A stretch of 64,000 nt of DNA from Tubulanus polymorphus (GCF_964204645.1 NC_134031.1:62001-126000), one strand, 5' to 3'. Shown: positions 1 to 64,000, counted from the stretch's first letter. Notes: generated by a model not told the origin, from the letters alone. Numbers and translations: made by a program.

Positions 1-57
1 TATTGATTACGGGTTATTAAGGAATATAGAGTTTGTTCTATATGCTGTGTTTATAGG

Positions 58-678
58 TATATGTACGATGTCGTATATGTCGATTCCTACATTTATTCCT
101 GCTTTAGCCGTTCAGAAATCAATTGATTGGACACAAACCGCGTATTTCCTGTCCGCTTACGGAGTTACTAATATGATCGGTCGTTTGGTATCCGGATTTA
201 TTTTTGATTGTAGTAAAATTCGTCCGATTCGTCGGTATATTTATAATATTACTCCGTTTTTATTATTTATAACAATGATAATGTTTCCGTTAGCGACCGG
301 GTTTACCGGGTTTATCTTATGCTCGTTGTGTTACGGTTTAAGTAATGGTTTATTTGTTTCTCAGATCGCTAGTATTCTTGCGGATATCGTCGGGGCCGAC
401 CGGTTCTCCGGTTCTATCGGTATCGTAACGTTCTTCCGAGGGTTCGGAGTCATGGTCGCTCCAGTTGTCGGAGGTAAGTTATTCAAATTGCTCCGACGAC
501 GAATTTGTGCGAAATACTGGTTTTAATTGTTGTGTATTCTATATTTTCAGGACATATAAAAGATGTAACCGGTAGTTACGATTATCTGTTTTATATGAAC
601 GGAGGTTTAGCCGTTTTATCCGGGATTATATTCGTAATCGCGAATATCTATCATTATCGCCATCAATCATCGTCCTAA
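58..678 (+). CDS. Monocarboxylate transporter (SLC16/MFS), last two coding exons (about 58-473 and 551-678); 5' part outside window
   Basis: Hydrophobic TM segments with MCT-like motifs (GRLVSGFIFD, GADRFSGSIG, APVVGG|HIKDVTGSYD); GT..AG intron 474-550; TAA at 676-678. Confidence 0.8.
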
Positions 679-965
679 CTCCGCCCCCATTCTTCGAGGT
701 GACTCCGCCCCCATTCCTCGCGATAACTCCGCCCACTACCGACAAAAGAAGTATATTATACCATATTTTCCTAAAAATATATTTGACGAATATATTTTAT
801 ATTATTAATATACGATAAATTTATTATAAATTAATCCGAAAAATTGACATCGAATAAAATCTAAAATTTTATCAAGTTATGTATAAATTTCATACGAATA
901 TAAATAAATATATTTATAATAAATTATGAATGCGTTATTTTCGTAATTTTTTAAAGAGGAATTGA

Positions 966-2036
966 TTAAAATAAATGACTTAAATAGAAAGTAGTTTCCT
1001 GAATGATTGCATATGTATAAACACGTAATATATAGAACAATGTTAATACATCATGAGTACTGAATATTGTATCGGCTAAACCAAACGTTAGAGTGGAAGG
1101 GATGAATCCACGTCCGTATTCCAGCATCCACGTTCCACCGTGGAATGTAACCGATGTAGCATCTCCCCAAACATGTTTCACCGTATCACCTAGAAATATC
1201 AGACAAACAGCGCATCGATGGCATTACTTCGCAATTATTCCCACAAGGTGGCGCCTCAGAGGCGAGACAATTCTTACCAGCAACAAACGTGTGATTGGTC
1301 AACGTTCCTTCCTTCCATTGAGTCATAGCACCTGAGAGTAAAGTGTCCGATACATTCACCAGATATCTACCTGAAATCATCGAATCGATACTCATTGAGT
1401 AAAAGTAGAGTACTGGAGGGGTATAACTTACAACAGGAGGAGGGAGTTTACTAACCGGAATGTCCTGTAGTATATACAGCAGATCCAAAGAACAGTATAT
1501 ATTCAGTAAGAGATGCGTGTATTACATTAATACTTCCCATCCATCCACCACAGTTTATAAAAACCCACTGTAAATATTCATCTGATAAAATGTGTCCATC
1601 ATATCTTTCTCTCAAATCATTCAGTATTAATTTCATAGAGGTTTCAGCGTCCAGATGTTTATCTGTAAAATACAAGTTACATTAGTATCCTCCAGGACAG
1701 GAATAACGGAGGGTTCTTCTAGCAGAAAGTTGTAACTTGACGCGAGACTCAGAGGAAAGATCTTGACAATGATATCATCGTGGTTGGTGTTGTGAGGATG
1801 GTAAGTAGAAAGGGTTAGGGGAGTACGGTGCTCTACTTGGTTGGGGAACAAGGCCGGCTTATTTTAGACTATGTCACTAGGGATTGTGGATACTAACCAG
1901 TGATGATATGTCTCCTGGCAAGTGAATGTAACTCATCTTCATCTATTAAATACTGTTTGTTTTTAATCCACGAGTGAATGAGAAATATAGAAACGGCAAC
2001 AATAAATAGTTTAAACAAACAACTAATCGCAGTCAT
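966..2036 (-). CDS. SIGMAR1: Sigma non-opioid intracellular receptor 1 (ERG2/sigma-1 family); exons 2036-1898, 1662-1456, 1370-1278, 1189-966
   Basis: Spliced protein [23 protein letters not shown]...[41 protein letters not shown]...[27 protein letters not shown]; phase-consistent GT-AG introns. Confidence 0.92.
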
Positions 2037-3887
2037 CCTGCTGCTGGCCTGGCTCCTCTCTGTCCTCCTTCAATCCTTCTCTTCGCGGCTTCTCCTTCAA
2101 CTAAGGCTGTAAATTAAAACATTCTTATTAAGTTCCTCTCGTTATAATTCACTTTCAGAATCGGGGAATCTATTGTACTCACTTCACTTTTAACAATCAA
2201 ACACTGGAATCGTATGAAATCAAAGTTCAGAGAGGAGATTATTATCAAGTGGCGTTACAGGTTCACGGTTCAAGTGCTTACACGGGACCCGAGGTCTGTT
2301 ACGCCATGTGTTTATCGTAAAATACTGGAACGTTGAATCTTTAATAGAAGGACATAATGAAAAGAATATAAAAAATTCATGTACACAATTTGAAATAGTT
2401 CCCCAAGAAGTAAGATCTAGCAGGAGTAACCCAAACGCCAGTGAGTGACCTAAAAACCCTAACCCTAATTGAACTCGAAACGACAGCGATCCCAAAGTCC
2501 AAATCGTACGCCTTATCATCAATTTCTTAAAAGTAGTAGCGGCAGTATTAGAAGGGGTCCACCATACATAAGTATATCCAGACGATGTGGTTTCAGGACA
2601 GAGGGAACTGATCACTGGAGGCTACTGCGGCAATCGAGGATCCAGAATTCTTTCCTAAACTTGAATCAAGAAGAAACAAGAGAAATTTCGCATTATTCTA
2701 GATTTTTATTTTCACAGCTGTCGGAAGTTAAATTCTACAATAAAACAGATAGATTATAATCTACCAAAAACCTCACCACAGACAATATACAATTCATTTA
2801 TGAACTGATTGAGAGTTCAATAGATCAATAGCAGGGTTCATAGTGCACATTCCAGGAAGCCAGGAATGCTGAAATCTATATTTTCCAGGAATTCATATAA
2901 TCAGTATAGATTTTAAGAGCTGTAACAGTGAACTTGTATCTGCAGATGATAACTAATGACTGATGCCACTGCAGGAGTTTTAGAGCCCATTCCACAATAC
3001 CCGAGGCTTTAAATTGATCCATCCCCATTTCAAAACTTTTAAAGACCTTCAAGGACTGCTATGAACCCCGCTATTGATAGTTCAATAGTAAACCCATTGA
3101 CTGTACAACTGTTATTTCGCACATTGTATTTACATCATGGTATCTTTGATACCAAACTCCACCTTTTGTAAATATACACCGACGCACCCTGGTGGTAATT
3201 GAATCAACTACTATACACATTGTCCCAACCCGCTATCAGTTACGACAAAAACCTTATATCATTGTTCAAAATTCTTACAACAAAACAATTGATTAGACAG
3301 TAATTATAGTAATACACCAAATAATGATATACTGGGTATATATATATATATATACATACCTACAGTTAGTAGACACTGATATTGTACAATTTACAATTTA
3401 TATAAAAAATTTCCACTCGTTTTTTAATATTTTTAAACAACAAATATACATCACGTATTATTAGCACTATTTATGTTTTTTCATACAACACGATTTAAAA
3501 GAGTTATAAAATTTGTTTTCGTTTGTTTTTTTTTAGATCTGTCTAAAGTTCATGATTTAGATCATTATTTTATCATTTAATGACAAAAACAATCTGTTTT
3601 AATGTGAAATACGTTGTGGCCGCGACCTGGCGGGAGACACCGCTGAGGCCCACAGCGGGAGGGCCCGCCAAGGCCCGGGTTTTAAAACAGCTTAAAGCCT
3701 AAGATTTCAATCACGAATTAAGAGATTTGTTCAGGTTTTAACCATCAAACATTTCGAAAATTTAAAACATTTGAAGAAAAAGAATTCAAATTTAAATGGA
3801 GAAAAAATTGTTTAGTTTTAATGATTGTATCCTCTCCACTAGCACCAATAAACCCACTCTTAAACACACACAGTTTTGGTTGCGTAT

Positions 3888-6800
3888 TTAAGTGGCAGAT
3901 GGCGCTTCAAGCATCTCCATTAAGAATGTATCAATAGGCGTATTACCGATGAGTTTAAAGAAAAACAAATGTTCCAAACATTTTAAACCAATGCTTCGTA
4001 ATGCTGGTAAACGCAGTAATAATTTAGCGAAACGACCTGGTTCATCGGGATACTGAGTTTTACAATATTCCTCCAATGATGCGTAAACTTTCTCTCTCAA
4101 TGATTCCACTTCTTGAACTGACTGCAAATTTTTAGCATCTGAAAAATATCCAAAATAAATTCCATAAAAACGAGCTCCAAATCAGAGTAAAGTGTGAGAG
4201 CACCTGTCAACCGCACAACATGGGGAGTTGTCGTCCCCTAACACACCACAACCCTAACCATTGCCTGTTGGGAGTCAAACAACTTAATCAATTTCCATGA
4301 AATTTGATGTAAACCGGGGTTAGGGGTTACAGAGGTATGATGTAAACCGGGGTTAGGGGTTACAGAGGTATGATGTAAACCGGGATTAGGGGTTACAGAG
4401 GTATGATGTAAACCGGGATTAGGGGTTACAGAGGTATGATGTAAACCGGGATTAGGGGTTACAGAGGTATGACGTAAACCGGGATTAGGGGTTACAGAGG
4501 TAAGATGTAAACCGGGGTTAGGGGTTACAGAGGTATGATGTAAACCGGGATTAGGGGTGACAGAGGTATGATGTAAACCGGGGTAAGGGGTTACAGAGGT
4601 ATGATGTAAACTGGGGTTACAGAGGTATGATGTAAACCGGGGTTAGGGGTTACAGAGGTATGATGTAAACCGGGATTAGGGGTTACAGAGGTATGATGTA
4701 AACCGGGGTTCGGGGGTTACAGAGGTGAGTGAAACATTACTACAAAAATACTAAAAGCAACTAAAAACATTAGAGAATAATTAAGCAAGCAAAATAAAAC
4801 TACTTAATAGTGTGCGCACTACAGGGTGATCAAATCAATCACTAGACTGTGTGGGCACTACCAGGTGATCAAATCAATCACTAAACTGTGTGCGCACTAA
4901 CAGGTGATCAAATCAATCACTAAACTGTGTGCGCACTAACAGGTGATCAAATCAATCACTAAACTGTGTGCGCACTAACAGGTGATCAAATCAATCACTA
5001 AACTGTATGGGCACTACCAGGTGATCAAATCAATCACTAAACTGTGTGGGCACTAACAGGTGATCATATCAATCAGTAGATCGCGTGCGCACAAACAGGT
5101 GATCAAATCAATAAGTACGTGTGCGCACTAACAGGTGATCAAATCAATCAGTAGATCGTGTGCGCACTACTACTAATACACGTAGGTATTGTTGAAATAA
5201 GTGCCAATAATTTGTGTTGTATGAGAAACTGGGATCCAGGATTTTAATACAAGGCAATCAGTAATAATTGTTGTTAATTGATGTACCTTTATTTGATGGT
5301 TCTCTTGCCCTGGATTTCCCAGTATTCTGCAGTAGTGGCTCTTAAATTATAAAACGTACATATTTTACCATCAAAATTTAATAATCAATTCATTTCTATT
5401 GATGGGGAAAATAGATTAAAATTACGTTATCTATTTATTTTAACCACTAGGTGGTGCTTTTTGAAATTACGACGAAGGTATTATTCCTACATGATCCACT
5501 AGGTGGCGTTTTATAACCCTATCTGATTCTGGAATTTTAGTCGCTCAAATATATGCTATAGGTGGCGCTGCAGTATTCATACATGCATCTGACAATAGAT
5601 GGCGCTAGTGATGTCGTAGATTGTGAGCAACAGAAAAAAAGCCTGATGCAAATTATATAACGAAGCAATTACTGAAAGCAATAGCGATAGATACATAGCG
5701 AGTACCGGCACGCCCTCTATACGTGAATAGAGACACCGATTGACTGACCGCACTCACCTGGATTGAATAACACTATAGCACGTAAACAGCCCAGTTCTGT
5801 TTTATCCATCTTCATTTCACGCATTTTAGCGACGAGTTCAGTAAGAACGCGGTCGAATATTGTACCGACTCCGGCCTGATGAGCGCTGCTACGGTGAACG
5901 TGTAAACCTGTAGCTAGTAATATACCATCTTTAACATGAATAGATCTATGTGAGAACGCAGCAATCAGCAGTTCATTCCATCCTACAAATATATACACAA
6001 TTATATTACATTCACACGGCACACATAGAGAAAGGGCACACTGTGGCACACATAGAGAAAGGGCACACTGCGGCACACATAGAGAAAGGGCACACCGCGG
6101 CACACATAGAGAAAGGGCACACTGCGGCACACATAGAGAAAGGGCACACTGTGGCACACATAGAGAAAGGGCACACTGCGGCACACATAGAGAAAGGGCA
6201 CACTGCGGCACACACAGAGAAAGGGCACACTGTGGCACACATAGAGAAAGGGCACACCGCGGCACACATAGAGAAAGGGCACACCGCGGCACACATAGAG
6301 AAAGGGCACACTGTGGCACACATAGAGAAAGGGCACACTGTGGCACACATAGAGAAAGGGCACACTGCGGCACACATAGAGAAAGGGCACACCGCGGCAC
6401 ACATAGAGAAAGGGCACACTGTGGCACACATAGAGAAAGGGCACACTGTGGCACACATAGAGAAAGGGCACACTGCGGCACACATAGAGAAAGGGCACAC
6501 TGCGGTCCACACAGAGAAAGGGCACACTGTGGCACACATAGAGAAAGGGCACACCGCGGCACACATAGAGAAAGGGCACACTGTGGCACACATAGAGAAA
6601 GGGCACACTGCGGCACACACAGAGAAAGGGCACACTGTGGCACACATAGAGAAAGGGCACACCGCGGCACACATAGAGAAAGGGCACACCGCGGCACACA
6701 TAGAGAAAGGGCACACTGTGGCACACATAGAGAAAGGGCACACTGTGGCACACATAGAGAAAGGGCACACTGCGGCACACATAGAGAAAGGGCACACCGC

Positions 6801-9800
6801 GGCACACATAGAGAAAGGGCACACTGGCACACATAGAGAAAGGGCACACTGTGGCACACATAGAGAAAGGGCACACTGCGGCACACATAGAGAAAGGGCA
6901 CACTGCGGTCCACACAGAGAAAGGGCACACTGTGGCACACATAGAGAAAGGGCACACCGCGGCACACATAGAGAAAGGGCACACTGTGGCACACATAGAG
7001 AAAGGGCACACTGTGGCACACATAGAGAAAGGGCACACTGTGGCACACATAGAGAAAGGGCACACAGCGGCACACATAGAGAAAGGGCACACTGCGGCAC
7101 ACATAGAGAAAGGGCACACTGCGGCACACACAGAGAAAGGGCGGCACACATAGAGAAAGGGCACACCGCGGCACACATAGAGAAAGGGCACATTGCGGCA
7201 CACATAGAGAAAGGGCACACCGCGGCACACATAGAGAAAGGGCACACCGCGGCACACATAGAGAAAGGGCACATTGCGGCACACATAGAGAAAGGGCACA
7301 CCGCGGCACACATAGAGAAAGGGCACACTGCGGCACACATAGAGAAAGGGCACACCGCGGCACACATAGAGAAAGGGCACACCGCGGCACACATAGAGAA
7401 AGGGCACACTGTGGCACACATAGAGAAAGGGCACACTGTGGCACACATAGAGAAAGGGCACACTGCGGCACACATAGAGAAAGGGCACACCGCGGCACAC
7501 ATAGAGAAAGGGCACACTGTGGCACACATAGAGAAAGGGCACACTGTGGCACACATAGAGAAAGGGCACACTGCGGCACACATAGAGAAAGGGCACACTG
7601 CGGTCCACACAGAGAAAGGGCACACTGTGGCACACATAGAGAAAGGGCACACCGCGGCACACATAGAGAAAGGGCACACTGTGGCACACATAGAGAAAGG
7701 GCACACTGCGGCACACACAGAGAAAGGGCACACTGTGGCACACATAGAGAAAGGGCACACCGCGGCACACATAGAGAAAGGGCACACCGCGGCACACATA
7801 GAGAAAGGGCACACTGTGGCACACATAGAGAAAGGGCACACTGTGGCACACATAGAGAAAGGGCACACTGCGGCACACATAGAGAAAGGGCACACCGCGG
7901 CACACATAGAGAAAGGGCACACTGTGGCACACATAGAGAAAGGGCACACTGTGGCACACATAGAGAAAGGGCACACTGCGGCACACATAGAGAAAGGGCA
8001 CACTGCGGTCCACACAGAGAAAGGGCACACTGTGGCACACATAGAGAAAGGGCACACCGCGGCACACATAGAGAAAGGGCACACTGTGGCACACATAGAG
8101 AAAGGGCACACTGTGGCACACATAGAGAAAGGGCACACTGTGGCACACATAGAGAAAGGGCACACAGCGGCACACATAGAGAAAGGGCACACTGCGGCAC
8201 ACATAGAGAAAGGGCACACTGCGGCACACATAGAGAAAGGGCGGCACACATAGAGAAAGGGCACACCGCGGCACACATAGAGAAAGGGCACATTGCGGCA
8301 CACATAGAGAAAGGGCACACCGCGGCACACATAGAGAAAGGGCACACCGCGGCACACATAGAGAAAGGGCACATTGCGGCACACATAGAGAAAGGGCACA
8401 CCGCGGCACACATAGAGAAAGGGCACACTGCGGCACACATAGAGAAAGGGCACACCGCGGCACACATAGAGAAAGGGCACACCGCGGCACACATAGAGAA
8501 AGGGCACACCGCGGCACACATAGAGAAAGGGCACACCGCGGCACACATAGAGAAAGGGTACACTGCGGCACACATAGAGAAAGGGCACACTGCGGCACAC
8601 AGAGAAAGGGCACACAGCTGCACACATAGAGAAAGGGCACACTGCGGCACACATAGAGAAATGGCACACTGCGGCACACACAGAGAAAGGGCACACTGTG
8701 GCACACATAGAGAAAGGGCACACTGCGGCACACATAGAGAAAGGGCACACTGCGGCACACATAGAGAAAGGGCACACTGCGGCACACATAGAGAAAGGGC
8801 ACACAGCTGCACACATAGAGAAAGGGCACACTGCGGCACACATAGAGAAATGGCACACTGCGGCACACACAGAGAAAGGGCACACTGTGGCACACATAGA
8901 GAAAGGGCACACTGCGGCATACAGAGAAAGGGCACACAGCTGCACACATAGAGAAAGGGCACACTGCGGCACACATAGAGAAAGGGCACACCGCGGCACA
9001 CATAGAGGAAGGGCACACTGCGGCACACATAGAGAAAGGGCACACTGCGGCACACATAGAGAAAGGGCACACTGCGGCACACATCGAGAAAGGGCACACT
9101 GCGGCACACATAGAGAAAGGGCACACAGCTGCACACATAGAGAAAGGGCACACTGCGGCACACATAGAGAAATGGCACACTGCGGCACATATTGCATACT
9201 AATAAACTCACCTGCTCGTAATAGAATAACTTGATCATCAAGGGGTAAATCAGCGAAATGTGGAATACGTTTTGCCCATTCAACTAATGTAAATAACTGT
9301 TTATCTGCAGCTTGACAAATATTCGTTACTGGATCCCTCTACAATTAAATATATGTATTTATAAATGACTGCCTCACTGACTGGACTGGACTGAATGACT
9401 GGACTGACTGAACTGGACTGACTGACTGGGCTGGACTGGACTGGACTGAACTGGACTGACCTGTGCGTCAACGTATGTATCAGTTTTTGGTTCGACCGCT
9501 ATTTCTGCCTCTAGGATACGCTCGACAGGCATATCATTATTAGCACTACTTGTACTTTCTACTTCTCCTTCTCCTTTATCTTTAACTCTTTGTCTTTCTT
9601 CTTGAACGGCTATAAAACAATACGCACAATCAACTCACACATAATCATCACTCGTTTCAGACTAATGTTATAAATCTGTAAAGATACAAACCTTCTCTTT
9701 TCATTCCCATCGATAAACATTTCATATATCTACAATATTGACATCTATTTCTCTGACGTTTATCGATGACACAATTTCTTTCATCTCGACACGCGTACGT

Positions 9801-12800
9801 TAGATCCTTACGTACTGTACGTTTAAAAAACCCTTTACATCCTTCACAACTACAATTTAATAGACGACGATTTACTTATAAAACATTTAGAAAAACAGAG
9901 GGACAGTTTATATTCATGGGAGGGAGTGAAGGGTGGGTGTAGTGTAGGGAGGGGTGGAGGGAATGGGTTAGGGGAGGGGAGGAGGGAGTTTAGGTAGGAG
10001 GGAGTTAAGGGGGAGTAGGGAGGCAGAGGGAGTAGGTTAGGGAAGGGAGGGGTGTGGAGGAGGGAATGGGTGGAGAGTTAAGGGAGGGGTGTGGAGGAGG
10101 GAGTGGGTGGAGGTGAGTTAAGGGAGGGGTGTGGAGGGAGTGGGTTAGGGAGGGAGTGGGTGGAGAGTTTAGGGAGGGGTGTGGAGTAGGGAGTGGGAGG
10201 AGAGTTTAGGGAGGGGTGTGGAGGAGGGAGTGGGTGGAGGTGAGTTAAGGGAGGGGTGTGGAGTAGGGAGTGGGTGGAGGTGAGTTAAGGGAGGGGTGTG
10301 GAGGGAGTGGGTTAGGGAGGGAGTGGGTGGGTGGTGAGTTTAGGGAGGGGTGTGGAGGAGGGAGTGGGTGGTGAGTTTAGGGAGGGGTGTGGAGGGAGTG
10401 GGTTAGGGAGGGAGTGGGTGGGTGGTGAGTTTAGGGAGGGGTGTGGAGGAGGGAGTGGGTGGTGAGTTTAGGGAGGGGTGTGGAGTAGGGAGTGAAGGGG
10501 AATATATTTACCTGTAAACCCCGTAATGTTTACCAGAAGCTCGATCACCACAAATAGAACAGATATGTTTATTAGATAAACCTTGTTGCGAAGACATCGT
10601 TGAACCAACAGTAGATTCAGGAGATGTTAAACTGGTCGGTGATTGAAGAGATGACATCGAACCCGGAGACGTCATTGATAACATCGATCCCGGTGAAGCC
10701 ATCGATGTAGGTGAATTTAAAGGCATCATCGAAGATGGTGACGTTACTAAAAATAGAAATCATCCGTTTAAAATCTATAAATAATATCAGATTCAGTTTC
10801 TATAGTGACTAATGGATAATGTGATTATAAAGCAGCAGCAGCAGCAGCAGTAGCAGTGAGGGGAGAGAGACTGGAGACTGAGAGGGGGGATTAAATACTA
10901 GCCTGATTCATTATCTTCCGACCAGTAAGACGCAGCAATAGGTCTACATACTAAAAACAATATATACATGCAAAGCATTATCAACTATTCCCTTAAGGCA
11001 TTTACTCCTAGTAGTAAAACTAGTTTTACTCCTAGTAGTAAAACTAGTTTTACTCCTAGTAGTAAAACTAGTTTTACTCCTAGTAGTAAAACTAGTCTAT
11101 CAATATGAAGTGAATTTACTCCAATGTCAAACATTGCGTAAGCGTAAATAATAAAACAAGTGATAAACTGAGCTGAGAGAAGCATTGTATTGAAGCAATA
11201 AGCAGTGAGGGGATTGAAGGAGTGGAGTTTAATACCTTGATGTGGCATGCCTGATGAATTAGACATCGCAGTCATCGCAGGAGACATCTGAGACGGTTGA
11301 GGAATTCCATGGGCTGCTCCGATACCAAAAAACGAACTGGCTGCAGATGAATTAATGGAACCTTGATTTAATGTATTTATATCTGGTTTGATATCGGGAG
11401 GTGACGATAGTGGAATCGACATCTGACTGTCCATATTAGTTAAACTGGTTGAATCAATTGAGTCTGGAAAATATAGAAATAACAACATGAAATGACAGCA
11501 GCTTCAATCATAGACAGCATACTGGCTGTCCCATACTAACAGACAGCTCATAGACAGCATACTGGCTGTCCAATACTAACAGACAGCTCATAGACAGCAT
11601 ACTGGCTGTCCCATACTAACAGACAGCTCATAGACAGCATACTGGCTGTCCAATACTAACAGACAGCTCATAGACAGCATACTGGCTGTCCCATACTAAC
11701 AGACAGCTCATAGGCAGCATACTGGCTGTCCAATACCAACAGACAGCTCATAGACAGCATACTGGCTGTCCCATACTAACAGACAGCTCATAGACAGCAT
11801 ACTGGCTGTCCAATACTAACAGACAGCTCATAGGCAGCATACTGGCTGTCCAACTAATGTCTGGAAATAAGTCTATTCAGGGTGCCTGTAATGACTGGTA
11901 GCATGCGTTTGTTGCCAGTCAATAAAATATTAATACCTGTTAGAAGTGTTGAAGCTGTAGGAATAAAGTGTAATATGTAAATCCCTCAGTTTTATCACAA
12001 AAATTGAAGTCACAGAATATATGAATTCATAATGCGATACTGACAAGTCTACTGAGGGAAGTGAGGATTCAGTGATGATCCACCAGGATCGCTAGTGGTA
12101 CTGGGTTACTGCGCTTCAATTTCCACATAGACAGCATACTGGCTGTCCAATACTAACAGACAGCTCATAGGCAGCATGGTCCATAGTCAGTAACCTGTCT
12201 GTGGTTTAGTTTCACGATCGGATATTTTCACAAACCACAGTCAGGAATGGGAAGGTCATTTTTGTATGAAATCTTCGTCAGCCAATTTGACTGACGAGTA
12301 ATTTGCCTGGCATTTCATTGTCTCTTAAGATATCCGTCTAATTTTTGTTGTAATCGACGCACAACAGATTCGTAGTTTGTCTGATACCTATAACACCTCA
12401 CCTGACGATCTTAATCCATGTGCAAATCGGCCGTAAAGTGAGAGTAAATTTCCGTAGAGTCAACAGCTGCCATTTTGAAAATTACTGGAGGTGCTGGCAC
12501 CTGTGGACTGAGGCCAGGACAACAGCACAAACTAACAAAGCGAAACGACGAAATTGAAAAATATTAAGAAATCAACACTTATTCACATTTTTCTTTTACC
12601 AGAATTTATTATTTAAATATTAATTAAGGAAAACACGAAGATTTGAAATATAGGTTGGAAAACCATCAAAAATAAAAATTGTCGTTTCGTCTTGGAAGTT
12701 TTATATAAATCCTTGTAGGTCCCCTTGTCTTATCATGCCACATGTGCAATACAGAGAAATGGCGGCCAATGGCGAAATTTGTGGAGAAATTAATTAATTT

Positions 12801-14205
12801 CTCAAAATAATGTTGATTAATCACTCGAAACATGCATAAAATTGGATTATTTCGAAAGGTACCTGTGTAAGTTTGTGAAATAAGCCATTAATTGTGGACT
12901 GAAGTGGATAGAAAGTATATTTTTGAAGTGTTACTTTTTTCAACCGTGTTTTGGCCCTTGTCATCCCTAACGTTGGTATAAGCCCATCCGATTATAAAAG
13001 CTTACCACCAACGATTAGGTAACTAACTACATGGTCCAATACTAACAACAGACAGCTCATAGGCAGCATACTGGCTGTCCAATACTCACAGACAGCACAC
13101 TGGCTGTCCAATACTAACAGACAGCTCATAGGCAGCATACTGGCTGTCCAATACTAACAGACAGCTCATAGGCAGCATACTGGCTGTCCAATCTAACAAA
13201 CAGCTCATAGACAGCATATTGGCTGTCCAATACTAAAGCCTAGCGCACATCGACACTGCGATTGGAGACAACTAGTTGCAAGGCAGTTTTCGGCGCATGA
13301 GAGGAACTGGCTGGATACGATCAGTTGCTCGAATGTGTCGATGTGAGCGAGCTTATGATTGGTAAGCGTCGATCTATCTCCAGTTCCAGCCAGTTGCCCA
13401 TGTTCTACTTTTGAGCAACTGGTTGTACTCAATCGCAGTCATATCCGTCGATGTGCGCGCTCTGGATTTCGACGATCGACACGCGCCATGCAGTTGCTGC
13501 AACTGACCGGTTGTCACTAGATTTAGATGTGCGCGGGGTAATCGTTCGGTAGCAACTAGTCTCCGATCGCAGTGTCGATGTGCGCTAGGTTTAACAGACA
13601 GCTCACAGACACCACACTGGCTGTCCAATACTAACAGACAGCTCACAGACACCACACTGGCTGTCCAATACTAACAGACAGCTCACGACACCACACTGGC
13701 TGTCCAATACTAACAGACAGCTCATAGACAGCATACCGGCTGTCCAATACTAACAGACAACTCATAGACAGCATACCGGCTGTCCAATACTAACAGACAA
13801 CTCACAGACAGCATACCGGCTGTCCAATACTAACAGACAGCTCACAGACACCACACTGGCTGTCCCATACTAACAGACAGCTCATAGACAGCATACCGGC
13901 TGTCCAATACTAACAGACAGCTCATAGACAGCATAACGGCTGTCCAATACTAACAGACAGCTCATAGACAGCATACTGGCTGTCCAATACTAACAGACAG
14001 CTCATAGACAGCACACCGGCTGTCCAATACTAACAGACAGCTCATAGACAGCATACCGGCTGTCCAATACTAACAGACAGCTCATAGACAGCATACCGGC
14101 TGTCCAATACTAATAGAGTTAGTGTATCCATATGGTATAGAGTATCGTACAGCACTTACCCCTACTGTGTTTCATGTAATATTTCAATGGATATTTCAGT
14201 GACAG

Positions 14206-14236
<31 letters not shown>

Positions 14237-16069
14237 AGGTGTGGATGATGATAGGGACTGTATCGGCTGTAATCATCCTCTTTAGTATTATCCATATTTC
14301 AAATATTAAAATTGACACACACCTGCAGCTTGCAGTATTAAACACTGTGTGCTGTATACTGAACTGCTCAATGCTTGCGTATATATATGTCTGGTCAGAT
14401 TTGACTATCTGCCAACTCTCTCTCTCTCTCTCTCACACACAGTCAGAGCTAATCAGAACCAGCAGTGAGCTAGTGAGGCCATTCTCAGTTCACTTGGTCA
14501 GCTATAATGGACACGTCCTCTGTTTGACCCCTGTCTGTCGGCGTGGTAGCAGCCATTGTTATTGTTGTTGTTGTCTAGCGATGGTTGTTTACAATTGATT
14601 TTTGATAATCAATGAAATGATGTTAAATGTGACCTAGTGGAGACATGGCTGCTAGACTTGAGCTGGTTGTAAGGACAGGTGTTTGTAGAATAATTGAGAT
14701 TACAGACACTGCTACTACTGTGGCGAGTGAGTGATAATCGGTATTTCATGCTTCAACCTTGACCTTTCTCATTACCATAAACAGTCACCCGTGGAAAACT
14801 CATTTCATAACATTCTGATCCTGGAACCTCAAAATCAAGTTCAATTTTTTTGACTTCATGTAACACTGTCAAGCGCTTAACCACTGAGTGCATAGTTGCG
14901 CCATCTGGTGTGTGTCAGTGGTATCTTGAAATTGGATCATTATTAACAATCAGCCAGGTCTGCCGTCTACAGACTGCCAGATCCTCAATCACAGGGATTT
15001 GAACCTGATGACATCATGACACTCAGTCACAGTACAAACCCCTGTCCTAGTAGACACATCCTCCCTCAGCAGGAATTTGAACCTGATGACATCATGAGAC
15101 TCAGTCACAGTACAAACCCCTGTCCTAGTAGACACATCCTCCCTCAGCAGGAATTTGAACCTGATGACATCACGAGACTCAGTCACAGTACAAACCCCTG
15201 TCCTAGTAGACACATCCTCCCTCAGCAGGAATTTGAACCTGATGACATCACGAGACTCAGTCACAGTACAAACCCCTGTCCTAGTAGACACATCCTCCCT
15301 CAGCAGGGATTTGAACCTGATGACTTCATGAGACTCTGTCACATTCCTCACTAACAGGGATTTGAACCTGATGACATCATGAGACTCTGTCACATTCCTC
15401 ACTCATAGGGATTTGAACCTGATGACTTCATGAGACTCGGCCACATTCCTCACTAACAGGGATTACACACTCACTACATTCATCATTTACATTAGATGAT
15501 TCTAGTAATGAATGCAGTTCATCTATTCCTATTTTTCTGGGGTATTCTGGTTAATTATTTGGGTAAATACCTCCTGAAAAGTAAGCAACATTCCCCACAA
15601 AAATAGGTTTCTTCCACTGGACGTAAACAGAGAACTATAATCAATACTCCACTGGTCGGTCTGAGTCGGTCTGAGTAGATCTGAGTTCACTGCAATCCAA
15701 GTATCAGTCAAAATATTTACCAAGAACCTTAGTGTCTGATGATGTTTGTTACACACTGTCACTGATCGCACCGGAGATCACTGTGGAGACAGCCACACTA
15801 CACTGCACTGGACTGGGTGAATCAAAATAGAATGAACAAAAAATATTAGAGACATACCTGCATCCATGTGCTGACGTCCATGACCCCAGTGATCTAAAAA
15901 CAAATAAATACAATCACATCATAAACGTCAAACTGATTCGCACACTGTAGTATAGGGGGCGCCACTAGACACAAGAAAAAACTGAATTCACAGCAAAAAT
16001 CCGACGAGAAAGGTTGAAATAACGGAGCGTAAAGATAGCGATTGACTTACCTAAATCAGATCGGTCCAT
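3888..16069 (-). CDS. RXR: Retinoid X receptor (NR2B). Exons approx. 16069-16051, optional 15893-15858, 11463-11236, 10746-10512, 9850-9692, 9609-9461, 9337-9212, 5982-5758, 4138-3888
   Basis: [41 protein letters not shown]|AVQEERQR; [48 protein letters not shown]-2 FLMEMLE; N-terminus MDRSDL. Confidence 0.95.
4305..4725. repeat. Intronic minisatellite, about 31-bp unit (tgatgtaaaccgggRttaggggttacagagg-like)
   Basis: About 13 direct tandem copies in the last RXR intron. Confidence 0.9.
4810..5170. repeat. Intronic minisatellite, 39-bp unit (aggtgatcaaatcaatcactaaactgtgtgcgcactaac)
   Basis: About 9 tandem copies. Confidence 0.9.
6015..9190. repeat. 27-bp satellite (ggcacacatagagaaagggcacactgc) filling an RXR LBD intron, about 115 copies
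   Basis: Near-perfect tandem array; gives stop-free 9-aa repeat pseudo-ORFs. Confidence 0.97.
9915..10500. repeat. G/purine-rich degenerate minisatellite in the RXR DBD intron
   Basis: gggaggggtgtggaggagggagtgggt-like units. Confidence 0.85.
11508..14112. repeat. 40-bp minisatellite (catagacagcatactggctgtccaatactaacagacagct) in blocks at about 11508-11850, 12125-12175, 13035-13236 and 13592-14112
   Basis: Direct tandem copies interrupted by other elements. Confidence 0.9.
13237..13591. mobile_element. MITE with long TIRs and TAA target-site duplication (PIF/Harbinger-like)
   Basis: Left agcctagcgcacatcgacactgcgattggag, right ctccgatcgcagtgtcgatgtgcgctaggtt; splits host unit ccaatacTAA|cagaca with TAA on both sides. 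Confidence 0.8.
14989..15465. repeat. About 76-bp tandem repeat with a pol III B-box-like GGTTCAAAT(C/T)C on the minus strand
   Basis: 4 full units plus about 55-bp derived units in an RXR intron. Confidence 0.8.
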
Positions 16070-16877
16070 ATTAACACTGAATTATAGTAAAACACCGGTT
16101 ATTTTAGCCTAGATTTAATTAAAACGGTTTCATCTACAAAACATCGATACAAGCACCAGTTACCCTGATACCTGTAATACGGCAAAACTGCTACTGAAAT
16201 TTACTAGATTTCATCTTTAAATATTTCACAATTATCGTTAAATATAACACGTAAAATAAAGTGTAATCATTCATAATTTGTTATCTATGAACTTTGAGTA
16301 AGTTGAATGTGTCTATCGGGACTAGTGATACTGTGGTAACAACCGTCTGGCCCTCGCCTACCGCAGTATGCAACCGGCACACACGCTTGCCGCAGTATGC
16401 ATTTAGGGCACTCGCTTACCGCAGTACGACTCTCCTATCTGAGAATCTTTATAAGTACACACAGATCCAAATGTTGTCCGCATTATAACTTTACATTTGG
16501 CTTAACTAGATTGATACTCTTCCCATGTAAAATGTCACACTGAAGATTTGATTTCTCTAGACCTTTCAGTTTGTCATCGGGTCCTCTGCCGAAGACTCAA
16601 GTTACTCTACATCTACTTGCCCAATTTTGGACTATTTCTCATGTTCCATCCTCTGCTTTAAGTTTGGCGATTCTGTAGCCAATTAAACCCTGGTAACACC
16701 ATGTCTCCCCCAGGGGTGACTCACTTGCCGCAGCAATACCGTGTAGATTCATCAGAAATTGAAGTGAACACAATTTGATATCGATAAAGATTTTATTGGA
16801 AAATATTCAATGATCATTATGACACTATATTGAGAGCTTCCTGAGCCGCCTAATACCAGAGTACCCACGAGGGACGC

Positions 16878-17058
16878 ACTAGAGCCAGCCCATACAGGAC
16901 GGACTAGAGCCAGCCCACACAAGGGATGGACTAGAGCCAGCCCACACACGGGATGGACTAGAGCCAGCCCATACACGGGATGGACTAGAGCCAGCCCACA
17001 CACGGGATGAACTAGAGCCAGCCCACACACGGGATGGACTAGAGCCAGCCCATACACA
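16878..17058. repeat. 30-bp minisatellite (actagagccagcccacacacgggatgg-like)
   Basis: 6 copies between FPGS 3' end and RXR 5' end. Confidence 0.85.
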
Positions 17059-17317
17059 CGGCCCAAAGGCCACATTATTCCACCTGAATTCTCACAAGTT
17101 TATCACAGTTTACCTCGTGCTGTGATTAACAGCTATTATTAAAATATTTCAAATCTAAAATCTAAGAATTTTGTCGACTTTGTGCGAATCAATGAAAAGC
17201 GCTCAGACTTGTTTTAAAGTAGTGCGCGATATATAAATGTATAAATTATTATCATCATCATTAGATTAAAATATTTGTCATCAATAATAATAAAAGATAA
17301 TTTGATTGTGGAATGTT

Positions 17318-20300
17318 TTACCAGATTCTATCATTCATTTCTGGATCAATAAGAAGTAAAGAACATCCGACTAGATGTAAACTTCCCGTAATCAGTATCT
17401 GAATATGATCACACGATCTCAGTGCATTATCACCGCTGGAGCTAACTTCAGTAATCCACTTTAACGCATCGCTTACACTAGGTTTAATCTCAGTTAAAAT
17501 CGGGTTTAAACCGGGATCAGTTTTCTGTTCGTTTAAACCGACCCAAGCATTTCTATTTTTAGAACAGCGAGCCTCTTGACTTTCTGCTGATGTATTATAG
17601 TTAGTTTGATCTGAAAAATATGATAATCTCGTAATAATCAATAATGAAGAGAGATAAAATCAATATCTACAGTTGGAATTGAATACATTAGTGAGGTTAT
17701 TATAATGATACATGCAATTAACAGCAGTGTAATTATTGGTTGCACAGGAGCCTCACGTACACCAACACCAGACACTCTTGTGAAATAGGTTATAATAATT
17801 ACATAGAGCCAGTACCTGTCCGGCCTCTCGATCTTTACTCAATAGGAAATCAATAAATGTTATATGTAAATAAGGTGCAGCTGATACAACTAAAATTATC
17901 CAGATTCAGTTCCACAGTTGTGCAGCAGAGACACAGGAGAAAGGAGGAAAGAGAGGAGATAACAGAGAGAAGAGAGGAGAGAGAGAGAGGAGGAGAGAGA
18001 GGAGAGACACAGGAGAGGGGAGGAAAGAGAGGAGGAGACAGAGGAGAGAGAGAGAGGAGAGAGGGTGCTAGGAGTAACAGTTACTTACACCATGTATTAT
18101 CGCTACCAATACCTACAAAACACACACACACAGACACATACAAGCTATTAGTGTACGCTTACAATAACAGATGGCAGCACTATACTGATACAACTGTAGA
18201 ACTGGATCTTGTGATTAGTTATAGACACCGTGCACCAGTATTTACTGTACGTACCAGCGCAATCAGATGCTAAAGTAGCTACATTCGGACAAAACACAGC
18301 TGCATCAAAATCACAATTCTGTAAAACGATAAAAAATAATCAGTTTCTGAAATCAAGAAATTAAATGAAATGAATGATGAATTCTAACTTACGACTAAAT
18401 GATCGAGAAACAATTCAGGTTTTCGACCACCTGTTAAATTGAACAGTAGAACTCTACACACCTTCCCTCTACAATAGTAAACAACTCAGTTCATTAGTTA
18501 CAGAACTACCCAGCAGGGGGAGCCACTAGTAGATCTTACCGTACCCTAATGATTGTTTCTCTTTATCTGCCACAAGTTGAAACCATTTAGCACATTGCTG
18601 TAAATAAATACAATAGAATATGAGTAAACCAACCCCCCCTGGTGGACGACCATAGAACTGATCCCTGTACTTACAGACATACTCCTATCGGTATGAGCAC
18701 CATCTAAACCAACCCCCCCTGGTGGACGACCATAAAACTGATCCCCCTGTACTTACAGACATACTCCTATCGGTATGAGCACTATCTAAAACAACCCCCC
18801 CCTGGTGGACGACCATAAAACTGATCCCCCTGTACTTACAGATATACTCCTATCGGTATGAGCACCATCTAAAACAACCCCCCCTGGTGGACGACCATAA
18901 AACTGATCCCCCTGTACTTACAGACATACTCCTATCGGTATGAGCACCATCTAAAACAACCCCCCCTGGTGGACGACCATAAAACTGATCCCCCTGTACT
19001 TACAGATATACTCCTATCGGTATGAGCACCATCTAAAACAACCCCCCCTGGTGGACGACCATAAAACTGATCCCCCTGTACTTACAGACATACTCCTATC
19101 GGTATGAGCACCATCTAAAACAACCCCCCCTGGTGGACGACCATAAAACTGATCCCCCTGTACTTACAGACATACTCCTATCGGTATGAGCACCATCTAA
19201 AACAACCCCCCCTGGTGGACGACCATAAAACTGATCCCCCTGTACTTACAGACATACTCCTATCGGTATGAGCACCATCTAAAACAACCCCCCCTGGTGG
19301 ACGACCATAAAACTGATCCCCCTGTACTTACAGACATACTCCTATCGGTGTGAGCACCATCTAAATAATACGTTATTTTGTCATGTTTTAGAATCTGATT
19401 TCTACCCGGCCATCGACAATTCTTTAAACCTAAAATATTGAACAATTCAAATCAGTCACAGACATACAATTATATCGACAACAATGAGAGCCGTTGATAT
19501 ATCGTACCGTTATAAATATTATCAGTTATCTCCATAGTGTCAGCAGTAACAATATCAGCACCTCTTATTGCATCGTAATCAGAATAATCAATAAACTCTT
19601 TCCTTTCATCGGAACCTAAACAAACAACTCATTATTCAACTCATTATTACACAGTTTCAACTCTGAGCAGCAGTTTAAAATAGTTACCTAAATGATGTCG
19701 ATTTAACCATGTTTTACTCAGTTGAATGGCTAACGAAGCGTTCCAATGTTGCATATCCCCCTCTAGGCCTAATTCAGGTTCTCGTCCATTCCAGTTATAA
19801 TCACTGAGATGAGGAACTAGTTTAATGGAACTGGATTTCTCTAAAGCTCGTTCCGCAATAACGTCTAATCCATTCTCAGGCTGCGGTACGGTCAATGCTG
19901 GATATCCACTCTATCAATAACAAGTACCAGGAAACAATTTTAACAACATCATTTCACTTCAAACTCGTCCAGTGTTTGTCTCATACCTTAATGATTCCAG
20001 CTTTTTGCCAGGCGATCTTTTCGATTGTATCTCCTAATATGGGCACGTGATCGATACCTAACGACGTGATTCCACAAACAACGGGAGTCCTAGAATTAAA
20101 CCATCGTTTGAAACAGAGTAAAACCCGGTGTAAAACGGGATTAAACCCGGATTAACTTACCGTATAACATTGGTATAATCGTACTCTCCACCTACTCCTA
20201 CTTCAATGATAGCTACATCTACCTAGAATTACGATAAACCATAGATTTAAACCGGGTTTTACCGCGACAACAGTTTTTAAGCGGTCGCGAAAACGAACCT

Positions 20301-21418
20301 TTTCTTGTGAAAATACGTGAAAAGCCATAACGGTTAAAAACCTGAAATAGGACGGCATTTTCTCATCTTCGGGGAGTTTGGAATCGATGAGTTTATTATA
20401 GCAATCCCAGAAATAACGACTGAATGATTCTTTAGAGAGCGGTCGACCGTTTATACGTATCCTCTCTCGAACTTCTATCAGATGAGGTGAACTACAAATA
20501 AACAAATAAACAAACATCATTCTAACCGCAATCTCTTCAACTGACAACTCAACAATGACATACCTGTAGAATCCAGTAGTGTATCCGTGGTTACGTAGTA
20601 TACTTTCGCTGAACGCACAAGTCGATCCTTTACCTTTCGTTCCACTGACGTGAATTATTGATAACTGATCGATATCGTTCAACTGTTAAATATTCAAAAT
20701 TCAAACTCCTCAACAGTTTAACGGATGAAACTGTTAATCAGATATCGAGATGTTATTAACTTACAGTAACTCCGGCTCGGTTACAAAACTCTATTGTTTC
20801 CGGAATATTTTTATGTCTTTCTCGATCTTTTCCGAGGCGAGTTTTTTCTAAAACGGCGAAGTTTGATTGTAGAGTGTTGAGAGTTCGAACAGCTTCCTGC
20901 AAATAGACATAACCATCCAGTGACCATACATGTTGGAAGAAGGGTAAATGAATACCAGTCAACCGTCGTTGTTACAACAGTCATGCTGGGGAATAAGGTA
21001 GTCAGTAACCTGTCTGTGGTTTAGTTTCACAATCGGATATTTTCAATGATAAGCCAATCCGATTATAAAAGCTTACCACCACGACGGTCCATGTCCATCC
21101 AACTGTCACTTGTTGAAGTGATGGGTAGGTCTGCTGACTGAGACTGTGTGTGGACTGTATTCAAAGGCCTAAATAATGACTTCTATATCAACACATTTCA
21201 CCTGTCTGTACTTTATTGTTTTTACTCTAATGTTTTTCTTTATTGTAAAAGTTTATAGAGTTCAATAAAGTCCTATCGATTGTATTGTATTTGTTATCAA
21301 TAATGTAGGGTTATTATGCGAGTAAAAATTGTTTTACCTCATAATTTTTCGCCATATCTATCTTTTTATAAACCTGTGTACTGATGTACCGAACCGTTTC
21401 CATCATATATTTAGACAT
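17318..21418 (-). CDS. FPGS: Folylpolyglutamate synthase, about 13 exons; two in-frame starts (21418 and 21355)
   Basis: [78 protein letters not shown]. Confidence 0.95.
18628..19365 (-). repeat. About 82-bp tandem repeat made of the FPGS exon end, its GTAAGT donor and intron start; about 9 copies
   Basis: Unit contains TAGATGGTGCTCATACCGATAGGAGTATGTCT|GTAAGTAC; the first copy is the real exon end at 19332. Confidence 0.93.
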
Positions 21419-22064
21419 AACATACACTGACAATAGTTAGGCATCTAGAATTAGGACCCAAAACAAATGCGCCGTCAGAGCGTGACGGAAACCGGTTTGG
21501 AAAACAACGACCGTGCCGCCGTCTAGCGGGAAATATAAGAACTAGTTGGTGGAAATTGCGGGGTATTCTTCCATCTTACTCGATCTATAAATCATTTCAA
21601 TAACTTTTATCAAAGAAAATATGCAGTAATTTTGTCTACAAAATCAGAATTGTATCTGATCTGGCGAACTATTTTTATGTGCGTTTGTAAATGTTATAGC
21701 GACTAAGTGGCTGGCGTAGAAATACCTAGCATGCCGCAGTAAGAATAATCGATCAAGTCGGTTCGAATCCCGAGTTGCCAAAATACTTGGCATTATCATG
21801 ATTGCGGCCACAGTTTTACATCTATCGGATTCGCCGCAAAAAAATCCATTAATAAGCAACAAAACTCCATTTGAAACATTTTATTTTGAGTTCTAAGCAG
21901 CCACTCCCCAGGCTGCAAGAATCTGCAACTATCACAGATATACAAACAATATTAAAAGCATACAGCATATATTTATCATGAAGCATTTAGCAAAACATTC
22001 TGAAATGTACACGTAATATCTGAATAGAATAACAGTGAAAGCATCAAACTGCTACAAGATCAGT

Positions 22065-22620
22065 AGTTCAACCCCTCCACGGGGAGGGGTTCACTCCCTC
22101 AACCCCTCGAGGGAAGGGGTTCACTCCCTTAACCCCTCCATGGGGAGGGGGTTCACTCCCTCAACCCCTCCATGGGGGGGTGGTTCACTCCCTCAACCCC
22201 TCGAGGGAAGGGGTTCACTCCCTCAACCCCTCCATGGGGGGGTGGTTCACTCCCTCAACCCCTCCATGGGGAGGGGTTCACTCCCTCAACCCCTCGAGGG
22301 AAGGGGTTCACTCCCTCAACCCCTCCACGGGGAGGGGTTCACTCCCTCAACCCCTCGAGGGAAGGGGTTCACTCCCTCAACCCCTCCATGGGGGGGTGGT
22401 TCACTCCCTCAACCCCTCCATGGGGAGGGGGTTCACTCCCTCAACCCCTCGAGTGAAGGGGTTCACTCCCTCAACCCCTCCATGGGGAGGGGGTTCACTC
22501 CCTCAACCCCCGAGGGAAGGGGTTCACTCCCTCAACCCCTCAAGGGAAGGGGGTTCACTCCCTCAACCCCCTCCATGGGGAGGGGGTTCACTCCCTCAAC
22601 CCCTCGAGGGAAGGGGGTTA
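22065..22620. repeat. About 30-33-bp minisatellite (ggttcactccctcaacccctc...) downstream of the fumarase stop
   Basis: About 17 tandem copies. Confidence 0.9.
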
Positions 22621-22711
22621 ACTTAAGTCCACGATATATAAATGTTTGTAAACTACATAAACAGTAGTAAAAGATAATATCTAACAGAACGATCTCCGCG
22701 GAGAACTTGAT

Positions 22712-25600
22712 TTATTCTGCCTGCCAGCGTTTGAAAAAATCATTGCCTTTATCATCAACTACAATAAACGCAGGAAAATTCTCTACTTCCACTTTCCAGA
22801 TGGCTTCCATACCTATAAATATAAACACACACAACACGTTATAGACAAACTAACAGGAGGAGGGGATCTAGGGAGAGAGGTTTCAGAGGAGGGGCTCAGG
22901 AGGTTCTAGGTTATGGGTGTTTTACCTAATTCAGGGTATTCGAGAGCTTCCACTTTTTTGATGGAGTTTTTAGCGAGTATAGCAGCTGGACCTCCGATAG
23001 AACCGAGATAGAATCCACCGTGTTTCTTACAAGCTTGAGCCACCTAGAAATATATACAAAACAAATCTATTACATACTGCGTTATAACAAACCACTGATA
23101 CTGATAGTTCATCATAAGCCTGTTTACCGATCACAGGGGCCTATATTATATAGTATCTAGGATACTGGGGTCTTTTTGTGTCAGGCCCCTGTGATACTGA
23201 TAGTTCATCACTAACCTGTTTACTTCTGTTGCCTTTAGCTAACATAATCATACTACCACCAGCAGCTTGAAACTGATCTACGTAAGAATCCATTCTACCA
23301 GCTGTAGTCGGTCCGAATGATCCACTAGCGTAACCCTGTATTAATCAACCCCTCTATTAGTGTCTGGGCCCAGTTTCACAAAAACGATTAAGGCCTAAAT
23401 CGATTTAAGATAAACTGAATTAATGAAGAAATTAAATCGATTTGAGATATAAACCTTTTTGTGAAACTCGCTCCTGCAGTCTGATGAGAATTGAATAATG
23501 CAGTGATTTATAATTTACCTCAGGAGTTTTTGCTGGTCCAGCGTAGTAAACCGGGTGATCTTTGATGTATTGAGGTAAACCTTCACCAGATTGAACTCGT
23601 TCTAATAGTTTAGCGTGAGCGATATCACGAGCGACGACGAGAGTTCCCGTTAAACTCAAACGAGTTTTAATCGGGTATCCCGACAACTGTTTTAACACTT
23701 CTCCCATTGGTCGATTCAAATCTACCTACGATAATAATCATAGTTACCATTAGCAACAAGCCAGATGAACATCTGTCGTAACTAATAGCAACTAGTAGTA
23801 TTGTTACCTGGACGACTTCTCCGCCCAAACTGTCAGTCGTTATTTCTGGTAAATATTTTGAAGGATCAGTTTCAAGTTGTTCGAGGAAAACTCCATCTTT
23901 ATTGATTTTACCCATAGCCTGAAATATTCAAATTAATCACTGAATTATACGGAGAGGTTGAGGGAGGTGAGGAGGGGAGGGAGAGATGAGGGGGAGGGGA
24001 GGTGAGAGGTGAGGGAGAGGTGAGGGGGAGGGGAGGGGGAGGGGAGGTGAGAGGTAATGTGTTACTGACCTGTCTATCAGCCGAACAGGAAACACCGATG
24101 CCGACCGGACACGACGCTCCGTGTCGCGGTAATCGAATCACTCGAACGTCGTGACAGAAATATTTACCACCGAATTGAGCTCCGATTCCTAAATTCCTCG
24201 TTAACTCGTGAACTTTCTCTTCCATCTCAAGGTCGCGGAATCCTCGTCCGTGATCGTTACCTGGAAAATATCTCATTGATTTCTATCGAATTCGAAGTGT
24301 TTACAATTTCGACTCAACAATTCATACCTGAAATATTGATGTTGTCTAGGTAATGAGCAGATGCGAGTTTAACGGTTTTTAGATTCATTTCGGCAGACGT
24401 TCCACCGACGACTACAGCGAGATGATACGGAGGACAAGCTGCTGTACCAAGTGTCTATTTATACAATTACATCAAACATTATTTCATAACCAGAAATATC
24501 TTACTGTTAAAACATTGAAATCTTACTTTAATTTTTTCCTCCAAGAATGACATGAGTTTATCTGGATTCAGAACTGCTTTAGTTTGTTGATATAAGAACG
24601 TTTTATTGGCCGAACCGCCACCTTTTGCCATAAACAGGAACTTATATTCATCTCCATTAGTCGAAAATAAATCGATCTGAGCCGGTAAATTAGTACCAGT
24701 ATTCTTTTCAGTAAACATATCAACAGGCGCCACCTATATGTAAACCATACAATCATCAATACAGCGCCGCCTAGTGGCAAATAATAGAATCATCACAAAA
24801 ATGGAACTGACCTGTGAGTAGCGTAAATTAGTACCGGTATATGTGTTATACACACCACGTGATAAATGAGATGCATCATTGCCATCAGTCCAAACATACT
24901 GACCTTTCTTACCTGTAAATCATATCAATATTTTAGCATCAATCTCACCCCTCCCAAAACATCTCACCCCCTCCAAAAACATCTAACCCCCTAAAACACC
25001 GTGAACTTACCCATAATAATAGCAGTTCCTGTATCCTGGCAACCAGGTAACACCATATTAGCGGCAATGCTGGCGTTTTTTAATAATTCTAACGCGACAA
25101 ATTTATCATTCTGCGAAGCCTCGGAATCTTTTAAAATATTCGACAACGACTGAAATAAATTATAAACCGTCTGAGAACTTTAATCTAGGATTAATAAATG
25201 TATTGTTAAAGATTTGAATACGAACCTGAAGATGACCAGGTCTGAGTAAATGTGCAATATCAACCATCGCTTGTTGTGATAACTGAGTTAATGCTTCGGG
25301 TTCAACTTTTAATATCTTTTTACCACAGGCTTCAACAGTCGACACAAAATCACCTGAAATACAATCACAATCAGTCTATTATACTACGACAAGCCTTCAA
25401 TATGGATAAGAGTTCAGTTGAGTAATACCTGTCAGTTTCTTCCAAGGAGTTTCTAGATCTCCATTAGTTTCAAACATATCCTGATAGTGAAATGGTTTAA
25501 TGCCACTAGCTGCGGCAGTTGAGTACGCTCTGCTGCTGATTGGTTGAAACTGATGATGTTTGACCAGTGCAGTGGTCACTACTCTTCTGAATGAATGCAT
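22712..25600 (-). CDS. Class I (Fe-S, FumA/FumB-type) fumarate hydratase with putative mitochondrial presequence, about 13 exons
   Basis: [126 protein letters not shown]. Confidence 0.93.
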
Positions 25601-26714
25601 TGTGTCTGTGTCACCAGAGCTGTAGAGGGAGAGAGAGAGATCAGGGGATCTGAAATAACAGAAAGAAGTTTTTTTATATTATTATCAAGACTAAAAAAAA
25701 GAAGACATAATAGACTAGATAAGCGTTCTTCAAGAGGGGGTTAGAGTAAGTTGGGTCGGGTTTAAAGAGGTTAAAGGAGCCTCATCTCCACTCATACTGT
25801 GTCAGTGTGTTATACATATTTCAATGCTTTTTAGATTAAAGGCATAAAGGGTTGATAAGACTAACAAACCTGATTTAGCATTTATTTAGTTTTTATCTGG
25901 GTCACCTCCATGACCTTGAATCAGCTGTAAGCCGCTATTAGATCACAGTCGCCATAGCAGAAAGATTGAGATGCATCCACAGGTTAAACGACGAATAATT
26001 ATCATCAGATTAATAAGATTTTTTGTATTAAATGTTTCAATTTTTCAAGATAAATATATATTTCCCTCAATATCTTTATTTCATTTTTATTATGTGCAGG
26101 TTTTTTCCATCGCTTTATTTCTACAACATTTCAGGTAATTTTTGGTGAGTTATTAGTGACCGGAAGTGATTGTCTGCTACTGAGCGTCTGCTACAAGAGA
26201 AAAGCTACTGATTAAATCCGTTTACATCAGCTTTATTAGTTAAGGTAAGGTGTAAAGTTTGTACTGGTGGATTGAGAGAGGTTCAGGAGAGCTTTTTTTA
26301 GGGGAGACAATGGAAGGAGAAAGTACCCTACAGGAAGGGCGAAGGAAATAGTTATTCGATTGATTCCGATACTTTCTCTCATTTGACACAGGACCCTGAG
26401 ATTCTGATTCTGATTATTACCAAAACAAATAAATCTCGTTTGCTTCCCTCCTACAGACTCGGCTGTGATTGTGGTTACATCAGACAATCTCTCGGTGAAA
26501 GTAATGTCTGGTTGGTTGTGATGAGGAGAGGTCTCTCCCTCTGCAAATATTCGAAATATCTGTTTTTTGAATAAACTATAGTTTGATAAAAAGCCATGAC
26601 TCTCTGTGATTGGTTTTCTGTGGTCAGTTGTCAGGTGACTGCCATATGTCAATCAGATATTAATTTTCCACCCAAAATGAGGCATCTCTCAATTTCTTTC
26701 TGATTTTAGTAAAG

Positions 26715-28908
26715 ATGAGTTTTGGAGAATTATTTCATTGTAAGAAATTACGTCGTTCTGCGAGATTAGAAATAAAAGGAATGAATGAAATAAAGAATCG
26801 ACACATTGAACAAGCTGGAGATTTAGGTTCATTTACAGTTTTACCTTTAGAATTGAAATTCATCACTTTCTCATTTCTATCCAGTAAGTATCAGAAACCC
26901 AAACCCCCTTCCCCTCCTCCCCCGCCGCCCGATCAGTAATTACATGTAAGAGTTGAAACTGTTTGAATTGTTTGTTTTTTATCCTCAGTTGAAGAACTCA
27001 GTATTTTAGCTTTAACTTCGAAACAAATGAGGAATATAGTCGAGGTTTATAGATGTTCAAAATCATCCAATCAGATTCAACCTCCAGTAACTATACACGA
27101 TATACTACTATCACATGAGACAGCTTTCATCGGGTTACAACACTTCCAACAATTAGGTATTTATTCGTTTTATTCTGTTAACATTAGTAACAAGAATTGA
27201 CATTTCAAATTGTAAGGTTGCTGATTATTTCAGGATTATTAGTGAAACGAACCACGTGTTTATATGCCACTAAAGAGAGACTGAAAATTATTGAACGAAT
27301 AATGATGCAGGTAAACAATCCCCCCTTCCCCTCCCCGAACCCCCTTCAACTCCCCGAACCCCCTCCCCCTCCCCGAACCCCCTTCCTCCCCGAACCCCCT
27401 TCCTCCCCGAACCCCCTTCCTCCCAGGAAAACCCGATAGTCCCTAAATCCATTTTCAACTGATTCACAATTCAGTCCATCGCAATTCCCCAGATTTTAGA
27501 TTTCAGAATTTTAGTAATATTTTGTATTATTTTGTAGCACATGTGTTTGTACAGTAAATCGTGTGTGAATGCTTCAATGTGTTTTAGTTTGGTTTATTTC
27601 GGTAAACTATTAAACACAATTATTGCTGGTTGGGACGACGCTGAATGTAACAGGACTTTAATTACTTTATCAAACAGTCCTTTCTCAAACATGTGGAAAT
27701 GTCTACAGTTAATCGTCAATTCTAAACCAGGTATTAATTAAATCACATCTCTTACTCCGTTACAAACAGACAAACTCTAACCTCAGTTATATCGTACATT
27801 GCCAGGGACGCATTCGGAATTAGAATCTCACGTGAGATATTTTTTCCGGCGAGTTTTTCTCGATCCGGCGAATAAACTGGAGGAACGAGGTTTGTGGTTG
27901 AGGAAGATTTTGGAAGGTTGGCCGATGGTTCATCAAGCTAGAATACTCTATATTCTATACGGTCCACTTGTTGGAGGTAATAATCCACTTCCAATCACAG
28001 GAACCCTCTAGTCAGTGGAATTGTGGAAATGTGGAAGAAGACTACATGATTACTGTTCGGTTATATTGTATATTTGTAGGTTTAATACAATGGAATGATT
28101 TAAGTGAGAATACAATCGCCAACAGGAATCAATTGTTTGTTTATTTCTCAGAATTAGGATCAGCTTTACAGTTACTCACTAATTACTGGTCCGATGATGA
28201 CGTCATCAGTGTACTAGATGAACTTACAAGTGAGTTTATATACTTTTGATCAATTATAAAAATTCTGTTTTCTAGCGGATGATTTCAGTGATAAATTTCA
28301 GTTTAAATATTTCAGACTTGCCCGAGGAATGGTTGGCTGAGAATATTTCCGCTCTACTTTTCATAACCGGGAATTCAATATCGATGAAATATTTAGGGAG
28401 TAAAGCAATAAATGGAAGAATTCAGGATATATCAGCTCTTATTACATCGTCCTGCCTGGTAAGCAGAACACCCTCCACCCCGGGGTTACACCGGCCTGCC
28501 ACCCCCGGGGTTACTTACCGGCCTGCCACCCCTTACCGACGGTAGACTAATAAGGCTTTGTCTATTTTAGGTTCACGTGAAAGCTGATAGAAGTTTATCT
28601 AATGTAATCACTTTAATTCAACAGTTGTGTAAAGTGATTGAAAACCCTGCGGAAAAAACGCGATTTTTGAACGAAGTCGTTTTGTCTTTTAAAGAGATTT
28701 TGTTGGATATTTATGAGTTTGATGAAGTTGGATCATGTAAGTTGTTTGTGGCTATGAGACCCGAGGGGCCCGGCGGGACGGGCACTCATTACAATGGTTT
28801 AATGTTTTAATTATTTCAGATGATGACAGATTCACAGATATGTCTCACATTGTTGACGCACAAACTCAATTTATGACTGAAATTATACATTTAGCATTTA
28901 AACATTGA
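26715..28908 (+). CDS. FBXO47: F-box only protein 47-like, about 9 exons
   Basis: LGSFTVLPLELKF F-box start, GLLVKRTTCLYATKERL, IIAGWDDAEC, WPMVHQARILYILYGP, PEEWLAENISALL. Confidence 0.8.
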
Positions 28909-28939
28909 GGAGTTCTCAGCACTGAGACGACGAACAGGG

Positions 28940-29550
28940 AGGTGAAACAGAACTCGACCTCCCTGAGAGGTGTTAAACAGAACTCGACCTCCCTTAGAAG
29001 TGTGAAACAGAACTCGACCTCCCTGAGAGGTGTGAAACAGAACTCGACCTCCCTGAGAGGTGTGAAACAGAACTCGACCTCCCTGAGAGGTGTGAAACAG
29101 AACTCGACCTCCCTGAGAGGTGTTAAACAGAACTCGACCTCCCTGAGAGGTGTGAAACAGAACTCGACCTCCCTGAGAGGTGTTAAACAGAACTCGACCT
29201 CCCTGAGAGGTGTGAAACAGAACTCGACCTCCCTGAGAGGTGTTAAACAGAACTCGACCTCCCTGAGAGGTGTGAAACAGAACTCGACCTCCCTGAGAGG
29301 TGTGAAACAGAACTCGACCTCCCTGAGAGGTGTGAAACAGAACTCGACCTCCCTGAGAGGTGTGAAACAGAACTCGACCTCCCTGAGAGGTGTGAAACAG
29401 AACTCGACCTCCCTGAGAGGTGTGAAACAGAACTCGACCTCCCTTAGAGGTGTGAAACAGAACTCGACCTCCCTGAGAGGTGTGAAACAGAACTCGACCT
29501 CCCTGAGAGGTGTGAAACAGAACTCGACCTCCCTGAGAGGTGTGAAACAG
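28940..29550. repeat. 30-bp minisatellite (gtgaaacagaactcgacctccctgagaggt), about 20 copies, in FBXO47 3'UTR
   Basis: Near-perfect array starting about 30 nt after the stop codon. Confidence 0.95.
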
Positions 29551-30781
29551 CTACAGCCTGACTCTATACAGTTTTAGTGATACACTGTAAATAAGATTTC
29601 TGTGATAAATGGAGTGCAATAAGATTAGCTTTCTGTTTATAATATCAATTCATTGGTGAGGGGGAGGGAGGGGGGAGGGAGGGGGAGGGGGAGGGATGAG
29701 TGGTTAAATGAATAAACATTATTTATAACGCTGCAAACTGCTATTTTCTATTGGTTTTTCTAGTGTTTGACAATAAATTATTGTTGAAATAAATTATTTA
29801 TTTGTTCATTTAAAAACACGTGTTGGTTTATTCTCCCTTTTAACAAAAATTTGACCAATCAGCTCCTTCCCCTTCAACCTACATCTCAGACTCAGAGGAT
29901 TCGCAAAGACTCCATAATCGAACAGGCAGAATTAATTAATCTATTATATAATTATTAATTACCGCATTGCTGATGTAACATAAGCTGACACGATGCACCA
30001 ATGCGCCATCTAACGTTTTTGGGATGAATTGGACTCCGGAGCATCGCGGGAACTATTTTCAACGAGTAAGTGAGATGAAATCTAAGATCTATCAAATTCT
30101 ATATCATTATCTAAACCAAACTATTTATAATCGAGAAATAGGTAATTCGCACTTCATTGGTTTCATCATTTTTGTCTCTATTGAGTATTTTAGGTAGATT
30201 AGTGAACTATTTGCTGCTGGCGATCGCACCTTTTGGCACGGATGTAAAGCGGCCTGCGTAGGGATATATTTATATTCACTTGCCACAGCAGAAAACCAGG
30301 TCCCCCTAACCTGCAACAAATCGCTACTCCCGGAAGTTAAAATATTTACTAAAATAGCAAACTAAAACCAGTGTGGAGCCAGTGTGAAATAGTGTATTTT
30401 TTAATTAAACAGTTATATTTCAGTAATTGATGGTTTCACGTTTATCCAGGTATTCGTAATTTAGTGTTTTTCATGTAATTTTGTATCTGAGAAAGATTCA
30501 TCCATGTTGCTCTCCGATGAGACTGAGTATTTAAAATTCCTAAGTGTGTGTCTCTGTAACCGCACGTACTAAATATCGACTGCTACCCGATGAAACTATA
30601 CATTATATTCAAACATCCAAATAACCTATAATTTGATGAGTGTTTATTACTCTGTCACAATGGGTATTTCTGGTTTTTGATTTGTAGAGTTAACCCACTG
30701 GGCAAGTAGGTTGAAAAAGGAATTAAAAACTAATTGGATGACGAATGATATTGAATTGTTTATTCTCCATTCAGGTCGAGT

Positions 30782-33700
30782 ATGTCCGTAGTAAACAGTA
30801 GTGGAGCTCTTTCATTGAATATAATAGCAGAATGTTCTACAACTAAAGCGAGAGTTTGCGAAATGAAATTACCGCATCAGACAGTAGATACCCCGGTGTT
30901 TATGCCAGTCGGAACTCAAGGAACTTTAAAAGGTTTAATTCCTGAACAACTCGAGAAATTAAACTGTCAAATAATTCTGGGTAATACTTACCACCTCGGC
31001 CATAGACCGGTAAGTCATTCATCAAATCACGTAAATTTTACTGTTATCAATTATCAAGTTATTTTCTGTTGTATTTTTCAGGGTCCTGAATTATTAGATA
31101 AAGCCGGTGGGCTTCATAATTTTATGAATTGGAAGCACGCATTGTTAACTGTAAGTTTAAATGTCCATAGTTTTCTGTGGGTCTTAATCAGGTTTCTGAG
31201 TTTGCTCATGTGTGAATCAGGTTTCTCAGTTTGATTTGTTTGTGTTTGATGTATTTCAGGATAGCGGAGGTTTTCAAATGGTTTCATTATTGAAATTAGC
31301 AGAAATAACGGAAGAAGGAGTTAAATTTCAATCACCTCACGATGATTCAATGATGTTATTGACTCCAGAACATTCAATGTCTATTCAAAATTCTATAGGT
31401 CAGTAGTAGTTTTAATGAGTTTGATTGTCACGTTGTAGGAGCTGATATAATGAGTTTGATTGTCACGTTGTAGGAGCTGATATAATGAGTTTGATTGTCA
31501 CGTTGTAGGAGCTGATATAATGAGTTTGATTGTCACGTTGTAGGAGCTGATATAATGAGTTTGATTGTCACGTTGTAGGAGCTGATATAATGAGTTTGAT
31601 TGTCACATTGTAGGAGCTGATATAATGGGATTGATTGTCACGTTGTAGGAGCTGATATAATGAGTTTGATTGTCACGTTGTAGGAGCTGATATAATGAGT
31701 TTGATTGTCACGTTGTAGGAGCTGATATAATGAGTTTGATTGTCACGTTGTAGGAGCTGATATAATGAGTTTGATTGTCACGTTGTAGGAGCTGATATAA
31801 TGAGTTTGATTGTCATGTTGTAGGAGCTGATATAATGAGTTTGATTGTCACGTTGTAGGAGCTGATATAATGAGTTTGATTGTCATGTTGTAGGAGCTGA
31901 TATAATGAGTTTGATTGTCACGTTGTAGGAGCTGATATAATGAGATTGATTGTCACGTTGTAGGAGCTGATATAATGAGTTTGATTGTCATGTTGTAGGA
32001 GCTGATATAATGAGTTTGATTGTCACGTTGTAGGAGCTGATATAATGAGTTTGATTGTCACGTTGTAGGAGCTGATATAATGATGCAGTTAGACGATGTA
32101 GTCCATAGTTCAACTCAAGGTGTTCGAGTTGAGGAGGCGATGAACAGGTAACACCTACACCCCCTTCCTCTCTCCCCTCAAATAATGTGTTAATTGATGA
32201 TTCTGTGTGATTGTAGATCAATTCGATGGTTGGACCGTTGTATCAAAGCTCATAAAGATACACATAAACAGAATCTATTCGCGATCATTCAAGGAGGTTT
32301 AGATGCAGAACTCAGGAAAAAATGTGCCAAAGGTAAAAACTGAGTTGAGAAATAACTGTAGATTACAGTCAGTGAAGTAAATAGTGAGATGAGTAATAGT
32401 TCTAGTCGTTGAGGTCAAACTGTGTTTAATCTATAAATAGAAATGATAAAGAGAGATGTACCGGGATTCGCTATTGGTGGATTAAGCGGCGGTGAAGAGA
32501 AAAGTCAATTTTGGAAGATGGTAACTTTATCAACAGATATACTACCTAAATGTAAACCTCGATATTTAATGGGTGTAGGGTAAGTACCTCCCTCTCCTAC
32601 CAGCAGCAGCTTACCTCTCTCGCCCTCTACTCTACTGATTGTATAGTGAATGATTCAATGTCATGTATTTTACAGATTTGCGGTTGATTTAGTCGTTTGT
32701 TGTGCTCTTGGATGTGATATGTTTGACTGTGTTTATCCAACAAGAACTGCTGTAAGTTTTTCTAGTCCCTCTCCTCTCTCTCTCTCTCTGTCTCTCCTTC
32801 CTTCTCCTTTCTCTCTATCTCTCTCCATCCCTCTCCTCCTCTTTCCCTCTCCTCTCTCTCCCTCCCTCTCCTCCCCCTCTCCCTCTGTCCCTCCCTCTCC
32901 TCTCTTCTCTCTGTCTCTCCTTCCCCTCCCCCTCTCTCTCTCCTGTCTCCCTCTGTCCCTCCCTCTCCTCCCCATCTCCCTATCGTTCTCTCTCCCTCTC
33001 CTTCCCCTCTCCCTCTGTCTATCCCTCTCTTCTCTCTGGCTCTCCTCCCCCTCCCCTCTCTCTCTCTCCTGTCTCCCTCTGTCCATCCCTCTCCTCCCCT
33101 CTCCCTATCCCTCTCCTCCCCCTCTCCCTATCCCTCTCCTCTCCCAATCCTCCCCCTCTCCCTCTGTCACTCTCCTCTCTTCTGCCCTCCATCGAACAAT
33201 GATTTTAATGTTTATATTGTAGAGATTCGGAACTGCTTTGACTCCGTCTGGAAACATGTGTTTGAAAGTGAAACAGTTTGAGAAAGATTTCCGTGCTATA
33301 GATGAGGATTGTTTGTGTAGTACATGTCGTCATTATACACGAGCTTATCTTCATTCTATAGTAACACATGAAACAGTAGCAGCACCTTTACTTACCGTGC
33401 ATAATGTCTCATATCAGGTAACACTAATAATACTTCAATCACTAACATCTAACGACCCACAGTTTTACAGTTCTGAGTTTAGATTTGACTCTGAGTTGAA
33501 AATGAATTACGTTAAAACTCAGTGTAACTCACAACTGTGCAACTAAATTCAGTAGTTCTAAATTGTAGTTCTATTGTAGTTCTATTGTAGTTTTACTGTA
33601 GTTCTATTGTTTGTGTGATTGTTTATAATTTCAGTTGAATCTAATGAAACAAGTTCGTCAGAGTATCATCGAAGATCGCTTCCCTCAATTCATTCAACAA

Positions 33701-33787
33701 TTTTTAGATAAATTATTCCCGAAAAAAGATTATCCCGATTGGGTTAGAAATGCATTGGCTTCGGTGAATGTCAAACTGGAAAGTTGA
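30782..33787 (+). CDS. QTRT1: Queuine tRNA-ribosyltransferase catalytic subunit (TGT), about 9 coding exons
   Basis: [27 protein letters not shown]|[59 protein letters not shown], Zn site CLCSTC..HN. Confidence 0.96.
31414..32082 (+). repeat. 35-bp tandem repeat made of the QTRT1 3' splice site and exon start (gagtttgattgtcacgttgtag|GAGCTGATATAAT), about 19 copies
   Basis: The last copy runs into the true exon at 32069 ([10 protein letters not shown]). Confidence 0.95.
32765..33190. repeat. Polypyrimidine (CT-rich) low-complexity tract in a QTRT1 intron
   Basis: Almost purely C/T. Confidence 0.9.
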
Positions 33788-33947
33788 TGAAAATAAATCT
33801 TTTATTTCTATTCAATATTTATTTGTTTGTCGTCTCAGCTGTTGATGTTGCGGGTTCAGGAGACAGGAGCAACACGAAGGTGTCTCGACTGTAATTTAGT
33901 TTATTCAGTGATCGCAGTTTTAACTGAAGAGAAATGGTTGCACAGAT

Positions 33948-33987
<40 letters not shown>

Positions 33988-34289
33988 AATGTGTGGAACA
34001 ACTGTGGATAATGTGTCTCTTTCTTCCACCTGTGCACGATGTCTATAGACAATTGCATACGTATCAAACAGTTTCCCAATCTGTGAAACTCTGAATAATC
34101 GTCTCCCACGGATGTACAGCTGTATCAACCCAATAGTTACCGGTCAGATTTACATAAACCTTGTTACAGTAACTCCAGGGATTTGGTCATCTGCAGTTCC
34201 CTTCAGTGGATCCTGGGAAACTGGAATTAGTTGTGGGCACACAGTGGTTTGTCTCTGGGTACTGGTGTTAGATGGGGGGGGGGGGATCC

Positions 34290-34625
34290 AACACAGTGAA
34301 CTGTCTCAGATGTGGGCACACAGTGAAATGTCTCAGATGTTTGGGCACACAGTGAACTGTCTCAGATGTGGGTACTGTAGGTAGCCTGCACAGTGAACTG
34401 TCTCAGATGTGGGCACACAGTGAACTGTCTCAGATGTGGGCACACAGTGAACTGTCTCAGATGTGGGTACACAGTGAACTGTCTCAGATGTGGGCACACA
34501 GTGAACTGTCTCAGATGTGGGCATACAGTGAACTGTCTCAGATGTGGGTACTGATGGTAGCCTGCACAGTGAACTGTCTCAGATGTGGGTACTGATGGTA
34601 GCCTGCACAGTGAACTGTCTCAGTG
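34290..34625. repeat. 27-bp minisatellite (cacagtgaactgtctcagatgtgggca)
   Basis: About 11 copies. Confidence 0.88.
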
Positions 34626-35004
34626 GTTGATGAACAGATGTTTAAGGTTTACGTGGCGCAGAATGTAATCAAACATCTGTGACTGTAATTAAGTATAAAC
34701 CTAACAATAACTGATTCATATTCATACAGCCCTTAATTCCTCCTGAACTTTGAATACCGCCAGACACACACACACGTGTGCAGCATTTAAAACTCATCCG
34801 TAATTTTACCCCAACCCTCCAATTTTAGTTATGGACACCAAACTTATTTTGTCCACCGGCATCAAGCATCCGGTTAGGCTTGGTCTTCAAACGGAGCTGG
34901 GTACAGATAAAAGTTTGGATCTCGATCTGGGCCCCTTTTTATAGTTTCCAACTAAAAGGCCAACATTGATCTTCTCTTTTTGGAACAAAATGTCGGCGTT
35001 TCAT

Positions 35005-35175
35005 AACCCTAACCACTGACCCGTAACCCTAACCCTAGGTCGGCCATAACACGTAACCCTAACCCTAATTCCTGCTGTAACCCTAACCCTAGCTAGACCG
35101 TAACCCTAACCCTAGCAGGACCCGAACCTGCGACCTCCAGCATGCCAGCCGAGCATCCTAACCACTAGGCCATAG
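35005..35175 (-). mobile_element. tRNA-derived SINE-like element with (TTAGGG)n-containing tail
   Basis: Minus strand TGGCCTAGTGGTTAGGA (A box)...CAGGTTCGGGTCCTGC (B-box-like), then TAGGGTTAGGGTTA blocks; relative at 62665-62792. Confidence 0.55.
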
Positions 35176-35414
35176 ACCTGTGGTGACTGAGGTAGTTCGT
35201 AAGTTTGTCTGGTCAATGCGGCGGGTGACCTGATGACCAGTCAGGTGTGAAGAGCCGGATAATACCCACCGACAGTAAAGCAACCTAGTCAAAATCGAAC
35301 TGATTTTAAAGACATCGGATCCTTTTATCTTGCAATAGACCCCGAAAACTCCATCATCCTCTGAACGACAACTTCTAGGAATATAATAAAGTACAGTCCA
35401 ATAGTCCCAGATCA

Positions 35415-37405
35415 TCTCAGTTCCTCGTCCTCTGATAAACTCCTGTCTATCTCTCGTGCTAAACTCCTGTCTACCTCTCAGTTCCTGATAAACTCCTGTC
35501 TACCTCTCAGTTCCTGATAAACTCCTGTCTACCTCTCAGTTCCTGATAAACTCCTGTCTACCTCTCAGTTCCTCATCCTCTGAGTGATAAACTCCTGTCT
35601 ACCTCTCAGTTCCTGATAAACTCCTGTCTACCTCTCGGTTCCTGATAAACTCCTGTCTACCTCTCAGTTCCTGATAAACTCCTGTCTACCTCTCAGTTCC
35701 TGATAAACTCCTGTCTACCTCTCAGTTCCTGATAAACTCCTGTCTACCTCTCGGTTCCTGATAAACTCCTGTCTACCTCTCAGTTCCTGATAAACTCCTG
35801 TCTACCTCTCAGTTCCTCATCCTCTGAGTGATCAACTCCTGTCTACCTCTCAGTTCCTGATAAACTCCTGTCTACCTCTCAGTTCCTGATAAACTCCTGT
35901 CTACCTCTCAGTTCCTGATAAACTCCTGTCTACCTCTCGGTTCCTGATAAACTCCTGTCTACCTCTCAGTTCCTGATAAACTCCTGTCTACCTCTCAGTT
36001 CCTCATCCTCTGAGTGATCAACTCCTGTCTACCTCTCGGTTCCTGATAAACTCCTGTCTACCTCTCAGTTCCTGATAAACTCCTGTCTACCTCTCGGTTC
36101 CTGATAAACTCCTGTCTACCTCTCAGTTCCTGATAAACTCCTGTCTACCTCTCAGTTCCTGATAAACTCCTGTCTACCTCTCAGTTCCTGATAAACTCCT
36201 GTCTACCTCTCAGTTCCTGATAAACTTCTGTCTACCTCTCAGTTCCTGATAAACTCCTGTCTACCTCTCAGTTCCTGATAAACTCCTGTCTACCTCTCAG
36301 TTCCTGATAAACTCCTGTCTACCTCTCAGTTCCTGATAAACTCCTGTCTACCTCTCGGTTCCTGATAAACTCCTGTCTACCTCTCAGTTCCTGATAAACT
36401 CCTGTCTACCTCTCAGTTCCTGATAAACTCCTGTCTACCTCTCAGTTCCTCATCCTCTGAGTGATCAACTCCTGTCTACCTCTCAGTTCCTGATAAACTC
36501 CTGTCTACCTCTCAGTTCCTGATAAACTTCTGTCTACCTCTTAGTTCCTCATCCTCTGAGTGATAAACTCCTGTCTACCTCTCAGTTCCTGATAAACTTC
36601 TGTCTACCTCTCAGTTCCTGATAAACTCCTGTCTACCTCTCGGTTCCTGATAAACTCCTGTCTACCTCTCAGTTCCTGATAAACTCCTGTCTACCTCTCA
36701 GTTCCTGATAAACTCCTGTCTACCTCTCAGTTCCTGATAAACTCCTGTCTACCTCTCAGTTCCTGATAAACTTCTGTCTACCTCTCAGTTCCTGATAAAC
36801 TCCTGTCTACCTCTCAGTTCCTGATAAACTCCTGTCTACCTCTCAGTTCCTGATAAACTTCTGTCTACCTCTCAGTTCCTGATAAACTCCTGTCTACCTC
36901 TCAGTTCCTCATCCTCTGAGTGATAAACTCCTGTCTACCTCTCAGTTCCTGATAAACTCCTGTCTACCTCTCAGTTCCTCATCCTCTGAGTGATAAACTC
37001 CTGTCTACCTCTCAGTTCCTGATAAACTCCTGTCTACCTCTCAGTTCCTCATCCTCTGAGTGATAAACTCCTGTCTACCTCTCAGTTCCTGATAAACTTC
37101 TGTCTACCTCTCAGTTCCTCATCCTCTGAGTGATCAACTCCTGTCTACCTCTCAGTTCCTGATAAACTCCTGTCTACCTCTCAGTTCCTGATAAACTCCT
37201 GTCTACCTCTCAGTTCCTGATAAACTCCTGTCTACCTCTCAGTTCCTGATAAACTCCTGTCTACCTCTCAGTTCCTGATAAACTCCTGTCTACCTCTCAG
37301 TTCCTGATAAACTCCTGTCTACCTCTCAGTTCCTCATCCTCTGAGTGATCAACTCCTGTCTACCTATTATTATTATTACCTCTTAGTTCCTCGTCCTCTG
37401 ATAAA
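35415..37405. repeat. 29-bp satellite (tcctgataaactcctgtctacctctcagt) with periodic catcctctgag insertion variants
   Basis: About 65 copies just downstream of the HSPA5 3' end. Confidence 0.95.
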
Positions 37406-38182
37406 TGAAACTATAGTTAAACAAACAAACACAATGAATTTATAAATTTATATACAAAACATTTTATTCCCAATAGAATAAATTATCATATCTTTTTTTT
37501 TATACAGTTTTTCCAGGTTTTTTATGTGCGATTCCCCAAATATTTTACCCCATCACGAAAAAAATCTTTCTCTTTTGATTCGTCAAACATTAATTTACTT
37601 TTTTAACAAAATATATCTAAACAATATTCGACAAATACTTAAGAAAAAAAAGCCAAAAAATTACATGAAACTGGAATAAAGTGAACTCGAATTAAAGTTT
37701 CTGGTTGAGAGAAGTTTCTGGAAATAATCACAACAGACAAAACTAAATACACGAAGAATTTACATGAAATAAAACTCTCAGAAATAGGAAGAATTCTGTT
37801 TGTGTTTTAAGTAGTTTTCTGATGAGTTTATAGAATGATCAGATGCCAGCGCACGGTACCAGTATCGGTTAGAACAGGTGCAGCTACACGTTAACTCTTA
37901 AATCACTGTTTAAATCTCGAGGAAAATCTAGAAACATTTCTTTTTTTAAATTTTGAATAACAATAAAATGGCAGTTGAAACGATAGTGAAACTAACTCTG
38001 ATTTTATAAACTTTCCGCTAATATTTGGTCGAAATTTTTCAGTCGAGATCAAAGAAAATTCAAAAGTGCCGATACATAGTTTCACCGTTTACGGCTAGAG
38101 GGCGCTCACACGTTTAATGAACAATGATGATATCAGATGAAATGATGCTTCATGAAAATATGAAATCCTAAAAGTCAATTTA

Positions 38183-41162
<2,980 letters not shown>

Positions 41163-41536
41163 CTCTTATTGTTGTCGTTTTACCTGCAAATTATCAACAA
41201 ATAACTATTAACTATTTGACAGTTGAAAAATCATGAATCAGGTAGGAAGGGGAGTGTGTGACTGAATGTCAAAGTCACACCGCACACCCGGTCACAGAAC
41301 CGACCGGCTGCAGCACTTTCAATCACTCTTTTCTCTCAATCCCAACCACTGCAAAAATAAAGACGATTTAAAAGTTTTAAAGATGAAACTCACCTGATAT
41401 CAGAGCGGTTTATTAATCACTTTAGACGACAGAAATGTTTAAAACACTGGTGTGAAACTGCGTGGCTGTGTTATACTGATTGAGTTGTGAGAATGAAGGG
41501 GTTTCCTCATTATATTTTACTACGTCGCCTTCAAGT

Positions 41537-41587
41537 CGTGTCCTTCGCTGATTGGATGAAATACCGGCGCTGGCGATAGTTGATTGG
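41537..41587 (-). promoter_or_regulatory. Two ER-stress-response-element-like motifs upstream of BiP
   Basis: Minus strand CCAAT-N9-ACACG (41555-41537) and CCAAT-N9-CCAGC (41587-41569), against the consensus CCAAT-N9-CCACG. Confidence 0.65.
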
Positions 41588-42159
41588 TGCAAGTGTTTCG
41601 TCAAGGAATTTCCACGTAAGTTTCCGGGATTCATGGCGTAAATTACCGAACAAAGTGCGTAATTACAATTCAAATGTAAACTTCAATTCGTATGTACACG
41701 TATAGTTTTAAGACGATAAGATAAAGATTCGATCGTCAGTGACTGACGAAATACTCGGTCACTCGATCGTAATCAGTCGTAATGACGTCATCACTGGAGA
41801 TCTGGGTCAGCTGGAGGTCAGAAACCATCATTTCCGTCTTCTCAGAATGGCCGTCAGCGGGTGTGGATGATGAATTCGTTTGCTCCGTGAATCTTTCCGC
41901 ATCCTCGCACACTGTAGGTATCTACTATTAAATTATTTCTTATATCTCATATTTATCGAGTTTACACCTAAATATCTAACGATATTGTTTTGTATCCACG
42001 AATTAACGATGTTTAAGATGTAAATTTCTTCGCGGTAATCTGTTAAGAGTTTCTGAATCGTTATGATCTATAAAACATCCTTCCAATTATCACAAATCAT
42101 GAAGTAGAATTCTGTGTAACCTCTCTGTTGTCTCTGTTCGATTGAGGGTCGTATTTTTT

Positions 42160-42239
42160 GGTACCGATGATGAATAAATTTTGCCAGATGAAACGCAATG
42201 AAATCAAAACTTAACGTTCCATATAATTACTGAGGTACC
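42160..42239 (+). ncRNA. Box C/D snoRNA, target unassigned
   Basis: ggtacc-g-ATGATGA(42167)...CTGA(42230)-ggtacc terminal stem. Confidence 0.65.
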
Positions 42240-42623
42240 TTAAACAATATCGAGGGTGTTAATCGCGAAGTAGGCTTTTTAATGGGATGTTCGGGGACTA
42301 GGGGAGGGATCTGGTGGGGTTGAAAAAGGATAGGTTTGCCAGGGTGGGTTGGTACATTGGCCGGGGTTCCTCTACAACGGTGTACAATGAGAAAAAACCA
42401 AACCGCGTCCGCACTTTCATCCTGCCTGTAATGAACAGAAAGATCTCAGGATGATAAAAAGGAAGGAAAGATGCTGCCTGGGAGTTGAAGGCTGGGGCCG
42501 GATGTGAGAACAAATGATGATTAACTTGCCCTCTCATATTCATACATGATGCTCTTTTTATTCTGATGTTCTCAATTTATCTCTAAAATCAACTCATTTC
42601 AATCTCATCAGTAGTTTCAGTAA

Positions 42624-42716
42624 CAGTGTGTTTGTAATGATGACAATAAGATGGGAATCTCTCTGTATTTCAAAAAAATGAAGATAAATTCATTGATTCT
42701 GATTCTAAACACACTG
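42624..42716 (+). ncRNA. Box C/D snoRNA, SNORD79-like
   Basis: Stem cagtgtgttt/aaacacactg, C box 42637, D box 42699; AGATGGGAATCTCTCTG matches recalled SNORD79 and pairs with 28S GAGAUUCCCA. Confidence 0.8.
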
Positions 42717-42875
42717 AATCACAGTCTGAACTAGACACCCCAATCTATAAACACCTCAACTTGAAAACATGTCTATTCTCTATATTTTAGGGTCTGATCT
42801 GAAGGTTTCACTTTGATTTCAACGCTATGTGAGGTGAGAGTCTAAATGATTAGATTAGTTAGTAAAAAATCATGA

Positions 42876-42943
42876 AAAGTCAATGATGATATTAGAATAG
42901 GGACATATGAAATCTAATGACTATTTATTGTTTCTGAGACTTT
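42876..42943 (+). ncRNA. Box C/D snoRNA, SNORD74-like (copy 1)
   Basis: aaagtc-a-ATGATGA...ATAGGGACA-t-ATGA(D')...CTGA-gacttt; guide pairs with 28S UGUCCCUA. Confidence 0.75.
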
Positions 42944-43118
42944 ACTTTATTTCACTTTTGATGATTTCTGAGTTATTTGAGTTGAATCTGATTTGTGTAA
43001 ATGGTTTTAATTGTAGGCGGGTGTGGAACTCACTCTGGTGGATGATGTGGAACTCGACATGAATCAGGATGTGGAACTCTCCTCTAAGTGGTAAGAAAGA
43101 GTGATCTCAATGAGAAAT

Positions 43119-43248
43119 ATCCTCCTTAAAAAAATCACAAAGACTCGAAGTGCTGGAACTGATTTTATGTCGGGAGGAGAAATAAACAGCCCATATAAAA
43201 CCCTGAATTGTCGAATACAGTTTCTGGATCTGTCGTGAGGCTACAAAT
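43119..43248 (+). ncRNA. Box H/ACA snoRNA (paralog A1)
   Basis: Hairpin, AAATAA H box, hairpin, ACA(43243)+3 nt; 3' pocket taaaac/atctgtc; paralog of 43464-43599. Confidence 0.65.
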
Positions 43249-43277
43249 AAATATTATAAAATTAATAATTATTCAGA

Positions 43278-43416
43278 TAACGAGTAGCAGAGTTACCGGG
43301 TAAATCTGTTACTATAGTAACCCGGCGCTAAACAGCTCGTATATAAAATAATTGTCTAATGCACTGGTCTACCTGCTTCTGTGCTAGTTCCAGTCACCTC
43401 TGACATTTAAACATTA
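43278..43416 (+). ncRNA. Box H/ACA snoRNA (possibly SNORA3-like)
   Basis: acgag..ccgggt/acccgg..ctcgt hairpin, ATATAA H box, second hairpin actgg/ccagt with pocket atgc/cacctct, ACA at 43411. Confidence 0.55.
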
Positions 43417-43463
43417 CTTCTATTTGTATTTACCTCTATAACTTATTGATCCATCTTAAATTC

Positions 43464-43599
43464 GTTCCCCTTTAATATAATGAGTTTGGACTCGAAGCGC
43501 TGAACTGATTAATGTCGGGGGAGTAAAATAAAACGCCCATCTTAAACCCAGTTTTACAACTATTATTGTATTACTGGACCTGTCTCTCGGGTGACATTT
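43464..43599 (+). ncRNA. Box H/ACA snoRNA (paralog A2)
   Basis: tcccc/gggga hairpin, AAAATA H box, cgccc/gggtg hairpin, ACA(43594)+3 nt; pocket taaac/acctgtctc fits 28S GAGACAGGU-(psi)A-GUUU. Confidence 0.75.
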
Positions 43600-43653
43600 T
43601 TATATCATACTTATAGGTTATTAACTGGTCAGGTTATTAGGGAAGTTTGGGGT

Positions 43654-43759
43654 TCTGCGATGATGTTGTAATTTGCGCCTGATAAGAACTGCGAGATGAC
43701 GGTTGCCGCTGTCACTATATCTCCATTTCCAACTTGATGACAAACTATTTCTGAGCAGA
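43654..43759 (+). ncRNA. SNORD16: Box C/D snoRNA U16 (SNORD16-like)
   Basis: tctgc/gcaga stem; ATGATGT-tGTAATTTGCGC-CTGA pairs with 18S GCGCAAAUUAC; internal gacggttgccgctgtca resembles recalled U16 GACAGTTGCCTGCTGTCA. Confidence 0.85.
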
Positions 43760-43924
43760 TCTCTCTCGACCAGCGCCCTCATCAAACCCTCTTCATATTC
43801 CTTATCGTTTTATAATTGATTGATCTATTGTTTTCAGGGGAGGATCGACACCTGTCTGTGAGTGACTTCGTAACCAGTAACGATAAGGTAACTACTGTTT
43901 ATTCTGTTGAACTGTTTATTTCTA

Positions 43925-44004
43925 GAAACTGAATGATGAATATCAATGAAGTCGTTAATTCTATTGCCGACCAACTCATCACCCATCTTACTGATATCAG
44001 TTTC
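43925..44004 (+). ncRNA. Box C/D snoRNA, target unassigned
   Basis: gaaactga-ATGATGA(43933)...CTGA(43991)-ta-tcagtttc, 8-bp stem. Confidence 0.65.
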
Positions 44005-44042
44005 AACTCTGAATTGTATTCTCAATTAAAAAATTTTAATGA

Positions 44043-44172
44043 TGCCATTTTCCATTGAGTTCATTTCAAATGAATGTTTCTCCTTCCATGTTTGGCTAAA
44101 TTGATTCGCCGTGAAATTAATCAGATTCTTGTTTGATTTAAACATTCAAGAGTTAATTTCACGGTTACAGTA
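44043..44172 (+). ncRNA. Candidate H/ACA snoRNA
   Basis: Strong 3' hairpin ccgtgaaattaa/ttaatttcacgg followed by ACA at 44167; H box not clean. Confidence 0.4.
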
Positions 44173-44333
44173 GCAGCGTCTGATATTCTGATCTGAAGTA
44201 TGAACTTATTTAATTGCTCTTTACAGGTGGCAACTAGTCTGGAACTGAGTGAGTTGCTGTAACCAAGGGAAACCCGCTGTTACCCGGGATGCTGTTGTTG
44301 AGGTGATTATTGATTAGTTTTATATTAAATAGA

Positions 44334-44439
44334 TGAATGAAGTCTATCAATGATGAGGAAAGAATATTTGCTATCAGAGACGCCTCGTTCGCTGAAGACC
44401 GATATTTATCACCAAGATCTCTGAGCTAAACTTCATTCA
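44334..44439 (+). ncRNA. SNORD24: Box C/D snoRNA U24 (SNORD24-like)
   Basis: tgaatgaagt/acttcattca stem; ATGATGA; both U24 guides AGAATATTTGCTA-t-CAGA and CACCAAGATCT-CTGA, pairing with 28S AGAUCUUGGUG..UAGCAAAUAUUC. Confidence 0.9.
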
Positions 44440-44665
44440 ACCTCGTTATTTTGTAAGAGAAATATTTCTAGAATTAAACAATGCGTGAATGTTAAAACTG
44501 TTTGACTGAATGATACAAACGGTTAACACTATTTAACGGTCAGCGCTAGATCACATCAGCTAGGATTCGCTAACGCCAATAAGGGTTAATCCTAATGATT
44601 GGAGTTTGATAGTACCCTTGCTACAAAGCAATTTTAAATTTTGTTAAGTAAGTGTCTGTTGCTGA

Positions 44666-44729
44666 AGTCAGTGATGATATAAGAATAGGGACATATGAAA
44701 TATAATGACTATTTATTGTTTCTGAGACT
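44666..44729 (+). ncRNA. Box C/D snoRNA, SNORD74-like (copy 2)
   Basis: agtc-a-GTGATGA...AGAATAGGGACATATGA...CTGA-gact; nearly identical to 42876-42943. Confidence 0.75.
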
Positions 44730-44768
44730 AAACTTTACCTGATGAAATAGTAAGTTTTAAATTGTACG

Positions 44769-44853
44769 AATGTTTGCTATGATGATTATTTAGATCTGTC
44801 AATCCACTGAAATATAAATCTGTGTTGACAACTTTGTCCACTGAGCAAACATT
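44769..44853 (+). ncRNA. Box C/D snoRNA, SNORD110-like
   Basis: aatgtttgc/gcaaacatt 9-bp stem; guide ATCTGTCAATCC-a-CTGA pairs with 18S GGAUUGACAGAU. Confidence 0.8.
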
Positions 44854-45779
44854 AAACATTACTTGAATTAGATTAAATAAACGTGTAGCACATGATTAGA
44901 GCTGAGTTCTCAGTTCAGTAAGAATCTCGGTGTCAAATTGTGCAATATTAGATTCATACAGTGAGGTTTGCGTCTAATGTATTTAATTCTCCTGTAGTTT
45001 AATACAAGACTAATCTCTCTATAAACTCCAATTCTCAACCCTTTATTCTTGAAAATTCTATTACGAAATTTTGTATTTAATTGTTGTATTTTTGTTATTT
45101 CAGGTAAGATTATTTTCTGGTGTTGATAGAAGAATTTCCGAATCAAATTTTAAGATGAATTTTAGATATATTTGATTGAGATGAATAAAAGAAATGATAT
45201 ATTTGAATTTATTTGTCAATTTGATTATTTCTCAAATTGCAAGGATTTAAATGTTTGATGCAGCTCATTAGAGAATCAACTGGAATAGTGATCCCCAGTG
45301 TAAGGAGAATTCTTCAACCTGCTCAATGGGCCCCATTCTACACATCACCACATTCTGGTTTTAGAAGCTGCTTTTAACTAATTACTGGAGTGTAGGTTGA
45401 CATCTTCATTCATGCACTTGGACATGGTTATTGCCCAACAGTGATGTGTGTGTTTGGCTAATGATTATTTATAAGTATATCGTTTCTCAAAAAGCAGGTT
45501 TTAGCACTAACTGATTTGTGTAAGGTAAGCGCAAATAATTGGGGCCTTCAATTATTTTCCAGAAAGTAGAACTGCACAGTTGACTTAATGATGGAAACCA
45601 TGCTGGTCTAACTGAACACAATTTATAACCATCAGAACAATCCACATCAGAAAACTGAACAAAAACGATCATTTATTTACAAATGTCATTTATTGGGAGA
45701 CAATACGGATTAAACATCACACTTTCTAAGCTGCCCCTGTGACTGTATTTCAATTCCAATCAAGTCTTAAAAAGGGATT

Positions 45780-46354
45780 TCATTTATAAACAGATGAATA
45801 ATATTCCTCTTCCATTTCAAATAAATCTGAAGCGATGTCGTCTCTAAGAGTCATTAATTTACTGTCACATTCATTCTGCATGTGTTTAAATAAACGGGTA
45901 TTCTGTAAAATTGCTTCGTTTATCGACACAAAATCATTCAATATTAAAAACTGTTTTAGATCGGAGACGAGTTTCATCAAAGATTCACCGGCTCGTACCT
46001 ACAATAAACAACATATATCAGTAACTGTGCAGGCACACGCGTTTCATTGTTTAGAGGGGGGAGAGATAGTTACCATATTTGCAGCTCGAACTTGCATTTC
46101 ATAATTATCTTGTTCTATTTGATTCGTTCTTGATATTTGTGGATCATCGTCAATCTAAAAGGACAACAATAATTGTATCTCGGAAACAGTCGACACTGTC
46201 AACCTTTATCGATTAGAACGTAGTTATTCACCTTTGACAATTTAAGGATTTCTGTGAAATTATCAACCATTGCTTTAGTGTCATCTTTTAAACGTTTATG
46301 GTAAGATTTTAACAACGCTTCTCGACTCTGAGGTAAACTCCGTTGACCAGACAT
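45780..46354 (-). CDS. MED22: Mediator subunit 22 (Surfeit 5), 3 coding exons
   Basis: [46 protein letters not shown]|[30 protein letters not shown]. Confidence 0.93.
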
Positions 46355-46825
46355 GACTCCTATCTGAAATAATTAACGTTTTATTGCGGTAATTAGTTCG
46401 ATTTCAAAAGACATTTTTAGTGCGACTGTTTCACTCGGTAATTAAGACGACTGTCGACTGTGTCCAGTAAAATAGTTTAAGAGAGTGCAGAAAAATTAAA
46501 ATCTATTAAAAATTCATTTGCTTTACTTAGAAAATCGGAGTATTTAAGAAAAAACAAATTATAAACTTACCGGAAGTACCCACACTATTTATAGTTATTG
46601 TTAATTGAATTGATTTCTGTGTCTTAAGTACCGAATAATTAACAAAATCAATTTAACTGACATTGATACTTTTCTACGACAATAGAATATTTTTTTTTCT
46701 GTTGATTTCCTGCTCATCAATCATTTTCAAAATGTAAATGATTAATGAACAATAAATACAATTTGTATTTAGATTTGATTTCCCACAATCCACCGTACTT
46801 CCTTTTCCTGCACAAGTAGAGAATC

Positions 46826-49800
46826 ATGGTGGGTGAAAAATAGCGAAAATACTTTTAAAATCCATCGATTACTTTTATTACACAAATCATCACATTCTGA
46901 AATTTATATATTTTACAAATTTAACATTTTTGCAATTCGTTAATATCGATCAATTTAAGTCAGAATTTGTAAATCGACCTGAAATGAACTGTTGAAATGT
47001 TCACTTCCGTATTCTATGTTTGATATTTTACACGCTTTTAAAACCGGTTTCTTCAACTATTGCTTTTCTATTTTCAGCCGAAGCCAAAGAAGGGAAAGAA
47101 GAAGGTTGCAGCAGCGCCTCTTGTGGCTAAAAAGGTCGAACCTAAGAAGGTTGTCAATCCGCTTTTTGAGAAACGTCCCAAGAATTTTGGCATCGGTAAG
47201 TTATCAATTCAATCCTAGAGATTATCTGAATATTGATGTTGCAGTTGAAATGTCAAGTTTTATCTGATGAAATTTTCCAGGTCAGGACATCCAACCTAAG
47301 CGTGATTTATCAAGATTTGTGAAATGGCCGAAATATGTGCGCCTTCAAAGACAGAAGGCTTCATTATTGCAGAGATTGAAGGTGCCGCCACCTGTGAATC
47401 AATTTAGAAACGCTCTCGACAGACAAACAGGTTCGCATTCATTCATTCAACTCAGAAATGTTTTAATTTTGGCGATGATGAAGATTTGAATACTGAATTT
47501 TCCTGTTGTAATTCATTGAGCTTTTTAACCCTGAGCCAAAAAAACTTGTTGCACAAAATAGAAATTGAATCAACAATGTTTGATTTGATAATGATTTATT
47601 CGTTTGTTTATATTTGTAGCGATTCAGTTGTTTAAATTGATGGATAAATATCGTCCAGAAACGAAACAACAGAAGAAAGTTCGATTAGTCGCTCGAGCTA
47701 AAGAGAGAGTGAAGGGTAAAGATGACGTTCCGACTAAACGTGCTTTAGCCGTCAGATCAGGAGTGAATGTAGTCACTAGATTGATAGAACAGAAGAAAGC
47801 ACAACTTGTGGTTATCGCTCATGATGTTGATCCTATTGAGGTAATCATTGTCTAAAACTTCAGTCTCAGTCTAAGGGTTCACCCTACACTGTACTGTCTC
47901 TGTGCAAGGGTTCACCTGATCTATGGGTTCACCCAGACTCTTGTCTAAGGGTTCACCCTACAGGCTGTACTGTCTCTGTGCTAGGGTTCACCTGATCTAT
48001 GGGTTCACCCAGTCTCTTGTCTAAGGGTTCACCCTACACACTGTACTGTCTCTGTGCTAGGGTTCACCTGATCTATGAGTTCACCCAGTCTCTTGTCTAT
48101 GGGTTCACCTGGTCTCTGGGTTCTTTGTGTAAGGGTTCACCCTACACACTGTACTGTCTCTGTGTTAGGGTTCACCTGATCTATGGGTTCACCTGATTTA
48201 TGGGTTCACCCAGTCTCTTGTCTAAGGGTTCACCTGGTCTCTGGGTTCTTTGTGTAAGGGTTCACCCTACACACTGTACTGTCTCTGTGCTAGGGTTCAC
48301 CTGATCTATGGGTTCACCCAGTCTCTTGTCTAAGGGTTCACCTGGTCTCTGGGTTCTTTGTGTAAGGGTTCACCCTACACACTGTACTGTCTCTGTGTTA
48401 GGGTTCACCTGATCTATGGGTTCACCTGATCTATGGGTTCACCCAGTCTCTTGTCTAAGGGTTCACCTGGTCTCTGGGTTCTTTGTGTAAGGGTTCACCC
48501 TACACGCTGTACTGTCTCTGTGCTAGGGTTCACCTGATCTATGGGTTCACCCAGTCTCTTGTCTAAGGGTTCACCCTACACACTGTACTGTCTCTGTGCT
48601 AGGGTTCACCTGATCTATGAGTTCACCCAGTCTCTTGTCTAAGGGTTCACCTGGTCTCTGGGTTCTTTGTGTAAGGGTTCACCCTACACACTGTACTGTC
48701 TCTGTGTTAGGGTTCACCTGATCTATGGGTTCACCCAGTCTCTTGTCTAAGGGTTCACCTGGTCTCTGGGTTCTTTGTGTAAGGGTTCACCCTACACACT
48801 GTACTGTCTCTGTGTTAGGGTTCACCTGATCTATGGGTTCACCTGATTTATGGGTTCACCCAGTCTCTTGTCTAAGGGTTCACCTGGTCTCTGGGTTCTT
48901 TGTCTAAGGGTTCACCCTACACACTGTACTGTCTCTGTGTTAGGGTTCACCTGATCTATGGGTTCACCTGATTTATGGGTTCACCCAGTCTCTTGTCTAA
49001 GGGTTCACCTGGTCTCTGGGTTCTTTGTCTAAGGGTTCACCCTACACACTGTACTGTCTCTGCTAGGGTTTACCTGATTTATGGGTTCACCTGATTTATG
49101 GGTTCACCCAGTCTCTGGGTTCTTTCTGTTAGGGTTCCCTCCAGTCTCTTGTGTAAGGGTTCACTCAAGTCATTGGGTTCTCTTAAGGGTTCCCTCCAGT
49201 CCGTTGTGTAAGGGTTCTTTCTGTACGGGTTCACCTGATATCAGGGTTCCTGTCTTCGTGATCCGATGTATAATTTGTTAGTGTTTTTCAGATCGTATTA
49301 TTTTTACCAGCTCTGTGTCGTAAGATGGGCGTCCCGTATTGTATTGTGAAAGGTAAAGCTCGAGTTGGACGAGTTGTACACCGTAAAACAGCTACGTGTT
49401 TGGCTATTACATCAGTTCATCCGTAAGTACACCCCTTACACCCCCTGCTCCCCCCCGACCATCTGTATCTCGGGAGACTATGATGTTTGAAATGAATTTC
49501 TTCACCTGATTCCGTGTGAAGACGACATAATTTTTCTGAGCTCCTGAGAAACTGATTTCAATGTTGTAAATGTGTTGATGATGTAATGTTTTAAGATGAG
49601 ATGTTTGTTTGTTTTCAGCGAGGATCGAGCTCAATTAAATAAAGTTGTGGAAGCCGTAAAAACGAACTTCAACGATCGATTCGACGAGGTACGTTTTATT
49701 AATTCATTTACTGTTTCTATAGCGATGATGATTTTATTGAATTTCTTCACCTGAATTATTTCAATTGTTGAAATCGTAGACAATCCTGAGCTATATAAAT

Positions 49801-49980
49801 ATATAAATCCGTGATGAATCCAGTTTTTGTTGCTAATGCGCCGGGTTTAAATGATGTATTGTGTTATATTTACAGATCCGTAAACACTGGGGCGGAGGTG
49901 TGATGGGTTCTAAATCACAGGCTAAACAAGCAAAATTAGAACGACTGAAGGCTAAAGAACTCGCTCAGAAAATGGGTTAG
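46826..49980 (+). CDS. RPL7A: 60S ribosomal protein L7a/eL8 (Surfeit 3); ATG-only first exon, 5'TOP cttccttttcc at about 46798
   Basis: [28 protein letters not shown]|[63 protein letters not shown]. Confidence 0.97.
47467..47541 (+). ncRNA. SNORD36: Box C/D snoRNA U36a/b-like in an RPL7A intron
   Basis: ttttggc/gccaaaa stem, ATGATGA, GAGCTTTTTAAC-c-CTGA pairs with 18S GUUAAAAAGCUC. Confidence 0.88.
47868..49245. repeat. Complex minisatellite built on gggttcacc subunits in an RPL7A intron
   Basis: Higher-order 85-125-bp units. Confidence 0.9.
49468..49549 (+). ncRNA. SNORD36: Box C/D snoRNA U36c-like in an RPL7A intron
   Basis: tctcgggag/ctcctgaga stem, ATGATGT, TGAATTTCTTCA-c-CTGA pairs with 28S UGAAGAAAUUCA. 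Confidence 0.85.
49718..49795 (+). ncRNA. SNORD36: Box C/D snoRNA U36c-like (second copy) in the last RPL7A intron
   Basis: tatagc/gctata stem, ATGATGA, ATTGAATTTCTTCA-c-CTGA, terminal CTGA at 49786. Confidence 0.88.
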
Positions 49981-50105
49981 AAACAATTCATCTGTTCATG
50001 TGTAGAATGAAAATAAATACATTTAAATCCGTGGAAATGAAGTTTAGTTTTCAATTTGATTCAATTCACAATTATCAGAATAAAGGATGATAAATACAAC
50101 AGCAT

Positions 50106-50480
50106 CTTAGGATATTGACTTCATAATGACTCCTAGGATATAGAGGACTCCCTCCTACACCGACTTCATAATGACTCCTAGGATATAGAGGACTCCCTCC
50201 TACACTGACTTCATAATGACTCCGAGGATATAGAGGACTCCCTCCTACACTCACTTCATAATGACTCCTAGGATATAGAGGACTCCCTCCTACACTGACT
50301 TCATAATGACTCCTAGGATATAGAGGACTCCCTCCTACACTGACTTCACAATGACTCCTAGGATATAAAGGACTCCCTCCTACACTGACTTCTTAATGAC
50401 TCCGAGGATATAGAGGACTCCCTCCTACACTGACTTCATAATGACTCCTAGGATATAAAGGACTCCCTCCTACACACTTC
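50106..50480. repeat. 45-bp minisatellite (gacttcataatgactcctaggatatagaggactccctcctacact)
   Basis: About 8 copies. Confidence 0.9.
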
Positions 50481-51460
50481 AGAGTAGTACTGAAGCTGAA
50501 TAGAGGATGTACAGGGGTGTCCCGGGTTCAAACCTGATTCAGAGTGGTACTGAAGCTGAATGGAGGATGTACAGGGGTGTCTCGGGTTCGAATCCAGTAA
50601 TTACTGATACTGATTCAGAATGGTCGTGAAGCTGAATAGAGGATGTACAGGGGTGTCCCGGGTTTGAATCCATTAATTACTGATACTGATGAGGATGCTC
50701 TGAATAGAGGATGTAAAAGGGTATCCAACCGTACGGTGCTGCTGCTATGCTCATCGTTAGCGGAATTTTCATACACTAACGCAACTCAACTCTGGCAATC
50801 GAGTTGCTGCCATTAAACCTTGCTTGCCAGAGTTTACTTTCATTAGTGTATGAAAATCCCGCTAACGATGAGCATAGAGGCAGCACCGTACGGTCAAATA
50901 TTGATATCATAACAAAAGTAATTAATTACTCTGATACTGATTCAGAGTGGTACTGAGGCTGAATAGAGGATGTACAGGGATGTCCCGGGTTCGAACCCAG
51001 TGATAACTGATACTGGTTCAGAGTGGTCCGGATGCTGAACAGAGGATGTACAGGGGTGTCCAGGGTTCGAAACCAGTAATTACTGATACTGGTTCAGAGT
51101 GGTACTGATGCTGAATAGAGGATGTACAGGGATGTCCCAGGTTCGAACCCAGTAATTACTGATACTGATTCAGAGTGGTCCGGATGCTGAATAGAGGATG
51201 TGCGGGGGTGTCCAGGGTTCGAAACCAGTAATTACTGATACTGGTTCAGAGTGGTACTGATGCTGAATAGAGGATGTACAGGGGTGTCCCGGGTTCGAAC
51301 CCAGTAATTACTGATACTGATTCAGAGTGGTCCGGATGCTGAATAGAGGATGTACGGGGGTGTCCCGGGTTCGAAACCAGTAATTACTGATACTGATTCA
51401 GAGTGGTACTGATGCTGAATAGAGGATGTACAGGGGTGTCACGGGTTCAAACCCAGTATT
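50478..51460 (+). repeat. About 76-bp tandem repeat with pol III A-box-like (TGGTTCAGAGTGG) and B-box (GGTTCGAACCC) motifs
   Basis: About 10 units, interrupted by a palindromic element. Confidence 0.8.
50728..50894. mobile_element. Palindromic MITE-like element
   Basis: accgtacggtgctgc..ctatgctcatcgttagcgg.attttcatacactaa and its reverse complement; degenerate relative near 53160-53237. Confidence 0.75.
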
Positions 51461-51579
51461 ACAGAATGATCCAATATTCTAACTCCACACAAACCAAGAC
51501 AGCACAGAAATGAATAAATATAGATGATATGAATTTTATTCACATGATAATAACATAACAATATTAGACACAGATATCA

Positions 51580-52152
51580 CTGATTACAGAGGAGTTAATT
51601 TATAACTAGTTACAGATGACTTCATTAATTACTTGTCACAGACGAGTTCACTAATTATGTGTTACAGAGGAGTTCATTAATTACTTGTTACAGAGGAGTT
51701 CATTAATTACTTGTTACAGAGGAGTTCATTAATTACTTGTTACAGATGAGTTCATTAATTACTTGTCACAGACGAGTTCACTAATTATGTGTTACAGACG
51801 AGTTCACTAATTATGTGTTACAGAGGAGTTCATTAATTACTTGTTACAGAGGAGTTCATTAATTACTTGTTACAGATGAGTTCATTAATTACTTGTCACA
51901 GACGAGTTCACTAATTATGTGTTACAGAGGAGTTCATTAATTACTTGTTACAGAGGAGTTCATTAATTACTTGTTACAGAGGAGCTCGCTAATTACTTGT
52001 TACAGAGGAGTTCGCTAATTACTTGTCACAGATGAGTTTGCTAATTACTTGTTACAGAGGAGTTCGCTAATTACTTGTCACAGATGAGTTCGCTAATTAC
52101 TTGTTACAGAGGAGTTCGCTAATTACGTGTTACAGAGGAGTTCATTAATTAA
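51580..52152. repeat. 26-bp minisatellite (gttacagaggagttcattaattactt) overlapping the VHL stop codon and 3'UTR
   Basis: About 21 copies; the first unit on the minus strand encodes INELLCNT*. Confidence 0.92.
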
Positions 52153-52691
52153 TGATTGTGGAAGTTCTAAAGATGGAATAGAGTTTTGTGGAGTTAAACA
52201 GCGTATAATCTGTAAACAGCGTTCCTTTAATGAATACACTGAAAATATATAAAACAATAATCAATACCACATTTCAACACTAGGGGGCGTGAGTATAAAT
52301 AGTTTAACCAGTAGGTGGCGTGTGAGTATGAATACTAACCGGGTATTGTAATATAAACACGTTTTCGTTGCGGGGGCCAGCCGTCTGAAGGAAGCCATCC
52401 GATTGGTTGATACAATTTCTGATGTTGTACGACTAGTTTATCACCGCTTTCAGTATCTTTAAATATCCACGGATGACCGACATAAGTGTTCATATCTAAA
52501 AACTGTTCAGGATTTAACGACGCATAATTCATTTGATCACCCGCGTAATTTAACCAGATTACATCCACTTTACGCTGAGTTTTATTTATAAATCGTACAA
52601 ACGAATAAACGGTCGGTCGTCCGGATTTGGGAGGAGCAGCGATAGCTCCTACTGCTCCTACTCCTACTGCTCCTCCTACTCCTCCTGACAT
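52123..52691 (-). CDS. VHL: von Hippel-Lindau tumour suppressor homolog; exons 52691-52339 and 52238-52123
   Basis: FVRFINKTQRKVDVIWLNYAG, MNTYVGHPWIFKD, VYITIP|VYSLKERCLQII (BC box), LELPQSL. Confidence 0.9.
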
Positions 52692-53613
52692 TTCATTCAG
52701 TCACACACAGTGCACTACAAAAACAACAATTAACTCAGTCACGACAGATGAAAAAGAAAGTCAAAGAACAGGAAGATAAAAAAAGCACAAACAGAGAATT
52801 TATAAATAGCAGATTCAGATTTAGGTCGAGAAGTTTAGAGATTTGTTGAATGAAGAAGGGCCGTTAGTTCAGCACGATGCTATACCTTGTCTTAAAACAC
52901 TTTCATAACTTTGAATCAGCCACAAATTTGTTAAATAAAATATTGATTTGATTGAATATTGAAGGCGCATGGGGGATGTGTGATGCCCTGTAGAGACAGG
53001 TTATTGACTAAAGCGAGGGTTGACCTTCGACGCGCCATATTCCGATTGAAACGACGACTTTTCATAAAGAATTATTACGAGTTTTTGAAGAAATTGACAA
53101 TGTGTGATTTTATTTGGAGTTTCATGAGCTGAAATTCAAACATGTGTGTGTCCGTTCGAGTAAGCTCTGGCAGGCGAGTACTCTACTAGTTCACTGATTC
53201 GCCGCTATCGTTATTCATAGAGGCAGCACCTAACGGATGAGATGTGGAACGTACAGTGGCATGCGGGGATTGCTACACATTAGTTTCTCCAGAAGTGTTC
53301 TATCACAGCTCAAGCTTTTTTTATTTAGAATAAACTCAAAGTCAATCTCCTCTCTGATGACTTGATAAAACACATGCAAATCCAGTAAAACAATTTAAAT
53401 CAATAAAATATATAAATATCACATTAGGAAATATTTCTATTCACAACAAAAATTCCATTCATTCAAATCGATCAACAATCGAAGCAGTTACAACTAAAAT
53501 CTGGGATTTGAAAAAAATTTTCCTTCAGATTTCGACTAAATTCTATTTTAACAAGTTATAATTAGATCACTCAAATTGTCTCTTATCATTTACTAAGCAC
53601 ATTATAGCATATT

Positions 53614-54318
53614 TCATTTGCTTCCTTCACAACATGGTTTCTCCACGGTAACTACAGTAGGCTTCTCCATGGCAACCACATCAGCAGCTTTCTCTGTCTT
53701 CTTCTTACACTTAAAATAAATTAACGGTTGTTTCTAATTTGAACCAGTTGAGATCTGAGATTATATTCCTGTTCTATCCTGGAAATAAATAACTTACCTT
53801 TGATTTTGAGTTGCATTTATCAGATTTTTTATTTTTGCAGTATTGTTTTTTAAGTTCGTTCTGACAGTTTGAATATCCCATTCCTAATCCCACTGCAGCC
53901 CCGAATGCAAGAGGCCATGGTCGTCCTGCGGAGGAGAATGAGAGATTTTACATCATTGAATTAAACTCAGATAAAATGGAGCTGTATAAACCAGAAGGTC
54001 GACTTACTTTTAAAGAGAACAGCTGATGAAACAATACCGATTCCAATTCCAGAAACTACAAACAACACAGTAGTTCAAATAAATTTACACAGATCCGAGT
54101 CAGGCCAGCGGGAACTGTGGCATGCGAGTATGTGGTGTTTAAATTAAGACATTTACACCATTTATGAAGCACTTATAAGTGATTAAAATATCTAATGACC
54201 TCAGTTACTAATGAATTGATTATTTACCTATTTTAATAGCGGTATCAGCGATACACCTGTCCCAAGTTTCTCCTAAAACATCCTCAGATCGCGACCGGTT
54301 TTCGCTTTTCTCCGCCAT
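53614..54318 (-). CDS. MICOS10: MICOS complex subunit Mic10, 4 exons
   Basis: RSEDVLGETWDRCIADTAIKI|..GIGIGIVSSAVLFK|RRPWPLAFGAAVGLGMGYSNC. Confidence 0.88.
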
Positions 54319-54551
54319 ATTGCTTCAAAGGAACTCCTTCAGATGGCAGCACTTGGTGGCATAAGGCTGTTAATAGCGGGATGAAACGCCGGGCTAGGGT
54401 TATCTTATCTTATCTAAGTTTGTGATCCAGGGTTGATCCAGACTGCACCTCCTCATCTCGAAGACTATATCCTTAATAAAATGATTTGAAAAAAAATATT
54501 GAAAAAATACATGAATCTTTATTCTATCTAAATTCTCTATCAGGTTTGGAA

Positions 54552-56616
54552 TCATTGTATTTCGTTGTCTGGGCACTCACCCGCTGCGGATGGTGATGCA
54601 TTGTTTGGGCTGCCGGAGCCCTCGCCCGCTGCGGATGGTGATGCATTGTTTGGGCTGCCGGTGCCCTCGCACGCTGCGGATGGTGATGCATTGTTTGGGC
54701 TGCCGGTGCCCTCGCCCGCTGTGGATGGTGATGCATTGTTTGGGCTTCCGGTGCCCTTGCCCGCTGCGGATGGTGATGCATTGTTTGGGCTGCCGGACCC
54801 CTCGCCTATTTCGGATGGTGATGCATTGTTTGGGCTGCCGGTGCCCTCGCACACTGCGGATGGTGATGCATTGTTTGGGCTGCCGGAGCCCTCGCGCGCT
54901 GCTGGATGATGACTGTTTATATGTTTCCTTAGTTCGGTATCCGATGGTAACCGAGCACCGCACAAATCACAACAATTCACCAAATCAATCACCACAGCTG
55001 CGTCGCTATGGTGACGGGTAAAATGATCAGTCAGTTGTCGTCTGCGACAGAACGTAGCCGGGCAGACGGAACAGACATGAGGTCTGTAGTTTGTATGTTG
55101 CATCATATGAACGTAAAGACTGGATGTTTGGATGAATGTTTTATCACATAAATCACATTTATACGGCCGGATATTTAAATGGCTTCTTCGATGAGATAAC
55201 AGATGATCGGCTCTGTTAAAACCTTTATCACAAATCTCACATTTATGTCTGGACGCCTCCTGATGGGTTAAACGATGTCTCGTCAAACAACCAGTTTTCT
55301 TAAACCCTTTACCGCAGATTTCACAAATGCAGTTTCTAGTTTCTGAATGCGACACTAGGTGGATACGATGTCCCTCGATGGTAGCAGATGCACGTTGACA
55401 GACGGGACAGATGAACGGTTTCTCACCGGAATGAGACCGATAATGACCGCGATATTTAGACATCGACGGGAAACATTTCTTACATTTCGGACATGAGAAA
55501 TATTTATTATGCGACATTAAATGACGGCTGAGAGTGTTTCGGTTGAGGATTAATTTCTGACAGACGGCGCACGTGAATTCAGTTTCTGCCGATGTGTGAA
55601 GTAATTTATGAGTTTCTAAAATTTTCTCCGTCAAGAAACATTTCTTACAATCTTCACATTTAAAATTCATCTCCTTCAAGTCGACCGGAGGATCGTTTTC
55701 AGTAGGTCGATGTCGTTTCCTTGACGACGCAACGGCAACACCTAAAACAACAATTGACCGTTTTCATTAGAATCAAATCAAACACAGAAAATCATTACAA
55801 TCGTTTTATTTACCTGATTTTTTCCTCTTCTGTTTTTTATTATTCTTTCTTGATTTTGACCACTCTTCATCCTCACTTTCCTCCTCGTCAGACGCAATAA
55901 ATTCTTCCTCATCAGTTTCCTCGTCAGTAGTCCCATTATAATCATCGTCATCATCATCATAATTCCTAGTTTCCTCCTCATCAGACTCCAAATTTTCTTT
56001 CTCATTATCCTTCTCAGTTTCTTTCTCTCTTGCATCATCAGTTTCCTCCTCATGAACCACCACACTTTCCTTTTCATTATCCTTCTCAGTTTCTATGCCT
56101 CTTGCATCTTCAGTTTCCTCTTCATCAGCCACCACACTTTCCTTTTCATTATCCTTCAAAGTTTCTCTTTCCTCTTCAGTTTCCTCTTCATCAGCCACCA
56201 CACTTTCATTTTCTTTATCCTTCTCTTCAGTCTCCATATCATCATGAGTTATAGGATTATCTATTATCATGATTTCATCGTCATCAGTGACCACACTTTC
56301 CTTCTCATTATCCTTCTCCTCAGTCTCTATCTCTCTTTCTATTATCATGATTTCATCATCATCATCAGAAACAACTCTTTCCTTCTCATCATTTTTCTCA
56401 TCCTTTATCTCACTTTCCTCTTCAATTTTCTCATCAGCCACCACACTTTCCTTCTCAGTCTCCATCTCTTTTTCTATTATCATAATTTCATTGTCAGTTT
56501 CCTCATCAGTAGTCTCAACAACAGACCAAATATCCTCCACATCAGAATCACACAGATCATGCCTTACTGCGGCTGATGCCATTATCTCAATCCCTATAAA
56601 TTCATCTTCCATCATG
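54552..56616 (-). CDS. C2H2 zinc-finger protein (about 9-10 fingers) with acidic N-terminal exon (about 56616-55814) and ZF exon (55741-54552); 5' end unresolved
   Basis: HSGEKPFICPVC, HLNIRPYKCDLC; phase-1 GT-AG join; C-terminal 20-aa (60-bp) repeats. Confidence 0.85.
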
Positions 56617-57771
56617 ATTTCACTGAAATGAGAAATCAATCAATCAATTATTATTAAAACTGCCGACGGTTCAAACTCTTATCAATTGCATCTGAAACTA
56701 CAGATCAGTAAGGCAACGGCGTTGCAAGTGCAATGATTTCAGCGGCAATTTTATTGAATGACACCGTTTGGCTTTTTCTTTAAATACAAATGTTTTTGAA
56801 GAAATTGAGCTTAACGAAGTCGCCAGTTTCGCCAGCAATATATAAGTAGAACCGTTCAAAAATTGATAATTGGCCGCGGCAATCAAAAATTGCTTCCAAT
56901 GCGCCTGAGCAGGCAGGTCGGTGGCCCTTAGGCGGCACTATTATTCATTTGCCTTTTTGGACACAATTTGACGATGATGGATCTGGCCGGATGGATGAAC
57001 AGGAATGGTTGGTATTAGGACAGGTGTCATTAAGTCCCTGTGGTTGGATTGAAGTTGGATTTTCAATTTATACGATCTAACAAGTTAAAATGATTATTAC
57101 CATCAGATTTCACGTGTCTAGAATCATTAAACAGCTCAAATACTTCAAAAACCTCCGACCGACATTAATTATGAAAATATTTTCTTCGACGACCTTGAGA
57201 TGAGGATGGATCTCGCTCAGATATTTTCTATGCTCTCATCATTTTCTTTCAGTGTTTCCTTTAACATTTTCGTGTTATTTATAATTAGTCGGTGTTAAAA
57301 ATTTCATGTATTTATTTTCTAGAATTTGAGCAATAAAAACATATTTATATTCAATTGATATTTCAATTCAAGTCAATTTATATTTTATTGAAATGAACAC
57401 AGGTGGCAGCAGCGGCCGGTGGATAATTAAATGACGCATCCATTAATACTGTGGCACTGCCCTCCTTCAAGTTTACTGATTAAATTCCTGACATTTCTAA
57501 CGCGTTATTTGTAATGATCGCTTTTGTTTTAAGGTAAGGAATTTTTGATTTATAGAGTAGTAGGGTGTAGGGGGTTCTAGGGGGGTGTGGGGAGCTCGAG
57601 GGGTATATTGAATTGTCAGTGTTTCACTTTTACTTATTTTTTTGTGGACGTTCAAAGGCTGTCAATTTGATTTCTATTATCTCTACACTCCCTGATGTAT
57701 TGTACACATACACAAGAGCAGTGTGTATTGTATCACTGCTGGTAATATGAAGTTTAAATGAGTTTGGTTTA

Positions 57772-58146
57772 ATAAACCCCGACCTGTCCTCCTAGCTGGA
57801 GGAGGAGATAAACCCCGACCTGTCCTCCCAGCTGGAGGAGGAGATAAACCCCGACCTGTCCTCCCAGCTGGAGGAGGAGATAAACCCCGACCTGTCCTCC
57901 TACTAGAGTAGCTGGAGGAGGAGATAAACCCCGACCTGTCCTCCCAGCTGGAGGAGGAGATAAACCCCGACCTGTCCTCCTAGCTGGAGGAGGAGATAAA
58001 CCCCGACCTGTCCTCCCAGCTGGAGGAGGAGATAAACCCCGACCTGTCCTCCTACTAGAGTAGCTGGAGGAGGAGAAACCCACGACCTGTCCTCCCAGCT
58101 GGAGGAGGAGATAAACCCCGACCTGTCCTCCCAGCTGGAGGAGGAG
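57772..58146. repeat. 36-bp minisatellite (gataaaccccgacctgtcctcccagctggaggagga) in the PALS1 5'UTR intron
   Basis: About 10 copies. Confidence 0.9.
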
Positions 58147-58297
58147 TTTGTTGTAGTATTGATGAGGAAGTGAGCCCCCTCACCCCCTCTCTCAGACTCC
58201 ACTCCCCCTCACCCCCTCTCTCAGACTCCACTCAGATAAATGGTGGTATTTTTGTAATAGATATTCTATCGATGTTTTTCAGGTTCCGGAGAGAAAT

Positions 58298-60562
58298 ATG
58301 ACGTCAACTCCGCGTTACTATGACGACAATAAGAACACTGTATTATCATCGAGTTTTACGAACCCGATTTACAACAATAAACACCACGGCAACGGCAGAA
58401 CGGAAGACGAAGAAATGATCGTCATCGACGATAACAATAGACAATACAACGGGTTTATAAATAATCCCGGATTAGACTCGGGTGAATCTCATAGAGAAAT
58501 GGCGATCGATTGCCCGGAAAATTTTACCGGCCGTAAAAAACAACCTCCTCGGTTTCCATCGGCAACAGGAGCCGGAGGAGCGGGTAAAACGGTGGATCAG
58601 GTGGAAAGAATTCGATTCCACCAGGAGGAACTGAGGAAACGAAAAGAGGAGGAAACTAGAATCGCGACGGAACAAGAATTCCTGCGAACGTCTCTACGTG
58701 GCTCGAAAAAACTACAAGCGTTAGAGCATAATAAACCATCGGTACCACCAGAGGGCGTTGATAATACAGGGTTTATAGAAGAGGAGGTAGACAGCGGTAG
58801 ACCCCCGTCGGGACGCGAGGGAGCCTCGGGACGAGTCGAGAAACCTGTCAGTTTAAACTCACTGTTTAAATCTATACAGAACTTACACGTTTCGACTAAA
58901 CACGAAAACGATTCTAAACTGACGGATGATATCTCGAAATTATATCAGATATTTCAAACCGATCGATTCCGAAACGCGATTAAAATCCGTGAGAAAATCC
59001 TCGAGATATCCGAGATACGTCCTTTAGTGATACCGGTGAATCACGACTCGGTGAATGCTTGCGTCGAGGCTTTTAATGAACTCCCGCAACAATCGCGAGA
59101 TCCGAGAATATTCGAACTGGCTTCCATTTTACAACGTCCCGAATTTCAATCGGTTCTCGTAACTCACGATAAGGTGGCGCCGCCGTACGAGGTGAGCGAA
59201 CCTCTCGAGGGCGAGGTTTACCCGTCGCGAGGTACGGAGAACTTTCAGTTTTTAGATAACGATGTTCCGATTAGAATCGTTACTCTGTTTAAATCCGGAG
59301 ATCCGTTAGGAGCGACAGTTCGTAACCACGACGACGCGATTATAATCGGTCGTATCGTTAAAGGCGGCGTCGCCGAGAAGAGCGGTTTACTTCACGAGGG
59401 AGATGAAATATTAGAGGTTAATAACGTTCCGTTACGAGGTAAAACAGTTACCGAGGTTTCTGATTTATTAGCGGAGATGAACGGAACGTTAACATTCCTG
59501 GTCGTCCCCGGCGATGAATCGAATGAATTCAACAATCAACACAACGATCAAACCGTCCACGTTAAAGCGTATTTTAATTACGATCCGGTCGATGATTTAT
59601 ATATTCCCTGTAAAGAGTTGGGAATCTCGTTTCAATGCGGAGATATTTTACACGTGATCAATCAGACGGATGGGTCGTGGTGGCAGGCGTACCGGGACGG
59701 CGAGGATACTAATACACTCGCCGGGTTAATACCCTCAAAAACATTCCAACAACACCGCGACGCCGCTAAACAAGTCATCGTCGACGACGACCAGTCAACA
59801 ATAGACAATCAAAGAAAGAAAAACAAAAAACTTTGTTTCAAGAAATCGACGAAAAAAAATAAGAAGAAAGTTTTGTACAATGCGTCGACGAACGAGGATC
59901 ACGAGGCCGAGGAGGTCCTCACGTACGAGGAGGTCGATTTATACTACCCTCAACCTAACAGGAAGCGCCCTCTAGTGTTAATCGGTCCTCCTAACGTCGG
60001 GCGTCATGATTTACGTCAGCGGTTGATGGAGAGTGATTTCGACCGGTTCGCCGCGGCGATACCTCATACGAGTCGATTGAGACGAGATGGAGAGGTCGAC
60101 GGTCGAGATTATCATTTCATTCCTCGTCCTGTATTCGAATCCGATATAAACACCGGTAAATTTGTAGAACACGGTGAATTCGAGAAGAATCTTTACGGAA
60201 CTTCGATCGCCGCGATCCGTGAAGTTATCAATTCCGGTAAAATCTGCGTTTTAAATTTACATCCGCAATCGCTGAAAATATTAAAAGCATCCGATTTGAA
60301 GCCGTACGTTATTTTCATTGCGGCTCCGAATATCGAGAATTTAAAATCAAATTGTTTAAAAGCTGGAAAACGTTTAACGGAAGAAGAATTACGAGATATT
60401 ATCAATCGAGGTCGTGAGATTGAAGAGACTTTCGGACATTATTTCGATCTCGCTATCGTTAATTACGATATCAATAAAACTTACGATGATTTAATTGCAG
60501 AAATTTATCGCTTAGAAATTGAACCTCAGTGGGTCCCGGCCCAATGGGTGCGGGCCACATGA
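58298..60562 (+). CDS. PALS1: MAGUK PALS1/MPP5 (Stardust): L27-PDZ-SH3-GuK, single coding exon
   Basis: HREMAIDCPENF (Par6-binding ECR1), EQEFLRTSLRGSKKLQALE, PLGATVRN/IGRIVKGG PDZ, FNYDPVDDLYIPCKELG SH3, LIGPPNVGR/PHTSR GuK, EPQWVPAQW. Confidence 0.93.
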   Translation: MTSTPRYYDDNKNTVLSSSFTNPIYNNKHHGNGRTEDEEMIVIDDNNRQYNGFINNPGLDSGESHREMAIDCPENFTGRKKQPPRFPSATGAGGAGKTVDQVERIRFHQEELRKRKEEETRIATEQEFLRTSLRGSKKLQALEHNKPSVPPEGVDNTGFIEEEVDSGRPPSGREGASGRVEKPVSLNSLFKSIQNLHVSTKHENDSKLTDDISKLYQIFQTDRFRNAIKIREKILEISEIRPLVIPVNHDSVNACVEAFNELPQQSRDPRIFELASILQRPEFQSVLVTHDKVAPPYEVSEPLEGEVYPSRGTENFQFLDNDVPIRIVTLFKSGDPLGATVRNHDDAIIIGRIVKGGVAEKSGLLHEGDEILEVNNVPLRGKTVTEVSDLLAEMNGTLTFLVVPGDESNEFNNQHNDQTVHVKAYFNYDPVDDLYIPCKELGISFQCGDILHVINQTDGSWWQAYRDGEDTNTLAGLIPSKTFQQHRDAAKQVIVDDDQSTIDNQRKKNKKLCFKKSTKKNKKKVLYNASTNEDHEAEEVLTYEEVDLYYPQPNRKRPLVLIGPPNVGRHDLRQRLMESDFDRFAAAIPHTSRLRRDGEVDGRDYHFIPRPVFESDINTGKFVEHGEFEKNLYGTSIAAIREVINSGKICVLNLHPQSLKILKASDLKPYVIFIAAPNIENLKSNCLKAGKRLTEEELRDIINRGREIEETFGHYFDLAIVNYDINKTYDDLIAEIYRLEIEPQWVPAQWVRAT

Positions 60563-62664
60563 GCCCTCAGTGGGTGCGGGCCCACTGGGTGAGGGCTACA
60601 TGAGCCTCCATTGTTAAGGTAGCCCATAGGTGAATTTAGATCATCAATTATAATGGTTTAATCATTGTTCAGTTTAGCAGAAGTTGTTGAAGTATTTTTC
60701 CTATGAAACCTAGTCTTCATTCATACAACAATAGTATTGTTTGTAACTAGTTTAAAAACCATTTTAATTTATCATCACAGAAGGGCAGAGAAGGGAAGAG
60801 CTAAAAGTGCTATTTATTTTAAACTGCTGAGGAGAATCTGTTGTTAAGCTGTTTTACTGGCTGTAGATGCAAGACGGAGGGAGTTGTATAGAATGGAGGT
60901 AGTTGTATATAGAGGAGGGAGGTAGGGAGGGAGGTGGATCAGGTATAGACTCCTCTAATCTTACTGCAATATAATAAATAATGAAATCACAGAACTCTCT
61001 GATTGAAACTTGTATCAATTCATTTTATTGTTTATTTAGCTCTTTTTTATTTATACATATTTTACTCTGCTGTATATAAACTGTAACTAATGATGTAACT
61101 AGTTACATTAATTACTGTAAATACTGTAAATTGCTGACTGAAAAAATTAGTTTCATATTCATCATTAAATTGATCCTGAATTTGTCGATAAAGAACACAC
61201 ATTCCTTTCCCTCTCACTGCCCCTCGCTGCCCCTTTCCCCTCACATCTCTACCCCTCACATCTTTCCCTCACAGTCCCCTCGCTGCCCCTCACATCTCTA
61301 CCCCTCACCACCCCTCACAGTCCCCTCTAGGTTTCCCTGTTTCCTTATTTCTCATATTTCCCCTCACAGTTTATAGAGTTCTATAGAATGAAAGGTTCTG
61401 CTGTATTCAATACTTGATTCACATTTTTGGTGTTGGTTTTTAAATCCAAAATTCAAGTATTACATTATTTATCAACTTGTAAATGATTTTATATTAATAA
61501 TTATGAATATATTTATATCTTAATCGGCTGGTACGAAACATATCTAATAATAGCCACGCTGGAGTCCTGATTGTATAGAGTTGTCACACATGTGTTTTGT
61601 CTCATGAGGTTTTAGTAATTTGATCCTATAGTTGATTTTCTCTCTGAGGTATTCTAGCAGTATTTATTACACTAATTAACTAAACCTCACTCTCTACAGT
61701 CAAACAGTCAAATCAGATACCAATCTTACCACAAATCAGCTACAAATATTATGTTAGATTTTTTATAATTTGATTGGTTTTAAAACCTAGAATATTAATC
61801 AATAATTTAGTTTGTTGCGTCTGCTGCTAGTCATGTGACTAGTTCGACTGCTCTGAGTAATGTGGGGTAGGGAAGGGCAGCCCTCGGCCGGAGAGGGTCA
61901 TCATCCCAGGCGATTGTTCTCCGTGAATGGCTTGACTTTTATACTGCATTATAAAATGTATTGTTAGCGTCCAAAAATATAAACAAAATATTTGTAAAGA
62001 TATTATTGAAATCTGCAGTTATTGACATATCTTACAATATACAACATAATCAATCAGTATGATATACATTACCTTATATTCATAATAATATCATTGGCAA
62101 GCAATATTCAAACAGATTCAGGGGATACCTGGATTCAAGGGATTCCTGCAATCAGGGATACCTGCAATCATGGATCCCTGGATTCCTGCAATCAGGGATA
62201 CCCAGATTCGAGGAAACCTAGATTCAGGGATACCTGCGATCAGGGAAACCATGGATTCAGGAATACCTGGATTCAGGGTTACCTAGATTCAGGGATACCC
62301 GGTATTAGATTTCGTCTCCAAACTTGTGTTTAAAACAAGCCTTCTTTTGGTTGAATTTGAGGAAAAACTGGTGAAAACTAATTTTGTTATATTTACATCA
62401 TTTATATTGAATAATTACATATCATCATTTATTGTAAACAATTATTTTGTTTATGAGAATTAAATATATATCTGTATATCTATATAAATCATTATTTATG
62501 GGTTTTTATACATTCTGCAGACAGGATTTCGAGAGGAACAGCTACGTCAGGTCGACTTAGCCCCGATTTAGGTCTGTAATTTTTAATTCTATATTGAAAA
62601 AAAATCTACGTTTATATCTAGGACAAAAAACTATTTGGCAAAATAGCCCCAACCTCAGGTCATT

Positions 62665-62792
62665 GCTAACCCTAACCCTAGCATGTCCACAGCAGGATTT
62701 GAACTAACCCTAACCCTAGCAAGCCCACAGCAGGATTTGAACCTGGGTCTCCAGCTTCGAAGTCGACTGTCCTAACCACTAGACCAACAGGA
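62665..62792 (-). mobile_element. tRNA-derived SINE-like element or tRNA pseudogene with TTAGGG-containing tail
   Basis: Minus strand TGGTCTAGTGGTTAGGA...CAGGTTCAAATCCTG then TAGGGTTAGGGTTAG; anticodon stem does not pair. Confidence 0.55.
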
Positions 62793-63001
62793 CATGGTGA
62801 TTGAAATAGTTCAGATGTTTGCTTTGAATAAGACCAGTGATCAATAAGGTAAGGTTAAGTTCAAAATTACACTCTGTACTACGATAATCTTTAATTGAAA
62901 GGCTTTGCATTGTAGAAGACACCATTTTCTTGGGATAAATCAAGTTCAACAGTATGTCTCTACGCCTGCTCACTGGAGTTTTTCAAATTATCAACAATTA
63001 T

Positions 63002-63188
63002 GGGTGCGATTCAAGAATAGGGGACTATAGCAATATATATGTAGTGATAGTAATCAATTAAGTAATAATATTAGTAATTGATAATGATGATATATAATGA
63101 TAGTAATGTATATAGTAATTAATGATGATTAGGGAACTAAACCTAACCCTAACCCTAACCACTAGTCCCCTATTCTTGAATCTTACCC
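63002..63188. mobile_element. MITE with TIRs and 6-bp AATTAT duplication
   Basis: gggtgcgattcaagaataggggacta ... tagtcccctattcttgaatcttaccc flanked by aattat on both sides. Confidence 0.7.
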
Positions 63189-63534
63189 AATTATGGTATT
63201 TAGGCATGGAAACACTTAGTCAAACATTAAAATTATTGAGTCACTTTTATAGTTAACCCTGAGACTTTGAATCCTTCAATACACAGTGAAATAGATGAAA
63301 AACAAATGTTTTATAGTTTAGTGATCAGGGTTAACAGCTGCTGTATCAGGTATGTATCATCATATGTATGTATGCAGACATCCTTTCAAGTTGAAATACT
63401 AGAGACATTCAATTAACACGAAACTTTATATCAATAAAATATATTTCATGATGTTTAATTTAGCAAAAAACATTGATAAACTTTTATGACATAAACAGAT
63501 AAATCGTAACCGATAGTAACCGCAGATGACAAAT

Positions 63535-64000
63535 TTATGTCGTCGTGGTAACAGTTTGTATAACGTCGTTAAACCGGTGTCCGTTGATCTCAAATCCTGA
63601 TTGGATAAGAACGCTACCATCTGATTGGATAATGTCTACAGGTTCTTCTATGACCATTAACTGTTCATGCTGTAAATAACGAAATACAGTTTTAAGTCAA
63701 TATTGGAATCAATCTTTGAAGTGTCAGTTTCTGACATCAGTCTAAATATTTTCTGTTGTGCATCTTTTATACAGCATAACTCGGACAAACTGACATCTAG
63801 TACCACTAGTTCGGCTACAAACTACACACCTGTTGATCCAGCTGCACCTGCACCTGTTGCTGACTGAATACATCTGGGGTAGCTGCGTGCGTTTCAACTG
63901 AAAGTATTCAAATCACACATTAGAATTTAAATATCGACTAGGTGAATGTGTGTAAACCCGGTTTAAATAAACGGTACCTGAATTTATCAGGTACGATTCA
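63535..64000 (-). CDS. Probable 3' exons of an unidentified gene running off the window (about 63897-63831 and 63669-63535)
   Basis: Phase-compatible AG/GT sites; last exon HEQLMVIEEPVDIIQSDGSVLIQSGFEINGHRFNDVIQTVTTTT*; no family recognised. Confidence 0.35.

Follow-up and report, generated by a model that had tools for sequence, protein, structure and literature searches.

A probable spliced non-coding host gene for about 13 snoRNAs of both classes between BiP and MED22 in Tubulanus polymorphus

In vertebrates, U47, U74, and U79 are encoded in gas5, U16 in RPL4, U24 in RPL7A, HBII-55/SNORD110 in NOL5A/NOP56, and E2/SNORA62 in RPSA (PMC2653536). In flies, each intron of a Uhg gene codes for a single snoRNA (PMC4430873). 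Vertebrate RPL7A hosts U36a, U36b, and U36c together with U24. The hosts of intronic snoRNA clusters in Drosophila and plants are mostly protein-coding genes, and many of these clusters consist of tandem copies from a single class; intronic H/ACA clusters of Drosophila were reportedly described by Huang et al. in 2004.

Here, we analyzed one stretch of Tubulanus polymorphus DNA (the window; 64,000 nucleotides, GCF_964204645.1 NC_134031.1:62001-126000), and all positions are counted from its first letter. We conclude, with a probability of about 85%, that positions 41687-45131 of the + strand form a spliced, highly expressed RNA gene that carries about 13 snoRNAs and has no credible coding frame. 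Nine of the snoRNA units in this interval are of the box C/D type and four are H/ACA units with two hairpins, all on the + strand and none on the - strand. Non-coding multi-snoRNA hosts are a known type of gene, and the locus is a new member of it. It is single-copy in the genome and sits between BiP, with which it is arranged head-to-head, and MED22/RPL7A; BiP and MED22 (SURF5) are on the - strand and RPL7A is on the + strand. A first-pass annotation had proposed a multi-snoRNA host lncRNA that pools guides at this place, between BiP and the Surfeit genes. The neighbors are placed as it stated, and its proposal is supported by a spliced + strand transcript, the lack of coding potential, and snoRNAs in the introns and the flank.

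Expression and splicing were read from assembled RNA contigs rather than raw reads, and such contigs do not resolve the transcription start site, the poly(A) site, or which strand the unspliced cover comes from. Two GT..AG introns on the + strand are proven by joints in these contigs, in agreement with the spliced transcript that had been predicted. The first, 43091-43837, is removed by a joint from 43090 to 43838 at a depth of 1524 and holds HA2, HA3, HA4, and CD5. The second, 43888-44226, has a joint depth of 1929 and holds CD6 and a stable hairpin (44108-44165, z=-5.7) to which no family was given. These junction depths are about 6 to 8 times that of MED22 (235), and the depth over introns is 27 to 70, including an unspliced contig over 43084-43848 at a depth of 70. 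The two spliced introns hold five to six units, and the remaining seven to eight are in parts without a spliced joint.

Several short exons bounded by AG and GT had been proposed, and three of them are joined in the RNA contigs. Exon 3, in the numbering of that proposal, is 43017-43090 (74 nt), and its acceptor at 43016/43017 is putative, with no joint in the contigs. Exon 4 is 43838-43887 (50 nt), with both flanking joints recovered. Exon 5 is 44227-44304; its acceptor is proven by a joint, its donor at 44304/44305 is only proposed, and the RNA contigs carry a 1-nt deletion at 44286 within it. Two further proposed exons fared differently. The one at about 42791-42833 has an RNA depth of only 16 and no high-depth cover, and it may be a weak exon that splits intron 1. 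For a last exon at 45104-45190 with an AATAAA at 45183-45188, no joint from 44304 to 45104 was found, and cover in RNA run X2 ends at 45131 and is absent over 45132-45694.

Exon 1 extends from 41687, an approximate 5' end, to a donor at 41917/41918 (GTATCT). Its RNA contig covers 41687-41914 at a depth of 199, and from 41935 on the depth is about 28. The contigs do not bear out a TOP-like start at CTTTCC (41893): RNA cover begins around 41687, 206 nt upstream, and CTTTCC lies inside exon 1. Such contigs cannot place a 5'TOP or TCT start site; an Inr-like sequence, TTCAATTC, is at 41682-41689, by the 5' end of exon 1. Putative intron 1 (41918-43016) has an intron-like RNA depth of 16 to 40. It holds CD1 to CD4, as well as a spacer (42240-42505) that is polymorphic and rich in GC, and no joint from exon 1 to exon 3 was recovered in the RNA contigs. 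The 3' part, 44305-45131, holds CD7, HA6, CD8, and CD9. No splicing-out of this part and no joint after exon 5 were seen in the contigs, and a single unbroken contig spans 44225-45131 (906 nt, mean depth 272). This part is a retained intron, a last intron, or a read-through tail.

A strict scan for a C box, a D box, and a terminal stem gave seven units on the + strand and none on the - strand. The Rfam models recognized the SNORD16, SNORD24, and SNORD79 units as box C/D. There are nine units in all, every one on the + strand, where about eight had been expected. Rfam matches are present on the + strand, as the first-pass annotation had anticipated, and three are above the gathering score: SNORD47 (57.8 versus 50 bits), SNORD16 (48.1 versus 45), and SNORD24 (41.8 versus 41). 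SNORD47, the strongest match, had been missed before, as had SNORA62. SNORD79 (38.3 versus 47 bits), SNORD110 (41.8 versus 64), and SNORA62 (49.3 versus 80) are below the gathering score. Homology is nevertheless supported for these three because their E values range from 7e-4 to 2.5e-7 and their guides or targets are conserved.

Guides were sought as at least 9 to 10 nt complementary to the genome's own 18S and 28S rRNA and ending at a D or D' box. In CD1, CD3, CD4, CD5, CD8, and CD9, and twice in CD7, the target pairs with the fifth nucleotide upstream of the box. CD1 (42162-42237; E=5.5e-10) is the SNORD47 homologue, and a genome search gave no second match to SNORD47; its D' guide forms an 11-bp duplex at 28S C2921 that fits the N+5 rule. 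The SNORD79 homologue CD3 (42626-42714; E=7e-4) pairs through 10 bp adjoining a CUGU D' box with 28S A2864. CD5 (43656-43757), the SNORD16 homologue, has a D' guide for 18S A504, with an 11-bp perfect duplex adjoining CUGA. CD7 (44345-44428) is the SNORD24 homologue, again with no second match in the genome search; it carries two guides, for C1817 and C1831 of 28S, with duplexes of 15 and 13 bp. CD9 (44770-44852; E=2e-6), the SNORD110 homologue, is directed to 18S U1320 by a 13-bp perfect core adjoining CUGA.

Guides like those of SNORD79, SNORD74, SNORD16, SNORD24, and SNORD110 had been proposed for this region. All five are present when judged on the genome's own rRNA, but SNORD74 has no Rfam family match. 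Its function is represented by two units, CD4 (42877-42943), with boxes and stem in the strict scan, and CD8 (44665-44731). Both guides pair with 28S C2875, the CD4 duplex being 9 bp and fitting N+5. This site is A2864+11, and the U79 and U74 sites of chicken and human are the same distance apart (PMC2653536). Neither unit matches RF00284 (SNORD74) at an E of 5 or lower, and the best genome-wide match is elsewhere (E=0.46); CD4 has weak matches to SNORD27 and Me28S-Cm2645. Because only the guide and the target at the U79 site +11 agree, we call CD4 and CD8 functional equivalents of SNORD74 and not proven members. Their bodies are nearly identical and their flanks have diverged, so that conservation is confined to the snoRNA body.

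Two more units have both boxes, C and D, and are closed by a terminal stem of 8 bp. CD2 (42506-42573) has a degenerate D' box and a guide complementary to 18S 617-627 (G621; the human G601 region), and its Rfam matches are weak (SNORD81, 31.6 bits; SNORD103, 27 bits); its identity as SNORD103-like is tentative. CD6 (43925-44002) is an orphan candidate with no Rfam match and no convincing target in the genome's own rRNA. CD2, CD6, HA2, and the SNORD74 call are weakly supported. Variants are four times rarer in snoRNA bodies (3/1239) than outside them (21/2071; p=0.01), a comparison that is weakened because 10 of the variants cluster in one spacer.

Three or four H/ACA units had been claimed, and folding gave four clean ones in which a hairpin, an H box (ANANNA), a second hairpin, and an ACA follow each other. 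HA2 (43120-43248) has its H box, AAATAA, at 43180-43185 and its ACA at 43243-43245; it is a paralogue of HA4 (43462-43599; AAATAA at 43526-43531, ACA at 43594-43596), with a 76% alignment. HA3 (43278-43416; ATATAA at 43341-43346, ACA at 43411-43413) is ceN100-like by Rfam (30.9 bits, E=0.003-0.006), and HA4 has a weak snR5 match. HA6 (44480-44628; AGATCA at 44548-44553, ACA at 44623-44625; E=2.5e-7) is the SNORA62/E2 homologue. Target pockets were defined by bipartite rRNA complementarity around a U located 14 to 16 nt from the box. The candidate 3' pocket of HA3 fits 28S U2993 (7+4 bp, d=16), that of HA4 fits U3633 with a perfect 9+4 bp located 16 nt from the ACA, and the candidate 3' pocket arms of HA6, read by hand, flank U2887/U2889 (5+7 or 7+5 bp). 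No rRNA target was found for the 5' hairpins.

An alternative is that the host encodes a protein or a micropeptide and holds snoRNAs in its introns only by chance. In its favor, one frame of exon 3 is open for 24 codons, and an ATG at 41782 opens a frame that lasts 45 codons, up to where exon 1 ends; by frame bookkeeping, a possible ORF of 53 to 54 amino acids would run from this upstream start into the next exon. However, almost all exon frames contain stops, per-exon translation gives no ORF longer than about 35 amino acids across exons 3 to 5, and the deletion at 44286 falls in exon 5. Exons of 50 to 78 nt are typical of non-coding hosts. Among the ORFs of both strands, Pfam gave no match above the curated cut-off and only two matches at all, both far below it. 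The earlier statement that the region has no credible ORF thus stands, per-exon translation and Pfam both pointing to a host with no long ORF, and we regard a coding host as very unlikely. Even harder to credit is a reading in which there is no separate gene and BiP, MED22, or RPL7A extends into the region by an alternative 5' or 3' end. SNORD24 belongs to RPL7A in vertebrates (PMC2653536) and lies beside it at another animal's locus, and fly Uhg7 can be cotranscribed with RpL23A (PMC5932544). Yet the GT..AG joints are on the + strand, opposite to BiP and MED22; MED22 stands between the host and RPL7A; RPL7A begins with a TOP-like exon of its own (about 46798-46828); and X2 cover is absent over 45132-45694.

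The transcript could also be a polycistronic snoRNA precursor like those of plants and yeast, processed independently of splicing. An endonuclease and exonucleases would then release the snoRNAs from the primary transcript, splicing would be incidental, and SNORD24, SNORA62, CD8, and SNORD110, located beyond the main 3' end of the spliced RNA, would be made by read-through. Four units of mixed class in one proven intron would suit such a precursor, as would the missing cover over the proposed last exon and the contig that continues, unbroken at the proposed donor of exon 5, across the last four snoRNAs. By arithmetic, the mean depth of this contig (272), set beside the junction depth (1929), is what would be expected if only its first 100 to 130 nt or so were deeply covered, and the high-depth stretch would then end near an ATTAAA at 44324-44329. 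However, splicing is efficient, with junction depths 20 to 40 times the intron depth, and contigs are blind to RNA ends and rare isoforms and may be hidden by filtering. We consider a splicing-independent precursor unlikely, though far from negligible; it overlaps with the non-coding host rather than excluding it.

For the non-coding host, we propose that a + strand Pol II gene yields a spliced RNA without a credible coding frame, that its useful products are the roughly 13 snoRNAs, and that the spliced exon RNA is a by-product. The snoRNP proteins would assemble on every unit, in the primary transcript or in the excised intron. Because introns carry up to four units, and C/D and H/ACA units share them, an endonuclease would have to cut the spacers; exonucleases would then shorten the ends up to the edges of the snoRNPs, as in the intronic clusters of plants and flies. 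The source of the last four snoRNAs may be a last intron that is poorly spliced, or read-through beyond exon 5. The C/D products are predicted to guide 2'-O-methylation at 28S A2864, C2875, C2921, C1817, and C1831 and at 18S A504, U1320, and perhaps G621, and the H/ACA products may guide pseudouridylation of 28S around U2887, U2993, and U3633.

The host resembles vertebrate GAS5 in its short exons (50 to 78 nt), its lack of a credible ORF, its high expression, and the fact that the snoRNAs are its constrained parts. By target site, the two have three families in common, SNORD47, SNORD79, and SNORD74. The guides of these three are all aimed at a single 28S stretch of 60 nt, and their sites, A2864, +11, and +57, are spaced as the vertebrate U79, U74, and U47 sites are. 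In contrast, GAS5 holds C/D units only, one per intron, whereas the Tubulanus host holds up to four per intron and includes four H/ACA units. It also adds SNORD16, SNORD24, SNORD110, and SNORA62, which belong to RPL4, RPL7A, NOP56, and RPSA in vertebrates, and it has BiP and MED22 as neighbors. SNORD44, SNORD75, SNORD76, SNORD77, SNORD78, and SNORD80, all GAS5 families, are absent from it. Of the GAS5-like details, one snoRNA per intron does not hold, as one intron carries four, and the 5'TOP start and the terminal AATAAA exon are putative. GAS5 orthology is not supported: only three of about 10 families are present, mixed with non-GAS5 ones, and the neighbors differ. The likeness is one of kind and does not imply orthology. 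No such cluster was found at the MED22 loci of eight other animals. It is conceivable but improbable that the co-hosting of SNORD79, SNORD74, and SNORD47 is an ancestral GAS5-like linkage predating vertebrates, that SNORD24 and others were exchanged with RPL7A-type hosts by short-range moves, and that the locus is a GAS5 counterpart rather than an independent assembly.

Like Drosophila Uhg1 to Uhg8, this is a spliced, non-coding invertebrate host devoted to snoRNA output (PMC4430873). Unlike the fly genes, it has several snoRNAs of both classes per intron, which brings it nearer to the atypical Uhg-46E3 (PMC5932544): intron 43091-43837 contains four units, and intron 43888-44226 contains one unit and the hairpin. 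Several snoRNAs per intron, implying endonucleolytic separation, are also found in the intronic clusters of Drosophila and plants, but the Tubulanus host is non-coding and combines unrelated families of both classes. RPL7A itself is like its vertebrate counterpart in keeping two SNORD36 copies in its introns (Rfam); it differs in that SNORD24 is outside it, about 2.4 kb upstream in the non-coding host, with MED22 between.

The host fills what annotation would otherwise show as an empty 3.5-kb gap. It leaves the current understanding of snoRNA biology unchanged; in this animal, introns are not limited to a single snoRNA each. The genome searches made turned up no other source of the SNORD47 and SNORD24 guides. 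With U24 beside RPL7A and not inside it, the locus offers a clean case for snoRNA moves between neighboring hosts, and it bears on the question of whether the set of guides in GAS5 predates the vertebrates.

The contigs assembled from sequencing run X2 behave as RNA: RPL7A exons reach a depth of about 15754, and CT..AC joints mark the introns of MED22. In this run we found two + strand GT..AG joints at the snoRNA host gene, one removing 43091-43837 (depth 1524) and the other removing 43888-44226 (depth 1929). Unspliced contigs over both introns had a depth of 50-70, and MED22 had a depth of 235. With these two joints, both borders of exon 4 are proven, as are the exon 3 donor and the exon 5 acceptor. 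The host gene is therefore transcribed and spliced on the + strand, and the joints bear out the spliced transcript that the first-pass annotation had proposed. The first proven intron (43091-43837) holds the H/ACA units HA2, HA3, and HA4 together with SNORD16, and the second (43888-44226) holds the C/D unit CD6 and a stable hairpin. Another run, X3, has no joints and an even depth, as DNA or nascent RNA would, and gives no splice evidence. A further run that may be RNA, X5 (2015), yielded no contig here. Exon 3 (43017-43090) contains three copies of an 11-nt TGTGGAACTC-like motif, about 24 nt apart.

An RNA contig covers 41687-41914 at a depth of 199, and depth is about 28 from 41935 on; the drop after 41914 fits the donor proposed earlier at 41917|41918. 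Since this contig reaches 41687, at least part of transcription begins about 206 nt upstream of CTTTCC, the supposed TOP start. There is an Inr-like TTCAATTC at 41682-41689, and contigs cannot place a TSS. A further candidate exon, 42791-42833, was not upheld, as its depth bin in the RNA contigs was 16, with no joint. The same was true of the proposed last exon with its AATAAA at 45183, as X2 coverage is absent over 45132-45694. One contig of 906 nt (mean depth, 272) spans 44225-45131, passing through both proposed splice sites, the donor at 44304 and the acceptor at 45104. This unbroken contig places SNORD24, SNORA62, CD8, and SNORD110 in transcribed RNA and leaves an excised intron here only putative. 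Arithmetic on contig means, where the filter can hide contigs, suggests that the first 100-130 nt after 44227 alone are at exon-level depth, and a 3' end near ATTAAA at 44324-44329 would fit the same arithmetic.

The host stretch lies in a 268-Mb animal genome, flanked by BiP (an Hsp70 gene ending in KDEL; - strand) and MED22/SURF5 (- strand; Pfam Med22). RPL7A comes next on the + strand; its first exon, at about 46798-46828, is rich in pyrimidines, and Rfam detects SNORD36 copies in two of its introns (47470-47539 and 49720-49794; +). RNA contigs placed a noncoding first exon of BiP at about 41392-41498, and thus the host gene and BiP stand head-to-head, their transcribed regions about 190 bp apart. 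This interval would be a divergent promoter common to both genes. ERSE-like CCAAT-N9-ACACG elements lie on the - strand at 41536-41590, directly upstream of the BiP first exon, and a perfect palindromic CRE (TGACGTCA) lies at 41783-41790, inside the first exon or promoter region of the host gene. In the RPL7A introns, a repeated peptide-like motif is common to the mechanical ORFs at 47999-48196 and 49081-49281 and suggests that these introns contain a repeat family.

The snoRNA units are real, and all of them are on one strand. Three families passed their curated Rfam thresholds, all on the + strand: SNORD47 (42162-42237; 57.8 bits), SNORD16 (43656-43757; 48.1 bits), and SNORD24 (44345-44428; 41.8 bits). 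A sensitive Rfam scan added significant + strand matches to SNORA62 (44480-44628; E = 2.5e-7), SNORD110 (44774-44848; E = 2e-6), and SNORD79 (42626-42714; E = 7e-4). The same scan gave a ceN100-like H/ACA unit, HA3 (43278-43413; +), and further weaker matches; every match was on the + strand except one insignificant - strand match. The conserved columns of the alignments were the boxes and guide elements. A strict C/D scan of 41500-45300, requiring C and D boxes together with a terminal stem of 4 bp or more, returned seven units on the + strand and none on the - strand. SNORD16 and SNORD24 were not among these, and adding them gives nine C/D units. The strict scan picked up SNORD79 only by taking a more distal CTGA for the D box; the SNORD79 borders given here are those of the Rfam model. 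Four units (HA2, HA3, HA4, and the SNORA62 homologue, HA6) fold into two hairpins, the first followed by ANANNA and the second by ACA. The paralogues CD4 and CD8 have nearly identical snoRNA bodies and diverged flanks; HA2 and HA4 are also paralogous, but more distantly so.

Other stretches were tried as units, and two of them were rejected. The GC-rich spacer between SNORD47 and CD2 (42240-42505) had no structure signal as an H/ACA unit (z = +1.8 and -1.0). Assembly and RNA contigs differ there by 10 SNPs or indels, one of them an 8-nt insertion, and the spacer looks unconstrained. Within 44036-44226, considered as a two-hairpin H/ACA or large C/D unit, only a near-perfect 58-nt hairpin at 44108-44165 (+) was significant (z = -5.7 versus shuffles). 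This hairpin, inside the proven intron 43888-44226, had no Rfam match and does not belong to a two-hairpin H/ACA unit; it may be a miRNA-like precursor, or it may act as a signal for processing. The stretch 44868-45012 was doubtful as an H/ACA unit and was excluded from the unit count.

We then assigned targets on one rDNA unit of the same genome, with 18S, 5.8S, and 28S delimited with Rfam. A C/D target was called at the rRNA site facing the fifth nucleotide of a guide that pairs adjoining the D or D' box. The predicted targets are 28S A2864 for SNORD79, 28S C2875 for CD4 and CD8, 28S C2921 for SNORD47, 28S C1817 and C1831 for SNORD24, 18S A504 for SNORD16, and 18S U1320 for SNORD110. As whole-sequence complementarity these matches are not above shuffles, and their weight comes from their position adjoining the boxes and from homology. 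C2875 and C2921 lie +11 and +57 from A2864, the same offsets as those of the vertebrate U79, U74, and U47 sites (3319, 3330, and 3376 in chicken [PMC2653536]). Because of these equal offsets, CD4 and CD8 are functional equivalents of SNORD74; the earlier SNORD74 call thus holds for guide and target, but the Rfam SNORD74 model gives no match. CD2, without a good D' box, mismatches the SNORD81 target, and its guide fits 18S 617-627, the SNORD103 site region, instead. CD6 had no convincing target on the species' own rRNA. Among the H/ACA units, the 3' pockets of HA4 and HA3 fit 28S U3633 (9+4 bp) and U2993 (7+4 bp), and on hand reading the conserved 3' pocket of HA6 flanks 28S U2887/U2889, which share a helix with the vertebrate E2 site; these three assignments are tentative. 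Four co-hosted guides (SNORD79, SNORD74-like, SNORA62, and SNORD47) are all predicted to act on 28S 2861-2927.

Coding potential was low. Per-exon translations have stops in nearly all frames. Frame bookkeeping on these translations, rather than on a joined sequence, gave a longest ORF of about 35 aa over exons 3-5, across proven junctions, and with the upstream start an ATG at 41782 could give 53 to 54 aa. None of five ORFs tested against Pfam was above the curated cutoff; the only two matches were to - strand ORFs, far below it. Exon 5 has a 1-nt deletion in the RNA contigs. Window and RNA contigs differ at 3/1239 nt inside snoRNA bodies versus 21/2071 nt outside (Fisher P = 0.01), which is only suggestive of constraint on the bodies because ten differences cluster in the spacer 42240-42505.

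Searched against the whole genome with BLAST, the 3.7-kb region matched only itself and one short SNORA62-like hairpin, which lies on this contig at a distance of 2.4 Mb (NC_134031.1, 2510291-2510363). This hairpin shares 81% identity with the 3' hairpin of HA6 and may be a second SNORA62-family gene. Among the best candidates scored, there was no match to the SNORD47 and SNORD24 models elsewhere in the genome and no better SNORD79, 74, 103, or 81. In eight loci of other animals, fetched through MED22 exon homologues (46-78% identity), Rfam found no snoRNA cluster 3' of MED22 (0/8). The matches there were SNORD36 (L004), SNORD24 beside RPL7A (L008), and, in a coral (L010:9506-9550; +), a type I hammerhead ribozyme directly upstream of MED22 (38.4 bits, above the gathering score). 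The host position looks lineage specific, although the compared loci come in part from distant species and say little about close relatives.

Vertebrates (UHG, gas5, and others) and Drosophila are both known to have noncoding multi-snoRNA hosts (PMC2653536; PMC4430873). The chicken snoRNA paper, which names the human counterpart and the chicken host of each snoRNA, places U74, U79, U47, and U81 in a gas5-like host, U24 and U36 in RPL7A, U16 in RPL4, HBII-55 in NOL5A, E2 in RPSA, and U103 in PUM1 (PMC2653536). The claim that the locus pools guides spread over several vertebrate hosts is therefore correct. An ancestral GAS5-like group is an unlikely reading of the SNORD47/74/79 linkage. Vertebrate RPL7A carries U24 and U36, whereas Tubulanus RPL7A has its two SNORD36 copies, and SNORD24 lies in the neighboring noncoding host, with MED22 between. 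At L008, SNORD24 is beside RPL7A, as in vertebrates. The Tubulanus placement has the look of a short-range host switch.

Each intron of the fly Uhg genes codes one snoRNA (PMC4430873), whereas the Tubulanus host has several per intron. A literature search, which Huang et al. 2005 lay outside, found nothing on a common host for fly Me28S-A2634 and C2645. Intronic snoRNA clusters occur in plants, and Drosophila introns that each hold a cluster of several H/ACA snoRNAs were reportedly described in a 2004 paper by Huang et al. that PMC5932544 cites. Overall, what the first-pass annotation had observed was confirmed in part, and its interpretation is supported. The locus is a further example of an already known type, the noncoding multi-snoRNA host. 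What is less usual is that snoRNAs of both classes, several per intron, lie inside a noncoding host and that four guides predicted to act on 28S 2861-2927 are hosted together.
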